Part shown: piece by piece, positions 1-8,120 of the stretch
How positions within the stretch are numbered: the stretch's first letter is position 1
Layout: the number at the start of each line of letters is the position of its first letter
Virus record (IMG/VR): IMGVR_UViG_3300026224_000022
DNA length: 8,120 nt
Reading direction: 5' to 3' (one strand)
DNA from: a virus
Lineage: Duplodnaviria > Heunggongvirae > Uroviricota > Caudoviricetes
The notes under the pieces: model-generated
What the model was told of the DNA's origin: nothing
The model's input: only the letters and a program-made list of their open reading frames with translations
The model's database searches: none
Made by a program: the position numbers and the translations under genes

Positions 1-86
1 CTGGAAAGGCTGGGCCATATTCCTCCGGCAGAAGCAGAAAAAGCTTATTATGCTTCCATCGGAAATACTGATCTGGCAGCCTGAGT

Positions 87-308
87 TCACAGATAAAACA
101 CTCTCCAGGAAACCCGGGGCGGTTCAAACTGCTCCAGCCACTGTTCTGTCGTGTTATAAACCCAGCGAATTCCGCCATGCTCAGTGCCTGAATTCGTTTC
201 ATTCAGCCAGTAATGAAGCTGCTGCAACACAATTGCCTCATTCAGACCAATACGGCATGCAAGATCACGATTTATCACAATGGGCTGGGATGTCATTAAC
301 AGGCTCAT
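87..308 (-). CDS. Small 73-aa protein, possible HTH/winged-helix DNA-binding protein (could be the N-terminal part of a replication-type protein)
   Basis: ATG at 308..306 preceded by AGAGG about 6 nt upstream; stop TGA at 89..87. Translation MSLLMTSQPIVINRDLACRIGLNEAIVLQQLHYWL... has a helix-turn-helix-like pattern. Codons in 201..239 are E. coli-like (CAG, CTG, GTG). Lies downstream of the cro/cII-position genes, where lambdoid phages carry replication genes. Confidence 0.55.
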   Translation of the reverse strand: MSLLMTSQPIVINRDLACRIGLNEAIVLQQLHYWLNETNSGTEHGGIRWVYNTTEQWLEQFEPPRVSWRVFYL

Positions 309-317
309 GACCGACCT

Positions 318-656
318 CTATTTCCCTGAATTTACGATGAAACTGTTCGAGCGGACTGAAGCATTCATGTTCATAGCCTTCACGGAGGTAGATAACCCGT
401 TGTGTTTCCGGCTCCCAACGAATGACTCTGACGGGCACTCCGTAGTGATCTTTGAACCAGCGGTTAACTTGTCGCAAAGGACTGTCTCCTTCTGCCGGTT
501 GAAATCCCCCACAGCCCACTCTGCAAAGCTGTGGGTTACAATTTCCCTGTCACCTGGTACATTCACTGCATAGCAATACTCCACCTTCGCTTTTCCACCC
601 GGTACAGGAAGCGCAATCAGTTGCGAGCGACGGTAGTGTGTTGTTAAACTGTTCAT
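318..656 (-). CDS. Hypothetical protein, 112 aa as drawn; the 3' half may be out of frame (see findings)
   Basis: ATG at 656..654 overlaps the TGA of the upstream gene (ATGA overlap), with GGAG about 10 nt upstream. The first ~60 codons use strongly E. coli-like codons (CGT, CGC, CTG, GCG, CCG). The last ~45 codons are Ser/Thr/Asn-rich with mixed rare codons, while the overlapping minus frame 265..519 looks more protein-like there. Confidence 0.45.
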
Positions 657-1294
657 GCGTTAGTTTCTCCACAACCAGAAGCAATCGACGCCACGACGCC
701 CGGAGCTGCACACTCGCGGGCGTTACTCTTTTCCGGCGCACAAAAAACACGAAATAACAGTGTTAAATGCTCCTGCCACTTCGCCATTACTTGGTAGCTG
801 TTCTCTTCGATTTGCTCACGCTCAGCTTGGTCAATAACTCCATCAGCAGTTGCCTTGCGTAAGTACTGGGAATGCTTGCCAATCCATTCTATTGACTCCA
901 TCAGCCGCTGATTAATGTCACCATTGTCAATGTCATCAATGACCACCAGCGGCACAAACACCCCATTACTACGACGGGCTATTGCATCCGTTACATGCCT
1001 GGTACCACTGGCATCCTGTAAAACCATGGCCCACTCAAGTGGAAAAATTTGATCCCCACCGCTACGCAGTCTGTTATGCAATTGATCTTTTGCTGGGGTG
1101 ATATCATCAGATTTATACAAACCAAGAATTTCTGCTGCTTCCTCATAGCCATGAGGTAAATCAGCAATCGTTCTTCGTATTGCTGCCACCAGCCATGCTG
1201 GTTGCTTATCAACTTTCCATTCAGGTTCTTTACCCACGTTTAAGCCCTCATATCTGTGGTTTCTGTAAATCGATTTATCCATTAGATTTTTCAT
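653..1294 (-). CDS. CII-position regulatory protein, 213 aa (possible phage CII/YdaT-type regulator)
   Basis: Long ORF immediately downstream of the cro-like gene on the same strand. I place the start at ATG 1294..1292 ([12 protein letters not shown]...), overlapping the cro 3' end; an alternative ATG is at 1282. The track start at 1351 lies inside cro and is unlikely. Functional call rests on position plus a weak by-eye resemblance to phage 186-type CII proteins; not verified. Confidence 0.7.
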
Positions 1295-1475
1295 AAAGCT
1301 CAGGTTTAAATGGCAACCGTCCGCAAGTTCTATATGCAGCCTCTGCTGCACGTCCTTTTGGAATTAACTGGCCAGGACGGTTTCGCCACTGATAAACGGC
1401 TTCAGTTGTTATGCCGAAAAAAGCAGCAACTTTCTCAATGCTGCCGAAGTAGCTTTCGATATCGTCAGTCGTCAT
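1275..1475 (-). CDS. Cro-like HTH transcriptional regulator, 66 aa (YdaS/Cro family)
   Basis: ATG at 1475..1473 preceded by GGAGG about 4 nt upstream on the minus strand. Translation MTTDDIESYFGSIEKVAAFFGITTEAVYQWRNRPGQLIPKGRAAEAAY... shows an HTH followed by the QW-x-n-IP motif typical of YdaS-like Cro proteins. Divergent from the repressor gene across a 97-bp AT-rich operator region. Confidence 0.8.
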   Translation of the reverse strand: MTTDDIESYFGSIEKVAAFFGITTEAVYQWRNRPGQLIPKGRAAEAAYRTCGRLPFKPELYEKSNG

Positions 1476-1486
1476 ATGCCCTCCGA

Positions 1487-1502
1487 ACTAAGTTTTATTA
1501 GA
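1487..1502. promoter_or_regulatory. Putative operator site (imperfect palindrome ACTAAGTTTTATTAGA)
   Basis: Left half ACTAAG is identical to the perfect site at 1536..1551; right half matches 4 of 6. Sits next to the cro start. Confidence 0.45.
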
Positions 1503-1535
1503 TGTTAATTATCAATCTATCTTAGGTCAATAAAA

Positions 1536-1551
1536 ACTAAGATTACTTAGT
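1536..1551. promoter_or_regulatory. Putative operator site (perfect 16-bp palindrome ACTAAG-ATTA-CTTAGT)
   Basis: Perfect inverted repeat with 6-bp arms and a 4-bp spacer, 22 bp upstream of the repressor start codon. Confidence 0.55.
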
Positions 1552-1572
1552 AATTAAAGAAATGGTGCTCCT

Positions 1573-2199
1573 ATGGAAACGGTTGGTCAGCGTATAAAAG
1601 CTCTGAGAAGAGTTACCAGAACGTCCCAGAAAGAATTGGGTAAATTTTGTGGAGTAAGTGACGTTGCTGTGGGGTACTGGGAGAAAGACATCAATGTCCC
1701 TGGTGGAGAAGCACTTTCAAAATTAGCGAAGTTCTTCAATACGTCAATAGATTACATTCTTTATGGTGCGGAGTTTGAAGGCAAACTCGTCACAAACATG
1801 CGCAGAGTTCCTGTAATCTCGTGGGTTCAGGCTGGGCAGTTTACTGAGTGCAGGACAGCAGAAGTGTTTAGTGAAGTAGACAAGTGGGTAGATACATCAT
1901 TAAAGATTGGTGATAACTCATTTGCATTGGAGGTTAAAGGCGACTCCATGACTAACCCTAACGGCCTCCCAACAATACCAGAAGGCGCAACAGTGATTGT
2001 AGATCCTGATGCAGAACCCCGGCATGGAAAAATAGTCATCGCTAGACTTGATGGAACAAACGAAGCCACAGTAAAAAAATTAGTTATCGATGGCCCTCAA
2101 AAGTTTTTAGTGCCATTAAATCCCCGGTACCCCAACATCCCGATCAATGGTAATTGCCTCATCATTGGTGTAGTCAAAGGAGTTCAATACGAACTCTAG
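1573..2199 (+). CDS. CI-type phage repressor, 208 aa (N-terminal XRE-family HTH plus C-terminal S24 LexA-like autopeptidase)
   Basis: N-terminus METVGQRIKALRRVTRTSQKELGKFCGVSDVAVGYWEKD is a canonical XRE HTH. Ala87-Gly88 in VQAGQF (nt 1831..1836) is a candidate RecA-stimulated cleavage site. Ser125 in GDSM (nt 1945..1947) and Lys168/169 in VKKL form the catalytic dyad, spaced as in LexA and lambda CI. Divergent from a cro-like gene. Confidence 0.9.
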   Translation: METVGQRIKALRRVTRTSQKELGKFCGVSDVAVGYWEKDINVPGGEALSKLAKFFNTSIDYILYGAEFEGKLVTNMRRVPVISWVQAGQFTECRTAEVFSEVDKWVDTSLKIGDNSFALEVKGDSMTNPNGLPTIPEGATVIVDPDAEPRHGKIVIARLDGTNEATVKKLVIDGPQKFLVPLNPRYPNIPINGNCLIIGVVKGVQYEL

Positions 2200-2215
2200 C
2201 TCCCCTTTTCTCTAA

Positions 2216-2249
2216 CCAAAACACCGAACTAAGAAAAGTTTGGTGTTTT
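2216..2249 (+). terminator. Hairpin just after the repressor gene (possible weak terminator)
   Basis: AAACACC (2219..2225) pairs with GGTGTTT (2241..2247) and is followed by TTTC. The 15-nt loop is large for an intrinsic terminator and contains an operator half-site, so this may be a DNA-level element rather than a terminator. Confidence 0.3.
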
Positions 2250-2279
2250 CTCTTGCCATCAAAACTAAGTTAAGTTAGA
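2228..2279. promoter_or_regulatory. OL-like operator repeats downstream of the repressor gene
   Basis: AACTAAG heptamer at 2227..2233 and 2263..2269. Candidate 16-bp sites ACTAAGAAAAGTTTGG (2228..2243) and ACTAAGTTAAGTTAGA (2264..2279) share the left half-site with the OR-side sites. They lie upstream of the first plus-strand gene after the repressor. Confidence 0.45.
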
Positions 2280-2383
2280 TTTTATATCAAAGATAACGAA
2301 CAGGCAGGACGCCCACGAAGTAGCCGCCGGTGGCGTATGAATGACCGGATGATTCGTTAAATACTATGTGTAAGAGAGCGCAA

Positions 2384-2587
2384 ATGAACCGTTATTTCAC
2401 ATGCTCGTTTTGTGGCGCAAACGAGCTGCAGGCAAAAAAAATCATCGCCAAAGGCGGAAAAGATGAAGTTGCTATCTGCTCTGAGTGCGTAGTCTTGTGT
2501 GTCGGGGCATTAATCAATATCAGCACAACTATTCAGTTCACACCAAATGAGAATGCGCCTTTAGATGCGCGGAAATCTGGAGGTTAA
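2384..2587 (+). CDS. Small protein (67 aa) resembling the ClpX N-terminal C4 zinc-binding domain
   Basis: ATG at 2384 with AGAGAG 5 nt upstream (track start 2366 has no SD). MNRYFTCSFCGANELQAKKIIAKGGKDEVAICSECVVLCVGAL matches the ClpX ZBD pattern as I recall it (CSFCG ... K/R-x-I-A ... IC-x-EC-V-x-LC), with all four Cys present. No AAA+ module follows. Confidence 0.75.
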   Translation: MNRYFTCSFCGANELQAKKIIAKGGKDEVAICSECVVLCVGALINISTTIQFTPNENAPLDARKSGG

Positions 2588-2595
2588 AGAACAAA

Positions 2596-2871
2596 ATGAA
2601 AGTCCAGATTTTAAACAATAGTGGTGAAGTCGTTTGGTCATACGACATAGCCGCTCATGTAGATCAGAGCGGCGATAGCTGGACCAATGGGAAACATCAG
2701 ATTATGGCTGGAGTTGTGTTCTCTTTACGCCGTGCTTTAGAACAGGCTGAAGTCTTTCCATTAGACCCTGAATGGAAATGGCCTTTTTCTATTTGTCCAA
2801 ATTCGGAGAGTACATTTCAGAAAATTGGTCAGAAAGTCGCACTCGAAGAGCATCAGCCAACTGTTTCCTGA
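2596..2871 (+). CDS. Hypothetical protein, 91 aa
   Basis: ATG at 2596, 8 nt after the stop of the upstream gene; GGAGG at 2579..2583 gives a rather long spacing of about 12 nt. Protein-like composition. The 3' 83 nt overlap the convergent minus-strand ORF 2789..3034, so one of the two may be shorter or spurious. Confidence 0.45.
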   Translation: MKVQILNNSGEVVWSYDIAAHVDQSGDSWTNGKHQIMAGVVFSLRRALEQAEVFPLDPEWKWPFSICPNSESTFQKIGQKVALEEHQPTVS

Positions 2872-3034
2872 TTTTTTCAGGTAACTCGTCGGCATCGCAG
2901 AAACAACAACGCTCGATCATGTTGAAAGCCGATTCGTAGAACTGTTTCTGCTGAGTGTCGCTGAGACAGGAAAAGAGCGACGTTACGATGATTTTATTAA
3001 TTGCATTATCAAGTTCTTTTTCATCAAAAGTCAT
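2789..3034 (-). CDS. Hypothetical protein, 80 aa, opposite orientation within the plus-strand operon (moron-like)
   Basis: ATG at 3034..3032 with AAGGAA about 7 nt upstream on the minus strand; stop TAG at 2791..2789. Translation MTFDEKELDNAINKIIVTSLF...CCFCDADELPEKIRKQLADALRVRL... is protein-like. No homolog recognised. Confidence 0.55.
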   Translation of the reverse strand: MTFDEKELDNAINKIIVTSLFSCLSDTQQKQFYESAFNMIERCCFCDADELPEKIRKQLADALRVRLSDQFSEMYSPNLDK

Positions 3035-3129
3035 TTGATTTTCCTTTTATGTATACGGACTTAAAAGGATACCACCGAGCCTGAAGTGGTGAAAAGACAG
3101 GCACATAACAGCTAAGTATTTTCAACCAG

Positions 3130-3450
3130 AGAGAATCCTTAGCGTTGTGGTGAATGCGGCTCAGCGCACGCGGGTTAAGGTTGAGGCTGACAGTCGACCT
3201 TCTGTGGATACCCACCCGCCTGGTGTGCAACCTTCGCCAGGCACCGGGAGGCACCCGGCACCACAACTTTATGCTGTGTGTAGTCCTGGCGGTACCAGCT
3301 TGTACCATTGCTTCCGGCTGGTACCGTCCTTTTTACAAAACAGAGAAGAGCATCACCGGACGACGGGCTCATAACCCAATCCATCCGGGCGGCAGCCACC
3401 GCAGGTGTTCTTCTCTGTTTTGTGGAGAAACCAACCGACCTTGCAGGGTC
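3130..3450 (+). other. GC-rich, hairpin-dense non-coding region (candidate structured RNA or regulatory/terminator cluster)
   Basis: Local GC is much higher than the flanks. ORFs here are Arg/Pro-rich, overlap in all frames and lack SD. Stems: 3218..3225 with 3235..3242 (8 bp); CCGGG/CCCGG 3244..3258; 12-bp stem 3288..3299 with 3317..3328 followed by T5; 13-bp perfect inverted repeat 3337..3349 with 3409..3421. Confidence 0.4.
3288..3334 (+). terminator. Intrinsic-terminator-like hairpin with T-tract
   Basis: GGCGGTACCAGC (3288..3299) pairs with GCTGGTACCGTC (3317..3328), 12 bp with one G-U, 17-nt loop, then C plus TTTTT (3330..3334). Could be a terminator inside the early operon, or the 3' end of a small RNA. 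Confidence 0.5.
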
Positions 3451-3471
3451 GATATGATGAGGAGCAGCAAA

Positions 3472-3834
3472 ATGGCTAGCGAACGCAGTACTGATGTGCA
3501 GGCATTTATCGGGGAGCTGGACGGCGGCGTATTTGAAACCAAAATCGGCGCAGTTCTCAGTGAAGTCGCTTCCGGTGTGATGAACACGAAAACCAAAGGG
3601 AAGGTCTCACTCAACCTGGAAATCGAACCATTTGATGAGAACCGTGTGAAAATCAAACACAAACTCTCATATGTTCGCCCGACTAACCGCGGGAAAATTT
3701 CCGAAGAAGACACCACCGAAACGCCGATGTATGTCAATCGCGGTGGTCGCCTGACTATTCTGCAGGAAGACCAGGGACAATTACTGACTCTTGCCGGTGA
3801 ACCTGACGGAAAACTCCGCGCAGCAGGTCATTAA
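3472..3834 (+). CDS. yfdP: YfdP-like prophage protein, 120 aa
   Basis: ATG at 3472 with GAGGAG (3458..3463) about 8 nt upstream. The track ORF starts at 3154 but its upstream 106 codons run through the GC-rich region and are Arg-rich. The size matches the 120-aa YfdP I recall from K-12 CPS-53, and it sits immediately upstream of a YfdQ-like gene. Confidence 0.75.
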   Translation: MASERSTDVQAFIGELDGGVFETKIGAVLSEVASGVMNTKTKGKVSLNLEIEPFDENRVKIKHKLSYVRPTNRGKISEEDTTETPMYVNRGGRLTILQEDQGQLLTLAGEPDGKLRAAGH

Positions 3835-3899
3835 TATCGTTCTTAATTAACTGATTATTTATCTCATCACTGAATATCTTAATATAGTGAGGACTTATT

Positions 3900-4724
3900 A
3901 TGTCTCAGTACTTAGACGCAACCGCAATTAATCAAATCCAATCCCTTATTTCTGCTCAGGGTGTTAATGAAATTATCAGTAAGATTGGTGCCGATGCTGT
4001 GGCATTGCCTGAGAATTTCCGCATTCATGATCTGGAAAAATTTAATTTAAATCGTTTCCGTTTCCGTGGTTCACTTTCCACTGCCAGCATCGATGACTTT
4101 ACCCGTTATTCTAAAGATCTTGCAGATGAAGGCACCCGCTGCTTTATCGATGCCGATAATATGCGAGCCGTCAGTGTGCTTAACCTGGGTACTATTGATG
4201 AACCAGGTCACGCAGATAACACCGCCACTCTCAAACTGAAAAAGACAGCACCGTTCTCTGCTCTGTTGTCTGTTAATGGCGAGCGTAACTCCCAGAAGTC
4301 ACTGGCAGAATGGATTGAAGACTGGGCCGACTACCTTGTGGGCTTTGATGCTAATGGTGACGCCATTCAGGCAACCAAAGCGGCTGCGGCGATCCGTAAA
4401 ATCACAATTGAAGCGAACCAGACCGCTGATTTTGAAGACAATGACTTCAGCGGCAAACGCTCCCTGATGGAGTCTGTCGAAGCGAAGACCAAAGACATTA
4501 TGCCAGTGGCATTTGAATTTAAATGCGTTCCGTTTGAAGGTCTGAAAGAACGTCCGTTTAAATTACGCCTCAGCATTATCACTGGCGATCGTCCTGTACT
4601 GGTTCTGCGCATTATTCAGCTGGAAGCGGTGCAGGAAGAAATGGCTAACGAATTTCGTGATCTGCTTGTTGAGAAATTCAAAGACAGCAAAGTAGAAACC
4701 TTTATTGGTACTTTCACCGCCTGA
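3900..4724 (+). CDS. yfdQ: YfdQ-like protein, 274 aa (DUF-type prophage protein of unknown function)
   Basis: ATG at 3900 with TGAGGA about 7 nt upstream. Long ORF with good codon usage. Size and position match YfdQ of CPS-53 (recalled, not searched). Confidence 0.85.
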
Positions 4725-4736
4725 TTTCATTACTGC

Positions 4737-4758
4737 AAATGCCCCTGCGGGGGCATTT
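4737..4758 (+). terminator. Hairpin after the yfdQ-like gene (terminator/attenuator candidate)
   Basis: AAATGCCCC (4737..4745) pairs with GGGGCATTT (4750..4758) across a 4-nt loop, 13 nt after the stop codon. The T-run lies within the stem, so this is a weak or bidirectional terminator. Confidence 0.4.
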
Positions 4759-4851
4759 ATGGAAACGTAATTAACTCAATAATCACCGGATGGTGAGGGA
4801 TTCTTTTTAGCAGAATTCAGCGCGGTGCAGCGCATATACGTGGAGAACAAA

Positions 4852-5388
4852 ATGTCATTTATTAAAACTTTTTCCGGGAAGCATTTTTATTATGACAGGA
4901 TAAATAAAGACGACATCGATATTAACGATATCGCGGTTTCCCTTTCAAATATCTGTCGCTTTGCCGGTCATCTTTCGCACTTCTACAGCGTCGCCCAACA
5001 TGCGGTTCTTTGCAGCCAGCTGGTGCCGCAGGAATTTGCTTTTGAAGCGTTAATGCATGATGCAACAGAAGCGTATTGCCAGGACATTCCCGCACCACTG
5101 AAACGCCTTCTTCCTGACTATAAACGGATGGAAGAAAAAATAGACGCCGTAATCCGTGAGAAATACGGGTTACCACCGGTTATGAGTACGCCCGTGAAAT
5201 ATGCCGATCTCATCATGCTGGCAACCGAACGCCGCGATCTCGGGCTTGATGATGGCTCTTTCTGGCCTGTACTGGAAGGTATCCCGGCAACAGAGATGTT
5301 CAACGTGATTCCACTGGCTCCAGGCCATGCCTACGGGATGTTTATGGAACGCTTTAACGAATTATCGGAGTTACGCAAATGCGCATGA
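4852..5388 (+). CDS. yfdR: HD-domain phosphohydrolase, YfdR-like 5'-deoxynucleotidase, 178 aa
   Basis: ATG at 4852 with GGAG (4842..4845) 6 nt upstream; the track start at 4825 is GTG without SD. H...HD signature visible (SVAQHAVL ... ALMHDATEAY). Length 178 aa matches K-12 YfdR, which I recall as a characterised HD-domain 5'-deoxynucleotidase. Confidence 0.85.
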   Translation: MSFIKTFSGKHFYYDRINKDDIDINDIAVSLSNICRFAGHLSHFYSVAQHAVLCSQLVPQEFAFEALMHDATEAYCQDIPAPLKRLLPDYKRMEEKIDAVIREKYGLPPVMSTPVKYADLIMLATERRDLGLDDGSFWPVLEGIPATEMFNVIPLAPGHAYGMFMERFNELSELRKCA

Positions 5389-5741
5389 ATGTTTTCGAAA
5401 TGGAAGGATTTCTTCGCGGGAAATGTGTACCGCGAGATCTGAAAGTGAATGAAACGGATGCTGAATACCTGGTGCGTAAATTTGATGCGCTTGAAGCTAA
5501 ATGTGCAGCACTGGAAAACAAAGTAATACCAGTGTCAGCTGAACTGCCGCCAGCGAATGAAAGTGTTCTGTTATTTGATGCTAATGGAGAAGGCTGGCTG
5601 ATTGGCTGGCGTTCTCTCTGGTATACATGGGGGCAAAAAGAAACCGGAGAATGGCAGTGGACATTTCAGGTCGGGGACCTTGAAAACGTCAACATCACTC
5701 ACTGGGCAGTAATGCCAAAAGCACTGGAGGCTGGAGCATAA
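5379..5741 (+). CDS. yfdS: YfdS-like protein, 120 aa
   Basis: ATG at 5379 with GGAG (5366..5369) about 9 nt upstream; overlaps the yfdR-like stop (ATGCGCATGA). Size matches YfdS as recalled. Confidence 0.8.
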   Translation: MRMNVFEMEGFLRGKCVPRDLKVNETDAEYLVRKFDALEAKCAALENKVIPVSAELPPANESVLLFDANGEGWLIGWRSLWYTWGQKETGEWQWTFQVGDLENVNITHWAVMPKALEAGA

Positions 5742-6550
5742 TGACCACATTTACCGATAAAGAACTGATTAAAGAAATCAAAGAACGAATCAGCAGCATG
5801 GACGTGCGAGACAATGTTGAGCGCCGTGCTTATGAAATTGCTCTGGCATCGCTGGAAGAGGATCCGGTGGCATGGCTGCATTCAGACAATGGCTTAGGTA
5901 TTCCGGCAATAACCAGGAGTAAAAACATTGCTGACAGTTGGTTATCAAAGGGCTGGTATGTTCAGCCGCTATATATAGCCAAGCCAGTGCCGGTGGTGCC
6001 AGATGCTCGTCCGTCTTTAAATAATGGCATAGTCGGTTTTGATGAAGGCTGGAACGCCTGCCGCGCTGCCATGCTCTATGGTGCCGTACCTGCAAGCCAG
6101 GCTTACAAGTTGCCACAAACGCAGTTTAAACAGGTTGCTGACCTCTACGAAATGCAATTTGATGACGGTCGCACTTGTGCCTTTCACACTGATGCGCAAA
6201 AGGCTGTGCAATGGCTTCAGGCGTGCGACGGAAACAGGGTTCAGGAATACGTTAAGCTGGAACGATTGCAGAACGCACTGTCTGGCAACTCTCCGGTAAC
6301 TCCGGATGGTTGGGTTATGGTGCCGAAGAGACTAACAGCCGAGAACGGCGCTAAGGGGGCGCTATCCGGTGAATTTTCAGAAACTACGTTTATAAGCTGC
6401 CTGGAATGCTTTGGCGATGATGATTGCGATACCTGTGACGGGAGCGGACGTATTGAAATTAAAGTGCCAGTCACGTGGTCGACCATAAAATCTATCTGGG
6501 ATAAAGGTATCGAGTATTTTGCAGCAAAACCATCACAAGAGGTGAAGTGA
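5741..6550 (+). CDS. Hypothetical protein, 269 aa, with C-terminal CxxC...CxxCxGxG zinc-knuckle motif (full-length counterpart of the YfdT position)
   Basis: ATG at 5741 overlaps the upstream stop (TAATG), with GGAG 4 nt upstream. C-terminal CLECFGDDDCDTCDGSG (nt 6398..6448) is a DnaJ-type CxxCxGxG-like motif with four Cys. The K-12 gene at this position is only 101 aa, so this copy appears intact. Confidence 0.85.
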   Translation: MTTFTDKELIKEIKERISSMDVRDNVERRAYEIALASLEEDPVAWLHSDNGLGIPAITRSKNIADSWLSKGWYVQPLYIAKPVPVVPDARPSLNNGIVGFDEGWNACRAAMLYGAVPASQAYKLPQTQFKQVADLYEMQFDDGRTCAFHTDAQKAVQWLQACDGNRVQEYVKLERLQNALSGNSPVTPDGWVMVPKRLTAENGAKGALSGEFSETTFISCLECFGDDDCDTCDGSGRIEIKVPVTWSTIKSIWDKGIEYFAAKPSQEVK

Positions 6551-7122
6551 TGAACAACTTAATGATCGACCTTGAGACGATGGGGAAAAATAAGGATGCA
6601 CCGATCGTTTCCATTGGCGCGGTGTTCTTCACTCCAGAAACCGGAGACATCGGACAAGAATTCTATACGGTTGTTAGCCTGGAAAGTGCTATGGGGCAAG
6701 GAGCTACACCTGACGGCGATACCATCCTGTGGTGGTTGAAACAAAGCCCTGAAGCACGAGCTGCAATCTGTATTGATGATACTTTGTCGATCAGCGATGC
6801 TCTCTCAGAACTAAATCATTTCATTAACCGGCACGCAGACAATACGAAATATTTAAAAGTCTGGGGTAACGGAGCCACCTTCGACAACGTAATTTTACGT
6901 GGAGCTTATGAGCGAGCAGGACAAATCTGCCCGTGGGCATACTGGAATGACCACGATGTACGCACGATCGTTACGCTTGGGCGTTCCATCGGATTCGACC
7001 CCAAAATGGACATGCCTTTCGATGGCGAACGGCACAACGCCCTGGCTGATGCCCGTCATCAGGCAAAATATGTTTCCGCTATCTGGCAGAAATTAATTCC
7101 TGCCACCAGCACAGAATTATGA
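6550..7122 (+). CDS. DEDDh-type 3'-5' exonuclease, 190 aa
   Basis: ATG at 6550 overlaps the upstream stop (TGATG), with GAGG about 7 nt upstream. Motifs MIDLET (Exo I: D, E), WGNGATFDNVIL (Exo II: D) and HNALADARH (Exo III: H...D) are present. In K-12 CPS-53 only a 46-aa fragment (ypdJ) remains here, as recalled. Confidence 0.85.
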   Translation: MNNLMIDLETMGKNKDAPIVSIGAVFFTPETGDIGQEFYTVVSLESAMGQGATPDGDTILWWLKQSPEARAAICIDDTLSISDALSELNHFINRHADNTKYLKVWGNGATFDNVILRGAYERAGQICPWAYWNDHDVRTIVTLGRSIGFDPKMDMPFDGERHNALADARHQAKYVSAIWQKLIPATSTEL

Positions 7123-7158
7123 TTTTCCCGGGTGCAGCCGGTTTTGATGGAGAAAATT

Positions 7159-7440
7159 ATGAACACCTTGTTTTTACTGATGGCTGAATTCAATACCCCT
7201 AACATTGAACTCTCAGCAGTTAGCCAAAAGTACTTTGGCATGAGTCCAGCCACGGCAGAAGCAAAAGCAAACGCTTGTAAGTTGCCCGTTCCAACATATC
7301 GCATCGGCACATCACAAAAAGCAAAACGTTGCATCAATATTCAGGATCTTGCGGAATACATAGACAAAAGACGAGAAGAAGGACGTATCGAGTGGGAACA
7401 GGTCAGAACAAGCAAACAGAAGGGCAAAGAACATCACTAA
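7159..7440 (+). CDS. PrtN-family / excisionase-like small DNA-binding protein, 93 aa
   Basis: ATG at 7159 with GGAG (7149..7152) 6 nt upstream; the track start at 7132 is GTG. N-terminus MNTLFLLMAEF... and a basic C-terminal half resemble PrtN-type pyocin activator/excisionase-like proteins (by-eye, from memory). It is the last gene of the plus operon, in the same terminal position torI occupies in KplE1. Confidence 0.7.
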   Translation: MNTLFLLMAEFNTPNIELSAVSQKYFGMSPATAEAKANACKLPVPTYRIGTSQKAKRCINIQDLAEYIDKRREEGRIEWEQVRTSKQKGKEHH

Positions 7441-7446
7441 ATAAAA

Positions 7447-7468
7447 AACCCGCCTAAAGGCGGGTTTT
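7447..7468. terminator. Bidirectional rho-independent terminator
   Basis: AAAAAACCCGCC-TAAA-GGCGGGTTTT: 6-bp GC stem CCCGCC/GGCGGG (7449..7454 with 7459..7464) flanked by an A-run and a T-run. Lies between the convergent stops at 7440 (plus) and 7488 (minus). Confidence 0.75.
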
Positions 7469-7487
7469 CAAAAAGCACCAGCTATGA

Positions 7488-7661
7488 TCATGCTGCTTTG
7501 CGACGACGAAGCTTACCCTGCTGCTCTTTACCAGAGACAGTAGCGTGAGTGAACGCATTAGGAGCAGCCTTCATCAGAACTTCAACAGCAGCACCCATAC
7601 CTGCGAATGCTTTCATTGTGTCGAACTTAACCTGTGGCTTGGTTGCTTTTTGATCTTCCAT
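7488..7661 (-). CDS. Small protein, 57 aa, Ala/Lys-rich (absent from the ORF track, below its length cutoff)
   Basis: Hand translation of the minus strand: ATG at 7661..7659 with AGGAG 6 nt upstream; MEDQKATKPQVKFDTMKAFAGMGAAVEVLMKAAPNAFTHATVSGKEQQGKLRRRKAA; stop TGA at 7490..7488, followed by the bidirectional terminator. Confidence 0.6.
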   Translation of the reverse strand: MEDQKATKPQVKFDTMKAFAGMGAAVEVLMKAAPNAFTHATVSGKEQQGKLRRRKAA

Positions 7662-7700
7662 AGAAAACTCCTGAAGTTATACCGAAACAATTCCTGTTGT

Positions 7701-8120
7701 TTACTCATCATCAATAGATGATACGCAATATTTATTTTTAAATTTAAGGTTCTTTGGCGTAACTTCATCAGAGATATCAAAACCGTCCAGAATTCTATTG
7801 AATGTAGCTTCTGGCATATCATCATGAACAGAAATCTCACCCGATCGCTGCTTTCTAACCATGTTATCCACTCGCCAAATTATAGCTTCAGCGTAAACAA
7901 CATAACTTGGATGCTTGATAAAGCGATGATCACCAGAATTCAAGACGCAAGACGGATCGTGGGGGACACCATCCTTGATACTAGAAATATTAACAACTAA
8001 AACACAATAACAATCGTTAACGGGGTAATAAACAGGATCATTACAAATCACATGAAGATGATTGCATGGCCCAGTTGGGGCAAGCACAGTTCCTTTCCTG
8101 TATGGCTGATAATCCGTCAT
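7701..8120 (-). CDS. Hypothetical protein, 139 aa or longer, AT-rich gene
   Basis: ORF begins with ATG exactly at the window edge (8120..8118), so the true N-terminus and RBS may lie outside. Stop TAA at 7703..7701. AT-rich codon usage unlike the prophage core. Several Cys/His (GPCNHLH, NDCYC, DPSC); no family recognised. Confidence 0.6.
   Translation of the reverse strand: MTDYQPYRKGTVLAPTGPCNHLHVICNDPVYYPVNDCYCVLVVNISSIKDGVPHDPSCVLNSGDHRFIKHPSYVVYAEAIIWRVDNMVRKQRSGEISVHDDMPEATFNRILDGFDISDEVTPKNLKFKNKYCVSSIDDE

Follow-up and report, generated by a model that had tools for sequence, protein, structure and literature searches.

Several phage genes are known to overlap on the same strand in different frames, such as Rz/Rz1 of lambda, those of phiX174, and the lysis gene of MS2. 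Two frames may also be joined by −1 frameshifting at sites of the dnaX and IS3 type, and Shine-Dalgarno (SD)–like sequences can stimulate frameshifting, as established for dnaX. The locus analyzed here, where the ymfM frame of a lambdoid prophage crosses a gene of the DUF4222 family, has features of both. As in Rz/Rz1, an inner gene with its own ribosome-binding site starts inside another gene, in a different frame, in a lambdoid phage. Unlike Rz1, the inner gene is not fully nested, as it extends 53 nt beyond the end of ymfM, and the constraint on the outer frame appears to concern its openness alone, not its amino acids. As in the dnaX and IS3 sites, the frames are in a 0/−1 relation and there is an SD-like sequence nearby; unlike them, the locus lacks both a slippery heptamer and a stimulatory structure, most relatives have the −1 frame closed upstream, and a separate start serves the downstream frame.

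The closest described locus is the e14 prophage of Escherichia coli K-12, whose genes, like those of e14-type elements in general, are repressed in lysogens. It has the same neighbors as the locus studied here (a cI-like repressor, a cro-like gene, ymfL, ymfM, and a replication gene), and it also contains an embedded TTG-started DUF4222 ORF, with 59 codons instead of 70. The difference lies downstream, where our locus has a replication gene of another type, cut by an insertion sequence (IS). In Salmonella phage ST64B (sb41) and in phage mEp460 (gp41), an ORF starting with MNSLT follows a ymfL-like gene and crosses a DUF4222 in the −1 frame that has its own GTG start. There the ORF reaches approximately 385 codons and includes Ash (PF10554) and Rha (PF09669) domains, possibly with an internal start, whereas ours ends short of the replication gene. 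Yersinia phage YeP1 and Providencia phage PSTCR8lys share the gene order (CII-like gene, small N-domain gene, DUF4222, replication gene), but their small genes are merely adjacent, with ATGA or 11-nt junctions and no long overlap. DUF4222 is thus an ordinary separate gene in these phages. In YeP1 and 33 relatives, an ATGA joins the end of the upstream small gene to the DUF4222 start, and another joins the end of DUF4222 to the replication start. The stand-alone 53-aa gene of YeP1 has a weak match to the N-terminal domain of YmfM (hhalign probability of 37%), and a relation between the two is probable, if weakly supported.

The Locus and Its Neighbors

The window, i.e., the whole 8,120-nt stretch of viral DNA under analysis, covers the immunity-replication region of a lambdoid E. 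coli prophage of the e14/mEp460 type. A LexA-family cI-like repressor gene (1573..2199, plus strand) is followed on the minus strand by a cro-like gene (1275..1475) and by ymfL (653..1237), a CII-like regulator confirmed by NCBIfam NF041471 (181 bits), by phrog_101 ("CII-like transcriptional activator"), and by the PGAP call. Directly after it comes ymfM, an ORF of 112 codons (318..656, minus strand), the ATG of which (656..654) overlaps the TGA of ymfL as ATGA (653..656), with a GGAG at 670..667. This junction is kept in 21/21 clusters of relatives (see following), and the start that had been read from the sequence alone is confirmed in its coordinates. The DUF4222 gene (265..477, minus strand) overlaps the second half of ymfM, and a DnaD/O-like replication gene follows (126..308, minus strand; phrog_6493, "DnaD-like helicase loader"). 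Compared with the intact 330-aa gene of a related locus (L001), the latter is a 61-codon 5′ remnant. It is cut by the end of an IS3-family insertion sequence (1..125). This segment recurs at approximately 25,000 sites in E. coli genomes, where the annotation is IS3 family transposase. Neither Rfam families nor tRNAs were detected when the window was scanned.

The region is common in the species. Positions 200..720 are matched in 2,675 of 5,426 complete E. coli genomes, i.e., about half, and 2,001 of the 5,426 carry the two-frame layout at a coverage of at least 80%. At an identity of at least 99% there are 129 records, and phage mEp460_4F5 matches at 99.2%.

To compare the two frames, approximately 300 related loci were collected and reduced to 166 unique sequences, which form 21 clusters at 93% identity and reach down to 51% nucleotide identity with the window. 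DUF4222 is carried by 163 of these unique sequences. In all 163 it lies in the −1 frame of ymfM, and in none of them is it in frame.

The ymfM ORF and Its N-Terminal Domain

The 112-aa product is 96% identical over its 112 aa to YmfM of the K-12 e14 element (b1148) and matches phrog_1170 along positions 1–112 of 112, although it has no match in Pfam. The ORF is open for 111–117 codons in all 163 unique relatives with DUF4222. The two halves of this ORF evolve differently. Among the 21 clusters, codons 1–59 have nucleotide diversities of 0.24, 0.25, and 0.39 at the three codon positions of the ymfM frame and a mean amino acid identity of 64%. PHROGs has one family for the 112-aa ORF, another of 63 aa consisting of the N-terminal part alone (phrog_20047), and a third for DUF4222, whereas NCBIfam has a model for neither of the small proteins. 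The AlphaFold model of YmfM is moderately confident for the N-terminal ~66 residues (pLDDT of 73–83 for residues 11–60), which are predicted to form three strands and two helices; the tail has a pLDDT below 50 and is predicted to be disordered. A structural search with the N-terminal domain found no match. On this evidence, only the first ~60 codons of ymfM (59 of them upstream of the overlap, 478..656, minus strand) evolve like a protein.

Downstream of this domain, codons 60–112 of ymfM and codons 1–53 of DUF4222 share approximately 160 bases (318..477, minus strand), one base out of register. In the overlap, the diversity by DUF4222 codon position is 0.26, 0.23, and 0.52, i.e., highest at the third positions, which places the highest diversity of the ymfM tail at the second positions of the ymfM frame. 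On the very same bases, the mean identity is 62% for DUF4222 and 39% for the YmfM tail. The change of character after about 60 codons, which had been noticed from codon composition, is therefore real, since the diversity peak moves from ymfM third positions to DUF4222 third positions. The Ser/Thr-rich tail with its rare codons is, on this evidence, DUF4222 read out of register (+1), and its amino acids appear to be unconstrained while its openness is conserved. Because no constraint is seen on the amino acids, any role of the tail at the protein level is hypothetical.

The DUF4222 Gene and Its Start

The second minus-strand frame, described from the sequence alone as a protein-like ORF at 265..519 with a GTG start, is in −1 relative to ymfM and is open from 549, after the TGA at 552..550. 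It contains the full Pfam domain DUF4222 (PF13973; profile positions 1–52 of 53) with a score of 67 bits (gathering cut-off, 27 bits; E = 1.1e-18), so its protein-like appearance is far beyond chance. The gene also matches phrog_1343. The sequence-only reading had given this frame a GTG start lacking an SD sequence and missed the probable start. In near-identical genomes, PGAP annotates a CDS of 70 codons that starts at TTG 477..475 and ends at TGA 267..265, and an AAGGAG sequence lies at 486..491 (minus strand), 8 nt before the TTG.

This start is kept at one fixed position in 21/21 clusters, as ATG in 15, GTG in 3, and TTG in 3, the last being the three E. coli–type clusters, including that of the window. 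Among the 163 unique sequences, the start codon is TTG in 82, ATG in 48, and GTG in 33. A purine-rich SD-like motif (GGAG, GGGAG, or GAGGAGG) precedes it by 7–13 nt in every cluster, although it is weak in one of them (L205). DUF4222 has, by these comparisons, a demonstrably fixed and independent start. An RNA structure that might hide this start was considered and discarded, as the small AAGGA/UCCUU hairpin is found only in the E. coli type and nothing is conserved.

AlphaFold predicts residues 1–55 of DUF4222 with a pLDDT of approximately 90, and Foldseek finds weak matches to generic small barrels of the SH3/KOW/Tudor type (best E = 7e-3). As DUF4222 gives only such generic matches and YmfM none, fold searches were abandoned as a route to function.

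Avoidance of Stop Codons in the ymfM Frame

In the overlap, a Val, Leu, or Ile codon that ends in TA or TG would create a stop in the ymfM frame if the next codon starts with A or G. Among the 21 clusters, codons for these amino acids placed before an A-starting codon end in TT or TC in 60/60 cases, whereas before a pyrimidine-starting codon 24/88 end in TA or TG (Fisher p = 1.2e-6). When counted by column, the contrast is 0/5 versus 7/8 (p = 0.005).

A parsimony analysis of the 163 sequences gives at least 273 synonymous changes and no gain of a stop in the ymfM frame, against 8–25 gains expected. The strength of this phylogeny-aware test depends on the assumed transition/transversion ratio: 8 gains are expected with κ = 6 and 25 with κ = 1, and the probability of the deficit accordingly ranges from 3e-4 to 4e-12. 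The YeP1-type clade, which has the same gene order without the overlap, serves as a control. There the same model predicts 3–10 stop gains, and 3 gains and 3 losses are seen, so the null model behaves properly where no overlap exists. The direct comparison of the two groups, 0 gains in 273 changes versus 3 in 162, is borderline (a rough estimate of p ≈ 0.05).

Two other ways of testing the same point were set aside. A null model based on codon usage only gives a probability of remaining open of approximately 0.02 per cluster and a joint value of 1e-35. These values are inflated: in the control clade the +1 frame of DUF4222 is open in ~60% of the sequences, though no ORF feeds into it, and for this reason the model was distrusted and replaced by the parsimony and mutation-opportunity test with its control. 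The comparison of nonsense mutations, 7 in the DUF4222 frame and 0 in the ymfM frame, is marginal once the mutational opportunity is considered (P = 0.01–0.11).

By the dicodon and parsimony counts, stops are evidently avoided in the ymfM frame. Both frames are evidently coding, with selection acting on DUF4222 through its amino acids and on ymfM, in the overlap, through stop avoidance only. The inner gene is equipped with a separate ribosome-binding site and start codon (AAGGAG, 8 nt, TTG 477), conserved in position. Two genuinely overlapping genes, which the sequence-only reading had listed as one of several alternatives, is the explanation favored by the fixed DUF4222 start, the selection on both frames, and the layout of 163/163 relatives. 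The same reading held that homologs encoding the 112-aa protein in one frame, with a conserved Ser-rich tail and no match to the other frame, would speak against a broken gene. Half of this holds: the homologs do keep an ORF of 111–117 codons, but the tail is poorly conserved and the other frame matches a protein family.

Frameshifting, Decay, and Other Readings

The sequence-only reading had proposed that a gene was frameshifted or had decayed, or that a −1 shift joins the two frames. Indeed, the frames are rightly related for programmed −1 frameshifting or transcriptional slippage, and a −1 shift anywhere between 549 and ~470 would yield a YmfM-DUF4222 protein of approximately 130 aa. In the window, 24 open codons precede 477 in the −1 frame, a stretch that includes a run of five Gs (G5, 506..510, minus strand) within Val-Gly-Asp (GTGGGGGAT), the only site of the window where a one-base slip or insertion would fuse both frames, and the AAGGAG lies nearby. 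This opening is not general, however, as the −1 frame is open for only 1–24 codons upstream of the DUF4222 start among the 21 clusters and is closed within 1–9 codons in most of them. In the main E. coli type it closes at 9 codons because the sequence GGGTGAT puts a TGA in the −1 frame where the window has G5. Among the E. coli–type loci fetched, 140 have GGGTGAT, 17 have G5, and 1 has G6, so that the G run was rejected as a conserved slip site. The absence of a canonical X XXY YYZ heptamer, already remarked in the window, is confirmed there and in all 21 clusters for the zone that is open in −1, and four clusters lack even a partial motif. Slippery heptamers and an A_AAG site at 452..449 were also examined and dismissed, as they are not conserved and the Lys is replaced by Arg in relatives. 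Nor was a conserved stimulatory structure found: the RNAalifold consensus has −3.8 kcal/mol and five pairs, none of them at the junction, and single-sequence folding of the window gives z = −0.95. Fused proteins do occur in nature. P0002 is of the window type with one extra G (G6) and is found on one 42.7-kb contig, and P0088 is of the mEp460 type, with its G6 run lengthened by one G, and occurs in 47 indexed blocks of the collection. These natural fusions indicate that a fused polypeptide is tolerated, though as an exception. With a downstream frame that has its own conserved start and SD-like motif, programmed frameshifting is largely refuted as a conserved mechanism by these comparisons, and we regard a programmed shift or slippage at this locus as very improbable. 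The same fusions might instead suggest a single-frame gene broken by a frameshift mutation, a sequencing error, or ongoing decay, all the more as the prophage of the window is defective elsewhere, its replication gene being cut by the IS3-family element. Yet in a search with a conceptual fusion of both frames, the closest single-ORF matches are mostly singletons, each with a different junction, and this points to sporadic indels or assembly errors rather than to an intact ancestral gene, an interpretation we rejected. Single-ORF homologs, for which a search had been suggested, amount to rare fusions, mostly these singletons, together with one G-run variant that circulates in another lineage. 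A two-frame layout that is found in 2,001 complete E. coli genomes and in every unique relative with DUF4222, down to 51% nucleotide identity, with each half under purifying selection in its own frame, is hardly compatible with a broken gene. Decay or error is accordingly given almost no credence, and neither proposal is supported given the invariable layout, the fixed start, and the closure of the −1 frame upstream.

A more serious competitor is that the 50-codon tail of ymfM is an accidental run-on of no selective value, so that the locus effectively consists of two adjacent genes. The 39% identity of the tail, its predicted disorder, the simple tandem layout with ATGA junctions in distant relatives, and the frequent openness of the +1 frame of DUF4222 even where there is no upstream ORF all agree with this view, as does the locus of Entomohabitans, where DUF4222 is deleted and the ymfM ORF ends after 78 codons. 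It does not account for the lack of stop gains where 8–25 are expected, while the control clade gains stops at the expected rate, nor for the strict avoidance of stop-making codons at the dangerous dicodons, nor for a ymfM stop that always lies beside the next start codon. We therefore consider an accidental run-on unlikely, though not to be neglected. The plus-strand ORF at 280..573, which had been kept as a candidate gene because it shares the codon register of the second frame, does exist (97 aa) and does share the register of DUF4222, and it is open in the window. As a gene it fares badly, since it has no match among Pfam families, its open length varies between 41 and 113 codons among clusters, with 1–4 stops, and its orientation is opposite to that of the operon as a whole. 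Few stops are expected in any case in a frame that lies antisense to a genuine gene and shares its register. That it is a real gene is next to inconceivable. The reading that we prefer, and consider quite probable on the comparative evidence, is that of two overlapping same-strand genes, where selection keeps the ymfM frame open.

The End of the ymfM Frame and Possible Translational Coupling

In the window, ymfM ends with a TAG (320..318), separated by a 9-nt spacer (AGGTCGGTC), which includes an AGG, from the ATG of the replication gene (308..306), all on the minus strand (306..320) and in the same frame. The ymfM stop precedes the next gene's start by 3–18 nt in 17/21 clusters; in the remaining 4/21, that start is an ATG overlapping the DUF4222 stop, and ymfM ends 8 nt downstream of it. 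The ymfM stop is thus never more than 18 nt from the next start, across several unrelated downstream genes, mostly of the replication type, and its position is demonstrably fixed by this comparison.

Within the two-gene model, these observations suggest the following order of events. Translation of ymfM would start at the ATGA shared with the ymfL stop, in an early rightward operon, and would produce the conserved N-terminal domain of approximately 60 residues. The frame would then read on, one base out of register, across DUF4222, which would be initiated independently at the internal AAGGAG and TTG (477) to give a small β-barrel protein of 70 aa. Selection removes stops from the ymfM frame as far as the immediate vicinity of the replication start codon. 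The open tail would in this way lead the ribosomes coming from ymfL and ymfM past DUF4222, and they would be released at the ribosome-binding site of the replication gene, i.e., by termination-reinitiation coupling. It is the geometry, with the ATGA entry from ymfL and the exit at the ribosome-binding site of the replication gene, that points to coupling across the embedded gene, and within the two-gene model we give it somewhat less than half of our belief. Alternatively, within that model, the YmfM protein itself may require a disordered tail of fixed length. One may go further and propose that the 3′ half of ymfM is a “bridge” frame, kept stop-free for the passage of ribosomes across DUF4222 to the replication start and not for the encoded protein. 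As a corollary, the SfiC division block (see following) may need only the 60-residue N-terminal domain or may come from DUF4222. This last proposal is tentative, and we judge it rather unlikely as it stands.

Annotation and the Identity of the e14 Division Inhibitor

Current annotations recognize one gene or the other. In K-12 and with RAST only ymfM is called, and PGAP calls only DUF4222, leaving 176 bases (478..652) free of genes. As both genes appear to be real by the present evidence, either annotation alone loses one of them.

This bears on function. The b1148 gene is described as “cell division inhibitor YmfM” and has been proposed to be SfiC, the SOS-inducible division inhibitor of e14. 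The K-12 ymfM ORF cloned in pBAD24 is reported to lead to filamentation and to loss of FtsZ rings (bioRxiv 10.1101/2020.11.19.390815), and term searches of that study revealed neither an embedded gene nor work at the protein level. In the literature searched, neither a description of the overlap, or of DUF4222 together with ymfM, nor ribosome-profiling or proteomic data on the two genes were found. Of DUF4222, the K-12 clone contains the SD sequence, the TTG, and 53 codons out of 59. As it includes most of that gene, either polypeptide may be behind the FtsZ block. Division inhibition by YmfM is known only from this plasmid clone of the K-12 ORF, and DUF4222 may be an alternative source of the phenotype.

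Compared with the known same-strand overlaps of phages, the unusual feature of this locus, well supported by the comparison of relatives, is a frame that seems to be selected only to stay open. It provides a well-sampled example of an overlapping frame under such selection while its amino acids drift, and the ymfM/DUF4222 pattern would be useful as a test case for overlapping-gene detection methods and in work on translational coupling. In practical terms, what is affected is the identification of the e14 division inhibitor, which may be the product of either gene.

Annotation conflict and natural fusions

The public annotations of this locus disagree over which of the two overlapping genes exists. 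The K-12 RefSeq record (NC_000913.3, 1203822..1204180, corresponding to 2323..2681 of our K-12 locus) lists ymfM and omits the DUF4222 ORF embedded in it, whereas genomes annotated with PGAP (such as L001, a related locus with an intact replication gene) list DUF4222 and omit ymfM. The disagreement is a systematic annotation conflict. The N-terminal domain of YmfM and DUF4222 are also found naturally joined in frame, in the mEp460-type fused protein P0088 (L350–L352), which occurs in 47 indexed blocks of the collection, and in the window-type fused protein P0002 (L353). Both fusions are caused by a single extra G within a G run. In the P0088 contigs, Ash is annotated as a gene of its own, starting within the 3′ end of DUF4222.

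In ST64B and mEp460 a single ORF about 385 codons long, annotated as a "transcriptional regulator", spans the region (sb41, 1058..2215 of the ST64B locus; gp41, 1052..2203 of the mEp460 locus). This ORF begins with an MNSLT N-terminal part, passes out of frame over a GTG-started DUF4222 gene, and continues into the Ash (PF10554) and Rha (PF09669) domains. A candidate internal start, ATG at codon 63/65, is preceded by GGAAGGGG. The ORF may encode one protein or may be translated from an internal start.

Junction with the replication gene

ymfM and the replication gene lie in the same reading frame in the window (306..320) and at the equivalent position in 17 of the 21 clusters of related loci, with nothing between them but the stop codon and one to six sense codons (in most clusters, three). 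If the ymfM TAG were read through, YmfM would therefore be joined to the replication protein. In Entomohabitans teleogrylli (L009), an internal deletion has cut DUF4222 down to a 17-codon remnant (VQPVDHFRERFKRVDR), and the ymfM-type ORF, 78 codons long there, still ends adjoining the start of the replication gene.

The DnaD/O-like replication gene, whose product has 330 aa in intact relatives, survives in the window as a 5′ remnant (126..308). On this sequence the prophage is replication-defective, because the end of an IS3-family element (1..125), which occurs some 25,000 times in E. coli genomes, cuts the gene after about 61 codons from its start at 308. Elsewhere in the window, just past the repressor gene, a 73-aa ORF (2366..2587, plus strand) carries two CxxC pairs (CSFCG ... 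CSEC), a pattern reminiscent of small zinc-ribbon or ClpX-type zinc-finger proteins.

Expression and loss of DUF4222

The Shine-Dalgarno AAGGA of DUF4222 is predicted, in loci of the E. coli type, to pair with UCCUU immediately 5′ of the TTG in a 5-bp hairpin (window 475..491), which is not conserved in the other clusters. This hairpin and the weakness of the TTG start may jointly make translation of DUF4222 dependent on ribosomes traversing the ymfM frame. Seven unique relatives (L006, L027, L147, L112, L143, L151, and L155) each carry one nonsense mutation in an otherwise intact DUF4222 frame, at codons 7, 22, 24, 26, or 40, with Trp7 struck three times independently (twice by TGA and once by TAG); the ymfM frame is open in all seven. 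This 7:0 split, only marginal once mutational opportunity is allowed for (P = 0.01–0.11), might be a hint that lysogens tolerate losing DUF4222 or are favoured by its loss.

Follow-up and report, generated by a model that had tools for sequence, protein, structure and literature searches.

What are four copies of the heptamer AACTAAG doing in the two short intergenic regions that flank a cI-like gene? The first-pass annotation of the window (the whole 8,120-bp stretch of DNA analysed here) had counted four copies in the window, all of them beside cI, as compared with about one expected by chance, and had read them as operator repeats in the OR/OL arrangement of a lambda-like immunity region. 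Scanning the whole window on both strands bore out this count: AACTAAG occurs at 1486–1492, 1535–1541, 2227–2233 and 2263–2269, always on the plus strand, and nowhere else, with a calculated chance expectation of 0.81 and four copies in none of 200 dinucleotide shuffles. All four fall within the intergenic regions 1476–1572 and 2200–2383, so that about 260 bp of the 8,120-bp window hold every copy. A longer pattern, CTAAG-N5-TTAG with at most one mismatch, gave seven strand-matches in the window against 1.4 expected (0/200 shuffles), and these were confined to the same four places, as they were in the cultured phage mEp460_4F5.

That phage carries the same immunity region at 99.6% identity. 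The first-pass annotation had proposed a motif scan of related phages and had held that a heptamer common throughout the genome would speak against operators. In the full 42,927-bp genome of mEp460_4F5, where about five occurrences spread across both strands would be expected by chance, we found four copies of AACTAAG, each at a site homologous to one in the window, and the heptamer is therefore not common in the genome. A position weight matrix derived from relatives of the repressor likewise reached 15 bits or more only at the four homologous sites of this phage, as compared with 0.05 such sites per genome in first-order Markov simulations.

The genes around the repeats make the window a textbook lambdoid immunity region, consisting of cro, a CII-like/YmfL gene, a repressor and a plus-strand operon. 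On the minus strand, a cro-like gene of 66 aa (1275–1475) belongs to the Pfam P22_Cro family (E 4.4e-11; transcriptional regulator in PHROG) and its product is 30% identical to P22 Cro (E 4e-9), with the CII-like/YmfL gene behind it. The cI-type repressor of 208 aa is encoded on the plus strand (1573–2199) and combines an N-terminal HTH_3 domain with a C-terminal Peptidase_S24 domain (E 1.6e-27). Its residues 3–65 match the N-terminal domain of P22 c2 (phmmer against PDB entries 1adr, 2r1j and 3jxb, E 6–7e-10; 42% identity by tblastn), and the closest solved relative of its C-terminal domain is lambda cI (E 4e-28). The segments VQA87-G88, GDS125M and K167K align with A111-G112, S149 and K192 of lambda, which form the cleavage site and the catalytic residues; with its Ala-Gly cleavage site and Ser/Lys dyad in an S24 domain, the protein is predicted to be an SOS-cleavable repressor of the LexA/cI type. 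The plus-strand operon opens with a small ClpX C4 zinc-finger protein (2384–2587; Pfam zf-C4_ClpX, E 1.4e-10), in agreement with the RefSeq annotation of a homologue.

Two promoters were found by consensus scanning. A PR-like promoter for cro on the minus strand (1502–1530) has its -35 hexamer TTGACC at 1530–1525, a 17-nt spacer and its -10 hexamer TAACAT at 1507–1502, and GGTCAA, which is this -35 read on the other strand, is retained in most relatives. On the plus strand, a PL-like promoter (2253–2281) consists of TTGCCA (2253–2258), a 17-nt spacer and TAGATT (2276–2281); in most relatives its -35 is TTGACC. A PL-like promoter near 2260–2300 had been anticipated in the first-pass annotation, and the hexamers at 2253–2281, with the strongest of the repeats lying between them in the register of P22 PL and OL1, make this proposal probable.

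To ask whether the repeats hold their place when the surrounding DNA does not, we compared 21 relatives, with repressors 63–90% identical, from nine enterobacterial genera (Enterobacter, Kosakonia, Kluyvera, Serratia, Rahnella, Yersinia, Rouxiella, Providencia and Proteus); the repressor of phage LLS is a relative as well (89%). All relatives keep the recognition-helix motif GVS[DG]V[AST]VGYWE[KR]D, and 18-bp sites of the form A-N-CTAAG-N4-CTTAG-N-T hold fixed positions among them despite diverged flanking DNA. Upstream of the cI start, sites occur at about 88, 64 and 39 bp in the 21 relatives, and in the window, as in 15 of these 21 relatives, a further pair of sites follows the cI stop at distances of approximately 15–40 and 50–75 bp. 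The OR/OL arrangement claimed for the window thus gains support from fixed offsets in 21 relatives, although in its details it is P22-like rather than built from the 17-bp operators of lambda.

Sites from the window served to seed the matrix, which was then trained on the relatives and draws on the window sites together with 96 distinct matrix hits in relatives (overlapping frames included). Matrix scores in the window and its relatives are therefore partly circular, whereas the positional clustering of the sites is not. The resulting consensus, AACTAAGTTAACTTAGTT, is the same as the candidate ACTAAG-N4-CTTAGT of the first-pass annotation, extended by one base on each side, and its information is minimal at position 2 and at the G/C bases that adjoin the centre.

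In the window, three sites fall between cro and cI. The first, an OR1-like operator at 1486–1503 (AACTAAGTTTTATTAGAT, 19.8 bits), covers the predicted start site of PR together with the last bases of its -10; the corresponding site about 88 bp upstream of cI is kept in most of the 21 relatives and stands in the register of P22 OR1. The OR3-like operator at 1535–1552 (AACTAAGATTACTTAGTA, 19.1 bits) contains the heptamer that had been described as part of a perfect 16-bp palindrome (1536–1551). This description needs correcting: the sequence is ACTAAG-ATTA-CTTAGT, in which the two 6-bp arms match perfectly but the 4 bp between them are not self-complementary, and because only 12 of its 16 positions are symmetric it is a 6+4+6 inverted repeat. 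The site also includes TAAGAT (1538–1543), which is kept in all but one (L020) of 37 distinct sequences and in OR3 of P22, while most OR1 and OL1 sites carry TAAGTT where OR3 has TAAGAT. TAAGAT is therefore a candidate -10 element of PRM.

Between these two lies a weaker, OR2-like site at 1510–1527 (TATCAATCTATCTTAGGT, 9.3 bits), which overlaps the PR -35 by 3 nt and shares the register of P22 OR2. Its counterpart in relatives, ACCAAT-CTAA-CTTTGGT at the same offset of about 64 bp from cI, is more symmetric and scores 8.8–16.9 bits. We regard it as the probable third OR site, overlooked in the first-pass annotation; it is the weakest of the five assignments, its 9.3 bits comparing with 8–9 bits for background matches elsewhere.

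Downstream of cI, the OL1-like operator at 2263–2280 (AACTAAGTTAAGTTAGAT) has the top score of all (23.6 bits) and sits between the -35 and -10 hexamers of PL. Of about 40 distinct E. coli and IMG/VR variants only two depart from its sequence, while the bases on either side vary among them, and it is identical in 11 of the 15 relatives that possess an OL region. An OL2-like operator at 2227–2244 (AACTAAGAAAAGTTTGGT, 18.0 bits) is embedded in the terminator hairpin of cI. The matrix scan found nothing of 8 bits or more around 2200–2226 that could be a third OL site beside OL2; in many E. coli variants a further AACTAAG stands 13 bp upstream of OL2, without a partner half-site. Taking the sites together in close E. 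coli variants, polymorphic columns made up 9 of 90 within sites as compared with 44 of 104 outside them (Fisher p = 3e-7), with part of the polymorphism outside being indel misalignment at segment edges.

The sites share their architecture with those of phage P22, whose repressor binds an 18-bp site as a dimer that leaves the central 4 bp uncontacted (PMC4267663). In both systems the operators are 18 bp long and two-fold symmetric about an inner AAG-N4-CTT core, and here, too, they appear to be made of 7-bp half-sites around a 4-bp centre, arranged as three OR sites, a weak OR2 among them, and two or more OL sites that keep a fixed register with PR, PRM and PL. Read on the cro strand, the order in the window is OR3, TTTA, the -35 TTGACC (whose last 3 nt begin OR2), OR2, ATTAAC and OR1, with the final 2 nt of the -10 TAACAT forming the first 2 nt of OR1. 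P22 has a like order and register (OR3, AAAC, TTGACT/OR2, ATATA, OR1, -10 TATAAT), such that in both phages 4 nt separate OR3 from the PR -35, OR2 shares 3 nt with that -35, OR1 begins with the final 2 nt of the -10, and TAAGAT lies within OR3. Centre-to-centre spacings in OR are 24 and 25 bp here and 23 and 25 bp in P22. At PL, the window reads TTGCCA, TCAA, OL1 and a -10 TAGATT that overlaps the end of the site, and P22 reads TTGACC, ATTT, OL1 and TAAATT in the same register, so that OL1 follows the -35 by 4 nt in both; OL2 and OL1 are 36 bp apart here and 35 bp in P22. The proteins are related as well, the repressor through an N-terminal domain homologous to that of c2 and Cro through its membership of the P22_Cro family. 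We take the names of the individual P22 sites, including the one called OL2, to be those of the classical literature.

The two systems differ in ways that bear on specificity. The outer half-site reads A-a-C-T-A-A-G here as compared with A-n-T-n-A-A-G in P22, and helix 3 reads SDVAVGYWEKD as compared with SNVAISQWERS. Because both the helix-3 residues and the outer half-site bases differ, the specificity should differ from that of P22, making the two phages presumably heteroimmune; at the level of sequence, these differences speak against homoimmunity with P22 or phage 21. An inner AAG that is shared and outer bases that are not would be consistent with the helix-3 sequences. In addition, P22 has a third OL site, with none detected here, and the overlap of OL2 with the cI terminator, a repressor C-terminal domain closest to lambda cI, and the leader RNA and ClpX-zinc-finger gene downstream of PL (in P22, nutL and gene 24) all set the window apart from P22.

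Likeness to lambda lies in the overall plan: cI and cro diverge from a tripartite OR whose sites are spaced by about 24 bp, further operators cover a PL that follows cI in the same orientation, a terminator separates OL from the cI transcription unit, and the C-terminal domain is a self-cleaving S24 domain. The operators of lambda measure 17 bp and have another sequence, its N-terminal domain comes from another subfamily, and it carries rexAB between cI and OL; the distance from OR to OL is approximately 2.4 kb in lambda and 0.78 kb here.

The e14 element of E. coli K-12, with its YmfK repressor and YmfT/CroE, has the same gene order as the window and shares its flanking modules, namely a YmfL homologue beside cro and a cI terminator followed by PL and by the same leader RNA. 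The C-terminal domains of the two repressors are 42% identical, but the N-terminal domain and Cro of e14 are unrelated to those here. Equivalent regions of e14, the PL promoter included, hold operator-like repeats of another kind, TGTACC...GTACA. We considered whether e14 could be of the same immunity and rejected this: given the unrelated N-terminal domain and Cro and the TGTAC-type repeats, it is a heteroimmune sibling. That a heteroimmune relative has a different repeat in the equivalent regions marks these positions as immunity-specific sequences.

The four heptamers and the fifth, weaker site are thus very probably the OR and OL of a P22-type immunity module carried by a lambdoid prophage of the mEp460_4F5 immunity type. 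Each heptamer would be the better-conserved half-site of one of four 18-bp two-fold symmetric operators, with the fifth, weaker one between the OR copies. The predicted target of the cI-type repressor and of Cro, both acting as dimers, is A-N-CTAAG-N4-CTTAG-N-T, in which each helix-turn-helix would read one outer 7-bp half-site and leave the central 4 bp uncontacted. At OR, a repressor on OR1 (1486–1503) would mask the PR start site together with the end of its -10, and one on OR2 (1510–1527) would overlap the PR -35, such that occupancy of both would switch off cro and the rightward early genes. OR3 (1535–1552), over the likely PRM -10, would serve negative autoregulation and is also a likely target of Cro, which is expected to use the same sites as the repressor. 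OL1 (2263–2280), between the hexamers of PL, would block the early-left operon on the plus strand; OL2 (2227–2244), 36 bp upstream of OL1, lies inside the DNA that encodes the cI terminator hairpin, which in turn would keep PRM transcripts from entering the PL operon. Induction would proceed by RecA-stimulated self-cleavage at A87-G88, carried out by S125 and K167. Where the sites lie, how unlikely and how conserved they are, and the homology of proteins and layout to P22 are seen in the sequences themselves; binding, the order of occupancy, cooperativity, the position of PRM and the transcript starts are predictions of this model.

The copy at 2227 is the one for which another reading has to be weighed most seriously. 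On the plus strand, an intrinsic terminator-like hairpin follows cI at 2218–2249, with a 13-bp stem (2218–2230 with 2237–2249), the loop AAGAAA and a U-rich tail; its RNA fold has an energy of -15.6 kcal/mol (z -4.3). The hairpin was found as an inverted repeat and by folding, while a terminator scan of the window did not list it. On the other reading, only three copies of the heptamer (1486, 1535 and 2263) would belong to operators, with the 2227 copy forming the top of a terminator stem-loop to which no repressor binds. This reading draws on the position of the copy within the stem, and on the right half-site GTTTGG, which is degenerate and agrees with CTTAGT at 3 of 6 positions; the conserved GTTTGGTG of E. 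coli-like relatives doubles as the 3' arm of the stem, and conservation of OL2 among these relatives could reflect the terminator stem alone. The wider comparison points the other way. Most relatives have an OL2-like site about 36 bp upstream of OL1, and its left half stays [AGT][ACGT]CTAA[GT] while the stem below it changes (CACCGAACT, CATCAAACT, CACCAAGCT); hairpins at the same place in LLS and Kosakonia have different stem sequences. In Yersinia, Providencia and Proteus, a good palindrome, AGCTAAGTTTTATTAGAT, occupies the OL2 position at an equal distance from OL1, outside any predicted stable stem, and in Yersinia proxima a separate small hairpin lies upstream of it. P22 has its second OL site at nearly equal spacing, and the score of 18.0 bits compares with 15 bits that simulated genomes almost never reach. 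A purely terminator role for the 2227 copy is unlikely in light of these observations, and we conclude that the copy is probably both OL2 and part of the cI terminator. If this is true, a single sequence doubles as a DNA operator and an RNA terminator.

Far less probable is that the repeats serve some protein in place of cI, such as Cro by itself, a host nucleoid protein or the CII-like activator, or that they have no dedicated binder and reflect the architecture of AT-rich promoters. The sites are indeed AT-rich and overlap promoter elements, but their motif co-varies with the recognition helix of the repressor, as relatives that keep GVSDVAVGYWEKD keep the motif and e14 combines an unrelated N-terminal domain with an unrelated motif at the same places. 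Two-fold symmetry and a length of 18 bp fit a dimeric helix-turn-helix repressor of the P22 type, and a CII-like activator is from a different family whose targets would be expected elsewhere. Short heptamers can recur at random in AT-rich intergenic DNA, but a chance cluster, already refuted by the shuffles, by the matrix scan of mEp460_4F5 and by the occupation of the same positions in relatives from nine genera, is next to impossible when every copy falls in so small a part of the window.

With the repeats read as operators of a P22-type module, the locus is, as far as its sequence tells, an ordinary lambdoid switch with a predicted new specificity within the P22 c2-type family; the mechanism is textbook, and the immunity type is so far uncharacterised. 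In the literature searched we found no published operator sequences or binding data for the immunity region of this repressor, and the occurrence of AACTAAG in one paper (PMC5977221) proved unrelated, as part of an oligonucleotide flank. The region is widespread: of 5,426 complete E. coli genomes, 513 carry 80% of it or more. The predicted 18-bp sites form a directly testable operator set and allow prophages to be assigned to this immunity group from sequence. They would also provide a natural specificity variant of the much-studied DNA recognition by P22 c2, in which N32D, S36G and Q37Y in helix 3 are paired with T-to-C changes in the half-site.

Adjoining the operators, and separate from them, is a conserved structured RNA of 64 nt on the plus strand (2295–2358), at the 5' end of the predicted PL transcript. 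It begins about 14 nt past the PL -10, a few nucleotides after the predicted PL start. The element is 83–98% identical across many heteroimmune phages, is usually unannotated, and in the temperate phages examined always follows the repressor gene directly. Folding of the leader as a single sequence did no better than shuffles (z -0.5), and the structure emerged by comparative analysis only: in a diverse alignment of 20 copies, RNAalifold and a hand-drawn model agree on a closing helix P1 (2295–2300 with 2353–2358), a GGC/GCC mini-hairpin that is nearly invariant, a core of 14 nt (GCCCAYGNAGUAGC) in which 12 positions never vary, and a covarying hairpin P2 (2327–2331 with 2344–2348) with the conserved loop GGCRUAUGAAG. 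Covariation supports this structure strongly: compensatory changes occur in 10 of the 14 pairs, and 92% of cells across the 20 copies are paired, as compared with 22–41% when the partners are slid against each other. A covariance model then recovered 58 further copies in IMG/VR, with 94.7% of cells paired and a covariation score of 0.56 (0.14 when shuffled), figures that lean towards the structure because the alignment was fitted to the model.

The leader RNA matched no known family that we compared. Rfam cmscan, with E up to 1, gave no match at 2290–2365 and no RNA of any kind within 2200–2400, and searches of the literature with the core strings found nothing relevant. A relationship to the put sites of HK022 was considered and rejected, as blastn and the covariance model (R1, filters off) found nothing significant in the HK022 PL/putL region, and the mEp460 genome holds one copy only, lacking the second copy downstream of PR that is characteristic of put. 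The PL leaders of lambda and P22 scored 8.6 and 6.2 bits with the covariance model, which is not significant, and share only CAGCAGGACGC with the 5' part of the leader RNA.

Upstream of the leader RNA copies we found TTGAC-type promoters together with many unrelated operator-like repeats. We tentatively propose, as a possibility short of even odds, a modular early-left control region in which the operators are the variable, immunity-specific part and the apparently undescribed 64-nt RNA is the constant part. The RNA also occurs in virulent T5-like and T7-like phages, including T5-like Providencia phages and a Drulisvirus, and this occurrence suggests an association with early transcription. 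As a conserved feature of early transcription in many phages, the leader RNA could matter more than the operators, and it is the more interesting of the two. Candidate roles are antitermination together with boxA, or protection of the transcript. If the RNA acts on the transcription complex or the transcript, whether by processive antitermination, by protection from Rho or RNases, or in partnership with boxA, it would represent a new family of regulatory RNAs in phage early leaders. A boxA-like motif, CGCTCTTTAACAA, is present 8–45 nt after the leader RNA in 19 of 128 distinct contexts, with a background of 0.005 per 200 nt.

The predicted PL transcript (promoter at 2253-2281, plus strand) carries at its 5' end a conserved structured leader RNA of 64 nt (2295-2358, plus strand), with covariation at 10 of its 14 base pairs. 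Its paired elements are a P1 helix, a mini-hairpin (GGC/GCC) and a P2 hairpin with the loop GGCRUAUGAAG; it also contains a core of 14 nt, GCCCAYGNAGUAGC, in which 12 positions are invariant. When the sampled IMG/VR contigs were scanned with a covariance model of the element, 58 additional copies were recovered; the core 14-mer had exact matches in at least 120 stretches, some of these by chance. The leader RNA sits 3' of PL-like promoters belonging to many immunity types, and is also carried by T5-like and T7-like phages. We found no match to it in Rfam, and the model detected nothing significant in the HK022 put region, which encodes an antiterminator RNA.

Comparison with the PL leader regions of lambda (L297, 539-583, minus strand) and P22 (L005, 2260-2335, plus strand) revealed that CAGCAGGACGC is common to both of these leaders and to the 5' part of the leader RNA. 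In lambda, a CACC-AUGAA-GGUG hairpin occurs at the place expected for P2. The scores of the model on the lambda and P22 leaders were not significant.

In 19/128 distinct contexts, a boxA-like CGCTCTTTAACAA was positioned 8-45 nt 3' of the leader RNA (background rate, 0.005 per 200 nt), as seen in the relatives L011, L012, L033, L034, L093-L143 and L248; in L034, the boxA is followed by a boxB-like hairpin. The window itself lacks a boxA, and its leader RNA is followed by a ClpX-zinc-finger gene instead (2384-2587, plus strand; Pfam, E = 1.4e-10). The product of this gene, the first one downstream of PL, is 67 aa long and consists essentially of a ClpX C4 zinc finger on its own, assigned to function unknown in PHROG; such a protein could interfere with substrate or adaptor recognition by ClpX. 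Further downstream, Rfam yielded a sub-threshold STnc100-like match on the plus strand at 3114-3337 (E = 1e-6), whose 42.4 bits fall short of the gathering score of 47, and a weaker one at 4716-4895. The STnc100-like match falls in a 440-nt non-coding stretch 5' of a yfdP-like gene. Because the homologous non-coding stretch is joined directly to the PL promoter in phage LLS, a relative with an 89% identical repressor, this stretch may represent a second long leader of early transcription, or an sRNA.

In the commonest E. coli variants from IMG/VR (e.g., L113 and L116), the sequence corresponding to 2211-2222 reads TCTAACTAAGGCACCGAACTAAG, where the window has TCTAACCAAAAC; this reading generates a fifth AACTAAG, 13 bp upstream of OL2 (2227-2244), for which a partner half-site is absent. 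In L016-L018, L020 and L029 (Rouxiella, Serratia and an uncultured Gammaproteobacteria MAG), no operator pair occurs downstream of the repressor gene, which is followed by a terminator-like hairpin and unrelated DNA. L020 and L029 carry an additional operator pair ~440-570 bp upstream, and the module arrangement therefore differs there. Across both strands of the whole mEp460_4F5 genome (L167), AACTAAG was never found outside the immunity region, versus ~5 occurrences expected, nor was CTAAG-N5-TTAG with up to one mismatch, versus ~4.8 expected, a scarcity of operator-like sequences that may reflect avoidance.

A strong hairpin, AAAACCCGCCTTTAGGCGGGTTTT (7444-7469), separates the excisionase-like gene, ending at 7440, from the convergent minus-strand gene at 7488-7661. 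Several weak Rfam matches occur at this hairpin, which looks like a bidirectional terminator.

Follow-up and report, generated by a model that had tools for sequence, protein, structure and literature searches.

A stand-alone ClpX-type zinc-binding-domain gene heads the early-left operon of an SfV/mEp460-like prophage and is a candidate decoy in host protein degradation

The first gene of the early-left operon in an SfV/mEp460-like lambdoid prophage of E. coli encodes a 67-aa protein, MNRYFTCSFCGANELQAKKIIAKGGKDEVAICSECVVLCVGALINISTTIQFTPNENAPLDARKSGG, that is a member of the zf-C4_ClpX domain family and is not a ClpX. The part of the gene that specifies this zinc-binding domain (ZBD) is under strong purifying selection, the gene follows a conserved structured leader RNA, and its sequence makes it a good candidate for a viral decoy that would interfere with host protein degradation. 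It lies in a window of 8,120 nucleotides (8.1 kb; the whole stretch of phage DNA that was analysed), which represents the immunity and early-left region of the prophage and whose pieces are 97-99% identical to mEp460_4F5, SKA5, SfV and many Stx phages. The left end of the window carries, on the minus strand, a CII-like gene and a P22_Cro-type cro gene (1275-1475). On the plus strand, the cI-like repressor gene, the product of which is named 'LexA family protein' in RefSeq, is followed by an operon in the order ZBD ORF, 91-aa ORF, yfdP, yfdQ (DUF2303), HD hydrolase, and Eae/Ea22-like and exonuclease genes (Table 1). A match to STnc100 at 3114-3337, farther along the window, fell below threshold.

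Table 1. Features of the window from the repressor gene to the second gene of the early-left operon.
Feature	Coordinates	Strand	Evidence or remarks
cI-like repressor gene (HTH_3 + Peptidase_S24)	1573..2199	+	Pfam Peptidase_S24 E 1.6e-27, HTH_3 E 3.5e-9
Terminator hairpin ending the repressor transcript (predicted)	2218..2249	+	Inverted repeat, 13-bp stem then UUUUCUCUU
Two OL-like operator sites, motif ACTAAGN5TTAG	2228..2278	+	2228-2242 one mismatch; 2264-2278 exact
PL-like sigma-70 promoter-like site, TTGCCA-17-TAGATT	2253..2281	+	Consensus scan 9/12; consensus match only
Conserved structured leader RNA, 60-68 nt	2293..2360	+	Closing helix 2295-2300/2353-2358, small invariant hairpin, covarying hairpin
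Shine-Dalgarno-like AAGAGAG	2372..2378	+	Read from sequence; 5 nt 5′ of ATG 2384
Stand-alone ClpX-ZBD-like gene, 67 aa	2384..2587	+	Pfam, PDB sequence matches, AF2/Foldseek, dN/dS, RefSeq, PHROG
ZBD core, residues 4-45	2393-2518	+	Low-confidence tail, residues 51-67
A8 homopolymer in the ZBD gene, frameshift hot spot	2434..2441	+	Codons Ala17-Lys18-Lys19-Ile20
91-aa gene, second in the operon, SfV orf33 homologue	2596..2871	+	PHROG 3195, E 3.7e-62

The ZBD ORF runs from an ATG at 2384 to a TAA at 2585-2587, and an alternative in-frame ATG at 2366 would extend the product to 73 aa. The start at 2384 is preferred because it is preceded by the AAGAGAG run, at the equivalent position of which the Salmonella allele has CAGGAG, because all homologues of the protein start MN(R/N/S/H), and because the RefSeq entry WP_001083098.1 uses the same ATG. 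An earlier, sequence-only reading of this DNA had recognised a ClpX C4 zinc-ribbon signature without an ATPase and had proposed a profile search and a structural superposition as checks. The signature, the profile match and the superposition were all borne out. Pfam PF06689 (zf-C4_ClpX) matched residues 6-40 (profile positions 2-34 of 39) with 41.4 bits, above its gathering score of 27 (E 1.3e-10), and the PDB chains matched by sequence were exclusively those of the ClpX ZBD or full ClpX (2ds5, 1ovx; E 2.5e-4 to 5e-3). Every intact allele has Cys7, Cys10, Cys32 and Cys35, which align with the zinc ligands of ClpX as two CxxC knuckles, with a spacing in the zinc site of 21 residues in the phage protein versus 18 in ClpX, and the protein probably binds zinc. 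An AAA+ module with ClpP-docking loops, as membership of ClpX would entail, is absent from the 67-aa product: the NCBIfam ClpX equivalogs TIGR00382 and PRK05342 gave partial matches far below threshold (22.7 and 25.8 bits versus cut-offs of 370.75 and 359), which covered model positions 6-48 only.

The AF2 model of the protein is of moderate confidence, with a mean pLDDT of 64.8 and block means of 70-82 for residues 1-40, 58 for residues 41-50 and below 50 for the tail. It has a treble-clef-type fold, with beta-hairpins and a C-terminal helix, that can be superposed on solved ZBDs; in Foldseek, it aligned with the ZBD crystal structures 2ds5, 2ds6 and 2ds8 at a target-normalised TM of 0.78-0.82, an rmsd of 1.5-1.7 A and a probability of 1.00, and no fold other than the ClpX ZBD was found at E < 1, other zinc-ribbon families included. 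The domain call itself is not new, as RefSeq already names WP_001083098.1 'ClpX C4-type zinc finger protein' and PHROG 5259, to which the protein matches with E 2.1e-31 and which is annotated as of unknown function, already lists it. The statement of the earlier reading that no phage factor of this kind had been described agrees with our search of the full-text literature (most subscription journals lie outside it), in which no functional study of this or any stand-alone ZBD protein was found; with the domain call already routine, the novelty that it claimed was somewhat too high.

The close family of the protein consists of four allele types that have the N-terminal 45 residues in common and differ in their C-terminal parts, with lengths of 67 aa (the window), 61-66 aa, 112 aa (Salmonella) and 121 aa. 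The motifs CSFCG, K-(I/L)-I-A and ICxECVxLC are kept throughout the family. Between allele types dN is 0.15-0.28 and dS is saturated in most pairs, and dN/dS over codons 1-45 of the four types is 0.10-0.27 where dS could be computed, so that the coding nature of the ORF is not in doubt. The ZBD part is thus under strong purifying selection while the C-terminal tails have been swapped among allele types. Identity to the E. coli ClpX ZBD is only 36-39% by structural alignment, which marks the phage domain as an old lineage and not as a recent mimic of the host protein. The A8 tract within the gene is reduced to A7 in strain Ec-050 and extended to A9 in CX04, where the gene is unannotated, and A7 in five IMG/VR loci truncates the product to 35 aa. 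Because about 10% of the type-A copies are frameshifted in this tract, the gene must be dispensable for prophage carriage.

The ZBD gene lies 185 nt 3′ of cI on the same strand, and the interval contains the elements expected of an early-left control region. The predicted terminator hairpin folds with -15.6 kcal/mol (z -4.32), a value equalled by none of 200 shuffles, and SfV carries an annotated terminator at the equivalent place. Within the window, the operator motif ACTAAGN5TTAG is confined to two places, the cI-cro intergenic region (1487 and 1536) and the stretch just past cI (2228 and 2264); its chance expectation is 0.28, and none of 200 shuffles reached five matches. The operator at 2264 falls between the hexamers of the promoter-like site, which is the layout of an OL/PL region. 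The earlier placing of the ZBD gene as the first after OL-like operators is upheld by the sites at 2228 and 2264.

Between this putative promoter and the ZBD gene, the stretch 2293-2360 is a real structured RNA. In an alignment of the leaders of 12 phages (the window, SfV, a Salmonella prophage, ST64B, ZF40, YeP1, SPN3UB, mEp237, Klebsiella phi9.2, PHB10, Aeromonas pAEv1818 and the T5-like Providencia phage PSTCR5), compensatory changes were seen in 10 of the 14 pairs. Of the aligned cells, 92.3% were paired, versus 21-43% with slid partners, and the covariation score was 0.615, versus at most 0.131 with slid partners; neither the score nor the percentage paired was matched in any of 500 shuffles. 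A covariance model built for the leader scored 75-92 bits and found one copy per locus, always between the repressor cassette and the early-left genes. The leader is conserved far outside the phage group of the window, also in many phages that lack the ZBD gene, and the idea that it needs the ZBD protein as a partner was rejected on this account. In mEp237, the first gene 3′ of the leader is kil. Rfam contained no match for 2293-2360, and the invariant core sequence of the leader was not found in a full-text search of the literature.

The closest known counterpart of the leader is the put RNA of HK022, a structured RNA of about 70 nt located just 3′ of the early-left promoter and before the first gene (PMC9378689). 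The leader resembles it in length, in structure and in its place immediately 3′ of a PL-type promoter and 5′ of the first gene; it has no detectable sequence similarity to the HK022 PL/immunity region, where the covariance model also had no match. A second, PR-side copy was not found by the model within the 8-13 kb examined per locus, and homology of the leader to HK022 put was rejected because similarity, model match and second copy are all absent. By analogy, a put-like processive antiterminator is an attractive guess for what the leader may be. It may represent a new early-operon regulatory RNA common to many enterobacterial phages.

The context of the gene was surveyed in 80 IMG/VR loci that encode a relative and in RefSeq examples. 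In essentially all loci with upstream sequence (about 80 IMG/VR loci), the ZBD gene stands directly 3′ of the leader at a near-fixed distance. The repressors upstream vary, and include the window type, the SfV type, a 231-aa Salmonella type and several others that are 26-43% identical to these. In loci of the L014 type, an opposite-strand gene of 306 aa intervenes between cI and the promoter, and the ZBD gene still comes after promoter and leader. Together, the L014-type loci and the varied repressors indicate that the constant unit is promoter and leader followed by ZBD, not cI followed by ZBD; the recurrence of this unit behind many different repressors is suggestive of an early-left (PL-type) gene and not of an exclusion gene expressed in the lysogen. 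The gene that comes 3′ of the ZBD gene varies among loci, and the ZBD gene is an accessory cassette in its own right that occupies the first place in the early-left operon. The 91-aa gene that follows it in the window is likewise an independent module. It was rejected as an obligate partner of the ZBD gene, since each is found without the other: SfV has the leader and then orf33 without a ZBD gene, and L014, L045 and L047 have a ZBD gene without the 91-aa gene after it.

Of 5426 complete E. coli genomes, 98 carry the ZBD gene, but among about 50,700 deposited phage records only 4 do. The Salmonella allele occurs in more than 13,000 blocks of an assembly collection, with serovars Typhimurium and 4,[5],12:i:- among the source names. 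A search of the contigs of species-representative genomes with the family profile gave only two remote matches, in Clostridia, as the species representatives lack the prophage. A word-indexed homologue search returned only 15 close relatives, and an exhaustive profile search revealed the wider family, with 632 clusters at E <=0.001, most of the top matches being small proteins (50-300 aa) that contain between one and four ZBD copies. PHROGs contain at least four ZBD-only families, and BFVD also holds ZBD-only phage proteins, one of them mislabelled 'Clp protease'.

Genomic context was also examined for the Salmonella allele and ten single-domain representatives, two contigs being too short to judge. 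One of these ZBD genes belongs to a Mu-like prophage, where it comes immediately after the repressor and diverges from the MuA transposase gene and its operon; the Mu repressor is a ClpXP substrate. Another is part of the early-right operon of a phage with an S24 repressor, one adjoins integrases, and several are near a terminase or among runs of small genes of phage type. Proteins other than ClpX also contain the zf-C4_ClpX domain, one example being cyanobacterial sigma factors, which have it as an accessory domain (PMC11119718); this suggests that it can serve as a general interaction module.

The N-domain of ClpX, a zinc-bound dimer, has as ligands lambda O, MuA, UmuD', FtsZ and the MqsA degron as well as adaptors, SspB among them (PMC8808172; PMC5415555). 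SspB, RssB and trigger factor bind a common hydrophobic region of the ZBD, to which Phe16 and Ile46 belong and which overlaps with the site for lambda O, and lambda O is not degraded when the ZBD is missing (PMC7804408). For the MqsA degron, L12, L13 and H23 matter, and L12 and L13 are needed for binding (PMC8808172). Some of these residues can be traced in the phage protein, in which Phe9 aligns with Phe16 and is thus kept, A30 is kept as Ala22, and L12 and L13 are replaced by Tyr4 and Phe5, which are still hydrophobic. Other positions have changed: His23 is Leu15 and Ile46 is Ala42, both of which vary in the family, and Tyr34 is Ala30, an alanine invariant in the family. In addition, a hairpin is three residues longer in the phage protein (AKGGKDEVA vs AG---PSVY in ClpX). 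Overall, the protein is like the ClpX ZBD in its CxxC...CxxC zinc site, its CSFCG and ICxECVxLC motifs, the Phe at the position of Phe16, the C-terminal helix, and fold and family; it is unlike it in being phage-encoded, in having no AAA+ motor, in the three-residue hairpin insertion, in the lack of conservation of His23, Tyr34 and Ile46, and in its variable C-terminal tails. Because positions that contact ligands differ from those of ClpX, the specificity of the phage protein may differ as well.

As the best explanation of these observations, we tentatively favor a protein that competes for ligands of the ClpX N-domain and is made early from PL; the decoy or competitor mechanism, already put forward in the sequence-only reading, is plausible. 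The gene would be transcribed from a repressor-controlled early-left (PL-type) promoter as the first cistron 3′ of the leader and, with the promoter under repressor control, its product would appear upon infection or induction and be absent from the stable lysogen. This product would be a free copy of the ClpX N-terminal ZBD, which may form dimers as the N-domain does. With the ZBD fold and much of the hydrophobic face retained, it could capture proteins whose usual docking site is the ClpX N-domain; candidate ligands are the adaptors SspB and RssB, initiators of the lambda-O type, MuA-type proteins, UmuD', FtsZ and antitoxin degrons. Ligands held off ClpXP in this way would shift the stability of phage or host regulators in the lysis-lysogeny decision or in early lytic growth, and we infer both the partners of the protein and any effect on ClpXP.

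Support for such a competitor comes from homology and fold matches that lead to the ClpX ZBD only. The conserved CSFCG/K-(I/L)-I-A/ICxECVxLC motifs, with Phe9 and the hydrophobic Tyr4 and Phe5, also speak for it, as do purifying selection on the ZBD part and the apparent early-left context (terminator, operator-overlapped promoter and leader). Other stand-alone ZBD genes in phage regulatory or early regions, such as the one beside the MuA gene, may be parallel cases, MuA being a substrate of the ClpX N-domain (PMC5415555; PMC8808172). In S. aureus phages, ClpX is required to clear the N-terminal fragment of CI and to complete induction, and LexA fragments are ClpXP substrates (PMC10584840); by analogy, action of ClpX at the phage switch would have biological precedent. 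The presence of kil, a small host-targeting gene, 3′ of the leader in mEp237 indicates that this slot does carry host-modulating genes. Counting against a competitor are the changed contact residues, the age of the lineage, the existence of zf-C4_ClpX outside ClpX, the frameshifts in about a tenth of type-A copies and the moderate confidence of the AF2 model.

Several of these points could also fit a generic zinc-ribbon module unrelated to ClpXP, in the form of a Kil-like, FtsZ-binding division modulator or an accessory factor for early-operon transcription or replication, a reading that we consider rather doubtful. It would suit the position of kil as the first gene after the leader in mEp237, the direct binding of FtsZ by the ClpX N-domain (PMC5415555; PMC8808172), the occurrence of the domain in non-ClpX architectures (PMC11119718) and the divergence of contact residues from ClpX, and one source labels the protein 'transcription elongation factor Elf1', which is another zinc ribbon. 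However, the significant sequence and fold matches are to ClpX ZBDs only, other zinc-ribbon families not reaching a Foldseek E below 1, and the ClpX-typical surface motif CSFCG...K-I-I-A has been kept under selection. Docking of the protein on ClpX itself, in mixed dimers with the N-domain or by way of the tail, so that it would act as a poison subunit, or as an adaptor or anti-adaptor that retargets or blocks ClpXP, is unlikely in our judgment, even though a constant ZBD with interchangeable C-terminal tails or domains is an adaptor-like architecture, several tails have in common the motif hydrophobic-x-hydrophobic-x-F-x(1-5)-[AS]-P, the phage helix ECVVLCVGALIN is hydrophobic as in ClpX, and the ClpX ZBD is a dimerization module (PMC8808172; PMC5415555). 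The tail of the window allele is short and of low predicted confidence. Furthermore, the dimer of the ClpX ZBD is said to be very stable, reportedly from the work of Wojtyra in 2003 and Thibault in 2006, which would make subunit exchange improbable.

The sequence-only reading had offered as its alternative a lysogen-expressed exclusion or defense gene, which would be expressed in the manner of rexAB or sieB by read-through from the repressor transcript. In lambda, rexB, which comes next after cI, was reported to block the ClpP-dependent degradation of lambda O and of antitoxins, and this precedent, with the shared strand and short distance from cI, is what speaks for a gene of this kind. Nevertheless, such a role is very unlikely and the proposal was not supported by the analysis: a strong terminator hairpin and an operator-controlled promoter are predicted between cI and the gene, so that co-transcription with the repressor is not indicated by the sequence; what the gene stays with is the early-left leader rather than cI, with an opposite-strand gene intervening in L014-type loci; no match to a known or candidate defense protein was found in PADLOC-DB at E <=0.01; and frameshifted copies are common in lysogens. 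Hardly credible, finally, is the view that a clpX 5′ end was captured and survives here without function, which the shortness of the gene and the existence of frameshifted copies might bring to mind. A pseudogene or remnant was rejected on dN/dS (0.1-0.27); the reading frame, the start and every zinc ligand are preserved in four diverged allele types, and relatives fall into hundreds of clusters of small proteins with a ZBD. That host clpX was captured recently was rejected as well, in view of the low identity to E. coli ClpX, an insertion specific to this lineage and the age of the four allele types.

ClpXP controls many proteins of phage-relevant switches, established examples being replication initiators such as lambda O, the transpososome of MuA, the cleavage fragments of LexA and CI, antitoxins, sigma-S and FtsZ. 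With its own copy of the ClpX docking domain, a phage would have a simple means of adjusting all N-domain-dependent traffic together. More speculatively still, we propose that SfV/ST64B-like lambdoids, Mu-like phages and temperate phages of other kinds might use free copies of the ClpX receptor domain near the lysis-lysogeny switch as decoys or anti-adaptors that reprogram ClpXP in infection or induction. We know of no earlier description of a virus that copies the substrate-docking domain of a host AAA+ unfoldase; this would, to our knowledge, be the first such case among viruses, and it would provide a function for hundreds of uncharacterised clusters of stand-alone or tandem ZBDs.

Phage inhibitors of host AAA+ proteases include lambda CIII, which acts on FtsH and is encoded in the PL operon, T4 PinA and T7 Gp4.5 (Lon), SPO1 Gp53 (ClpCP) and lambda RexB (ClpXP). 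Such inhibitors are known for FtsH, Lon and ClpCP, and in the literature searched a receptor-domain mimic was not found described. Like CIII and the other inhibitors, the ZBD protein is a small phage protein that is apparently made early, from a PL-type operon in common with CIII, and it would alter the stability of regulators by way of a host ATP-dependent protease. Unlike CIII, PinA, Gp4.5, Gp53 and RexB, to none of which it is related in sequence (zf-C4_ClpX being its only Pfam match), it would act as a copy of the protease's own receptor domain, a mode that none of them is known to employ. The RssB anti-adaptors IraD, IraM and IraP are also small and change the substrate choice of ClpXP through a delivery component and not through the protease active site; they differ in being host-encoded, of another fold and specific for RssB, whereas the phage protein resembles the docking site of ClpX. 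Should experiment confirm such an activity, the ZBD protein would become one of the phage modulators of host AAA+ proteases, with receptor-domain mimicry as a mode of action new among them.

Comparison of the loci L067, L080 and L063, which encode relatives of the stand-alone ClpX zinc-binding domain (ZBD) protein, and of other IMG/VR loci with the homologous proteins P0009, P0010, P0013 and P0021 revealed four allele types, in which a common 45-residue ZBD is followed by differing C-terminal tails or domains (61–121 aa in all). Several of the tails share a short motif, hydrophobic-x-hydrophobic-x-F-x(1-5)-[AS]-P, with the instances IDITFEHSP, IDISFPDAP, LSVKFDYAP and ITVKFGDAP elsewhere in the family and TIQFTPNENAP in the protein encoded by the window. 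A different stand-alone ZBD protein is encoded in the Mu-like prophage L104, where its gene lies directly 3′ of the prophage repressor and is divergent from the operon that holds the MuA-type transposase. MuA is a ClpX substrate whose recognition depends on the ClpX N-domain (PMC5415555, PMC8808172). Many bacterial proteins, such as the ZBD homologs P0024, P0026, P0028 and P0029, comprise between two and four ClpX-ZBD repeats in tandem and have no other domain; we know of no described function for such proteins.

The ZBD gene contains a homopolymeric A8 tract, which is retained identically in the 112-aa Salmonella allele. The Ec-050 lineage and five IMG/VR loci have A7 here, whereas strain CX04 has A9, and each of these lengths causes a frameshift, after which the gene carries no annotation. 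The length variants could reflect decay, slippage-based switching or assembly error.

Features of the window and of the loci L014 and L104
Feature	Position	Strand	Remarks
Structured, conserved leader RNA	2293-2360	+	immediately 3′ of PL-like promoter
A8 homopolymer	2434-2441	+	within ZBD gene
Convergent ORF	2596-2871	+	PHROG 3195, unknown function
Convergent ORF	2789-3034	-	PHROG 3311, unknown function
Terminator-like hairpin	3090-3071	-	just upstream of minus-strand ORF
Rfam STnc100 match, sub-threshold	3114-3337	+	42.4 bits vs gathering score 47, E 1e-6
Second STnc100 match, weaker	4716-4895	+
306-aa gene	L014 1908-2828	-	between repressor and PL-like promoter
Different stand-alone ZBD protein, 65 aa	L104 4001-4198	+

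Downstream in the window, the two convergent ORFs have 83 nt in common, and annotations exist for each of them in some records. The stronger STnc100 match lies inside a RefSeq-annotated, frameshifted hypothetical pseudogene upstream of yfdP. On the other side of the PL-like promoter, some immunity types carry an inserted opposite-strand gene, as in L014, and its position appears to be the real "moron" slot in these phages, separate from that of the ZBD gene.

Many temperate phages that infect Enterobacterales or Aeromonas have the leader RNA, as does a T5-like Providencia phage, always with early-left genes downstream and in a single copy per locus. Covariation was seen in 10 of its 14 base pairs, and no Rfam family matched it. 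No similarity was found to the put RNA of HK022. The leader is possibly a new regulatory or antitermination RNA of the early operon.

Follow-up and report, generated by a model that had tools for sequence, protein, structure and literature searches.

A tail-to-tail cassette of two convergent, overlapping genes in the early-left operon of SfV-like Escherichia coli prophages

Phage morons, as defined for lambdoid phages of the HK97 and HK022 type, are autonomous transcription units that sit within phage operons and often run against their direction. Facing transcription is also familiar from the face-to-face promoters of coliphage 186 and from bsrG/SR4 of SPbeta, a prophage type I toxin-antitoxin system; these are convergent or 3'-overlapping sense-antisense pairs, for which interference or RNA pairing has been demonstrated, with a non-coding RNA or a regulator gene as the antisense partner. 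For coding genes that overlap in antiparallel orientation, dual coding is usually argued from a depressed synonymous rate within the overlap. In one survey, most of the long antiparallel ORFs are reported to lack selection on the second frame (bioRxiv 10.1101/724807). The locus analysed here comprises two genuine genes, A and B, which form a fixed tail-to-tail cassette, are probably dual-coded over a short stretch and would be transcribed in opposition.

The window, that is, the whole stretch of 8,120 nucleotides analysed from IMG/VR record IMGVR_UViG_3300026224_000022, covers the immunity and early region of an E. coli lambdoid prophage resembling SfV and CPS-53. The nearest phage records to the window are SfV (97.6%), vB_EcoM-720R4 and SKA5, and at least 80% of positions 2560-3140 was found in 404 of the 5426 complete E. 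coli genomes. The ORF list confirmed the coordinates of both ORFs and their convergent 3' overlap of 83 bp as given in an earlier note on this DNA, and it corrects the length of B from 80 aa to 81 aa. The features referred to below are as follows.

653-1351, minus strand: CII-like gene (ORF list and Pfam-type family search)
1275-1475, minus strand: P22-Cro-like gene (ORF list and family search)
1573-2199, plus strand: S24/HTH repressor gene, cI (ORF list and family search)
2218-2249, both strands: hairpin with a flanking A-run and T-run, just past the cI stop (read from the sequence)
2253-2281, plus strand: PL-like promoter TTGCCA-17-TAGATT, with the half-site AAACTAAG in its spacer (promoter scan)
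2296-2356, plus strand: structured RNA motif, conserved, in the leader that separates the first ORF from the PL-like promoter
2366-2587, plus strand: ORF of 73 aa with a ClpX-type C4 zinc finger (zf-C4_ClpX, Pfam E = 1.4e-10)
2579-2583, plus strand: ribosome-binding site of A, GGAGG, 12 nt before the ATG (read from the sequence)
2596-2871, plus strand: gene A, 91 aa, ATG start (ORF list and conservation)
2789-2871, both strands: 3'-3' convergent overlap of A and B, 83 bp (ORF list)
2789-3034, minus strand: gene B, 81 aa (ORF list and conservation)
2816-2848, both strands: core probably constrained in both frames, A F74...V81-A-L-E84 opposite B E73...R66, R64, L63 (drop in pS and frozen codons)
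3045->3042, minus strand: ribosome-binding site of B, AGGA, 7 nt before the ATG (alignment)
3060-3104, minus strand: conserved block of about 45 nt upstream of B (alignment of lineages)
3114-3337, plus strand: STnc100-like RNA match

Beyond the STnc100-like match lie yfdP-, yfdQ- (DUF2303) and yfdR-like (HD) genes. The two ORFs are treated differently by annotation pipelines: PGAP calls A alone and calls B only where A has been deleted, whereas the phage records of vB_EcoM-720R4 and SKA5, with RAST-type annotation, annotate B and not A; orf33 of SfV corresponds to A. Antisense ORFs of similar length, between 80 and 110 aa, are frequent in the window and were also observed over clearly real genes (4367..4612, 4922..5176 and 6241..6486, all on the minus strand), and ORF length by itself is not beyond chance. 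Both observations speak for the reading that only one of the two ORFs is a gene and that the other is a chance-open frame opposite it, which the earlier note had offered as its alternative. The pair stands above chance because it is conserved, both frames being open in about 14 independent lineages.

Homologous loci were collected through protein searches for A and a profile search for B, and the DNA of each locus was then read. Diverged homologues of A, with 57-68% identity, were obtained by the protein searches from Salmonella and from metagenome assemblies, and homologues of B were obtained by the profile search from Salmonella, Klebsiella and Yersinia. At every locus whose DNA was read, both frames were open and convergent, so that the conservation of each ORF taken separately, which the earlier note had proposed as a check, was borne out in all lineages. 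The distance from the ATG of A to the ATG of B is exactly 439 nt, with 0 indels, in Salmonella, Klebsiella, Yersinia and the metagenomes, despite a DNA identity of 63-77%. Both genes are also present in the distant relatives L109 (436 nt from start to start), L112 (442 nt), L111 and L113, in which A is 43-56% identical and the overlaps of A and B measure 116-149 nt. Obvious decay aside, no lineage carrying one gene without the other was found among the loci examined; the cases of decay include an IS3 insertion in B, a deletion of A and frameshifted variants. B is disrupted in three of the 44 E. coli haplotypes, two with a premature stop and one with a start codon changed from ATG to ATA, while frameshifted A forms one cluster that was seen on 126 contigs. 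Scans of genome contigs with the A and B profiles gave no matches, and neither did scans of viral contigs with the L015 and L008 proteins. E. coli O157:H7 Sakai was checked as a route to expression data, and its Sp1 prophage was found to be without the cassette.

SfV, vB_EcoM-720R4 and SKA5 carry A and B, whereas SfIV, SfII, Kati and others have the flanks in common and are without the pair; in SfIV the same slot holds a minus-strand gene of 144 aa (PHROG 5286). The G+C content is 0.43 across 2551-3000 against 0.42-0.45 in the left flank, with no difference between them. Taken from these alignments, A and B appear as one tail-to-tail cassette (about 2575-3104) that is exchanged as a unit, and its site as a variable slot in the early-left operon of SfV-, CPS-53- and Rac-type lambdoid prophages.

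Outside the overlap, selection was assessed with pN/pS (Nei-Gojobori) over seven lineages. The ratio was 0.33 for A codons 1-64, 0.30 for B codons 1-23 and 0.23 for B codons 24-54, compared with 1.84 in the control minus frame opposite the core of A, and 1.46 and 1.97 in control plus frames past A (including codons 92-122). Comparison of the window with each relative gave omega values of 0.1-0.25, with dS often saturated, and of 0.1-0.2 for A codons 1-64, while the synonymous sites of B codons 1-54 are saturated. Polymorphism within the E. coli clade consists mostly of nonsynonymous singletons (15 nonsynonymous to 8 synonymous in A, 10 to 5 in B), and it was dropped as a test of coding, being too sparse and too nearly neutral to discriminate. 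Since pN/pS is about 0.3 in each frame outside the overlap and 1.5-2.0 in antisense or non-coding frames, the substitution pattern indicates that A and B are both genuine protein-coding genes and that neither is an annotation artefact. The ribosome-binding sites of both are conserved as well, and the two proteins belong to separate PHROG families. The suggestion that one ORF is spurious is refuted by purifying selection on each outside the overlap together with the retention of both in all relatives, and we regard the one-gene reading as scarcely credible.

Within the overlap, first codon positions of A lie opposite first positions of B, second positions of A opposite third positions of B (A2/B3), and third positions of A opposite second positions of B (A3/B2). 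In the A-only part the third codon position of A is the most variable, with 0.405 at A3/B2 sites against 0.150 at A2/B3 sites, and the B-only parts give 0.14-0.19 and 0.46-0.49, respectively. The overlap core, at 0.172 and 0.361, resembles the latter, and the codon pattern changes from A-type to B-type at about 2796-2811, the C-terminus of B. Amino-acid identity of B is flat at 0.65-0.67 over its whole length and is 0.65 in the overlap, whereas that of A falls from 0.69 over residues 1-64 to 0.51 over residues 71-91, close to the 0.44 of a non-coding A-frame control. Because variability in the overlap is B-like, B identity is flat and the A tail lies near the non-coding control, the frame of B dominates selection there.

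These patterns fit a passive overlap, in which only B would be selected in 2789-2871 and the function of A would end at about residue 66, the rest being run-on. The stop of A drifts, falling at 91, 93, 100, 108, 122 or >146 codons, and in L108 the A frame runs the full length of B without a stop. The A-frame stop at codon 123 arises only where Leu24 of B is followed by a codon with initial A ([S/N/T]25) and is thus a by-product of the B sequence; in the distant pair L109/L112 the A tail is 24% identical against 45% for the C-terminus of B. The form of 122 aa, which occurs in many lineages, was rejected as the true A protein, codons 92-122 having a pN/pS of 1.46, like the antisense controls. 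Beyond about residue 86, where conservation is lost, A is best read from these comparisons as a free-running tail that continues until the B sequence chances on a stop.

A passive overlap does not account for the synonymous sites. The pS of B codons 55-75 is 0.37, compared with 0.60-0.77 in every 21-codon window of codons 1-54 (p = 0.0011 by permutation of codons), and this drop is confined to the overlap, while the pN of B there is unchanged relative to the rest of the gene. For A, pS is 0.22-0.36 in the overlap and 0.46-0.69 outside. Invariant third positions of A number 14 of 21 in the overlap and 13 of 63 outside (p = 2.5e-4), and the test of B3 sites by itself is marginal (p = 0.08); these dual-constraint tests ignore phylogenetic non-independence and use small samples. 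Across eight lineages, L63 (CTT), R64 (CGA), R66 (CGA) and E73 (GAA) of B each keep one codon, the rare CGA thereby being fixed at two arginines. Among invariant B residues with four- or six-fold degeneracy, a single codon is used at three of five in the overlap (L63, R64 and R66) and at none of eight outside, which gives p = 0.035 in a one-sided Fisher test worked by hand. The frozen third positions of B are the second positions of the A codons E84, L/F83 and V/I81, and homologues of A down to 43% identity retain (V/I)A(L/F)E with conservative changes.

Since the synonymous sites of B are unusually frozen opposite A residues of about 71-85, these residues are probably under selection, and the stretch at about 2816-2848 is probably constrained in both frames, with A selected to about residue 85; this is a moderate claim. 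It leaves the passive overlap as an unlikely reading that still carries some weight. The earlier note had proposed a dN/dS-style check of 2789..2871, and in calculations that are not phylogeny-aware the purifying pattern found there is that of B, with probable extra constraint on A at about 2816-2848. A further reading places the extra constraint on the nucleic acid, as a site that might be needed to form 3' ends, for RNase III processing or for the convergent RNAs to pair. The frozen synonymous sites are indeed concentrated within about 30 nt where the 3' ends of the two mRNAs lie, and a 5-bp hairpin is possible in GCTCTCGAAGAGC in most lineages; the hairpin is broken, however, in the window (GCACTCGAAGAGC) and in Yersinia (GCGTTCGAAGTTC) without compensation, and the scan calls no terminator-like site there. 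We consider this reading very unlikely, and constraint on both protein frames is retained as the preferred explanation of the core.

The conserved core of A comprises residues 1 to about 66, through the motif WxWPFSI, and residues of about 71-85 are coded opposite the last helix of B. Its ribosome-binding site starts 6 nt before the TAA stop of the zinc-finger ORF (2585-2587), which it was reported to overlap, and this ORF ends 8 nt before the ATG of A; in relatives, GAGGA is found 7-8 nt before the ATG. At locus L113 the zinc finger is fused in frame to a homologue of A in an ORF of 187 aa (zf-C4_ClpX at 30.3 bits, with a cut-off of 27), the A domain of other relatives has a different N-terminal fusion partner, and in many relatives A is present without the zinc-finger ORF. 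Judged from these arrangements, A looks like a modular domain that would work with the zinc-finger protein, a joint function being suggested because the two are fused in L113 and adjacent in the window. Linking A and the zinc finger to ClpXP would be guesswork.

Upstream of the zinc-finger ORF and A, the site at 2253-2281 is the only plus-strand promoter-like site called by the promoter scan there after cI. Its half-site AAACTAAG recurs in the operators between cro and cI as exact matches of 8-9 nt (1486-1494 and 1533-1541), and the PL-like promoter with its repressor-operator half-sites upholds the earlier placement of the pair inside an early (PL-type) operon. Homology between prophages of different immunity begins at about 2575-2594, just before the ribosome-binding site of A, so the operators must lie to the left of A. 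In the Yersinia relatives, a promoter TTGACA-18-TACATT, flanked by immunity-specific repeats, was observed directly upstream of A. From this arrangement we infer that A is an early, repressor-controlled gene transcribed from the PL-like promoter. The leader RNA motif at 2296-2356 was found in 86 loci, on the strand of A every time, and RNAalifold folds it into an outer stem and a hairpin with compensatory pairs (CCGGT/ACCGG vs CCTGG/CCAGG vs CCCGG/CCGGG). The hairpin at 2218-2249 is likely a bidirectional terminator and possibly an end point for transcripts on the strand of B, as judged from its flanking runs; the terminator scan missed it, the T-run being part of the stem.

B contains the motif RCC(Y/F)C in the main branch, and its ribosome-binding region reads AGAAGGAAA in nearly all lineages. 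The statement that B has the better ribosome-binding site is fair, given AGGA at 7 nt from the ATG for B and GGAGG at 12 nt for A. Upstream of B, the conserved block at 3060-3104 contains a -35 element TTTTCA (3095->3090), an 18-nt spacer and an extended -10 element TGGTATCCT (3074->3066), of which the -10 T, A and final T and the TG positions are nearly invariant. An inverted repeat, ACCAC-N10-GTGGT (3071-3090), lies within the block, and all main-branch lineages share GCCTGTCTTTT(C/A)ACCAC-N10-GTGGTATCCTT (3104->3060, minus strand). The block is nearly invariant among lineages whose synonymous sites are saturated, and its conservation ends abruptly upstream. It was found in 94 of the 115 loci, and in L015 the repeat has changed symmetrically, to ACCGC/GCGGT; the form of the inverted repeat would be compatible with a hairpin as well as with the binding of a dimer.

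The block is identical across phages with different repressors and is in this respect independent of the immunity type. A variant of it precedes the unrelated minus-strand gene of SfIV in the same slot, which fits a promoter for whatever counter-oriented gene fills the slot. From its sequence and position we infer that the block is the promoter of B, with a start near 3058 and a leader of about 25 nt that contains the AGGA site. The earlier note had placed such a promoter in 3035..3130; a conserved extended -10-like block does lie in that interval, while the simple consensus scan, with 8 of 12 hexamer positions matched, leaves it uncalled. The block also persists beside STnc100 in genomes without B, e.g. 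K-12, and could instead be part of the adjacent module or mark a recombination junction. Several other identities were rejected: a terminator, the stem being 5-6 bp and a conserved T-run being absent from both strands; an extension of B at its N-terminus, as an in-frame TAA lies five codons before the ATG in the window; and a cI operator, since the block is the same with different repressors. Compared with the OR half-sites, the block showed no similarity beyond 4 mismatches in 15.

Both proteins are small and acidic. Their only family matches were PHROG 3195 for A and PHROG 3311 for B, and PHROG annotation gives neither a function. Scans of A and B against Pfam, NCBIfam and PADLOC returned noise only and no credible match, and profile searches of the PDB with both returned a designed protein at E = 0.017 and noise only; A had no detectable similarity to ClpX, ClpX adaptors or solved structures in the Pfam and PDB searches. 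AF2 models B as three helices (pLDDT 62) and gives a poor model for A (pLDDT 46), both of low confidence, and a Foldseek search of B against the PDB found nothing below E = 5. Literature searches by accession or PHROG id produced no match on the A and B proteins, and those on convergent overlapping prophage genes produced general papers only.

A and B might form an antagonistic two-protein pair, of the toxin-antidote or effector-inhibitor kind, whose products bind each other and whose layout only keeps them linked. The strict co-occurrence in every lineage, the exchange as one cassette and the small, acidic nature of both proteins would agree with this, as would the occurrence of the A domain on different N-terminal modules, which is often the case with effector or adaptor domains. 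The lack of similarity to any PADLOC, Pfam, NCBIfam or PDB family tells against it, and in natural strains either gene has been inactivated alone without obvious loss of the other. We find this pairing doubtful and give it little credence.

On the preferred reading of two opposed genes in one cassette, A would be an early gene, transcribed from the repressor-controlled PL-like promoter at 2253-2281 and silent in the lysogen, and it would act together with the ClpX-type zinc-finger protein coded just upstream. B would be transcribed the other way, from a promoter of its own in 3060-3104, independently of immunity, with control through the inverted repeat in the spacer being possible. On the minus strand from 2789 to 2596, antisense to A, the scan reports no terminator-like site, and the nearest terminator candidates downstream of B are at 2316-2300 and 2218-2249; because of the former, the transcripts of A and B would be complementary along the overlap at the least, and probably along both genes. 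While PL is off, B would be expressed; after induction, read-through from PL would suppress B, and the converse would also apply, either because polymerases collide or because an RNA duplex forms. Mutual antisense interference between A and B transcription is plausible from this layout.

In a stronger version, the pair would be an obligate two-gene bistable module in which A, with the zinc finger, belongs to the induction phase and B to the lysogen phase, the two being mutually exclusive; we hold this version to be improbable. In such a module, the 3'-overlapping convergent transcription and the dual-coded stretch would enforce exclusivity, and it would represent an uncharacterised lysogeny-coupled switch or a defence/anti-defence pair. 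The cassette occupies the position where lambda carries N, and these prophages have no evident N gene.

As pipelines keep one gene of the pair (PGAP A, RAST-type annotation B), most records of this cassette, which roughly 7% of complete E. coli genomes contain, lack one prophage gene that is real and conserved. The pair offers a clean natural antiparallel overlap with independently validated partners, useful for testing methods of overlap selection. Should the layout indeed tie B to lysogeny and A to induction, it would provide a compact model of transcriptional interference in a phage early operon.

Compared with the stand-alone N-terminal zinc-binding domain of ClpX in phages (PF06689), the ORF upstream of A is a bona fide zf-C4_ClpX and is fused to A in L113, whereas A itself is without ClpX similarity and many relatives carry A without this ORF. 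With morons the locus shares the small size of B, its orientation against the surrounding early operon, a conserved promoter-like block that is independent of the immunity type, and a slot that holds other genes in related phages (the 144-aa gene of PHROG 5286 in SfIV). It differs from them in that the exchanged unit is A plus B rather than B alone, that the G+C content of 0.43 is the same as in the flanks, and that the scan finds no minus-strand terminator in 2789-2596. The description of B as moron-like in the earlier note is accordingly a loose fit, which holds for presence and absence among phages and fails for a distinct G+C content and for a terminator directly after the gene. As in the 186 and bsrG/SR4 systems, transcription units face each other, interference would be expected, and by analogy one arm would be lysogenic and the other lytic; here, by contrast, both arms code for conserved proteins that are neither repressor- nor toxin-like. 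As in antiparallel 3'-3' gene pairs, coding genes on opposite strands share 74-161 nt and synonymous rates are depressed in the overlap, but only about 30-60 nt look constrained in both frames here, the remainder being a drifting tail. Unlike most of the surveyed antiparallel ORFs, both partners are independently supported in this case, each having a long non-overlapping part with a pN/pS of about 0.3.

The interval that separates the repressor gene from the early genes is a cargo hot spot, and its content differs among the relatives, in which a BRCT-domain gene on the minus strand, an HSDR_N restriction-type gene and a 144-aa gene of PHROG 5286 were observed. The cargo genes of this interval were located in the fetched loci as follows:

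L004, 1232-2122
L008, 1552-2706
L115, 926-1360

Decay of the convergent cassette formed by ORF A (plus strand, PHROG 3195) and ORF B (minus strand, PHROG 3311) is also visible in nature. In strain 115, B is interrupted by an IS3-family element (L006, 2914-4127), while in strain VTB96933v the 5′ two-thirds of B are joined by a deletion to the remnant of a tail-fibre gene (L007, 2415-2702). In approximately 1400 further E. coli genomes, including K-12, only one short piece of the stretch 2560-3140 is retained:

3066-3140, 75 nt, containing the putative promoter block of B and the start of an STnc100-like RNA

This piece behaves like a mosaic junction common to otherwise unrelated prophage segments. 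The STnc100-like stretch itself (3114-3337, plus strand) matches the Rfam model over its full length with 42.4 bits and E = 1e-6, which does not reach the gathering score of 47, and is rich in G+C (0.58). STnc100 has been connected with the prophage sRNA PasD in a 2026 preprint (10.64898/2026.05.13.724894). The long ORFs lying over this stretch, namely the 5′ part of 3154-3834 (plus strand), 3024-3308 (minus strand) and 3175-3399 (minus strand), are probably not genes, and the yfdP-like gene most likely starts at about 3472; in relatives, the corresponding region is annotated by PGAP as a frameshifted pseudogene. Between the yfdQ-like and yfdR-like genes there is a second, very weak STnc100 match (4716-4895, plus strand, 19.4 bits, E = 0.76), which is most likely due to chance.

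Three other features were found in the window:

7436-7508, strong G+C-rich hairpin with T-runs flanking both sides (AAAACCCGCCTTTAGGCGGGTTTTTT), 3′ of the ORF 7132-7440 (plus strand)
2366-2587, plus strand, stand-alone ClpX-type C4 zinc-finger ORF of 73 aa
2296-2356, plus strand, conserved leader motif AACAGGCAGGACGCCCAC...CCGGATGATTCG, directly 3′ of the PL-like promoter

The hairpin is probably a bidirectional terminator, and its Rfam matches are weak and confined to the terminator-like stem. In a metagenomic relative (L113, 101-664), the ClpX-type C4 zinc finger and the A domain form one frame-continuous fusion, a Rosetta-stone arrangement which hints that the zinc-finger protein and A act jointly.

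The leader motif was detected in 86 fetched loci, on the strand of A in every case. The Yersinia copies are situated downstream of B and not upstream of A. No Rfam match to the motif was found, and RNAalifold predicted an outer stem together with a hairpin that shows compensatory changes. Since its position is that of nutL in lambda and of putL in HK022, the motif could act in cis in antitermination or processing.

Follow-up and report, generated by a model that had tools for sequence, protein, structure and literature searches.

Results

Features between the repressor gene and yfdP

The window, i.e. the whole stretch of caudoviral DNA analysed here (8,120 nucleotides; IMG/VR record IMGVR_UViG_3300026224_000022), carries a LexA-like repressor gene followed by two small overlapping reading frames, a GC-rich island and the genes yfdP and yfdQ. 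yfdP starts with an ATG at 3472, preceded by the Shine-Dalgarno sequence GAGGAG at 3459-3464. The island, situated in a lambdoid prophage's early-left operon, is a highly structured RNA locus that does not code for protein. It consists, in this order, of a pseudoknotted domain of the STnc100 type, a DicF-like tail with a terminator, and a second conserved leader structure that runs up to yfdP. Its structures, with their conservation and covariation, are demonstrated below, as are its family ties, its place in the genome and its lack of coding function. The features are as follows.

2253-2281, plus strand: promoter-like site TTGCCA-17-TAGATT (promoter scan)
3066-3111, plus strand: upstream block with hairpin ACCACCGAGCCUGAAGUGGU at 3071-3090 (conservation)
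3114-3142, plus strand: 5' leader, aligning to the start of the STnc100 model in Rfam
3143-3270, plus strand: STnc100-type structured core with five helices and a pseudoknot (covariance model, covariation)
3144-3152 / 3259-3267, plus strand: core helix P1, GUUGUGGUG / CACCACAAC
Between P1 and P2, plus strand: core junction J1/2, AAU
3156-3171, plus strand: core helix P2
About 3170-3174 / 3215-3219, plus strand: core helix P3, followed by a variable insert
3220-3225 / 3235-3240, plus strand: core helix P4
3244-3258, plus strand: core helix P5, CCGGG-AGGCA-CCCGG
3177-3183 / 3228-3234, plus strand: core pseudoknot, AAGGUUG with the P4 loop CAACCUU
3268-3286, plus strand: single-stranded GU-rich linker UUUAUGCUGUGUGUAGUCC, predicted to be unpaired in the fold
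3287-3334, plus strand: intrinsic terminator with a DicF-like hairpin (minimum free energy (MFE) fold, Rfam DicF model, alignment A3)
3335-3423, plus strand: module B, a conserved three-way junction (conservation, compensatory pairs)
3335-3357 / 3404-3423, plus strand: basal stem of module B, about 18-25 bp
3356-3388, plus strand: arm 1 of module B, with tip GGGCUCAUAACCC at 3365-3377
3389-3402, plus strand: arm 2 of module B, a variable hairpin
3424-3471, plus strand: end of the yfdP leader, with motif GGAGAAACC (3424-3432), a hairpin (3436-3451) and the Shine-Dalgarno sequence

The initial annotation had described a markedly GC-rich region of structured non-coding RNA at 3130-3450, and both parts of this description hold. 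The GC content is 57.3% in 3130-3450 and 41.8% in 2500-3100, with 46% in yfdP-yfdQ as well as in the whole window. The plus strand of 3114-3475 folds with -154.4 kcal/mol, compared with -122.3 +/- 5.8 kcal/mol for shuffled sequences (z = -5.5; 0 of 100 shuffles as good). A z value of -2.9 was obtained both for the plus strand of 3114-3337 by itself and for the minus strand of the island. The structured region is wider than first described and extends from about 3114 to 3470.

Klebsiella phages without the remainder of the island share the block at 3066-3111 at about 95% identity; the block is also present in e14, and phiES15 and the IMG/VR loci L047 and L104 have a variant of it. A weak candidate promoter, AAGACA-17-TATTTT, can be read from the sequence at 3094-3122 (8 of 12 positions matching, predicted start at about 3129), but was not reported by the promoter scan.

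The island does not encode a protein

PGAP annotates 3147-3457 of the window as a 'frameshifted hypothetical protein' and the 91%-identical stretch of e14 as YmfH, 103 aa. These coding calls, and an ORF that is open from 3154 in frame with yfdP, speak for a degraded or small protein-coding gene. However, substitutions are spread evenly over the three codon positions (14/14/10 versus e14 and 22/22/21 versus ST64B), so that neither a codon-position bias nor a conserved frame marks ymfH as a gene: homologs are separated by indels of 1, 2, 19 and 25 nt, and no single frame is open throughout the window, e14, ST64B, phiES15 and mEp460. Searches of Pfam and NCBIfam with the island ORFs gave no family match, the SfV and ST64B records have no CDS at the island, and the conservation is explained by strong RNA covariation (see below). 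We therefore consider a coding function extremely improbable. The view that there is no credible ORF here is borne out, and the fallback of a degraded gene remnant can be dropped for want of a conserved reading frame.

The core belongs with the STnc100-type RNAs

The initial annotation had matched the island to no RNA family. In contrast, the Rfam model STnc100 (RF02076) aligned over its full length (model positions 1-206 over 3114-3337) with 42.4 bits against the window and E = 9.9e-7 (E = 5.4e-8 when the search space was 441 nt), slightly below the gathering score of 47 bits, by which membership is not reached. The structural core of STnc100 is present: P1 closes a multi-helix junction, GGUGAAU and CACCGGGAGGCACCCGGCACC are conserved, and all helices are found. 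Our own covariance model, R1, for which 28 diverse members were taken from IMG/VR, gives the window 88.1 bits.

Covariation was assessed with 103 distinct core sequences in an alignment fitted to the model. Paired cells made up 95.4%, compared with 82.5% in shuffles, and both-sided changes were observed in 16 of 25 core pairs; in a core fold based on a MAFFT alignment, 13 of 25 pairs were compensatory. Thus the covariance model and comparative alignment that the initial annotation had suggested as a check revealed clear compensatory changes. The pseudoknot is found in 28/28 core representatives, and bases of the junction and loops are near-invariant. More than 120 occurrences of the 21-mer CACCGGGAGGCACCCGGCACC were counted in IMG/VR, its invariance, like that of the module B tip, being partly an artefact of retrieval by those patterns. 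So strong a conservation of a pseudoknotted core is more than a base-pairing sRNA requires, and counts against a pure sRNA reading.

The window holds one R1 copy only, and none lies in its early-right operon. A weak hit at 4716-4895 / 4728-4837 (STnc100 and R1, 19.4 and 11.9 bits) was considered as a second core and rejected, as it is the terminator after yfdQ. In Qin, Enterobacter and locus L133 the core sits directly within a 5' UTR, with no terminator and about 25 nt from the Shine-Dalgarno sequence. Because some relatives place the core in such terminator-less 5' UTRs, a role in cis or in protein binding is suggested. Tandem arrays also occur, as series of core plus terminator units that end at an ORF.

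Of the described relatives of STnc100, 11 copies are transcribed in EDL933, one of them confirmed by Northern blot (PMC5331693). EcOnc27/sRNA103 is bound by Hfq (PMC12711010, PMC4104026), PasD was discovered via RIL-seq (bioRxiv 10.64898/2026.05.13.724894), and STnc100 is among the most abundant annotated 'sRNAs' (PMC9029176). STnc100, PasD and EcOnc27 are prophage-encoded, Hfq-associated sRNAs, and by analogy a discrete Hfq-bound RNA is predicted for the island.

A GU-rich linker and a DicF-like terminator

The linker at 3268-3286 occupies the place of the 5' single-stranded arm of DicF, and is a candidate sRNA seed and a candidate RNase E entry site. The motif (A/U)UUGCUGUGUGUAGUC in front of the terminator is kept in e14, ST64B, phiES15, phiNP and several IMG/VR loci with unrelated upstream domains. 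When the complement of the linker was sought in the window, as a phage-internal target, the sole match was the linker itself.

The terminator, noted initially as a 12-bp stem with T5, is real, and has 13 pairs in the MFE fold (3287-3299 / 3317-3329), a 17-nt loop and U5 at 3330-3334. It escaped a simple terminator scan only on account of its loop, which exceeds 8 nt. Five U is short for a typical Hfq-dependent sRNA. Many records match the stretch 3287-3500 on its own, i.e. beginning at the terminator.

The statement that the island is not DicF-like could not be upheld. The Rfam DicF model (RF00039) gives only 15.8 bits (E = 0.78) for 3275-3329 of the window, and the gathering threshold of 48 is not reached; but the e14 copy, 91% identical to the window, reaches 28.5 bits with E = 0.02, scores of related loci range over 25.7-30.3 bits, and genuine DicF has 76.7 bits. 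In alignment A3 the sequence UGGCGG is invariant, the stem is kept with three compensatory pairs, and DicF of Qin aligns inside the hairpin family. The hallmarks of the DicF hairpin, UGGCGG...CCGCC and a U-tract with a preceding single-stranded arm, are all found, and the layout mirrors the Qin dicF locus. Judged from these alignments the terminator hairpin is a diverged homologue of the DicF hairpin, the link for this exact sequence being made via intermediates, which score 29-30 bits. The island is an unannotated variant of known prophage small RNAs and not an element of a new kind.

The sequences of arm and loop differ from those with which the seed and loop of DicF pair with ftsZ, xylR and pykA. 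In a crude comparison that ignores intramolecular structure, the duplex energy with the translation-initiation region of ftsZ was no better than for shuffles (z = +0.3, compared with -1.6 for DicF). It can also be read from the sequence that the 3' strand of P4, CGCCAGG, is complementary to CCUGGCG at the terminator foot; this alternative pairing is lost in phiES15 and partial in ST64B.

Module B and the leader of yfdP

Module B occurs in more than 120 copies in IMG/VR, grouped into 22 clusters, and in each inspected cluster representative it lies 3' of a terminator U-tract. Compensatory changes were found in 9 of 32 pairs, and the Rfam search of the window returned no match to it. Module B is a new conserved leader RNA, absent from Rfam, and a candidate RNase III site or leader element. 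Its tip GGGCUCAUAACCC reproduces exactly, down to the three G-C pairs, the anticodon arm found in tRNA-Met(CAU) of E. coli (4 copies per genome), the comparison sequence being one that we supplied as tRNA-fMet; the tip is altered in e14 (GGGUUAAUAACCC) and in ST64B (CUCAUUA loop).

Downstream of module B, the GGAGAAACC motif is followed by a small covarying hairpin, CGACC-UUGCAG-GGUCG. Motif and hairpin recur, with differing hairpin sequences, in ST64B, in loci L047 and L087 and in the module B clusters; the matches of some records stop at 3437-3440 or at 3461. The entire stretch 3335-3470 is conserved and structured, in line with the long leader proposed initially for the yfdP operon. Neither inspection by eye nor the promoter scan gave a convincing promoter between the terminator and yfdP.

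Operon context and occurrence

The promoter-like site at 2253-2281 lies just 3' of the LexA-like repressor gene and is flanked by operator-like AACTAAG repeats; the 9-10-mers found at 2224 and 2261 recur between cI and cro, at 1483 and 1533. On these sequence features the site is likely to be an early-left promoter of the PL type, from which transcription would reach the island after about 850 nt. In between, the putative convergent 80-aa gene on the minus strand (2789-3034) overlaps a putative plus-strand ORF (2596-2871), which is the one annotated by PGAP and in the SfV record; either may be the real gene, all homologs of the overlapping ORFs being near-identical. The e14 equivalent of the weak candidate promoter at 3094-3122 was essentially silent in Reg-seq, and e14 'ymfH', a member of the YmfT i-modulon, lacks a constitutive promoter of its own (PMC12132413). 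It is induced by DNA damage along with xisE and intE (PMC11228462).

In SfV, ST64B, phiES15, mEp460 and e14 the island takes the same position, following the repressor side and preceding the first gene of the early-left operon. Among loci with terminator and module B, 101 of 130 have an upstream insert bounded by GTTGTG...C[AG]CAAC, and at least 10 types of insert were found. At a Qin-like locus, a domain bounded by GGUUGUGG...GCUGCAAC lies upstream of DicF (76.7 bits), and downstream of it, immediately ahead of dicB, comes an STnc100-like core. Related phages carry tRNA-like inserts in this slot whose scores of 43.9, 40.0 and 29.5 bits exceed the gathering score of the Rfam tRNA model, and hairpins resembling a T-arm (GUCCG-UUCGAUU-CGGAC) occur upstream in several loci. 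The Rfam tRNA model hit only these inserts of other phages and nothing in the window, and ARAGORN called no tRNA gene in the window-identical locus or in 9 related loci. Complete E. coli genomes contain a match in 2865 of 5426 cases, and 1821 of the genomes have most of the sequence.

Discussion

A probable sRNA gene and leader in the early-left operon

With moderate confidence we interpret the island as an RNA gene plus leader segment of a lambdoid early-left operon, a counterpart of the Qin dicF locus that would yield a DicF-type sRNA with a different seed. Most likely this sRNA is made upon prophage induction, with the terminator also gating yfdP...xis-int. The small RNA ending at 3334 that the initial annotation had listed among several options is thus the best reading.

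The operon would run from the repressor side through yfdP and yfdQ to xis-int and be transcribed mainly from the PL-type promoter by the LexA-like repressor gene, once the repressor is inactivated. The transcript would contain, in order, the constant stem GUUGUGG / CCACAAC around the pseudoknotted STnc100-type domain, the GU-rich stretch AUGCUGUGUGUAGUC, and the DicF-homologous hairpin with U5. A stop at 3334 would, according to the model, give an sRNA of about 190-205 nt. DicF itself is cut from a polycistronic transcript into 53-, 72- and 190-nt forms by RNases E and III, with termination also contributing (PMC5069750; bioRxiv 10.1101/2023.04.14.536235), and by arithmetic the 5' end of the 190-nt form falls at the base of the constant stem. 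By analogy with the 190- and 53-nt species, an RNase E cut just 3' of the structured domain may release a short form of about 65 nt, combining a DicF-like Hfq-binding 3' module with another seed. Because this seed differs from that of DicF, the sRNA should regulate other mRNAs in trans, and such targets are expected to have ACACACAGCA-like sites. The terminator would also split the operon: two small ORFs would form its immediate part and yfdP...xis-int its delayed part. Transcripts that read through would include module B, whose long basal helix right after the U-tract is a likely RNase III site that would part the sRNA from the yfdP mRNA. We infer transcript ends, RNase E and RNase III steps, Hfq binding, seed and targets.

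Alternative explanations

It is possible, though unlikely, that the island acts in cis on transcription, the core being an aptamer-like or RNA-polymerase-binding domain, similar to a riboswitch or, in function, to put of HK022, that decides between a stop at 3334 and read-through into the delayed-early genes in a phage without N, and the short RNA a by-product. The architecture of the core is of riboswitch grade (five helices, a pseudoknot, near-invariant junction and loop bases), and it lies directly 5' of the terminator in the early-left operon, in several phages without an annotated N. The terminator-less 5' UTR cores of Qin, Enterobacter and L133 point the same way, as does the strong induction of xisE and intE 3' of the e14 copy despite the terminator (PMC11228462), and series of core and terminator that end at an ORF look like tandem riboswitches. 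On the other hand, a specific aptamer is unlikely to be required, because the slot holds at least 10 unrelated structured inserts, tRNA-like ones included, before the same seed and terminator. The pairing of the P4 3' strand with the terminator foot, which could serve as a switch, is absent in phiES15 and only partly kept in ST64B, and P1 of Qin is a static helix of 18 bp. The tandem units are parted by AT-rich promoter-like sequence and the first two have two terminators each, like sRNA genes, and RpoD gives a ChIP-exo signal at the Salmonella STnc100 promoters (PMC10794520). The conservation is aptamer-like; no Rfam riboswitch model matched the window, there is no put homology (see below), and the early-right operon of the window has no copy. 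An antitermination role is possible.

Another reading takes core and module B as tRNA mimics that bind proteins of translation or tRNA processing, or tRNA-targeting defence nucleases, instead of pairing with mRNAs. The anticodon stem-loop of tRNA-Met(CAU) at the module B tip suggests it, as do the tRNA-like inserts and T-arm-like hairpins of related loci and the direct stacking of P5 on the P1 3' strand, read from the structure, which recalls a T-arm on an acceptor stem; overexpression of an e14 'ymfH' clone also triggers a retron toxin (bioRxiv 10.1101/2020.06.22.160242). We consider it improbable: ARAGORN calls no tRNA in these loci, conservation of the tip is inflated by retrieval with the tip motif, the tip being altered in e14 and ST64B, the gene neighbourhood points to no protein partner, and the retron result came from an ORF clone and was not ascribed to the RNA. 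A broader proposal, which we hold to be rather unlikely, is a widespread undescribed modular RNA system in early-left operons of enterobacterial lambdoid phages, made up of a constant stem, interchangeable domains (the STnc100-type pseudoknot, tRNA-like RNAs and others) and module B with an exact copy of the initiator-tRNA anticodon arm. Rather than being passive scaffolds of an sRNA, the modules would bind cellular machinery and thereby gate delayed-early genes or counter host defence; possible partners are, for example, RNA polymerase, 30S together with IF3, MetRS, RNase P and defence toxins that cleave tRNA-fMet. Finally, many BLAST matches start at 3287 or stop at 3437-3440 or 3461, i.e. 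at module borders, and the constant inverted repeat GTTGTGG...CCACAAC surrounds interchangeable inserts, as might a DNA-level element (recombination or replication site) or a mosaicism joint. Such breakpoints are, however, expected from homologous recombination at conserved RNA modules, and the island has no consistent neighbour among recombinase or replication genes. The plus strand is favoured by the U-tract and by fold quality, and helices persist through G-U pairs, whose counterparts on the opposite strand would be C-A (at one P4 position G-U is the commonest pair, seen in 63 of 103 sequences). The DNA-level site that had been raised as an option is therefore very improbable.

Implications

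Recognising an RNA locus corrects the annotation as a pseudogene or 'YmfH'. It also extends DicF-type sRNAs beyond cryptic prophages to complete phage records such as those of SfV, ST64B, mEp460 and phiNP, whereas a BLAST of phage databases in 2016 gave no DicF hits (PMC5069750). The DicF-type reading predicts an sRNA family with a common 3' module and differing seeds that is made at prophage induction. STnc100 is shown to have a conserved pseudoknotted fold, with a 5' UTR placement that base pairing alone leaves unexplained, and the strong terminator should part immediate from delayed early-left genes in N-less phages.

Comparison with known systems

The putL/putR elements of HK022 resemble the island in being structured RNAs downstream of an early promoter and before a terminator in a lambdoid phage without N. 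put is, however, about 70 nt long with two stem-loops and present in both early operons (PMC9378689), whereas the island is a single site with five helices and a pseudoknot. Homology to put was considered and rejected, the HK022 genome giving no R1 hit and no shared motif, and the characters that define put being absent from the island. As regards initiator tRNA-fMet, the module B tip lacks the surrounding D-arm or T-arm context.

The EHEC 'anti-sRNAs' AgvB and AsxR are prophage sRNAs 51-60 nt long, in which the 3' hairpin module is conserved while a 5' arm of 14-18 nt varies and sets specificity (PMC4104026), a design that the predicted short form of the island would share. They have no sequence similarity to the island and arise as primary transcripts from the moron site that follows PR', whereas the island unit is embedded in the early-left operon.

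With STnc100, PasD (EPEC) and EcOnc27/sRNA103 (EHEC) the island has in common helices P1-P5, a 3'-terminal terminator, and GGUGAAU and CACCGGGAGGCACCCGGCACC, both of which are near-invariant. It differs in its score, which falls short of the gathering threshold, in P2 and P3 of a variant type (GCGGCUCAGCGCACGCGGG), and in its DicF-like 3' tail, where the commonest STnc100-type variant in IMG/VR has a GCCCCUCUCCGGAGGGGC terminator. Its place in the early-left operon also differs from that of the described copies, in the late/moron region after Q and stx2 (PMC12370729, PMC4104026; bioRxiv 10.64898/2026.05.13.724894).

Qin dicBF lies at the same prophage site, inside the operon that leaves the repressor gene, and its early-left, repressor-controlled location is shared by the island, with long helices at the expected processing places. 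Both loci have a GUUGUGG-type stem around a structured domain, a single-stranded arm, a homologous UGGCGG...CCGCC hairpin with U5, and a long helix at once after it. The single-stranded arms are unrelated (AUGCUGUGUGUAGUCC in the island, UUUUCUGGUGACGUU in DicF) and the loops also differ, so targeting of ftsZ, xylR and pykA is not to be assumed. The upstream domain of the island is of the STnc100 type and not of the Qin type, its downstream helix is module B and not a core, and the gene that follows is yfdP and not dicB. Qin, too, has an STnc100-like core, but after DicF rather than before it.

Genomic setting

The GC-rich non-coding segment in front of yfdP (3130-3450, here called the island) lies in a part of the window (3050-3500) that is matched at 100% identity by a prophage of E. 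coli GPEC1222 and at 98% by phage SfV. Cro-side genes on the minus strand are followed on the plus strand by a LexA-like repressor gene (ymfK/cI) and two small ORFs, and then by the island, yfdP and yfdQ. In SfV the corresponding gene run extends on to xis-int.

2253-2281, promoter-like site TTGCCA-17-TAGATT, directly 3' of the repressor gene
2366-2587 (+), ClpX-type zinc-finger protein
2596-2871 (+), database-annotated ORF for a 91-aa protein
3143-3270, pseudoknotted core domain
3268-3334, linker and terminator
3335-3423, three-way junction (module B)
3472-3834, yfdP
3900-4724, yfdQ

The promoter-like site is flanked by AACTAAG repeats, which are present also in the cI-cro intergenic region. 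From its sequence we read this site as a PL-type promoter, which would put the island within the early-left operon, some 850 nt downstream of that promoter. AACTAAG-type repeats at 1483-1545 and 2224-2281, the near-palindrome ACTAAGATTACTTAGT among them, probably represent the OR and OL operators for this type of immunity. In SfV, ST64B, phiES15, mEp460 (a divergent variant), e14 and Qin, a core of the same kind separates the first early-left gene from the repressor side; the gene that follows is kil in phiES15, xisE in e14 and dicB in Qin. No N gene is annotated in the retrieved stretches of these records.

The ORF at 2596-2871 (+) overlaps an opposite-strand ORF, 2789-3034 (-), with a better ribosome-binding site; databases annotate the former, and the homologs of both are near-identical only. 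Several Klebsiella phages without the remaining island share, at about 95% identity, a block at 3066-3111; this block contains the hairpin ACCACCGAGCCUGAAGUGGU and resembles a weak terminator on the minus strand. The strong hairpin AAAACCCGCCUUUAGGCGGGUUUU at 7436-7508, with A- and U-runs on both sides, is possibly a bidirectional terminator, judging from its sequence, and several Rfam families with terminators matched it weakly (rnk leader, RNAI, P9, sroH). Matches to C4 antisense RNA and isrK above the Rfam gathering scores were obtained on the cro side of ST64B and mEp460, near an antirepressor-type regulator gene (retrieved loci L125 409-597 (-) and L126 323-511 (-)), and none in the window.

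Composition and coding status

The initial annotation described the island as GC-rich, dense in hairpins and lacking a credible ORF, and all three points were supported. Its GC content is 57%, compared with 42% upstream and 46% in the whole window, and for 3114-3475 the plus-strand folding energy is -154 kcal/mol (z = -5.5 versus dinucleotide shuffles). ORFs have been annotated over the island (ymfH in e14, a 'frameshifted' CDS in the window), but a degraded gene is hardly credible, since substitutions between homologs are even across codon positions, indels are 1, 2, 19 and 25 nt long, the open frame differs from homolog to homolog, and a protein-family search with the island ORFs gave zero matches. 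A 226-codon ORF (3154-3834), in frame with yfdP, is open across the entire island; this is taken to be chance, and the extension of the yfdP frame is unconserved in ST64B, e14 and phiES15.

The core is a variant of STnc100

Contrary to the initial annotation, which recognized no known RNA family, the entire Rfam STnc100 model aligned to 3114-3337 with 42.4 bits (E = 1e-6), although this is below the gathering score of 47. STnc100, PasD and EcOnc27/sRNA103 are transcribed, Hfq-bound prophage sRNAs (PMC5331693, PMC4104026, PMC12711010; bioRxiv 10.64898/2026.05.13.724894), and published copies of the STnc100 family map to the late or moron region (PMC12370729). The core in the window is a variant STnc100 subtype with a different placement. 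Among the matches listed, more than 120 IMG/VR stretches contain a 21-mer of this core (3243-3263). Homologs were gathered by exact-motif scans from IMG/VR, which is redundant, and E-values from custom models are rough.

The fold was derived from 28 representatives with less than 88% identity. The outer pairs of P1 covary, and P1 is followed by an AAU junction and P2; P3 has 3 bp (GCR/YGC) with a variable insert after it; P4 covaries strongly; and P5, invariant in this set, covaries when a different retrieval motif is used (CCUGG/CCAGG in Qin, UCGGG/CCCGA in Enterobacter). The P4 loop forms a pseudoknot with 5-9 nt after the 5' strand of P3 in all 28 representatives (mean 7 bp; shuffled loops mean 4.3, maximum 4.86), AAGGUUG/CAACCUU in the window being compensated to AAGGCUG/CAGCCUU in phiES15. 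Among 103 distinct core sequences, in an alignment fitted to the model, 95.4% of the paired cells could pair, versus 82.5% in shuffles and 35-56% with slid partners, and 16 of the 25 core pairs showed changes on both sides. The comparative alignment proposed initially thus revealed compensatory changes, 13 of 25 pairs being compensatory already with MAFFT. At one P4 position G-U is the commonest pair among the 103 sequences, which identifies the plus strand as the RNA strand; that the island is a DNA-level site appears very improbable.

STnc100-like units also occur in IMG/VR as tandem arrays of 3-5 on the same strand, observed in four retrieved loci (L031 1724-2345, L022 371-992, L063 4378-5463, L013 2322-3352); the repeat period is about 250 nt in L031 and L022 and for the first three units of L063. 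Each of the first two units in L031 and L022 carries two intrinsic terminators, and AT-rich, promoter-like spacers separate the units in these two loci; the last unit of L031 runs into an ORF.

Terminator and interchangeable domain

The terminator proposed initially as a 12-bp stem with T5 is real, with 13 bp in the fold (3287-3299/3317-3329) followed by U5. A motif (A/U)UUGCUGUGUGUAGUC ahead of a hairpin starting with UGGCGG is common to phages with unrelated upstream domains. The initial view that the island is not DicF-like did not stand: related hairpins score 25.7-30.3 bits with the Rfam DicF model (e14 copy 28.5; window 15.8, sub-threshold), and genuine DicF falls within the hairpin family in a joint alignment.

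Upstream of the terminator and module B, 101 of 130 loci contain an insert bounded by GTTGTG...C[AG]CAAC, of at least ten unrelated types (at 70% identity) with the GUUGUGG/CCACAAC closing stem in common:

STnc100-like, 35 loci
Qin-type, 23 loci
mEp460-type, 15 loci
phiNP type, 135 nt
hairpin, 58 nt
others, among them tRNA-like RNAs with an insertion of about 65 nt

The tRNA-like inserts (L235 1077-1203 (-), L214 1800-1925 (+), L226 4364-4488 (-)) score 43.9, 40.0 and 29.5 bits with the Rfam tRNA model (gathering score 29), and none was called as a tRNA by ARAGORN. Stem, seed and hairpin are constant and the domain within the stem is swappable. This speaks for a generic role of the domain, for example as a stabiliser or a signal for processing, more than for a specific aptamer.

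Module B and expression

Immediately 3' of the U-tract, module B forms a conserved three-way junction with a basal helix of 18-25 bp, an arm with the tip GGGCUCAUAACCC (3365-3377) and a variable hairpin; a conserved GGAGAAAC, a small covarying hairpin and the Shine-Dalgarno sequence of yfdP follow. Nine of its 32 pairs are compensatory, and it matched no family in an Rfam scan. More than 120 IMG/VR copies are among the matches listed, about one third with a detectable core nearby. The tip equals the anticodon stem-loop, including three G-C pairs, of an E. coli tRNA-Met(CAU) gene, which has four copies per genome, is annotated as tRNA-Met only, and which we take to be initiator tRNA-fMet. Within module B the tip is conserved best, its invariance being overstated because copies were retrieved with the same motif, and it is altered in e14 and ST64B.

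In e14, 'ymfH' (island copy at L002 3075-3390) is induced by AZT together with xisE and intE, dependent on LexA cleavage (PMC11228462), and belongs to the YmfT i-modulon; in Reg-seq its own promoter activity was close to nil (PMC12132413). Judged from this copy, these data point to an RNA made on prophage induction, part of the transcription passing the terminator. Overexpressing cloned ymfH is reported to activate the retron-Sen2 toxin RcaT (bioRxiv 10.1101/2020.06.22.160242); ymfH is probably not a protein, and hence the trigger could be the RNA.

Proposed function

On the sequence evidence we consider it rather likely that the island yields an sRNA of the DicF type, probably Hfq-dependent and with a new seed, which would arise by termination and processing of the early-left transcript; its terminator would also gate the delayed genes, and a structured leader would follow. 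A cis-acting attenuator or antiterminator would be in keeping with the elaborate, conserved core and its 5' UTR-type relatives, but the domain is interchangeable and the alternative pairing unconserved, and we find this reading unlikely. TRNA mimicry or protein binding, with the tRNA-Met-like tip and tRNA-like inserts in mind, seems improbable.

Comparison with known sRNA loci

The proposed DicF-type sRNA has its closest parallel in Qin. In a Qin-like E. coli locus (L131 7500-7880) a structured domain of 115 nt, with GGUUGUGG...GCUGCAAC closing it, stands before DicF (76.7 bits), and the dicF-dicB spacer holds an unannotated STnc100-like core, whose 18-bp P1 begins 5 nt past the DicF U-tract and which ends about 25 nt before dicB. 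The window thus contains these same building blocks, arranged as domain, seed, terminator and long helix. The DicF forms of Qin are processed out of the polycistronic dicBF transcript. Their 5' ends are generated by RNase E (53-nt form) and RNase III (190-nt form); according to an early study, RNase III also generates the 3' terminus of a 72-nt form (PMC5069750; bioRxiv 10.1101/2023.04.14.536235). Measured from the 3' end of DicF, 190 nt reach back to the base of the constant stem, and the equivalent RNA in the window would span about 3141-3334. Since the basal helix of module B parallels the long P1 helix after DicF, module B may reasonably be regarded as a candidate RNase III site that would separate sRNA from mRNA. 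Finally, the GU-rich linker UGCUGUGUGUAGUC (3268-3286) looks similar to the GU-rich seeds of GcvB, and the 3' strand of P1, CACCACAAC (3259-3267), to the CACAACA anti-GcvB motif of AgvB (PMC4104026).

Follow-up and report, generated by a model that had tools for sequence, protein, structure and literature searches.

Phage processing hairpins are exemplified by the RNase III hairpin that precedes N in the PL leader of lambda, and by the lambda sib site. Mimics of the tRNA anticodon arm occur in mRNA leaders, as in the operator of E. coli thrS, and phages carry tRNA-like or decoy RNAs. In the bacterial Y RNAs (YrlA), some of which are phage-encoded, a long stem made of the 5' and 3' ends closes a tRNA-mimicking module, the parts mimicked being the acceptor, D and T parts of tRNA. 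Early operon leaders of the lambdoid phage HK022, which lacks N, contain the put RNAs, cis-encoded, protein-independent antiterminators of about 70 nt with two hairpins (PMC9378689), and the small RNAs STnc100 and PasD are known from prophages (bioRxiv 10.64898/2026.05.13.724894). The element described below lies immediately 3' of an sRNA gene of the latter kind and shares some traits with each of these systems.

Genomic setting of the element

The window, that is the whole stretch of 8,120 nt of a Caudoviricetes virus that was analyzed (IMG/VR record IMGVR_UViG_3300026224_000022), is 99.9% identical to a prophage of E. coli UPEC 26-1, and its gene order matches those of SfV, ST64B, e14 and mEp460. 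The locus is the early-left operon leader of a lambdoid prophage of the SfV/ST64B/e14/mEp460 type, on the cI side toward xis/int. The - strand carries ymfT, which is cro-like, together with ymfL and the genes for replication; the + strand carries the LexA-type repressor gene ymfK (1573-2199), followed by a small zinc-finger ORF and, after about 600 nt of non-coding sequence, by yfdP (3472..3834, with its ATG at 3472, according to the RefSeq annotation of a 99.9% identical locus, L001 5473-5835). The Shine-Dalgarno sequence that had been assigned to yfdP was located as GAGGAG at 3459-3464, and yfdP is the first gene after the leader, its ATG lying about 43 nt beyond the 3' end of the element; yfdQ, yfdR, an exonuclease gene and a PrtN-like gene follow on the same strand. 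Two operator-like repeats of the form CTAAG-N6-CTTAG are situated between the repressor gene and the cro-like gene, and a third one (2257-2285) overlaps a promoter-like site at 2253-2281 that is probably OL/PL.

The upstream neighbour of the element, outside the inverted repeat described below, is an sRNA gene of the STnc100/PasD/sRNA-17 type (3114..3337, + strand), matched by the Rfam model RF02076 over its full length with E = 9.9e-07 and a score of 42.4 bits, which is below the gathering score of 47. It ends in an intrinsic terminator (3288..3334, + strand) whose arms at 3290-3299 and 3317-3326, a perfect 10-nt inverted repeat (I6), are followed by UCCUUUUU, and this terminator fits the terminator part of the STnc100 model. 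In E. coli K1 RS218, the RACE-mapped sRNA-17 of 193 nt occupies the same place in an mEp460-like prophage (PMC7719688); its extent was taken from the supplementary alignment of that paper, which ends in the same terminator hairpin. An assignment of the element to STnc100/sRNA-17 itself was ruled out, as the model match ends at 3337 and sRNA-17 ends at the terminator hairpin.

When sRNA-17 is deleted, yfdP rises from 0.49 to 47 reads (log2 6.6) and yfdR, which had 0 reads, reaches 8.5 (Table 1 of PMC7719688). These data fit a terminator that acts as a barrier and silences the early-left genes in the lysogen; they also show that transcription is not blocked by the element itself. No promoter is predicted on the + strand between terminator and element, so that only read-through produces the element. 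A run of at least five T is found at the 5' edge of the element in 86 of 91 distinct relatives, which are counted as copies directly 3' of a terminator, and the late-leader relatives often follow a terminator as well. In mEp460-type phages the similarity begins at the terminator (~3287) and the sRNA bodies differ; terminator, element and yfdP thus travel as a single module.

Fold and covariation of the leader RNA

The first-pass annotation of this leader had reported a 13-nt inverted repeat bracketing a GC-rich core of 59 nt, 36 nt upstream of the yfdP Shine-Dalgarno sequence. The two arms, AAAACAGAGAAGA (3337-3349) and TCTTCTCTGTTTT (3409-3421), are exact reverse complements, the core (3350-3408) contains 66% G+C as compared with 46% in the window, and the spacing between second arm and Shine-Dalgarno sequence was found to be about 37 nt. 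Any perfect inverted repeat of 13 nt within 100 nt occurs in only 16 of 1000 dinucleotide shuffles of the window. The repeat is thus real and was understated, being the long base stem of a folded RNA. Indeed, perfect complementarity extends over 15 nt (3335-3349/3409-3423), the arms lengthen to 25 nt at 84% when a repeat finder is used (3335-3359/3399-3423) and, with G-U pairs counted as in RNA, an uninterrupted closing helix of 25 bp is obtained, formed by a 5' strand (3330..3354) and a 3' strand (3404..3428) that are both on the + strand of the DNA and hold the reported arms as well as the 15-nt perfect ones. The outermost five pairs of this helix, U-G and U-A, join the terminator U-tract UUUUU (3330-3334) to GGAGA (3424-3428), the U-tract doubling as the first five nucleotides of the closing helix.

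We describe the element as a three-way junction (3330..3429, + strand) composed of the closing helix and two arms, and hold this structural assignment, based on the minimum free energy (MFE) fold, the covariance model R1 and covariation, with high confidence. The + strand sequence 3330-3430 has an MFE of -51.0 kcal/mol (z = -8.84; 0 of 200 shuffles as good), the reverse strand folds more weakly with -45.6 kcal/mol, and R1 gives the element 118.5 bits. Folding with and without upstream sequence, as suggested in the first-pass annotation, was carried out on 3280-3480 (201 nt) and 3105-3480 (376 nt) and yielded the same structure; both MFE and centroid folds keep the terminator hairpin (3288-3328) together with the element, and in these two folds no competing pairing between element and upstream sequence is predicted. 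The element is accordingly modelled as an autonomously folding 25-bp helix bearing two hairpins.

Single unpaired A residues follow the 5' strand of the helix (3355) and precede its 3' strand (3403). Arm 1 (3356..3388, + strand) consists of a covarying stem of 5-7 bp, CCGGACG/CAUCCGG, and, beyond small internal loops, of a GGG/CCC stem capped by CUCAUAA as a 7-nt loop; it bears an invariant apex, GACGGGCUCAUAACCCAAUCC (3362..3382, + strand), the columns of which do not vary in alignment A1. Arm 2 (3389..3402, + strand) is a short variable hairpin, GCGG-CAGCCA-CCGC, whose length and sequence vary widely among relatives while its pairing (helix 3) is retained. At the 3' side of the helix a conserved tail, GGAGAA-AC(C/U)AAC (3424..3435, + strand), begins with the GGAGA that is conserved in A1 and retained even in variants devoid of the upstream U-tract; the tail reads AACUAA in 29 and AACCAA in 23 of the 91 variants. 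Between the element and the Shine-Dalgarno sequence of yfdP lies a further small hairpin, CGACC-UUGCAG-GGUCG (3436..3451, + strand), with a covarying stem and a loop conserved as (G/U)(U/G)GCAG; TGCAG or GGCAG is present at most 45 nt downstream of the element in 78 of 91 variants.

Covariation statistics were calculated from A1, which contains 43 distinct early-left copies. The model-search alignment A2 was left out of these statistics because the palindromic helix also drew reverse-strand matches. Standard pairs occupy 98.8% of the cells in the 43 distinct sequences versus 42-52% in controls with slid partners, both-side changes are found in 9 pairs, and the observed covariation score is matched by 0 of 500 shuffles. 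The closing helix (helix 1) has 19 modelled pairs with 99.4% of cells paired and both-side changes in 4 pairs. Examples of covarying pairs are A-U/C-G at columns 9/97, G-C/C-G at 14/92 and A-U/G-C at 17/89; in the stem of arm 1, columns 31/55 alternate between A-U and G-C, with 18-19 sequences for each state, and at columns 29/57 G-C is exchanged for A-U. Conservation of the arms in related prophages had been named as a check of the repeat, and both arms are conserved and covary in the 43 distinct sequences, so that the long-range RNA stem which the annotation had considered possible stands.

U-G pairs are present at columns 5/101 and 24/82 in 36-38 of the 43 sequences. Since they turn into A-C mismatches on the opposite strand, the functional form is judged from the alignment to be the + strand RNA, neither DNA nor an antisense RNA. 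The orientation of the element is always that of the flanking genes and, in the tRNA arrays described below, also that of the tRNA genes. A protein-coding origin (copies are annotated as ymfH or 'hypothetical protein') was considered and rejected: arm 2 takes up insertions of 1, 2, 3, 4 and ~25 nt, the substitutions in the helices are compensatory and PGAP marks the CDS as frameshifted.

The conserved apex and its distribution

Scans with the covariance model and with the apex motif revealed the same core in other settings. Type A, to which the window belongs, is found in early-left leaders; of the 70 distinct type-A relatives, 68 have closing helices between 19 and 25 bp long, the median being 24. 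Late types are located between Q and the holin/endolysin genes, often right after a terminator and 100-260 nt upstream of the holin genes. Type B, from Klebsiella and Raoultella phages, lies downstream of Q after a tRNA-Asn or tRNA-Arg gene and the spacer GAUAAU; its closing helix is just GGCCUG/CAGGCC, followed by (A/G)CCA, and a terminator but no ORF follows about 100 nt further 3'. In the late-leader and tRNA-array relatives together, the closing helices measure 5-16 bp. Simpler hairpin or Y forms were recovered from a gut-metagenome phage, ahead of YqaJ/RecT genes, and from an Acidobacteriaceae MAG.

Comparing these types it becomes clear that conservation centres on the tip of arm 1, its apex, and not on the inverted repeat. 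All helices differ across types, whereas the apex GACGGGCUCAUAA(C/U)CCAAUCC is invariant; wholly different arm-1 stems (CCUGAUG/CAUCAGG, CUGUCUG/CGGGCAG and UCCAAUCG/CGAUUGGA) carry it in the same register, and 27 of 28 metagenome matches to the apex motif are at a helix tip, again in the same register. Within the apex, the 14-mer CGGGCUCAUAACCC (3364-3377) equals the anticodon stem-loop of the E. coli initiator tRNA in 14 of 14 nt, the three G-C pairs of the GGG/CCC stem and the CUCAUAA loop being in register with tRNA-fMet. The tRNA-fMet sequence used for the comparison has a 100% identical counterpart, a tRNA-Met gene, in each of the 5426 genomes (5426 of 5426). As the GGG/CCC stem and the CUCAUAA features mark bacterial initiator tRNAs generally, such a resemblance would explain the conservation of the apex across phyla. 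It was spotted after the fact.

The likeness to a tRNA is limited to this arm in several respects. The conserved flanks of the apex (GA...AAUCC) are absent from tRNA-fMet, and the e14 copy has an altered loop, UUAAUAA. ARAGORN finds no tRNA gene at the element (0 genes in the window, and none at the element in 11 further loci), and neither the window nor the type B loci give a match of the Rfam tRNA model at the element. The window has ACCA at 3430-3433; CCA after the helix is found in only about 27 of 91 type-A variants. No site of at least 11 nt complementary to the apex exists in the window, and a 10-mer complementary to it at 6310, the sole one in the window, was judged to be a chance match. 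A literature search of incomplete coverage yielded no description of an initiator-tRNA mimic or tRNA-like RNA in lambdoid phages.

Of 5426 complete E. coli genomes, 2809 contain the 107-nt region with an identity of at least 95%, mostly as a single copy (median 1, at most 5 places in a genome). The K-12 copy, in e14, is 84% identical and lies inside the annotated CDS 'ymfH'. The operon in which this copy sits is repressed. Phages carrying the element include SfV, SfIV, SfII, ST64B, mEp460, cdtI, 2H10, LLS and phiNP as well as Stx2a- and Stx2c-converting phages and Klebsiella phages, and the motif scan found it in at least 120 viral contigs. A survey with one genome scanned per species places it in at least 15 genera of Enterobacterales: Escherichia, Shigella, Citrobacter, Enterobacter, Kosakonia, Mixta, Buttiauxella, Raoultella, Leclercia, Phytobacter, Pseudescherichia, Pseudocitrobacter, Erwinia, Pantoea and Klebsiella. 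A dispersed repeat of the REP/ERIC/MITE type was ruled out by the copy number, and the loci examined lie in prophage regions. Two complete phage genomes, searched with filters off, each contain one copy, early-left or late, and neither they nor the window hold a second one in the manner of nutL/nutR. Of 119 related loci, 89 have the start of a yfdP homologue at a distance of about 40 nt downstream of the element, and 29 have another gene (RdgC-like, xisE or yfdR) in that place. No family of Rfam 15 covers the element at permissive thresholds in the window, HK022, type B, late-type and non-enteric loci, nor does any overlie 3338-3430 of the window at E values up to 1. No earlier description of the element was found in the literature searched; coverage was incomplete, and a prior description is possible.

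Possible functions and relation to known systems

The first-pass annotation had offered a processing site among the roles of a long-range RNA stem, and this is the most plausible job that we can predict for it: the 19-25-bp helix of the type-A phages may be an RNase III-type processing or insulating stem, a plausible assignment that we nevertheless hold only tentatively. In such a scheme polymerase would read through the sRNA terminator and transcribe the element within the untranslated early-left leader, the RNA would fold independently into its 25-bp helix with two hairpins, and RNase III-type cleavage would separate leader and sRNA from the yfdP mRNA, presenting or freeing a tRNA-sized core with the initiator-tRNA-like hairpin. 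RNase III accommodates about 22 bp of dsRNA (PMC6212723), the size range in which the early-left copies specifically keep their helix, and the 25 uninterrupted base pairs of the window suffice for a size requirement of ~20-22 bp of near-continuous dsRNA. Because the closing helices in the late and tRNA-array settings comprise only 5-16 bp, RNase III cleavage cannot be the function of the whole family. Alternatively, the long helix might merely insulate the folding of the core inside a long mRNA.

In type B, release of the core from the tRNA array would fall to tRNA-processing enzymes. Type B relatives possess tRNA-type ends (U-1/G+1 and a 3' RCCA) as well as G2-C71, C3-G70 and R73; U-1, G+1 and RCCA are the hallmarks of substrates for RNase P and 3' trimming, and the type B core bears them. 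The arrangements of types A and B would then be, perhaps, two routes to one small RNA. As there is one copy per phage and the downstream genes vary, and as the element adjoins signals that form 3' ends, either a terminator or a tRNA, it is better regarded as a module or product than as an operator of yfdP.

What such a product would do is a more speculative step. The core might act, probably in trans, on a factor that recognizes the anticodon arm of the initiator tRNA, and the element would then represent a new class of phage RNA, a tRNA-sized three-way junction that mimics this arm as a decoy or competitor; we consider this unlikely, if conceivable. This joint reading also takes in the two release routes, by RNase III from early-left leaders and by tRNA-processing enzymes from tRNA arrays. 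In Shigella and Salmonella, PIN-domain toxins of the VapC/MvpT type cleave the initiator tRNA within the anticodon stem-loop. A case from Leptospira is the subject of PMC4105405. By way of speculation, VapC/MvpT nucleases, the 30S P site and MetRS can be named as the candidate targets of the mimic that accord best with the evidence.

Regulation in cis of the first downstream gene is, in our estimation, improbable. Here the element and the UUGCAG hairpin would tune translation or stability of the yfdP mRNA, be it as a 5' stabilizer, by offering ribosomes a standby site or through base pairing between the CUCAUAA loop and an AUGAG close to the start codon. The spacing of 43 nt to the yfdP ATG, which is held in 89 of 119 loci, the conserved SD-like GGAGA of the tail and the fact that several yfdP homologues begin with AUGAG(U/C), complementary to the loop, are consistent with this. 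However, yfdP in the window starts with AUGGCU, which has no complementarity to the loop, and the apex finds no complement of 11 nt or more. The specific link to yfdP that the first-pass annotation had drawn is not borne out: RdgC-like, xisE and yfdR genes take the place of yfdP in 29 of 119 loci, in other phages the element stands in tRNA arrays or ahead of lysis genes, and the type B copies precede a terminator without any ORF while those of the late types are 100-260 nt away from holin genes.

A processive antitermination or anti-Rho RNA similar in function to put, which binds the zinc-binding domain of the RNA polymerase beta' subunit and suppresses terminators, is distinctly improbable. 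As it emerges, the element would either alter RNA polymerase or bring in Nus factors via the boxA-like GCUCAUAAC, in order that the long early-left or late operon be transcribed past downstream terminators. The element occurs in just those leaders, early-left and late, in which lambdoid phages place such signals, it contains two hairpins as put does, and terminator-like hairpins exist downstream at 4741-4758 and 4783-4796; furthermore, a study of the related phage LLS found no homologue of N, and its authors propose an RNA mechanism (PMC12315714). On the other hand, the element lies 3' of the strong leader terminator and cannot account for its read-through, late-type phages already encode Q, and each phage has one copy rather than one per early operon. 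In a comparison, made by eye only, with a lambda-type nut site, which has boxA (CGCUCUUA) and a boxB hairpin bound by an N protein, the apex GGCUCAUAAC agrees with boxA at 7 of 9 positions and the hairpin downstream of the element has its conserved UUGCAG loop; the boxA-like stretch deviates from the consensus and is buried in a hairpin. Neither sequence nor model reveals similarity to putL and putR of HK022: a kinship was rejected after comparison of both sequences, and R1 has no match in HK022 at E values up to 1.

The element could also be the relic of a phage tRNA gene or a structural spacer devoid of specific function, which is very unlikely. The tRNA-like anticodon hairpin, the position of type B in tRNA arrays with CCA ends and the decayed loop of the e14 copy speak for a relic; against it, compensatory changes preserve all three helices, the apex is invariant across contexts and phyla, and over half of the complete E. 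coli genomes carry the element with at least 95% identity, which is not how pseudogenes behave. Finally, the terminator/antiterminator switch and the DNA site, with distant half-sites for a dimeric protein or as a cruciform, that the first-pass annotation had proposed are extremely unlikely in spite of the 15-bp perfect arms and the real terminator immediately upstream, as the 3' flank of the helix, GGAGAAACCAACC, contains no U-run, no terminator is called on the + strand at 3330-3440, the fold is unchanged in 3280-3480 and 3105-3480 with no alternative terminator pairing predicted, the arms diverge in sequence while their pairing is conserved, the strand-specific U-G pairs (36-38 of 43 sequences) would otherwise be A-C, and the operator-like repeats of this phage (CTAAG-N6-CTTAG) are different and lie elsewhere.

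The element is very common and yet either lacks an annotation or is wrongly called a CDS (ymfH, 'hypothetical protein'), and its carriers include the Shigella serotype-converting phages SfII, SfIV and SfV and Salmonella ST64B. Phenotypes attributed to 'ymfH', or to sRNA-17 deletions, may involve the element or the adjacent terminator. It gives experiments a concrete target in lambdoid phages of a group in which regulation of the early-left operon is poorly understood: no N was found in LLS, and a strong terminator stands ahead of the xis/int and yfdPQR genes. An exact copy of the initiator-tRNA anticodon hairpin across phyla is unusual and points to a new RNA mimic or a new processing signal; if a trans-acting mimic were true, it would amount to RNA-based counter-defence or translation control in the prophages of more than half of the E. 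coli genomes.

The preferred reading, a processing or insulating stem, brings the type-A element close to the lambda N-leader hairpin and sib. As in these, a long near-perfect helix is located in the early-left transcript, where it occupies the untranslated leader directly ahead of the first gene, and its formation requires transcription past an upstream signal. The element differs from them in that it is unrelated in sequence, its helix closes a three-way junction whose tRNA-like apex is invariant, cleavage is a prediction and the short-helix relatives cannot be RNase III substrates. With HK022 put it has in common a two-hairpin RNA in the early leader of a lambdoid phage type without N, whereas its single copy per phage, its closing helix and its position, beyond the leader terminator and at a distance of about 1 kb from the putative PL, are different. 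Like the thrS-type mimics, it is a leader hairpin copying an anticodon stem-loop, here 14 of 14 nt of tRNA-fMet; unlike them, it is phage-borne, occurs in two different transcription units and has tRNA-type ends in some phages, its ligand being hypothetical. The stem of 5' and 3' ends closing a partial tRNA mimic recalls YrlA; the element, in contrast, copies the anticodon arm and has no Rfam match over 3338-3430, and its neighbours are phage genes with no rsr/Ro60 gene in the neighbourhood. STnc100/PasD/sRNA-17 is the immediate neighbour, the sRNA terminator and the element travelling together across differing sRNA bodies, although repeat and core are outside the sRNA. Processing hairpins in leaders are a known kind of RNA, as are tRNA mimics, and what is new to Rfam 15 is a three-way junction carrying a copy of the initiator-tRNA anticodon arm.

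Operators and small RNA gene upstream of the element

Inverted repeats of the operator-like form CTAAG-N6-CTTAG occur at three places in the window, two of them in the interval between the repressor gene and the cro-like gene (1480–1508 and 1529–1557) and the third 3' of the repressor gene (2257–2285), where it overlaps a promoter-like site on the plus strand (2253–2281). The former two probably correspond to OR and the latter to OL/PL; with OL/PL placed 3' of the repressor gene, the PL transcript would reach the three-way-junction element (3330–3429, plus strand) after about 1 kb. Immediately 5' of the element, residues 3114–3337 (plus strand) match the prophage sRNA genes of the STnc100/PasD/sRNA-17 type; the score is 42.4 bits, below the gathering score of 47. 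The interval between yfdQ and yfdR holds another STnc100 match, a weak one of 19.4 bits (4716–4895, plus strand). Comparison with phages mEp460, cdtI and Stx2c places a mosaic boundary at approximately position 3287 of the window; in many phages the terminator, the element and the start of yfdP are common at 96–97% identity and the upstream sRNA body differs.

Coding annotations across the element

The 3' part of the sRNA, the terminator and the element are spanned by a long in-frame ORF in the window (3154–3834), by the annotated CDS ymfH in the e14 locus of K-12 (L004, 3322–3633) and by a CDS annotated as "hypothetical protein, frameshifted" in the nearly identical E. coli prophage locus (L001, 5148–5458), all three of which are probably spurious. 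A retron toxin is reported to be activated when ymfH is over-expressed (bioRxiv 10.1101/2020.06.22.160242); this response might be due to RNA.

Hairpins downstream of the element

Small plus-strand hairpins with a conserved (G/U)UGCAG loop are found just 5' of the Shine-Dalgarno sequences of yfdP (3436–3451), yfdR (4821–4834) and the PrtN-like gene (7128–7141). This loop lies within 45 nt 3' of the element in 52 of the 91 distinct early-left variants (78 if GGCAG is also counted), and is also present in arm 2 of the element in 23 of them. These recurring structures have the look of a repeated hairpin for protein binding or for processing. Some prophages (IMG/VR loci L012, L030 and L120) carry the element fused directly to the hairpin usually found 3' of yfdQ (GCCCCUNCGGGGGCAUUUAUGGAAA; compare 4741–4775 in the window), an arrangement equivalent to a clean yfdP-yfdQ deletion with retention of the leader. 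Further downstream, the PrtN-like gene and the convergent YafO-type toxin gene are separated by a terminator hairpin that is strong and bidirectional (AAAACCCGCC...GGCGGGTTTT; 7444–7469, both strands). Several weak Rfam matches (RNAI, rnk leader, sroH) are explained by this hairpin.

Relatives next to tRNA genes

Directly 3' of the tRNA-Asn/tRNA-Arg genes of Klebsiella and Raoultella lambdoid phages lies an unannotated, tRNA-sized RNA (residues 2509–2580 in both L005 and L006, with further copies in IMG/VR loci L025, L027, L051, L061, L065 and L090). Its ends read GGCCUG/CAGGCC followed by RCCA, and about 80 nt of conserved sequence and a terminator lie 3' of it.

Follow-up and report, generated by a model that had tools for sequence, protein, structure and literature searches.

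The yfd gene block of a lambdoid Escherichia coli phage: a probable assembly of independently reassorting units

Gene content and putative upstream control region

The DNA analyzed here, hereafter called the window, is a stretch of 8,120 nucleotides from a virus of the Caudoviricetes. An ORF scan of the window revealed six intact open reading frames spanning 3472-7122, all on the + strand, and the same six frames are annotated by RefSeq in a 99.6%-identical prophage, in agreement with an earlier note on this DNA that had described six intact genes. The features of the block and its surroundings are as follows:

2227-2285, + strand: PL-like promoter from a promoter scan, TTGCCA-17-TAGATT at 2253-2281
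3114-3337, + strand: STnc100/PasD-like prophage sRNA element (Rfam RF02076, full model)
3472-3834, + strand: yfdP, 120 aa, with a good RBS (GAGGAG)
3900-4724, + strand: yfdQ, 274 aa, DUF2303
4738-4760, strand not given: GC-rich hairpin AAATGCCCC-TGC-GGGGGCATTT in the yfdQ-yfdR gap, read from the sequence
4852-5388, + strand: yfdR, 178 aa, DnaA-binding protein with an HD phosphohydrolase domain
5379-5741, + strand: yfdS, 120 aa
5741-6550, + strand: putative Ea22/DUF551-family mosaic protein, 269 aa, the allele at the K-12 yfdT position
6550-7122, + strand: DEDDh 3'-5' exonuclease, 190 aa, Rv2179c-like
7159-7440, + strand: PrtN-family excisionase, 93 aa (PF11112, E 4e-23; phrog_1300 'excisionase')

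The junction string ATGCGCATGA at 5379-5388 constitutes a 10-nt overlap, in which the start of yfdS overlaps the stop of yfdR. It is followed by two 1-nt overlaps, TAATG at 5739-5743 (yfdS and the 269-aa gene) and TGATG at 6548-6552 (the 269-aa gene and the exonuclease gene), and all three strings were found exactly where they had been reported before. Coupling is limited to the last four genes of the block, as gaps of 65 and 127 nt separate yfdP from yfdQ and yfdQ from yfdR, respectively. Such overlaps are ordinary, since 9 of 17 neighboring same-strand gene pairs, counted by hand, overlap on the other arm of the 99.6%-identical prophage. The conserved stop/RBS/start junctions at the gene borders probably provide both translational coupling and recombination joints. 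The hairpin at 4738-4760, a putative weak terminator or RNA-stability element, falls within a stretch 96.5% identical to K-12 DNA. A GTG at 4825, which carries no annotation, is an alternative upstream start for yfdR.

The PL-like promoter is located immediately downstream of the gene for a cI-like repressor (1573-2199) and of the terminator-like hairpin belonging to that gene (2218-2249). Two operator-like ACTAAG...TTAG motifs, at 2227 and 2263, overlap the promoter, and two further copies of this motif, at 1486 and 1535, are found between cI and cro. Based on these consensus motifs, the promoter probably drives the six-gene block. The STnc100-like element, lying between this promoter and yfdP, ends in a 13-bp hairpin and a U-run (intrinsic terminator) 135 nt 5' of yfdP, which speaks against the PL assignment. 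It scored 42.4 bits against RF02076 (gathering score 47, E 1.6e-7), has a fold z of -6.7 on the + strand and is conserved in 2786 of 5426 E. coli genomes; its other annotations are 'frameshifted hypothetical protein' or ymfH. The earlier note had located the block where lambdoid phages carry recombination or anti-host functions; its placement in a lambdoid early-left operon is supported, and the yfd cluster has been described as common in such operons, including those of SfV, mEp460, cdtI, ST64B and LLS (PMC12315714). The block probably represents the distal part of a repressor-controlled PL-type early-left operon of an SfV/mEp460/ST64B-like temperate E. coli phage.

Probable reassortment of the core, the fifth gene and the exonuclease

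YfdP, YfdQ, YfdR and YfdS are 99, 98, 98 and 97.5% identical, respectively, to their K-12 CPS-53 homologues over their full length (120, 274, 178, and 120 aa), and the order and orientation of their genes are those of the CPS-53-type cluster. While these figures confirm the predicted homology, they contradict the view of the K-12 copy as a decayed remnant, as the four K-12 proteins are full length. At the DNA level, window positions 3453-5858 match K-12 locus positions 9586-11991 colinearly at 96.5% identity, and the match ends 118 nt into the fifth gene. Full-length orthology of this gene to K-12 yfdT was not found, since the alignment of YfdT (101 aa) with the 269-aa protein covers only residues 1-42 (81%); the two also have their final few codons and the QEVK-stop/RBS boundary in common, while their middles are unrelated. 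The sizes of 101 and 46 aa stated in the earlier note for the K-12 genes were correct; the fifth gene, however, had been taken for a truncation. In a census of 80 related viral loci, the 101-aa YfdT type was the commonest variant at the fifth position (27 loci, against 5 of the window type), and numerous other prophages have an allele of the same length, with an excisionase-like gene and then an integrase immediately behind it. Judged by these findings, K-12 YfdT is a full-length alternative allele rather than a shortened version of the 269-aa protein.

The 269-aa protein has more than 6900 relatives and mosaic breakpoints near residues 42, 112, 198 and 234. Its PHROG matches are segmental (phrog_60, phrog_5117 and phrog_660), and its C-terminus carries a Cys4 zinc-ribbon-like motif (CxxCxG-x3-CxxCxGxG). 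No Pfam or NCBIfam Ea22 model matched it; phage records name the gene Ea22, and a DNA patch at 6094-6313 is common to the window and genes that RefSeq names 'ead/Ea22-like'. Ea22 proteins have been described as mosaics in which DUF551 acts as a portable domain (PMC10834534). The fifth position is probably a hypervariable slot for modular Ea22/DUF551-type proteins, occupied here by the 269-aa allele and in K-12 by YfdT. Other cassettes are found between yfdS and the exonuclease gene in mEp460, cdtI and Stx phages.

The exonuclease matched PF16473 (Rv2179c-like) with 251.8 bits (cut-off 27, E 4e-75) and carries the motifs D7-x-E9 and H162-x4-D167, the middle Asp (GATFD) being the probable one from the alignment with DexA. 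It is distantly homologous to PDB 8kel, i.e., T4 dexA (E 8e-11 over 140 residues). Across the census loci its distance from YfdR varies between 1.2 and 3.6 kb. A PrtN-type excisionase follows at a constant 40-nt spacing in 19/19 exonuclease-bearing loci, and the exonuclease is present in 0/26 loci with an HTH17- or TorI-type (K-12-type) excisionase. Judged by this linkage, the exonuclease is a genetic companion of the PrtN-type excisionase and not of the yfd core, although the loci come from closely related E. coli phages, so that common ancestry and not a common function may explain the linkage. Furthermore, the 46-aa K-12 ORF, YpdJ, previously considered an exonuclease fragment, showed no similarity to the exonuclease in protein comparison. 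Residues 1-46 of a 144-aa HTH_17 protein match it at 91% identity, and YpdJ has ATG changed to ATA at the true start. YpdJ is thus an N-terminal piece of an excisionase-like HTH_17 gene, and K-12 holds no exonuclease remnant; this gene is the only one broken in the K-12 arrangement.

These observations bear directly on the reading of the earlier note, according to which the block is a single ancestral module of fixed stoichiometry for nucleotide-pool or DNA-end processing, with K-12 as its decayed remnant. The adjacency of the six genes, the coupling of the last four, the correctly stated K-12 gene sizes and the overall cryptic and eroded state of CPS-53 (PMC7498339) are in its favor. However, YpdJ is unrelated to the exonuclease, YfdT-101 is a widespread allele, and the exonuclease sorts with the excisionase type. 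In addition, the window arrangement is rare: among 5426 complete E. coli genomes, 88 had the whole block, whereas the core was present in 2446 (~45%; at least 80% coverage). The fifth gene and the exonuclease reassort freely relative to the core, which is incompatible with the fixed stoichiometry of one six-gene machine. We consider the ancestral module highly improbable, and its K-12 part is already refuted.

Instead, the block probably consists of three independently reassorting units in the distal part of a lambdoid early-left operon, with K-12 as an alternative arrangement. The first would be the conserved core yfdP-yfdQ-yfdR(-yfdS); in the census, the four-gene core was present in 50 loci and yfdPQR without yfdS in 27. 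The second would be the slot at the fifth position, and the third the DexA/Rv2179c-like exonuclease, moving together with the integration module's excisionase, which is of the PrtN type. CPS-53 would then be the commonest alternative arrangement, comprising the core, YfdT-101 and the HTH_17 excisionase-like gene.

Possible roles of the encoded proteins

Family and motif matches bear out the HD domain of YfdR, the DEDDh exonuclease and the Cys cluster of the 269-aa protein that had been noticed earlier. YfdP belongs to phrog_204, and its AF2 model (pLDDT 75) comprises a helix and three long beta-strands, for which fold comparison gave no informative match. YfdQ is a DUF2303 protein (PF10065, E 1.7e-92, 309.9 bits against a gathering score of 26.6, profile positions 2-269 of 269) and is homologous in sequence to the 'YfdQ Protein' of PDB 9o7m (E 1.8e-45), an unpublished entry holding 36 chains of the YfdQ homologue. 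YfdR (phrog_318) has its HD at residues 68-69 and resembles the HD protein PDB 2gz4 (E 3e-14), with AQH, HDA and D conserved in the alignment. YfdS (phrog_583) consists of an N-terminal segment and a weak DUF551-like C-terminal domain (E 0.0075, below the Pfam cut-off).

The former statement that no role is established for these proteins is out of date. K-12 YfdR binds DnaA domain I in competition with DiaA and DnaB, and multicopy yfdQ and yfdR together with yfdS or yfdT block initiation at oriC (PMC4776307, Noguchi and Katayama, 2016). In vivo, this inhibition requires YfdQ plus either YfdS or YfdT, while YfdP is dispensable in the assay. The effect was seen only upon overproduction, and deletion of K-12 yfdQRST had no replication phenotype (PMC4776307). 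In a live phage, the core would most likely serve to take over host replication after induction or infection, a purpose that Noguchi and Katayama also proposed. It is rather unlikely, taken jointly, that YfdQ, YfdR and YfdS, perhaps with YfdP, form a large oligomeric phage device and that the exonuclease separately acts as an accessory factor of PrtN-type excision. The former could be so because of the 36 chains in 9o7m, and the latter because of the invariant spacing to the excisionase. An oligomeric YfdQRS particle might sequester DnaA domain I, so that replication in the host would switch from the chromosome to the phage.

Nucleotide disposal or salvage has also to be considered. The exonuclease would release dNMPs from oligonucleotides or nicked host DNA and YfdR would dephosphorylate them, reshaping the dNTP pools during lytic growth. 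The homology to T4 DexA fits this scheme, as do the HD residues of YfdR and its names in RefSeq (5'-deoxynucleotidase) and phrog_318 ('deoxyribonucleoside 5' monophosphate phosphatase'). [quoted passage not shown] Moreover, the exonuclease was not seen in 58/77 YfdR-bearing census loci, some of them on short contigs, nor in any locus with a K-12-type excisionase. This scheme is therefore judged unlikely.

The block occupies the position of a Rec module, and it could be argued that, in phages without such a module, it replaces Red/Erf-type functions as a non-canonical recombination/repair module, with YfdP or YfdQ binding or annealing DNA and the exonuclease as its nuclease. In LLS-type phages, which carry the cluster, no recombinase is known, and some Rec modules do include DnaQ-like 3'-5' nucleases (PMC12315714); in addition, deletion of K-12 yfdQ causes weak MMS sensitivity (PMC4776307), and a DUF2303 protein adjoins RecT/YqaJ in phage JC1 (PMC9144972). 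However, none of the six proteins matched a recombinase family in Pfam or PHROGs, and the YfdQ and YfdP models showed no fold similarity to any annealing protein. The former paper lists the cluster outside Rec modules, finds it also in phages whose separate Rec module is complete and not universally in Rec-less ones, and describes 3'-5' exonucleases as usually inhibitory to recombination (PMC12315714). Such a role seems very unlikely. A counter-defence cassette has an equally slim chance: here the HD hydrolase and the DEDDh nuclease would destroy guide RNAs or nucleotide signals of host immunity, with the fifth gene tracking the diversity of host defences. The hypervariable, mosaic slot with its thousands of relatives is typical of arms-race loci, and early expression and a DEDDh match in PADLOC would also suit this role. 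However, no specific defence or anti-defence family was matched, the PADLOC match being to a general Cas-associated profile (E 2e-5).

Significance and comparison with known systems

The block is ordinary and already known, i.e., the described yfdP-yfdQ-yfdR-yfdS cluster plus swappable add-on genes. Given that the cluster occurs in nearly half of complete E. coli genomes and its DnaA-binding activity is published, the importance of our analysis beyond annotation hygiene is small. Useful corrections are that YfdT is a bona fide alternative allele, that YpdJ is a dead excisionase stub, and that the exonuclease is to be grouped with the PrtN-type excisionase. Additionally, the inducible phages PhiR55_1 and mEp460 are better models than the cryptic CPS-53 for studying how YfdQRS naturally act in shutting off host replication, because there the intact block is under repressor control.

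Among related phages, an identical six-gene block is also present in the viable PhiR40_1, PhiR55_1 and PhiR47_1. In PhiR55_1 the identical block (98% identity) is followed by the same excisionase. mEp460 shares the core and the exonuclease-xis end with the window, but the 269-aa gene is replaced by five small genes of other kinds, among them Ea22-like and DUF551 genes. LLS and ST64B carry more divergent versions, their YfdR, YfdQ and YfdP homologues being 67-77% identical to those of the window. K-12 CPS-53 (KpLE1) resembles the window in the order, lengths and junctions of yfdPQRS, as well as in the first 42 codons and the 3' boundary of the fifth gene. However, its 101-aa fifth gene is followed by the broken HTH_17 gene (ypdJ) and torI, whereas the 269-aa allele of the window is followed by the exonuclease and the PrtN-type excisionase. 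Furthermore, the repressor, the PL region and, 5' of yfdP, the STnc100-like leader are absent from CPS-53.

At the protein level, YfdR has the HD-domain fold and metal-ligand residues in common with E. coli YfbR, but it misses the YfbR equivalog threshold and its K-12 counterpart has a separate DnaA-binding activity. The 269-aa protein resembles proteins of the lambda Ea22/exo-xis region in its early-left position, modular mosaic and acidity (pI 4.9), although the similarity is segmental, through PHROGs and shared DNA patches only. Lambda Ea22 proteins have portable C-terminal domains, DUF551 in some variants, whereas the 269-aa protein has the zinc-ribbon-like C-terminus instead. Finally, the exonuclease shares with T4 DexA and the M. 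tuberculosis Rv2179c-like enzymes the DEDDh motifs, a single domain of ~190-230 aa and a phage-encoded origin; the predicted enzyme of the block differs from DexA in being linked genetically to an excisionase and not to host-DNA-degradation genes.

Gene content, junctions and protein families of the block

The block at 3472-7122 consists of six ORFs, all intact in the window, and the same six frames are annotated by RefSeq in the prophage of E. coli LR-46 (99.6% identity over window 2575-8120).

Features of the block and of the region ahead of it (window coordinates)
2366-2587, + strand: ClpX-type zinc-finger ORF, 73 aa (PF06689 C4 zinc finger, E 1.4e-10; phrog_5259)
3072-3461, + strand: STnc100-like element (Rfam match at 3114-3337; RF02076, 42.4 bits against a gathering score of 47, E 1.6e-7)
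3472-3834, + strand: yfdP, intact
3900-4724, + strand: yfdQ, intact
4852-5388, + strand: yfdR, intact
5379-5741, + strand: yfdS, intact
5741-6550, + strand: 269-aa gene, intact
6550-7122, + strand: exonuclease gene, intact

The stop and start codons of the last four genes overlap as described in an earlier note on this DNA, and the junction strings ATGCGCATGA (5379-5388), TAATG (5739-5743) and TGATG (6548-6552) were all located. However, the fixed stoichiometry read from these overlaps finds little support, since they are the norm in the LR-46 prophage (9 of 17 pairs of neighbouring genes overlap on its opposite arm, counted from the RefSeq gene table) and are thus a weak pointer to a special stoichiometric complex. 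The first genes are spaced more widely, with gaps of 65 nt between yfdP and yfdQ and of 127 nt between yfdQ and yfdR. The latter contains a perfect, GC-rich 9-bp hairpin (4738-4760, AAATGCCCC-TGC-GGGGGCATTT), which is kept in K-12; it may separate yfdPQ from the coupled yfdR-exonuclease genes, as an attenuator or as a processing/stability site. The open frame at 3154-3471 was considered as an in-frame N-terminal extension of YfdP and rejected: K-12 homology begins only at 3453, the ATG at 3472 has a strong RBS just ahead, and the stretch upstream of yfdP is the STnc100-like structured RNA. Scans of the whole window for tRNAs and for Rfam families at the gathering threshold gave no match.

Pfam, NCBIfam, PHROG and PDB matches largely bear out the family assignments made from the sequence. 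The six proteins fall into PHROG families 204, 210, 318, 583, 60 and 255, all populous families of phage proteins. YfdQ is a DUF2303 protein (E 1.7e-92), while the exonuclease has an Rv2179c-like DEDDh match (251.8 bits), with D-x-E at residues 7-9 and H-x4-D at residues 162-167, and its nearest solved relative is T4 DexA (PDB 8kel, E 8e-11). In YfdR the HD dyad is present, and the sequence can be aligned with PDB 2gz4, an HD protein; the YfdR score is slightly under the Pfam YfbR-like cut-off and far under that of the NCBIfam equivalog. Kinship of YfdR with T5 Dmp, expected at first, was dropped, there being no T5 match among the tblastn matches listed for phage records, sampled across the ranking. 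YfdS has a sub-threshold DUF551 match only, and neither YfdP nor the 269-aa protein matched the local copy of Pfam. At its C-terminal end the 269-aa protein has a CxxCxG...CxxCxGxG cysteine cluster, CLECFGDDDCDTCDGSG, which corresponds to the zinc knuckle noticed earlier. A PADLOC scan for defence relatives returned only a generic DEDDh match, and the AF2 models of YfdP and YfdQ had no useful structural neighbours.

PDB 9o7m, titled 'YfdQ Protein' and released later than April 2026, contains 36 chains of a 274-aa YfdQ homologue (about 40% identity, E 1.8e-45), which suggests that YfdQ forms a large assembly. The YfdP family profile, run against PDB sequences in search of a YfdP homologue in 9o7m, had no match there, and a literature search found no paper on this entry.

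The K-12 copy and the variable fifth position

In the cryptic K-12 prophage CPS-53 (KpLE1), yfdP (120 aa), yfdQ (274), yfdR (178), yfdS (120), yfdT (101) and ypdJ (46) are followed by torI. The 101 and 46 aa given in the earlier note match this annotation; its reading of the window as the intact ancestral module and of K-12 as a decayed remnant is not supported. K-12 YfdP, YfdQ, YfdR and YfdS are full length and 97.5-99% identical to the window proteins. DNA homology is limited to 3453-5858 (96.5%) and stops 118 nt into the fifth gene. YfdT and the 269-aa protein have residues 1-42 in common (81%), diverge completely beyond, and are alike again only over the final few codons and at the junction that follows (...CAAGAGGTGAAGTGATG in the window versus ...CAAGAGGTGAAATAATG in K-12 relatives). 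YfdT is annotated at the same 101 aa in many genomes, as in the prophages at argU of strain PS10-3 and at thrW of O157:H7, where an HTH gene and an integrase follow directly and the exonuclease is absent. Truncation of the K-12 fifth gene is therefore not borne out.

Nor does ypdJ appear to be an exonuclease stub, as no similarity between YpdJ and the exonuclease was detectable by blastp or tblastn. Instead, YpdJ matches residues 1-46 of the HTH_17 protein (144 aa) encoded after yfdT in O157:H7, at 91% identity. The start codon of the HTH_17 gene in the relatives is an ATG that overlaps the yfdT stop; K-12 reads ATA there and leaves their sequence 18 codons further on, at the joined-on torI segment. 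The broken K-12 gene is thus excisionase-like and not an exonuclease gene. Given the lost start and the early loss of homology, ypdJ as annotated, an ORF overlapping yfdT by 85 nt in a different frame (12170-12260 of the K-12 locus L002, at the yfdT/ypdJ junction), is very likely not a real protein. Older annotations presumably label ypdJ an 'exisonase remnant', a label that may be the source of the word 'exonuclease' in the earlier note.

A census was taken of 80 IMG/VR loci encoding E. coli-type YfdQ, which come from closely related E. coli phages, the YfdQ-alignment search having given only 98-99% identical loci of this type. YfdP, Q, R and S occur together in 50 of the 80 loci and YfdP, Q and R without YfdS in 27, while the window arrangement is found in five. 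The 101-aa YfdT is present in 27 loci, followed by an HTH_17 xis-like gene in 22 of them and by TorI in three. This pattern indicates a conserved yfdPQR(S) core with a variable slot at the fifth position. The exonuclease (19/80) is followed by a PrtN-type excisionase at a constant 40 nt in all 19 cases and is absent from all 26 loci whose excisionase is of the HTH_17 or TorI type, and its distance from yfdR varies from 1.2 to 3.6 kb. It therefore belongs genetically to the excisionase end, a linkage that, given the close relationship of the sampled phages, may reflect descent rather than function.

The region upstream of yfdP

The cI-like S24 repressor gene (1573-2199) has the same direction as the block. 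Past its terminator-like hairpin lies a sigma-70-like promoter match (2253-2281). The motif ACTAAG-N(4-6)-(C)TTAG(T) is found in four copies, two between cro and cI (1486-1557) and two after cI (2227-2285), the latter both overlapping the promoter match. We infer that the promoter and motifs at 2227-2285 are the PL/OL equivalent, and the four copies qualify as candidate operators (OR and OL) for the window's immunity type. The zinc-finger ORF lies directly downstream of the repressor gene and PL-like promoter. RefSeq leaves it unannotated in the near-identical prophage; its product could modulate ClpX or an adaptor. A 91-aa ORF also lies between this promoter and yfdP.

The STnc100-like element has 55% GC, and its fold scores z = -6.7 against shuffles on the + strand and -3.7 on the - strand. 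Copies with 95-99% conservation are present in 2786 of 5426 E. coli genomes, under the label 'frameshifted hypothetical protein' or, in K-12 e14, ymfH; these protein annotations are probably wrong. STnc100 is a prophage sRNA family, reportedly kin of the PasD sRNAs (bioRxiv 10.64898/2026.05.13.724894). The element ends in a 13-bp hairpin with a U-run about 135 nt ahead of yfdP, and transcription of the block probably requires read-through of this terminator, which lies at about 3330. K-12 CPS-53 has nothing of the region from the repressor gene to the STnc100-like element.

Mosaic variants and published function

Of 5426 complete E. coli genomes, 2446 contain the four-gene core at a coverage of at least 80%, and 88 contain the whole block. 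The identical block is carried by the plaque-forming isolated phages PhiR40_1, PhiR55_1 and PhiR47_1 (98% identity), and the core occurs with different inserts in mEp460, the cdtI phage, Stx phages and others. More than 6900 relatives of the 269-aa protein are in the databases; they share segments that break near residues 42, 112, 198 and 234, and many carry DUF551 in place of its C-terminus. This fits the mosaic picture of Ea22 proteins (PMC10834534). None of the complete E. coli genomes in the collection matched the whole window (best coverage 90%), and the LR-46 prophage, 99% identical elsewhere, has a different immunity region (cro, cI; 303-1260 versus 1261-2574). The window stems from a further mosaic variant.

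At the prophage end, by a dusA fragment, a hypothetical gene (7701-8087, - strand) adjoins a Panacea-domain protein gene past the window end (16302-17290 of L001, the locus reaching beyond it). The two are probably a PanA-type toxin-antitoxin pair; PhiR55_1 has YafO/YafM-like genes in their place.

Multicopy yfdQ and yfdR with yfdS or yfdT suppress over-initiation mutants and inhibit initiation at oriC in wild-type cells and in vitro; YfdR, a competitor of DiaA and DnaB, binds to domain I (Phe46) of DnaA, yfdP is dispensable, and gene deletion gave no replication phenotype (PMC4776307). The authors proposed a lambda-P-like host takeover by the ancestral phage and noted homologues in phage SfV (PMC4776307). 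A DUF2303 protein has been detected in virions of Burkholderia phage JC1 (PMC9144972). A survey published in 2025 on the early-left operons of lambdoid phages found the yfdP/yfdQ/yfbR(yfdR) cluster to be common, neither confined to nor universal in phages without a Rec module, and classed YfdP and YfdQ as of unknown function (PMC12315714). The locus is a well-known and very common mosaic segment of the early-left operon of SfV/mEp460-like temperate phages.

What the first reader, a model, noticed from the sequence alone, without database searches (positions are those of the whole stretch)
7488..7661. Unlisted 57-aa ORF with strong RBS and its own terminator, downstream of the AT-rich gene
It is below the ORF-track cutoff but has a clean AGGAG-N6-ATG start, a plausible Ala/Lys-rich sequence with a basic C-terminal tail (KLRRRKAA), and ends 20 nt before a strong bidirectional terminator. 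It lies 39 nt downstream of the 139-aa gene on the same strand, so the two may form a two-gene cassette (for example a toxin/antitoxin-like or effector/partner pair).
Basis: seen in the sequence. Interest (0 to 1): 0.5.

Follow-up and report, generated by a model that had tools for sequence, protein, structure and literature searches.

The report
Orphaned small phage gene, wrong partner
The 57-codon reading frame is a real, already annotated small phage gene, but its true conserved partner is an acetyltransferase-like gene that this phage has lost, so here it looks like a drifting leftover and not a partner of the neighbouring 139-codon gene.

Summary
A 57-aa ORF lies at 7488-7661 (-) with AGGAG-N6-ATG. 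It starts 39 nt after the 139-aa gene and ends 18 nt before a terminator hairpin. It is not new: three phage records and RefSeq annotate it as a hypothetical protein, and it matches phrog_2741 over its full length. The family evolves as a protein (dN/dS 0.07-0.31).

The proposed pairing with the 139-aa gene fails. Outside one E. coli lineage, the ORF follows a 177-184 aa gene with a predicted GNAT (acetyltransferase) fold. That pair sits at five different positions in phage genomes. The 139-aa gene instead follows a Panacea-domain antitoxin gene, with a 4-bp overlap. In the 21 relatives at 86% identity or less with sequence available downstream, the ORF is absent.

In the window's lineage, a Panacea antitoxin-toxin cassette replaced the GNAT gene and its leader, up to about 10-13 nt before the ATG. 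The orphaned ORF then shows 15 nonsynonymous to 3 synonymous variants. With the GNAT gene present the count is 1 to 6, and the two neighbouring genes together show 11 to 35.

The likeliest role is a small, basic, mostly disordered partner of the acidic GNAT enzyme, acting like an antitoxin. This role is inferred, not shown. The ORF itself is ordinary; the GNAT module is mildly novel.

The parts
7488..7661 (-). 57-aa ORF (phrog_2741 family; identical to WQM42320 and WP_000390072). A small basic protein with one predicted helix (residues 15-32) and a tail ending in RRRKAA.
   Evidence: ORF list. phrog_2741, E 8.4e-36, full length. Family dN/dS 0.07-0.31. AF2 predicts a single helix, mean pLDDT 63. 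pI 10.2, net charge +5.6.
7668..7672 (-). Shine-Dalgarno AGGAG, 6 nt before the ATG. This is the last element shared with the GNAT-context relatives.
   Evidence: Sequence. Alignment with mEp460.
7671..7674 (.). Recombination junction. Homology to the GNAT-context prophages (mEp460, O157:H7) ends here, 10-13 nt upstream of the ATG.
   Evidence: E. coli matches stop at query positions 231 or 234 of 7441-7700. Alignment. The att-side junction lies outside the window.
7444..7469 (-). Intrinsic terminator hairpin (AAAACCCGCC-TTTA-GGCGGGTTTT) plus a T run, shared with the convergent xis gene. It is part of the portable module.
   Evidence: Terminator scan. The same spacer and hairpin follow the ORF in Enterobacter, Pseudescherichia and Franconibacter, and partly in other loci. 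Rfam hits here all fall below gathering score and are anchored on the hairpin.
7470..7487 (-). Conserved 18-nt spacer (TCATAGCTGGTGCTTTTT) between the stop codon and the terminator stem.
   Evidence: Comparison of downstream sequences.
7701..8120 (-). 139-aa gene (phrog_19071), the putative toxin (PanT) of a Panacea antitoxin-toxin pair. The antitoxin gene lies just beyond the window end and overlaps this gene's start by 4 bp. It is not the ORF's evolutionary partner.
   Evidence: phrog_19071. Upstream 190-aa gene matches PF13274 SocA_Panacea, E 2.2e-19. The same pair occurs in Enterobacter, Proteus and Shewanella. Polymorphism 3 nonsynonymous to 13 synonymous.
7132..7440 (+). Convergent excisionase-like gene (PrtN family), the backbone gene whose 3' end faces the ORF.
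   Evidence: PF11112, E 4e-23. Annotated as excisionase in mEp460.

Best explanation
The ORF is the small downstream gene of a portable two-gene phage accessory module.

**What is shown**
- In its native form the module consists of a 177-184 aa gene with a predicted GNAT (acyl-CoA N-acyltransferase) fold, a 93-196 nt leader, the 54-58 aa gene, and a terminator.
- In the window's E. coli lineage, a lambdoid prophage integrated in dusA, the GNAT gene and the whole leader were replaced by a Panacea antitoxin plus 139-aa toxin cassette.
- Only the ribosome-binding site, the ORF and the terminator remain. The ORF is now the last reading frame of the Panacea operon's transcription unit.
- Deprived of its partner, it accumulates amino-acid changes at about the neutral rate.

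**What is inferred**
- In the window the ORF is most likely a still-intact but functionless relic.
- In the native module, the small protein probably binds the strongly acidic GNAT enzyme through its helix and holds it in check, like an antitoxin or regulatory subunit. It is basic and mostly disordered, with one amphipathic helix and an invariant C-terminus of the type R-x-R-K-x-A-A.
- The C-terminal tail resembles ClpX degradation signals, which would make the protein short-lived.
For: **It is a real gene family.**
- Full-length match to phrog_2741.
- 48 protein clusters across Enterobacterales, and 13 representatives in a profile search of 1.84 billion proteins.
- dN/dS 0.07-0.31, and length differences only in whole codons.

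**Its partner is the GNAT-fold gene.**
- All 70 loci that carry the ORF without the 139-aa gene have a homologue of the 177-aa gene upstream.
- The two proteins diverge in parallel, to 53-67% and 58-65% identity.
- The pair occurs at five different phage positions: next to xis at the prophage end (E. coli, Salmonella), between antiterminator Q and holin (Hafnia, Serratia, Edwardsiella), inside tail and baseplate genes (Photorhabdus), and directly after the CI repressor (Brenneria).

**The partner has a GNAT fold.**
- AF2 model: pLDDT 77, pTM 0.74.
- A motif-B-like YYxSFGF is conserved.

**The cassette was swapped.**
- Common flanks end at ...TTGGGAACC on the att side and resume at GGAGTTTTCTATG.
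- GC content is 0.39 for the 139-aa gene against 0.48 for the ORF.

**Constraint is relaxed after loss of the partner** (sequences at least 94% identical).
- ORF in the Panacea context: 15 nonsynonymous to 3 synonymous variants. They hit residues that are invariant or nearly invariant across the family (A20, V26, P34, K50, R54, A57).
- ORF in the GNAT context: 1 to 6 (Fisher p = 0.003).
- The same Panacea-context loci: 139-aa gene 3 to 13, Panacea gene 8 to 22 (p = 3e-5 against the ORF).
- Frameshifted 'MED...' alleles exist among the database clusters.

**Charges are complementary.** The GNAT protein carries -5 to -18 and the small protein +5.6 to +7.6.

**The structure fits a binding partner.** AF2 predicts one helix (15-32) with disordered tails.

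**The tail resembles a degron.** Listed ClpX C-terminal signals are ssrA ...LAA, RseA ...VAA and MuA RRKKAI (PMC8138137).
Against: - No experiment shows binding, toxicity or neutralisation.
- The GNAT assignment rests on a predicted fold and one motif. None of 41 family members hits a Pfam GNAT model.
- Gene order (enzyme first) and the 93-196 nt gap are unusual for type II toxin-antitoxin pairs.
- The ORF is still intact in all 106 Panacea-context loci sampled, and it keeps a good ribosome-binding site. Some residual or new role is therefore not excluded.
- One distant homologue, P0104 (about 41% identity), stands alone at a prophage end with no GNAT gene within 3 kb.
- The polymorphism counts come from related, non-independent genomes and are small.
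Confidence: 0.6

Rival explanations
1. One reading: the 57-aa ORF and the 139-aa gene are a functional two-gene cassette, either toxin-antitoxin or effector-partner.
For: - The genes share a strand, lie 39 nt apart with no terminator between them, and share one terminator at the end.
- Within E. coli, about 205 of the 208 genomes with the 139-aa gene have it next to the ORF.
Against: - That E. coli co-occurrence reflects one lineage with about 99-100% identical DNA.
- All 22 relatives of the 139-aa gene at 86% identity or less lack the ORF.
- 357 of 562 E. coli genomes with the ORF lack the junction with the 139-aa gene.
- The 139-aa gene already has a canonical partner, a Panacea-domain gene overlapping it by 4 bp.
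- In this context the ORF evolves neutrally while both Panacea-cassette genes are constrained.
- The Panacea survey found that accessory third genes are sporadic and probably play no general role (PMC8832971).
Confidence: 0.04
2. The ORF encodes an autonomous small protein, for example one that binds nucleic acid, ribosomes or membrane, or excludes other phages. It works without any fixed partner and is still functional in the window.
For: - It is intact in 106 of 106 sampled Panacea-context loci and keeps its AGGAG site and terminator.
- In native modules it appears to have its own promoter-like element and leader.
- The distant homologue P0104 stands alone.
Against: - It shows 15 nonsynonymous to 3 synonymous variants, hitting residues that are invariant or nearly invariant across the family, once the GNAT gene is gone. 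With the GNAT gene the count is 1 to 6.
- It is strictly adjacent to the GNAT gene at five unrelated phage positions.
- It has no transmembrane segment: the best 19-residue hydropathy is 1.0, and charged residues sit in the helix.
Confidence: 0.14
3. The roles are reversed or enzymatic. Either the small protein is the harmful or active component and the GNAT enzyme acetylates it to neutralise or activate it (type VII-like toxin-antitoxin logic), or it is simply the enzyme's lysine-rich substrate.
For: - The best structural matches of the GNAT model include N-terminal and lysine protein acetyltransferases such as NatD, Ard1, RimI and Naa50.
- The small protein is lysine-rich with disordered tails.
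- The dependence of selection on the GNAT gene fits a substrate as well as it fits a binding partner.
Against: - If the peptide were toxic without the enzyme, a lineage that lost the GNAT gene but kept an intact, well-placed ORF should not have spread to about 205 complete genomes.
- Drift by amino-acid replacement, rather than rapid knock-out, fits loss of purpose better than toxicity.
- No member has been tested.
Confidence: 0.17

Closest known systems
GNAT/RHH type II toxin-antitoxin systems (AtaRT, TacAT, KacAT, ItaRT)
   Same: - A GNAT-fold protein of about 175 aa is paired with a small partner on mobile elements.
- AtaT, KacT and TacT3 are among the best structural matches of the partner model.
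- The partner is largely disordered with one helix. This is the way antitoxin C-termini bind these toxins (general knowledge, not tested here).
   Different: - The small protein has no RHH/DUF1778 domain and no Pfam hit.
- It lies downstream of the enzyme, not upstream, and is separated by a 93-196 nt leader.
- The GNAT protein matches no Pfam acetyltransferase model.
- Toxicity is untested.
- In the window the GNAT gene is absent altogether.
Panacea antitoxin-toxin (PanAT) modules and their sporadic accessory third genes (Kurata et al. 2022, PMC8832971)
   Same: - The window's 139-aa gene and the Panacea gene upstream of it fit the PanAT architecture.
- In this lineage the ORF sits as a third gene in that operon.
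   Different: - The ORF is not conserved with the pair: it is absent from all 22 relatives examined.
- It derives from another module.
- Neither accession appears in that paper's supplementary tables as held.
Toxin-first type II systems whose antitoxin has its own promoter (mqsRA, higBA, rnlAB)
   Same: Gene order is enzyme first, then the small partner. A promoter-like element lies in front of the second gene. The knowledge of these families is general and was not tested here.
   Different: There is no sequence or fold relationship, and the second gene here has no DNA-binding domain.
Prophage accessory genes ('morons') at the att end, after cI, or between Q and the lysis genes (for example lambda rexAB, bor, and stx positions)
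   Same: The module occupies exactly these classical accessory-gene slots and carries its own terminator.
   Different: No phenotype is known, and it matches no model of PADLOC-DB 2.0.0.

Membership tests
PHROG 2741 (phage protein family of unknown function) | Full-length match to the family profile | tested here: met
   E 8.4e-36, residues 1-57 aligned to profile positions 1-57 of 57.
GNAT/RHH type II toxin-antitoxin (AtaRT, TacAT, KacAT) | Adjacent GNAT-fold toxin gene | tested here: not met
GNAT/RHH type II toxin-antitoxin (AtaRT, TacAT, KacAT) | Antitoxin carries a ribbon-helix-helix / DUF1778 domain | tested here: not met
   No Pfam or NCBIfam hit. AF2 predicts a single helix. No PDB sequence hit, even with a profile.
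GNAT/RHH type II toxin-antitoxin (AtaRT, TacAT, KacAT) | Antitoxin gene upstream of the toxin gene and overlapping or abutting it | tested here: not met
   The small gene lies downstream, 93-196 nt from the GNAT stop codon.
GNAT/RHH type II toxin-antitoxin (AtaRT, TacAT, KacAT) | Toxicity of the GNAT protein and neutralisation by the partner | not testable with these tools
   Requires expression assays.
Panacea antitoxin-toxin (PanAT) module | Panacea-domain gene within 100 nt of a partner gene, conserved in at least two species (criteria in PMC8832971) | tested here: met
   This holds for the 139-aa gene. The upstream gene matches PF13274 at E 2.2e-19 with a 4-bp overlap. The same pair occurs in Enterobacter, Proteus and Shewanella.
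Panacea antitoxin-toxin (PanAT) module | The 57-aa ORF as a conserved third component | tested here: not met
   It is absent from all 22 relatives of the 139-aa gene at 86% identity or less and evolves neutrally in this context.
Small hydrophobic type I toxins (hok/ldr-like) | A transmembrane helix in a peptide of fewer than 60 aa | tested here: not met
   Best 19-residue Kyte-Doolittle mean is 1.0. The helix holds K17, E27 and K31, and GRAVY is -0.55.
Known anti-phage defence systems (PADLOC-DB 2.0.0) | Match to any component profile | tested here: not met
   No hit for the ORF, the 139-aa protein, the Panacea protein or the GNAT-like protein.
ClpXP substrates with a C-terminal degron | ClpX-dependent degradation through the C-terminal residues | not testable with these tools
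   Resemblance only. The tail ...RRRKAA has an invariant last alanine, compared with ssrA LAA, RseA VAA and MuA RRKKAI.

The most novel reading that the evidence does not exclude
The GNAT-fold gene plus the 57-aa gene form an undescribed phage-borne toxin-antitoxin or abortive-infection module. Its antitoxin would be a minimal, non-DNA-binding helix protein that is degraded by ClpXP. It would be made from its own promoter, behind a leader that can mask the ribosome-binding site. The window would then hold a naturally orphaned antitoxin, left behind when a Panacea antitoxin-toxin cassette displaced the toxin gene.
Probability: 0.3. Interest if true: 0.6.

Novelty: new variant of a known kind. 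Interest (0 to 1): 0.33.

Why it matters
For this window the result is mainly corrective. The small ORF is real but already annotated. Its neighbour is not its partner, and here it is probably a decaying remnant.

Three points have wider value.
- A conserved, mobile module of a GNAT-fold enzyme and a 57-aa protein occurs in enterobacterial prophages and has no Pfam, NCBIfam or PADLOC description. It sits in the slots where prophages keep defence and toxin-antitoxin genes.
- The E. coli lineage offers a natural experiment. Replacing one gene of the pair switched the other from purifying to neutral evolution. This is evidence of functional coupling obtained without any experiment.
- The 139-aa gene can now be labelled as the candidate toxin of a Panacea antitoxin-toxin pair.

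Tried and rejected
- **Family libraries.** Pfam, NCBIfam and PADLOC give nothing for the ORF.
- **PDB by sequence.** The single sequence and a family profile give nothing meaningful. The partner profile hits only HIV gp41 constructs over a GG-rich stretch, judged spurious.
- **Rfam.** All matches on 7300-8120 fall below gathering score and are anchored on the terminator hairpin. Three native-module loci gave no match. An RNA-gene reading was dropped.
- **Fold search of the 57-aa model.** Not attempted, because the model is too low in confidence (pLDDT 63, one helix).
- **Consensus folding of the native leader.** RNAalifold returned no structure because the alignment is too divergent. Single-sequence folds suggest a hairpin next to the ribosome-binding site, and pairing of that site itself, but this stays an observation.
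- **Consensus promoter scan.** It does not flag the conserved TAGACG-N16-18-TAGGAT element, which scores 8 of 12, and it finds nothing above chance near the ORF.
- **The 939-aa hit P0103.** This hit from the profile search is a low-complexity repeat protein and was dismissed.
- **Literature.** Searches by accession number found no paper. The Panacea paper's supplements do not list these proteins.
- **A hidden GNAT remnant in the window.** None exists: only 39 nt lie between the genes, and they are unrelated to the native leader.

Full report
**1. Observation**

The window is part of a lambdoid E. coli prophage.
- It is 100% identical over 7400-8120 to Escherichia phage SKA5 and 98.8% identical to phage Lys8385Vzw. 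Phage mEp460 matches only as far as the ORF's ribosome-binding site.
- On the minus strand there is an ATG at 7659-7661 preceded by AGGAG (7668-7672) and six bases. The frame runs for 57 codons to a TGA at 7488-7490.
- The 139-aa gene (7701-8120, -) ends 39 nt upstream.
- Eighteen bases after the stop codon begins a hairpin of 11 pairs (7444-7469) followed by a T run. It is the only minus-strand terminator-like site between the Panacea gene and xis.

A 57-aa ORF alone is not remarkable, since the window holds 62 ORFs of 40 aa or more. Conservation had to decide whether it is a gene.

**2. It is a real gene, and a known one**

- The ORF is annotated as a hypothetical protein in three phage records and in RefSeq.
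- It matches phrog_2741 from end to end, with E 8.4e-36.
- 562 of 5426 complete E. coli genomes carry it.
- The large protein database holds 48 clusters, all from Enterobacterales, down to 67% identity.
- A profile search of 1.84 billion representatives adds only a few more 53-61 aa relatives.
- Across 14 loci the frame is kept and length changes are whole codons. Nei-Gojobori dN/dS is 0.07-0.31.
- The invariant core is F-D-T-x2-A-F-x2-M-G-A-A-V-E-x-L-x-K-A-A-P. The tail is always Q-G-K/R-x-R-x-R/Q-K/R-x-A-A or close to it.
- Pfam, NCBIfam, PADLOC and PDB sequence searches give nothing.

**3. The 139-aa gene is not its partner**

- In SKA5 and in integrated prophages, the 139-aa gene is preceded by a 190-aa gene that overlaps it by 4 bp. 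That gene carries the SocA/Panacea antitoxin domain (PF13274, E 2.2e-19).
- Homologues of the 139-aa protein in Enterobacter, Proteus and Shewanella, and in IMG/VR viral contigs, all have a Panacea gene with the same 4-bp overlap wherever upstream sequence is available.
- None of the 22 homologues at 86% identity or less has the 57-aa ORF. Twenty of them offer at least 2.3 kb of downstream sequence.
- This fits the architecture defined for Panacea antitoxin-toxin pairs. That survey found third genes to be sporadic accessories (PMC8832971).
- Conversely, 357 of the 562 E. coli genomes with the ORF lack the junction to the 139-aa gene.

**4. Its true partner is a GNAT-fold gene**

- In mEp460, in O157:H7, in Salmonella and in every other genus examined, the ORF follows a 177-184 aa gene (phrog_4350; mEp460 gp23) on the same strand, 93-196 nt upstream.
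- All 70 loci that have the ORF without the 139-aa gene have this gene.
- The two proteins diverge in parallel.
- The pair is found at five positions:

| Position in the phage genome | Hosts |
|---|---|
| Next to xis, at the dusA-proximal prophage end | E. coli, Salmonella |
| Between antiterminator Q and the holin | Hafnia, Serratia, Edwardsiella |
| Same slot, behind a RelA/SpoT-type gene | Hafnia and related metagenome contigs |
| Inside tail and baseplate genes | Photorhabdus |
| Directly after the CI repressor | Brenneria |

- The partner has no Pfam hit in any of 41 members.
- It keeps a motif-B-like YYxSFGF. The fold is clear, but the subfamily is not.

**5. How the window's arrangement arose**

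- Alignment of the two contexts shows common sequence on the att side up to ...TTGGGAACC.
- Common sequence resumes at GGAGTTTTCTATG. Homology in E. coli genomes stops at window positions 7671-7674.
- Between these points, one lineage has the GNAT gene plus its leader. The other has the Panacea gene, the 139-aa gene and 39 unrelated bases.
- GC content also steps from 0.39 in the 139-aa gene to 0.48 in the ORF.
- The window's ORF therefore kept only its ribosome-binding site, coding sequence, spacer and terminator.
- It lost a conserved promoter-like element (TAGACG-N16-18-TAGGAT, at the GNAT stop codon) and a structured leader.
- In the prophage, the cassette lies next to the host-derived 5' fragment of dusA and in the same orientation. 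This fits the known dusA-targeting integrases (PMC4482086, listed and known to me from its title and abstract only).

**6. The orphan is drifting**

The table counts variants among sequences at least 94% identical.

| Gene and context | Loci | Nonsynonymous | Synonymous |
|---|---|---|---|
| 57-aa ORF, Panacea context | 106 (18 alleles) | 15 | 3 |
| 57-aa ORF, GNAT context | 50 | 1 | 6 |
| 139-aa gene, Panacea context | 106 | 3 | 13 |
| Panacea gene, Panacea context | 71 | 8 | 22 |

- In the Panacea context, the replacements include A20V/I, V26A, P34H, K50E, R54L, A56V and A57V.
- The two contexts of the ORF differ with Fisher p = 0.003. With singletons removed, p = 0.04.
- The ORF against its two neighbours combined, in the same loci, gives p = 3e-5.
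- The nonsynonymous density of the ORF is 6-12 times that of its neighbours, while its synonymous density is not raised.
- All 106 copies are still intact. Frameshifted and truncated 'MED...' alleles do exist among the database clusters.
- Caveats: the genomes are related, the numbers are small, and some loci were fetched twice. Repeated fetching affects the locus counts but not the number of distinct variants.

**7. Mechanism (inferred)**

- Selection on the small protein depends on the GNAT gene, so the two work together.
- The small protein has pI 10.2 and a net charge of +5.6 to +7.6. AF2 predicts one helix (residues 15-32) and disordered tails.
- The GNAT protein is acidic, at -5 to -18.
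- I think direct binding most likely, with the small protein restraining the enzyme as an antitoxin does. Its gene order and apparent separate promoter recall toxin-first systems.
- The invariant basic tail ending in Ala-Ala resembles ClpX C-terminal degrons, which would make the protein labile. This resemblance is a lead, not a result.
- The reversed reading, in which the peptide is toxic or is the enzyme's substrate, is weakened by one fact. A lineage that lost the enzyme but kept the ORF spread to about 205 complete genomes.
- An autonomous function is weakened by the polymorphism pattern. It is kept alive by the intactness of the ORF and by one stand-alone distant homologue.

**8. Verdict**

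- The window's copy is most likely an orphaned remnant.
- The native GNAT-plus-57-aa module is not described in any library searched here. It would be a new variant of GNAT toxin-antitoxin-like systems if the inferred mechanism holds.

Noticed in passing
window 7701-8120 (-) and beyond the window end (L001 6718-7290): The 139-aa gene is the downstream member of a Panacea-domain antitoxin plus toxin pair with a 4-bp overlap, conserved in Enterobacter, Proteus and Shewanella. The window is cut exactly at its start codon, which hides the antitoxin gene. The toxin family (phrog_19071) has no Pfam domain and no predicted mode of action.
   Followed up: partly
window 2366-2587 (+): A 73-aa ORF directly downstream of the cI/LexA-like repressor gene is a stand-alone ClpX C4 zinc-finger domain (PF06689, E 1.4e-10, above the gathering score). 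It is not annotated at the equivalent place in RefSeq NZ_AP022098, and SKA5 annotates the opposite strand there. It could be a decoy of the ClpX N-domain.
   Followed up: partly
L002 4263-4458 (-), with the equivalent leaders in L009-L031: The native 93-196 nt leader between the GNAT gene and the 57-aa gene carries three elements: a conserved promoter-like TAGACG-N16-18-TAGGAT (often TGnTAGGAT) at the GNAT stop codon, a CCAATCG/CGATTGG hairpin, and a hairpin next to the ribosome-binding site whose arms differ between genera. In several loci an upstream CCTYT stretch can pair with the ribosome-binding site. Consensus folding failed because the alignment is too divergent.
   Followed up: partly
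L006 3847-4881 (ETEC H10407): A 344-aa CoiA-like gene is inserted between the 57-aa ORF and xis and replaces the terminator hairpin. Cargo therefore turns over on both sides of the ORF.
   Followed up: no
L014-L019 (Hafnia and metagenome contigs), upstream of the GNAT gene: A 319-352 aa RelA/SpoT-domain gene, of the toxic alarmone synthetase or CapRel-like type, sits immediately upstream of the GNAT plus 57-aa pair, between antiterminator Q and the holin. The pair thus lies among defence-type cargo.
   Followed up: no
window 7488-7661 (-), variants in L041-L197: Ten of the 15 nonsynonymous variants of the orphaned ORF are C>T changes on the coding strand, mostly Ala to Val. This mutational bias is unexplained.
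   Followed up: no
L007 10503-10607 and L004 6096-6200: In lysogens, the host-derived 5' fragment of dusA points into the accessory cassette. Read-through from the dusA promoter could therefore express the cassette. A promoter-like site (TTGACC-17-TAAACT) also lies about 127 nt upstream of the Panacea gene, but it is not above chance.
   Followed up: no
L198 3001-3171: A distant 56-aa homologue (P0104, about 41% identity) stands alone after the lysis genes at a prophage end, with its own terminator and no GNAT gene within 3 kb.
   Followed up: partly

Follow-up and report, generated by a model that had tools for sequence, protein, structure and literature searches.

Results

Gene content at the right end of the window

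The window, which is the whole 8,120-nucleotide stretch that was analyzed, closes on an open reading frame of 139 codons (ORF139; 7701-8120, minus strand) that runs from an ATG at 8120-8118 to a TAA at 7703-7701. We annotate it as panT, a putative toxin gene of a PanA-PanT pair (cluster T6) whose product has a predicted MazF/PemK-like fold. The rightward phage operon converges on this end and closes with an excisionase-like gene of the PrtN family (xis; 7159-7440, plus strand; PF11112, E=4e-23; phrog_1300). A short phage backbone gene encoding 57 aa (7488-7661, minus strand; phrog_2741, E=8e-36) lies between xis and ORF139 and has its own AGGAG 6 nt ahead of its ATG; its product is Ala/Lys-rich, with a basic C-terminus, RRRK. 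A terminator scan placed a hairpin between the convergent xis and 57-aa genes (7444-7469, equivalent to 8004-8029 of L001, our locus from the Escherichia coli chromosome NZ_AP022098.1). The hairpin has an 11-bp stem with six GC pairs and is bordered by T/A runs on both sides. These positions agree with an earlier note on this DNA, which had put the 139-aa gene beyond the excisionase-like gene and a terminator.

The same note had described the gene as more AT-rich in codon usage than the yfdP-exonuclease block, and its product as containing Cys and His. Both descriptions are accurate. ORF139 has a GC content of 38.6% and a GC3 of 31.4%, compared with 45.7-48.9% and 40-50%, respectively, for the yfdQ, yfdR, orf269, and exonuclease genes; its product has 5 Cys and 6 His residues. 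Homologues form 62 clusters at 90% identity, spread over Enterobacterales, Vibrio, and Shewanella, and a search with the family profile reached 2703 representative clusters at 50% identity. The pN/pS is 0.07 in comparisons with the orthologues from Kosakonia and Pluralibacter, a value calculated with synonymous sites near saturation. We conclude that ORF139 is a real, conserved gene under strong purifying selection.

The window and NZ_AP022098.1 have the same sequence from at least position 7001 to 8120. Set against L001 without gaps over its full length, the window shows 1969 mismatches, and its first 500 bases have no exact match in L001; hence, the immunity and early-left region (1 to ~3000) is mosaic relative to the L001 prophage. 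Immediately downstream of the cI-like S24 repressor gene is a 73-aa ORF (2366-2587, plus strand; phrog_5259) that matches the ClpX-type C4 zinc finger (PF06689, E=1e-10). This unusual small phage protein might engage ClpX or ClpX substrates.

A Panacea-domain gene overlaps the start of ORF139

Does ORF139, or a partner of it, continue past the window edge? The earlier note had allowed for both and had proposed extending the window. Positions 7441-8120 are 100% identical to many E. coli chromosomes. In L001, an in-frame stop precedes the ATG at the window edge, with no other start codon in between; ORF139 is therefore complete within the window, and that part of the suggestion did not hold. A partner does lie outside. 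The same-strand gene directly upstream in NZ_AP022098.1 is annotated as encoding a "Panacea domain-containing protein" of 190 aa (WP_000458584.1), and we refer to it as panA (L001 8677-9249; window-equivalent 8117-8689, minus strand). PanA matches PF13274 (SocA_Panacea) with E=2e-19 and 70.9 bits, against a cut-off of 25.7, and consists of the Panacea domain and a C-terminal tail of ~50 aa, with no N-terminal domain. The L001 sequence and annotation show that the two genes share an ATGA (8117-8120, minus strand), in which the start codon of panT (8120-8118) overlaps the TGA stop codon of panA (8119-8117). The same ATGA overlap joins panA to the toxin gene in phage SKA5.

We asked how widely this arrangement is conserved, a check that had also been proposed. 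A scan of one genome per species yielded 32 loci with ORF139 relatives (30-87% identity) in Gamma-, Beta-, and Alphaproteobacteria. Upstream sequence could be scanned in 29 of these loci; in each of them a same-strand ORF of ~185-195 aa abuts or overlaps the toxin start, and PF13274 is present in every one of these ORFs (29/29). Intergenic spacing runs from -4 to +27 nt and is -4 in 14 of 26 loci. Genes flanking the pair vary from locus to locus. Moreover, the identities of PanA and PanT to their E. coli counterparts co-vary (Spearman 0.82). We conclude that panA-panT is a self-contained, co-inherited two-gene module.

The earlier note had looked to the downstream 57-aa gene as a possible partner. 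This gene is missing downstream of the toxin gene in 29 of 29 homologous loci from other genera; E. coli prophages without panAT have it, along with xis. We rejected it as the toxin partner because its distribution is independent of the module. The 57-aa gene is probably cotranscribed with panAT, and the hairpin at 7444-7469 probably ends the panA-panT-orf57 transcript. Upstream of panA, a promoter scan returned one weak sigma-70-like match, no better than chance, and a scan for regulatory signals found a 9-nt palindrome and nothing else.

Two observations concern the sequences of panA itself and its boundary with panT. First, two E. coli panA alleles (L001 8677-9249 and L039 1201-1773) share ~97.4% nucleotide identity, while the toxin genes beside them differ by a single base. 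The alleles differ at 10 synonymous and 5 nonsynonymous codons, and panA is therefore under purifying selection. The divergence of panA beside a nearly unchanged panT suggests a recombination boundary near the panA/panT junction. Second, the 90%-identity cluster that contains ORF139 also holds 190-aa Panacea proteins and a 232-aa "DUF4065" protein. The mixture is probably a chaining artefact, produced by miscalled or read-through gene models across the ATGA junction.

The start codon of panT

RefSeq begins this protein at a GTG, codon 12 of ORF139 (8085-8087, minus strand), to give a product of 128 aa (WP_014640052.1). We think that this is probably a false start. Among 54 homologues, conservation reaches at least 90% at residues M1, P6, K9, G10, and T11, and across genera codons 2-11 carry synonymous changes that keep the amino acids. 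Codon 12 is GTT, ATA, GTA, TTA, or CTG in other genera. Since codons 1-11 are conserved and codon 12 is no start elsewhere, we judged the RefSeq start to be wrong: the real panT start is probably the ATG at 8120, coupled to the panA stop. The beta-1 strand of the AlphaFold2 model of PanT begins at residue 10, and the phage SKA5 record already annotates the toxin as 139 aa. The RefSeq entry would thus be corrected from 128 to 139 aa.

panAT occupies an exchangeable slot at the end of a dusA-integrated prophage

In L001, a displaced 5' fragment of dusA lies ~250 bp beyond panA and is followed by a yjbM-like gene, zur, yjbJ, dinF, and lexA. The order of the dusA fragment and then core genes identifies panAT as the last module of a dusA-integrated prophage, with ORF139 ~0.8 kb from the dusA junction. 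Proteins identical to ORF139 are encoded by phages SKA5 and Lys8385Vzw. In the packaged genome of Escherichia phage SKA5, the order is int, dusA-like attP, panA, ORF139, orf57, xis.

What do related prophages carry at this position? More than 300 further genomes, including O157:H7, have xis and the 57-aa gene at 98-99% identity and diverge exactly upstream of the 57-aa gene. In these, the slot holds a gene for a 177-aa protein unrelated to panAT (WP_000956557.1; L034 4031-4906). Pfam and PADLOC gave no match to that protein; it hits phrog_4350, of unknown function. Hence, the interval from the 57-aa gene to the dusA junction (window ~7662-7700 and beyond) is an exchangeable cargo space. We had considered that the region might be core chromosome flanking the attachment site; its place at the end of a dusA prophage, its presence in 208 of 5426 complete E. 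coli genomes (below), and its carriage by phage SKA5 led us to reject this. The data agree instead with the earlier view of the gene as horizontally acquired cargo at a prophage end: it lies close to the dusA junction, is confined to that minority of E. coli genomes, and is swapped for another gene in O157:H7.

Decay of panT and panA among E. coli genomes

If PanT is a live toxin, the toxin gene should be lost more readily than the antitoxin gene. Among 5426 complete E. coli genomes, panA was found in 208 (at least 80% coverage); 203 of these carry a full toxin gene, and 5 carry a truncated one. A toxin gene lacking panA was found in 0 of the 5426. In E. coli 7_33_46A (L035 2500-3641), an IS903B insertion leaves the first 47 toxin codons and an intact panA, and in the PSJ-23 prophage remnant both panA and panT have decayed. 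The asymmetry of 5 to 0 is in the direction predicted for a live toxin, in a small sample whose five truncations are perhaps not independent of one another.

Relationship of ORF139 to PanT cluster T6

In their survey of the neighbourhoods of DUF4065/Panacea genes, Kurata et al. grouped the toxins into 88 clusters (2022, PNAS, PMC8832971). In the part of their Dataset S1 covered here, cluster T6 includes "Yersiniaceae bacterium 2016Iso4" (toxin WP_101821906.1, overlap -1) and "Pantoea septica LMG 5345" (overlap -4), together with Proteus, Pluralibacter, and Photorhabdus entries (PMC8832971). Two of our independently collected loci correspond to these. The toxin of L006 (Chimaeribacter 2016-Iso4; overlap -1) is exactly WP_101821906.1, and ORF139 is 55% identical to it (E=4e-49); the toxin of L007 (Pantoea septica LMG 5345; overlap -4) is 56% identical to ORF139. 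Because the L006 toxin is a T6 entry and the L007 genome is likewise listed under T6 in the covered entries, we place ORF139, by sequence, in this already catalogued PanT cluster. The Dataset S1 entries covered do not include the E. coli prophage pair itself (PMC8832971).

One T6 pair, from Pseudomonas moraviensis (WP_083354365.1 / WP_083201923.1), has been studied experimentally; the covered part of Dataset S1 tags it "EndoA/PemK/MazF-family RNAses ... TA" and flags it "NotPhage" (PMC8832971). Its toxin is toxic in E. coli and is neutralized by PanA, the two proteins form a stable PanA:PanT complex in pull-down, and the toxin causes a selective loss of incorporation of 35S-methionine and not of thymidine (PMC8832971). 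How close is this toxin to ORF139? Pseudomonas phage Sirocco offers a proxy, with 48% identity between its toxin and ORF139 and 49% identity between its PanA and that of E. coli. Sirocco PanA starts with MIFSEQKVAQ, the extension that was restored to P. moraviensis PanA, and the Sirocco toxin starts with MPG, matching the P. moraviensis primer (PMC8832971). With Sirocco as the stand-in, we infer that the P. moraviensis toxin would be ~45-50% identical to ORF139. The Sirocco toxin gene (132 aa; L038 1486-1884, OR683410.1) is absent from the annotation of its record, which has instead a 44-codon ORF on the opposite strand at this locus.

The earlier note had recognized no family for this protein. 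For Pfam, NCBIfam, and PADLOC this is correct, as scans with ORF139 gave only subthreshold noise (ICMT, DapC); it does not extend to the toxin-antitoxin literature, where by the covered entries the protein belongs to the catalogued cluster T6. Neither the accessions that we looked for in the NetFlax supplement nor, in a literature search, later work on the PanT family of ORF139 was found.

Predicted fold and conserved residues of PanT

An AlphaFold2 model of PanT built with 54 homologues (pLDDT 90, pTM 0.84) predicts a beta-barrel followed by three helices, which would give PanT the SH3-like barrel fold of CcdB and MazF. The top 50 Foldseek matches in the Protein Data Bank are all MazF, and several of the best viral fold matches are named PemK-like protein or endoribonuclease. 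When fold matches were ranked, nine named MazF/Kid RNase chains and an unnamed Klebsiella pneumoniae toxin (7bye_B) scored above CcdB.

Sequence comparisons gave no such signal. Among 107 family members, no Pfam match rises above its gathering score, be it to PF02452 (PemK_toxin) or to any other family; just two unrelated hits came up, in one member each. Querying the Protein Data Bank by sequence gave no real match, whether the query was ORF139 alone or a profile made from 107 sequences. With hhalign, the family profile scored a probability of <1% both against Bacillus subtilis EndoA, the sequence of which was checked against 4me7, and against six MazF-family sequences, four of them in provisional form.

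Which residues might carry an activity? H21, H23, C26, C58, and H65 are invariant among the 54 close homologues. Over 107 diverse members, H21 remains invariant, and L22, D55, C58, G63, H65, F67, S72, Y76, G113, and S117 are at least 90% conserved. Threading by hhalign, which lacks statistical support and is at most suggestive, sets N20 on MazF R25, with H21 next to it, and S46 on T48; the same unsupported threading brings the D55-C58-H65 loop of PanT to the MazF beta3-beta4 RNA-binding loop. As we read it, PanT would be an RNase that arrests translation, with the scaffold of MazF and catalytic residues of its own.

Perhaps, instead, PanT is not an RNase at all: H21, D55, C58, and H65 could bind a metal or make up a Cys-His-Asp catalytic centre within a MazF-like scaffold, and the protein would then modify or cleave, for example, a translation factor or tRNA. 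The near-invariance of these four residues, and of S72, Y76, G113, and S117, among the 107 members would fit such a centre. So would the lack of conservation of the MazF Arg/Thr pair as such and the lack of sequence-level likeness to MazF, and the published T6 data show a translation stop, not its mechanism (PMC8832971). However, the fold neighbours of known chemistry are all metal-independent RNases or, at lower scores, the gyrase poison CcdB, and the threading, unsupported as it is, places H21 and S46 at or next to the MazF catalytic positions. We consider a non-RNase PanT quite unlikely and retain the MazF-scaffold RNase as our reading.

Discussion

Proposed function of the panAT module

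We think it likely that ORF139 encodes the PanT toxin of a type II PanA-PanT module of cluster T6, carried in a cargo cassette of a dusA-integrating temperate phage. The earlier note had offered defence, toxin, and anti-defence genes as the kinds of cargo to expect at this position; the Panacea partner upstream and the T6 membership indicated by sequence and by the covered Dataset S1 entries point to the toxin. In the mechanism that we propose, translation of panA and panT would be coupled through the ATGA overlap, and PanA would silence PanT by binding to it directly. The toxin would be freed once PanA is lost or triggered. Free PanT would then arrest translation; the most likely way is cleavage of mRNA or tRNA at the MazF-equivalent site, with a family-specific set of active residues (H21, S/T46, D55, C58, and H65) rather than the Arg/Thr of MazF. 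The outcome may be stabilization of the prophage or abortion of infection by other phages.

Carried by a prophage, a toxin-antitoxin pair such as panAT could plausibly act in phage defence. No defence phenotype is known for PanA or PanT. Checking defence-island tools, as had been suggested, did not bring support: PADLOC has no model that matches either protein, and in PADLOC-DB 2.0 PanA, PanT, and the 57-aa protein have no match at E<=1.

Might ORF139 not be a toxin at all? It could be conserved, Panacea-linked cargo that causes no growth arrest in E. coli: a partner with a regulatory or RNA-binding role, for example, or an effector directed at infecting phage only. There is precedent, in that 8 of 25 PanTs assayed showed no toxicity in E. 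coli (PMC8832971). Yet it was in E. coli itself that the validated T6 member proved toxic, and strict pairing, ATGA coupling, and decay of the toxin gene and not of the antitoxin gene make up the pattern of a real toxin. Hence, a nontoxic ORF139 seems distinctly improbable. A CcdB-like DNA gyrase poison can be dismissed as very improbable, since CcdB is outscored by the nine MazF/Kid chains and 7bye_B and missing from the all-MazF top 50 of Foldseek, and since the T6 relative blocks incorporation of 35S-Met and not of thymidine (PMC8832971).

If PanT is the toxin that we propose, a function would be gained, that of the toxin in a Panacea toxin-antitoxin pair, for a "hypothetical protein" that ~4% of complete E. 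coli genomes and no fewer than two sequenced coliphages encode. The E. coli panAT would also be a native, easily testable representative of T6. We can take the argument one step further. The predicted T6 active site is unlike the Arg/Thr site of MazF, and so the target or the chemistry might differ from those of known mRNA interferases. On this more speculative proposal, the T6 PanTs would be a distinct family of MazF-scaffold enzymes with a new His/Asp/Cys/His site and perhaps a new target, and the pair may serve in abortive-infection defence, with Panacea sensing phage. We hold this proposal tentatively and regard it, as a whole, as unlikely. Were it true, T6, with its 2703 clusters and no Pfam model, would be an enzyme family of its own.

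Comparison with known systems

By location, panAT resembles the phage "morons" found by attachment sites. It is an AT-rich cassette that has an upstream region and a terminator of its own, set against the direction of the phage operon, and it sits between attP and xis in a slot that is filled otherwise in related prophages. Morons are, however, a class of location and imply no mechanism.

SocA-SocB of Caulobacter crescentus, which includes the first described Panacea (DUF4065) antitoxin, shares with panAT the SocA_Panacea domain of the antitoxin. SocA acts as a ClpXP adaptor and is not known to be a stoichiometric inhibitor. The likeness goes little further: the NCBIfam SocA equivalog model scores 14 bits on E. 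coli PanA, against a cut-off of 190, and the toxins are unrelated, SocB belonging to cluster T10 (PMC8832971).

The MazF, PemK (Kid), and EndoA toxins (PF02452) resemble PanT in several ways. They too are small toxins encoded after their antitoxin, and a T6 relative of PanT stops translation (PMC8832971). PanT has a 'KGT..' at beta-1, and 'VVNISS' where MazF has 'VAAIT' or 'VPCTT'. However, PanT has no detectable sequence homology to these proteins. The catalytic residues of MazF are an Arg (R25 in B. subtilis, R29 in E. coli) and a Thr/Ser (T48 and T52, respectively); the Arg is not conserved in PanT, which has the set of H21, D55, C58, and H65 instead. PanT also has an extra loop of ~24 residues (48-71) and two extra C-terminal helices, and its antitoxin is a Panacea protein, not MazE or PemI.

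The nearest known system is the T6 group of PanA-PanT pairs. The E. coli pair shares with it the antitoxin-first order with a 1- or 4-nt overlap, a Panacea antitoxin that has no N-terminal domain, and a toxin of ~130-140 aa with no CDD or Pfam match and a MazF-like predicted fold; the independently retrieved Chimaeribacter 2016-Iso4 and Pantoea septica LMG 5345 loci are themselves T6 entries in the covered part of the published list. It differs in being phage-borne, beside attP, whereas the P. moraviensis entry in that part of the list is marked "NotPhage". The E. coli and coliphage pair thus adds to a described toxin-antitoxin family and is not a new kind of system.
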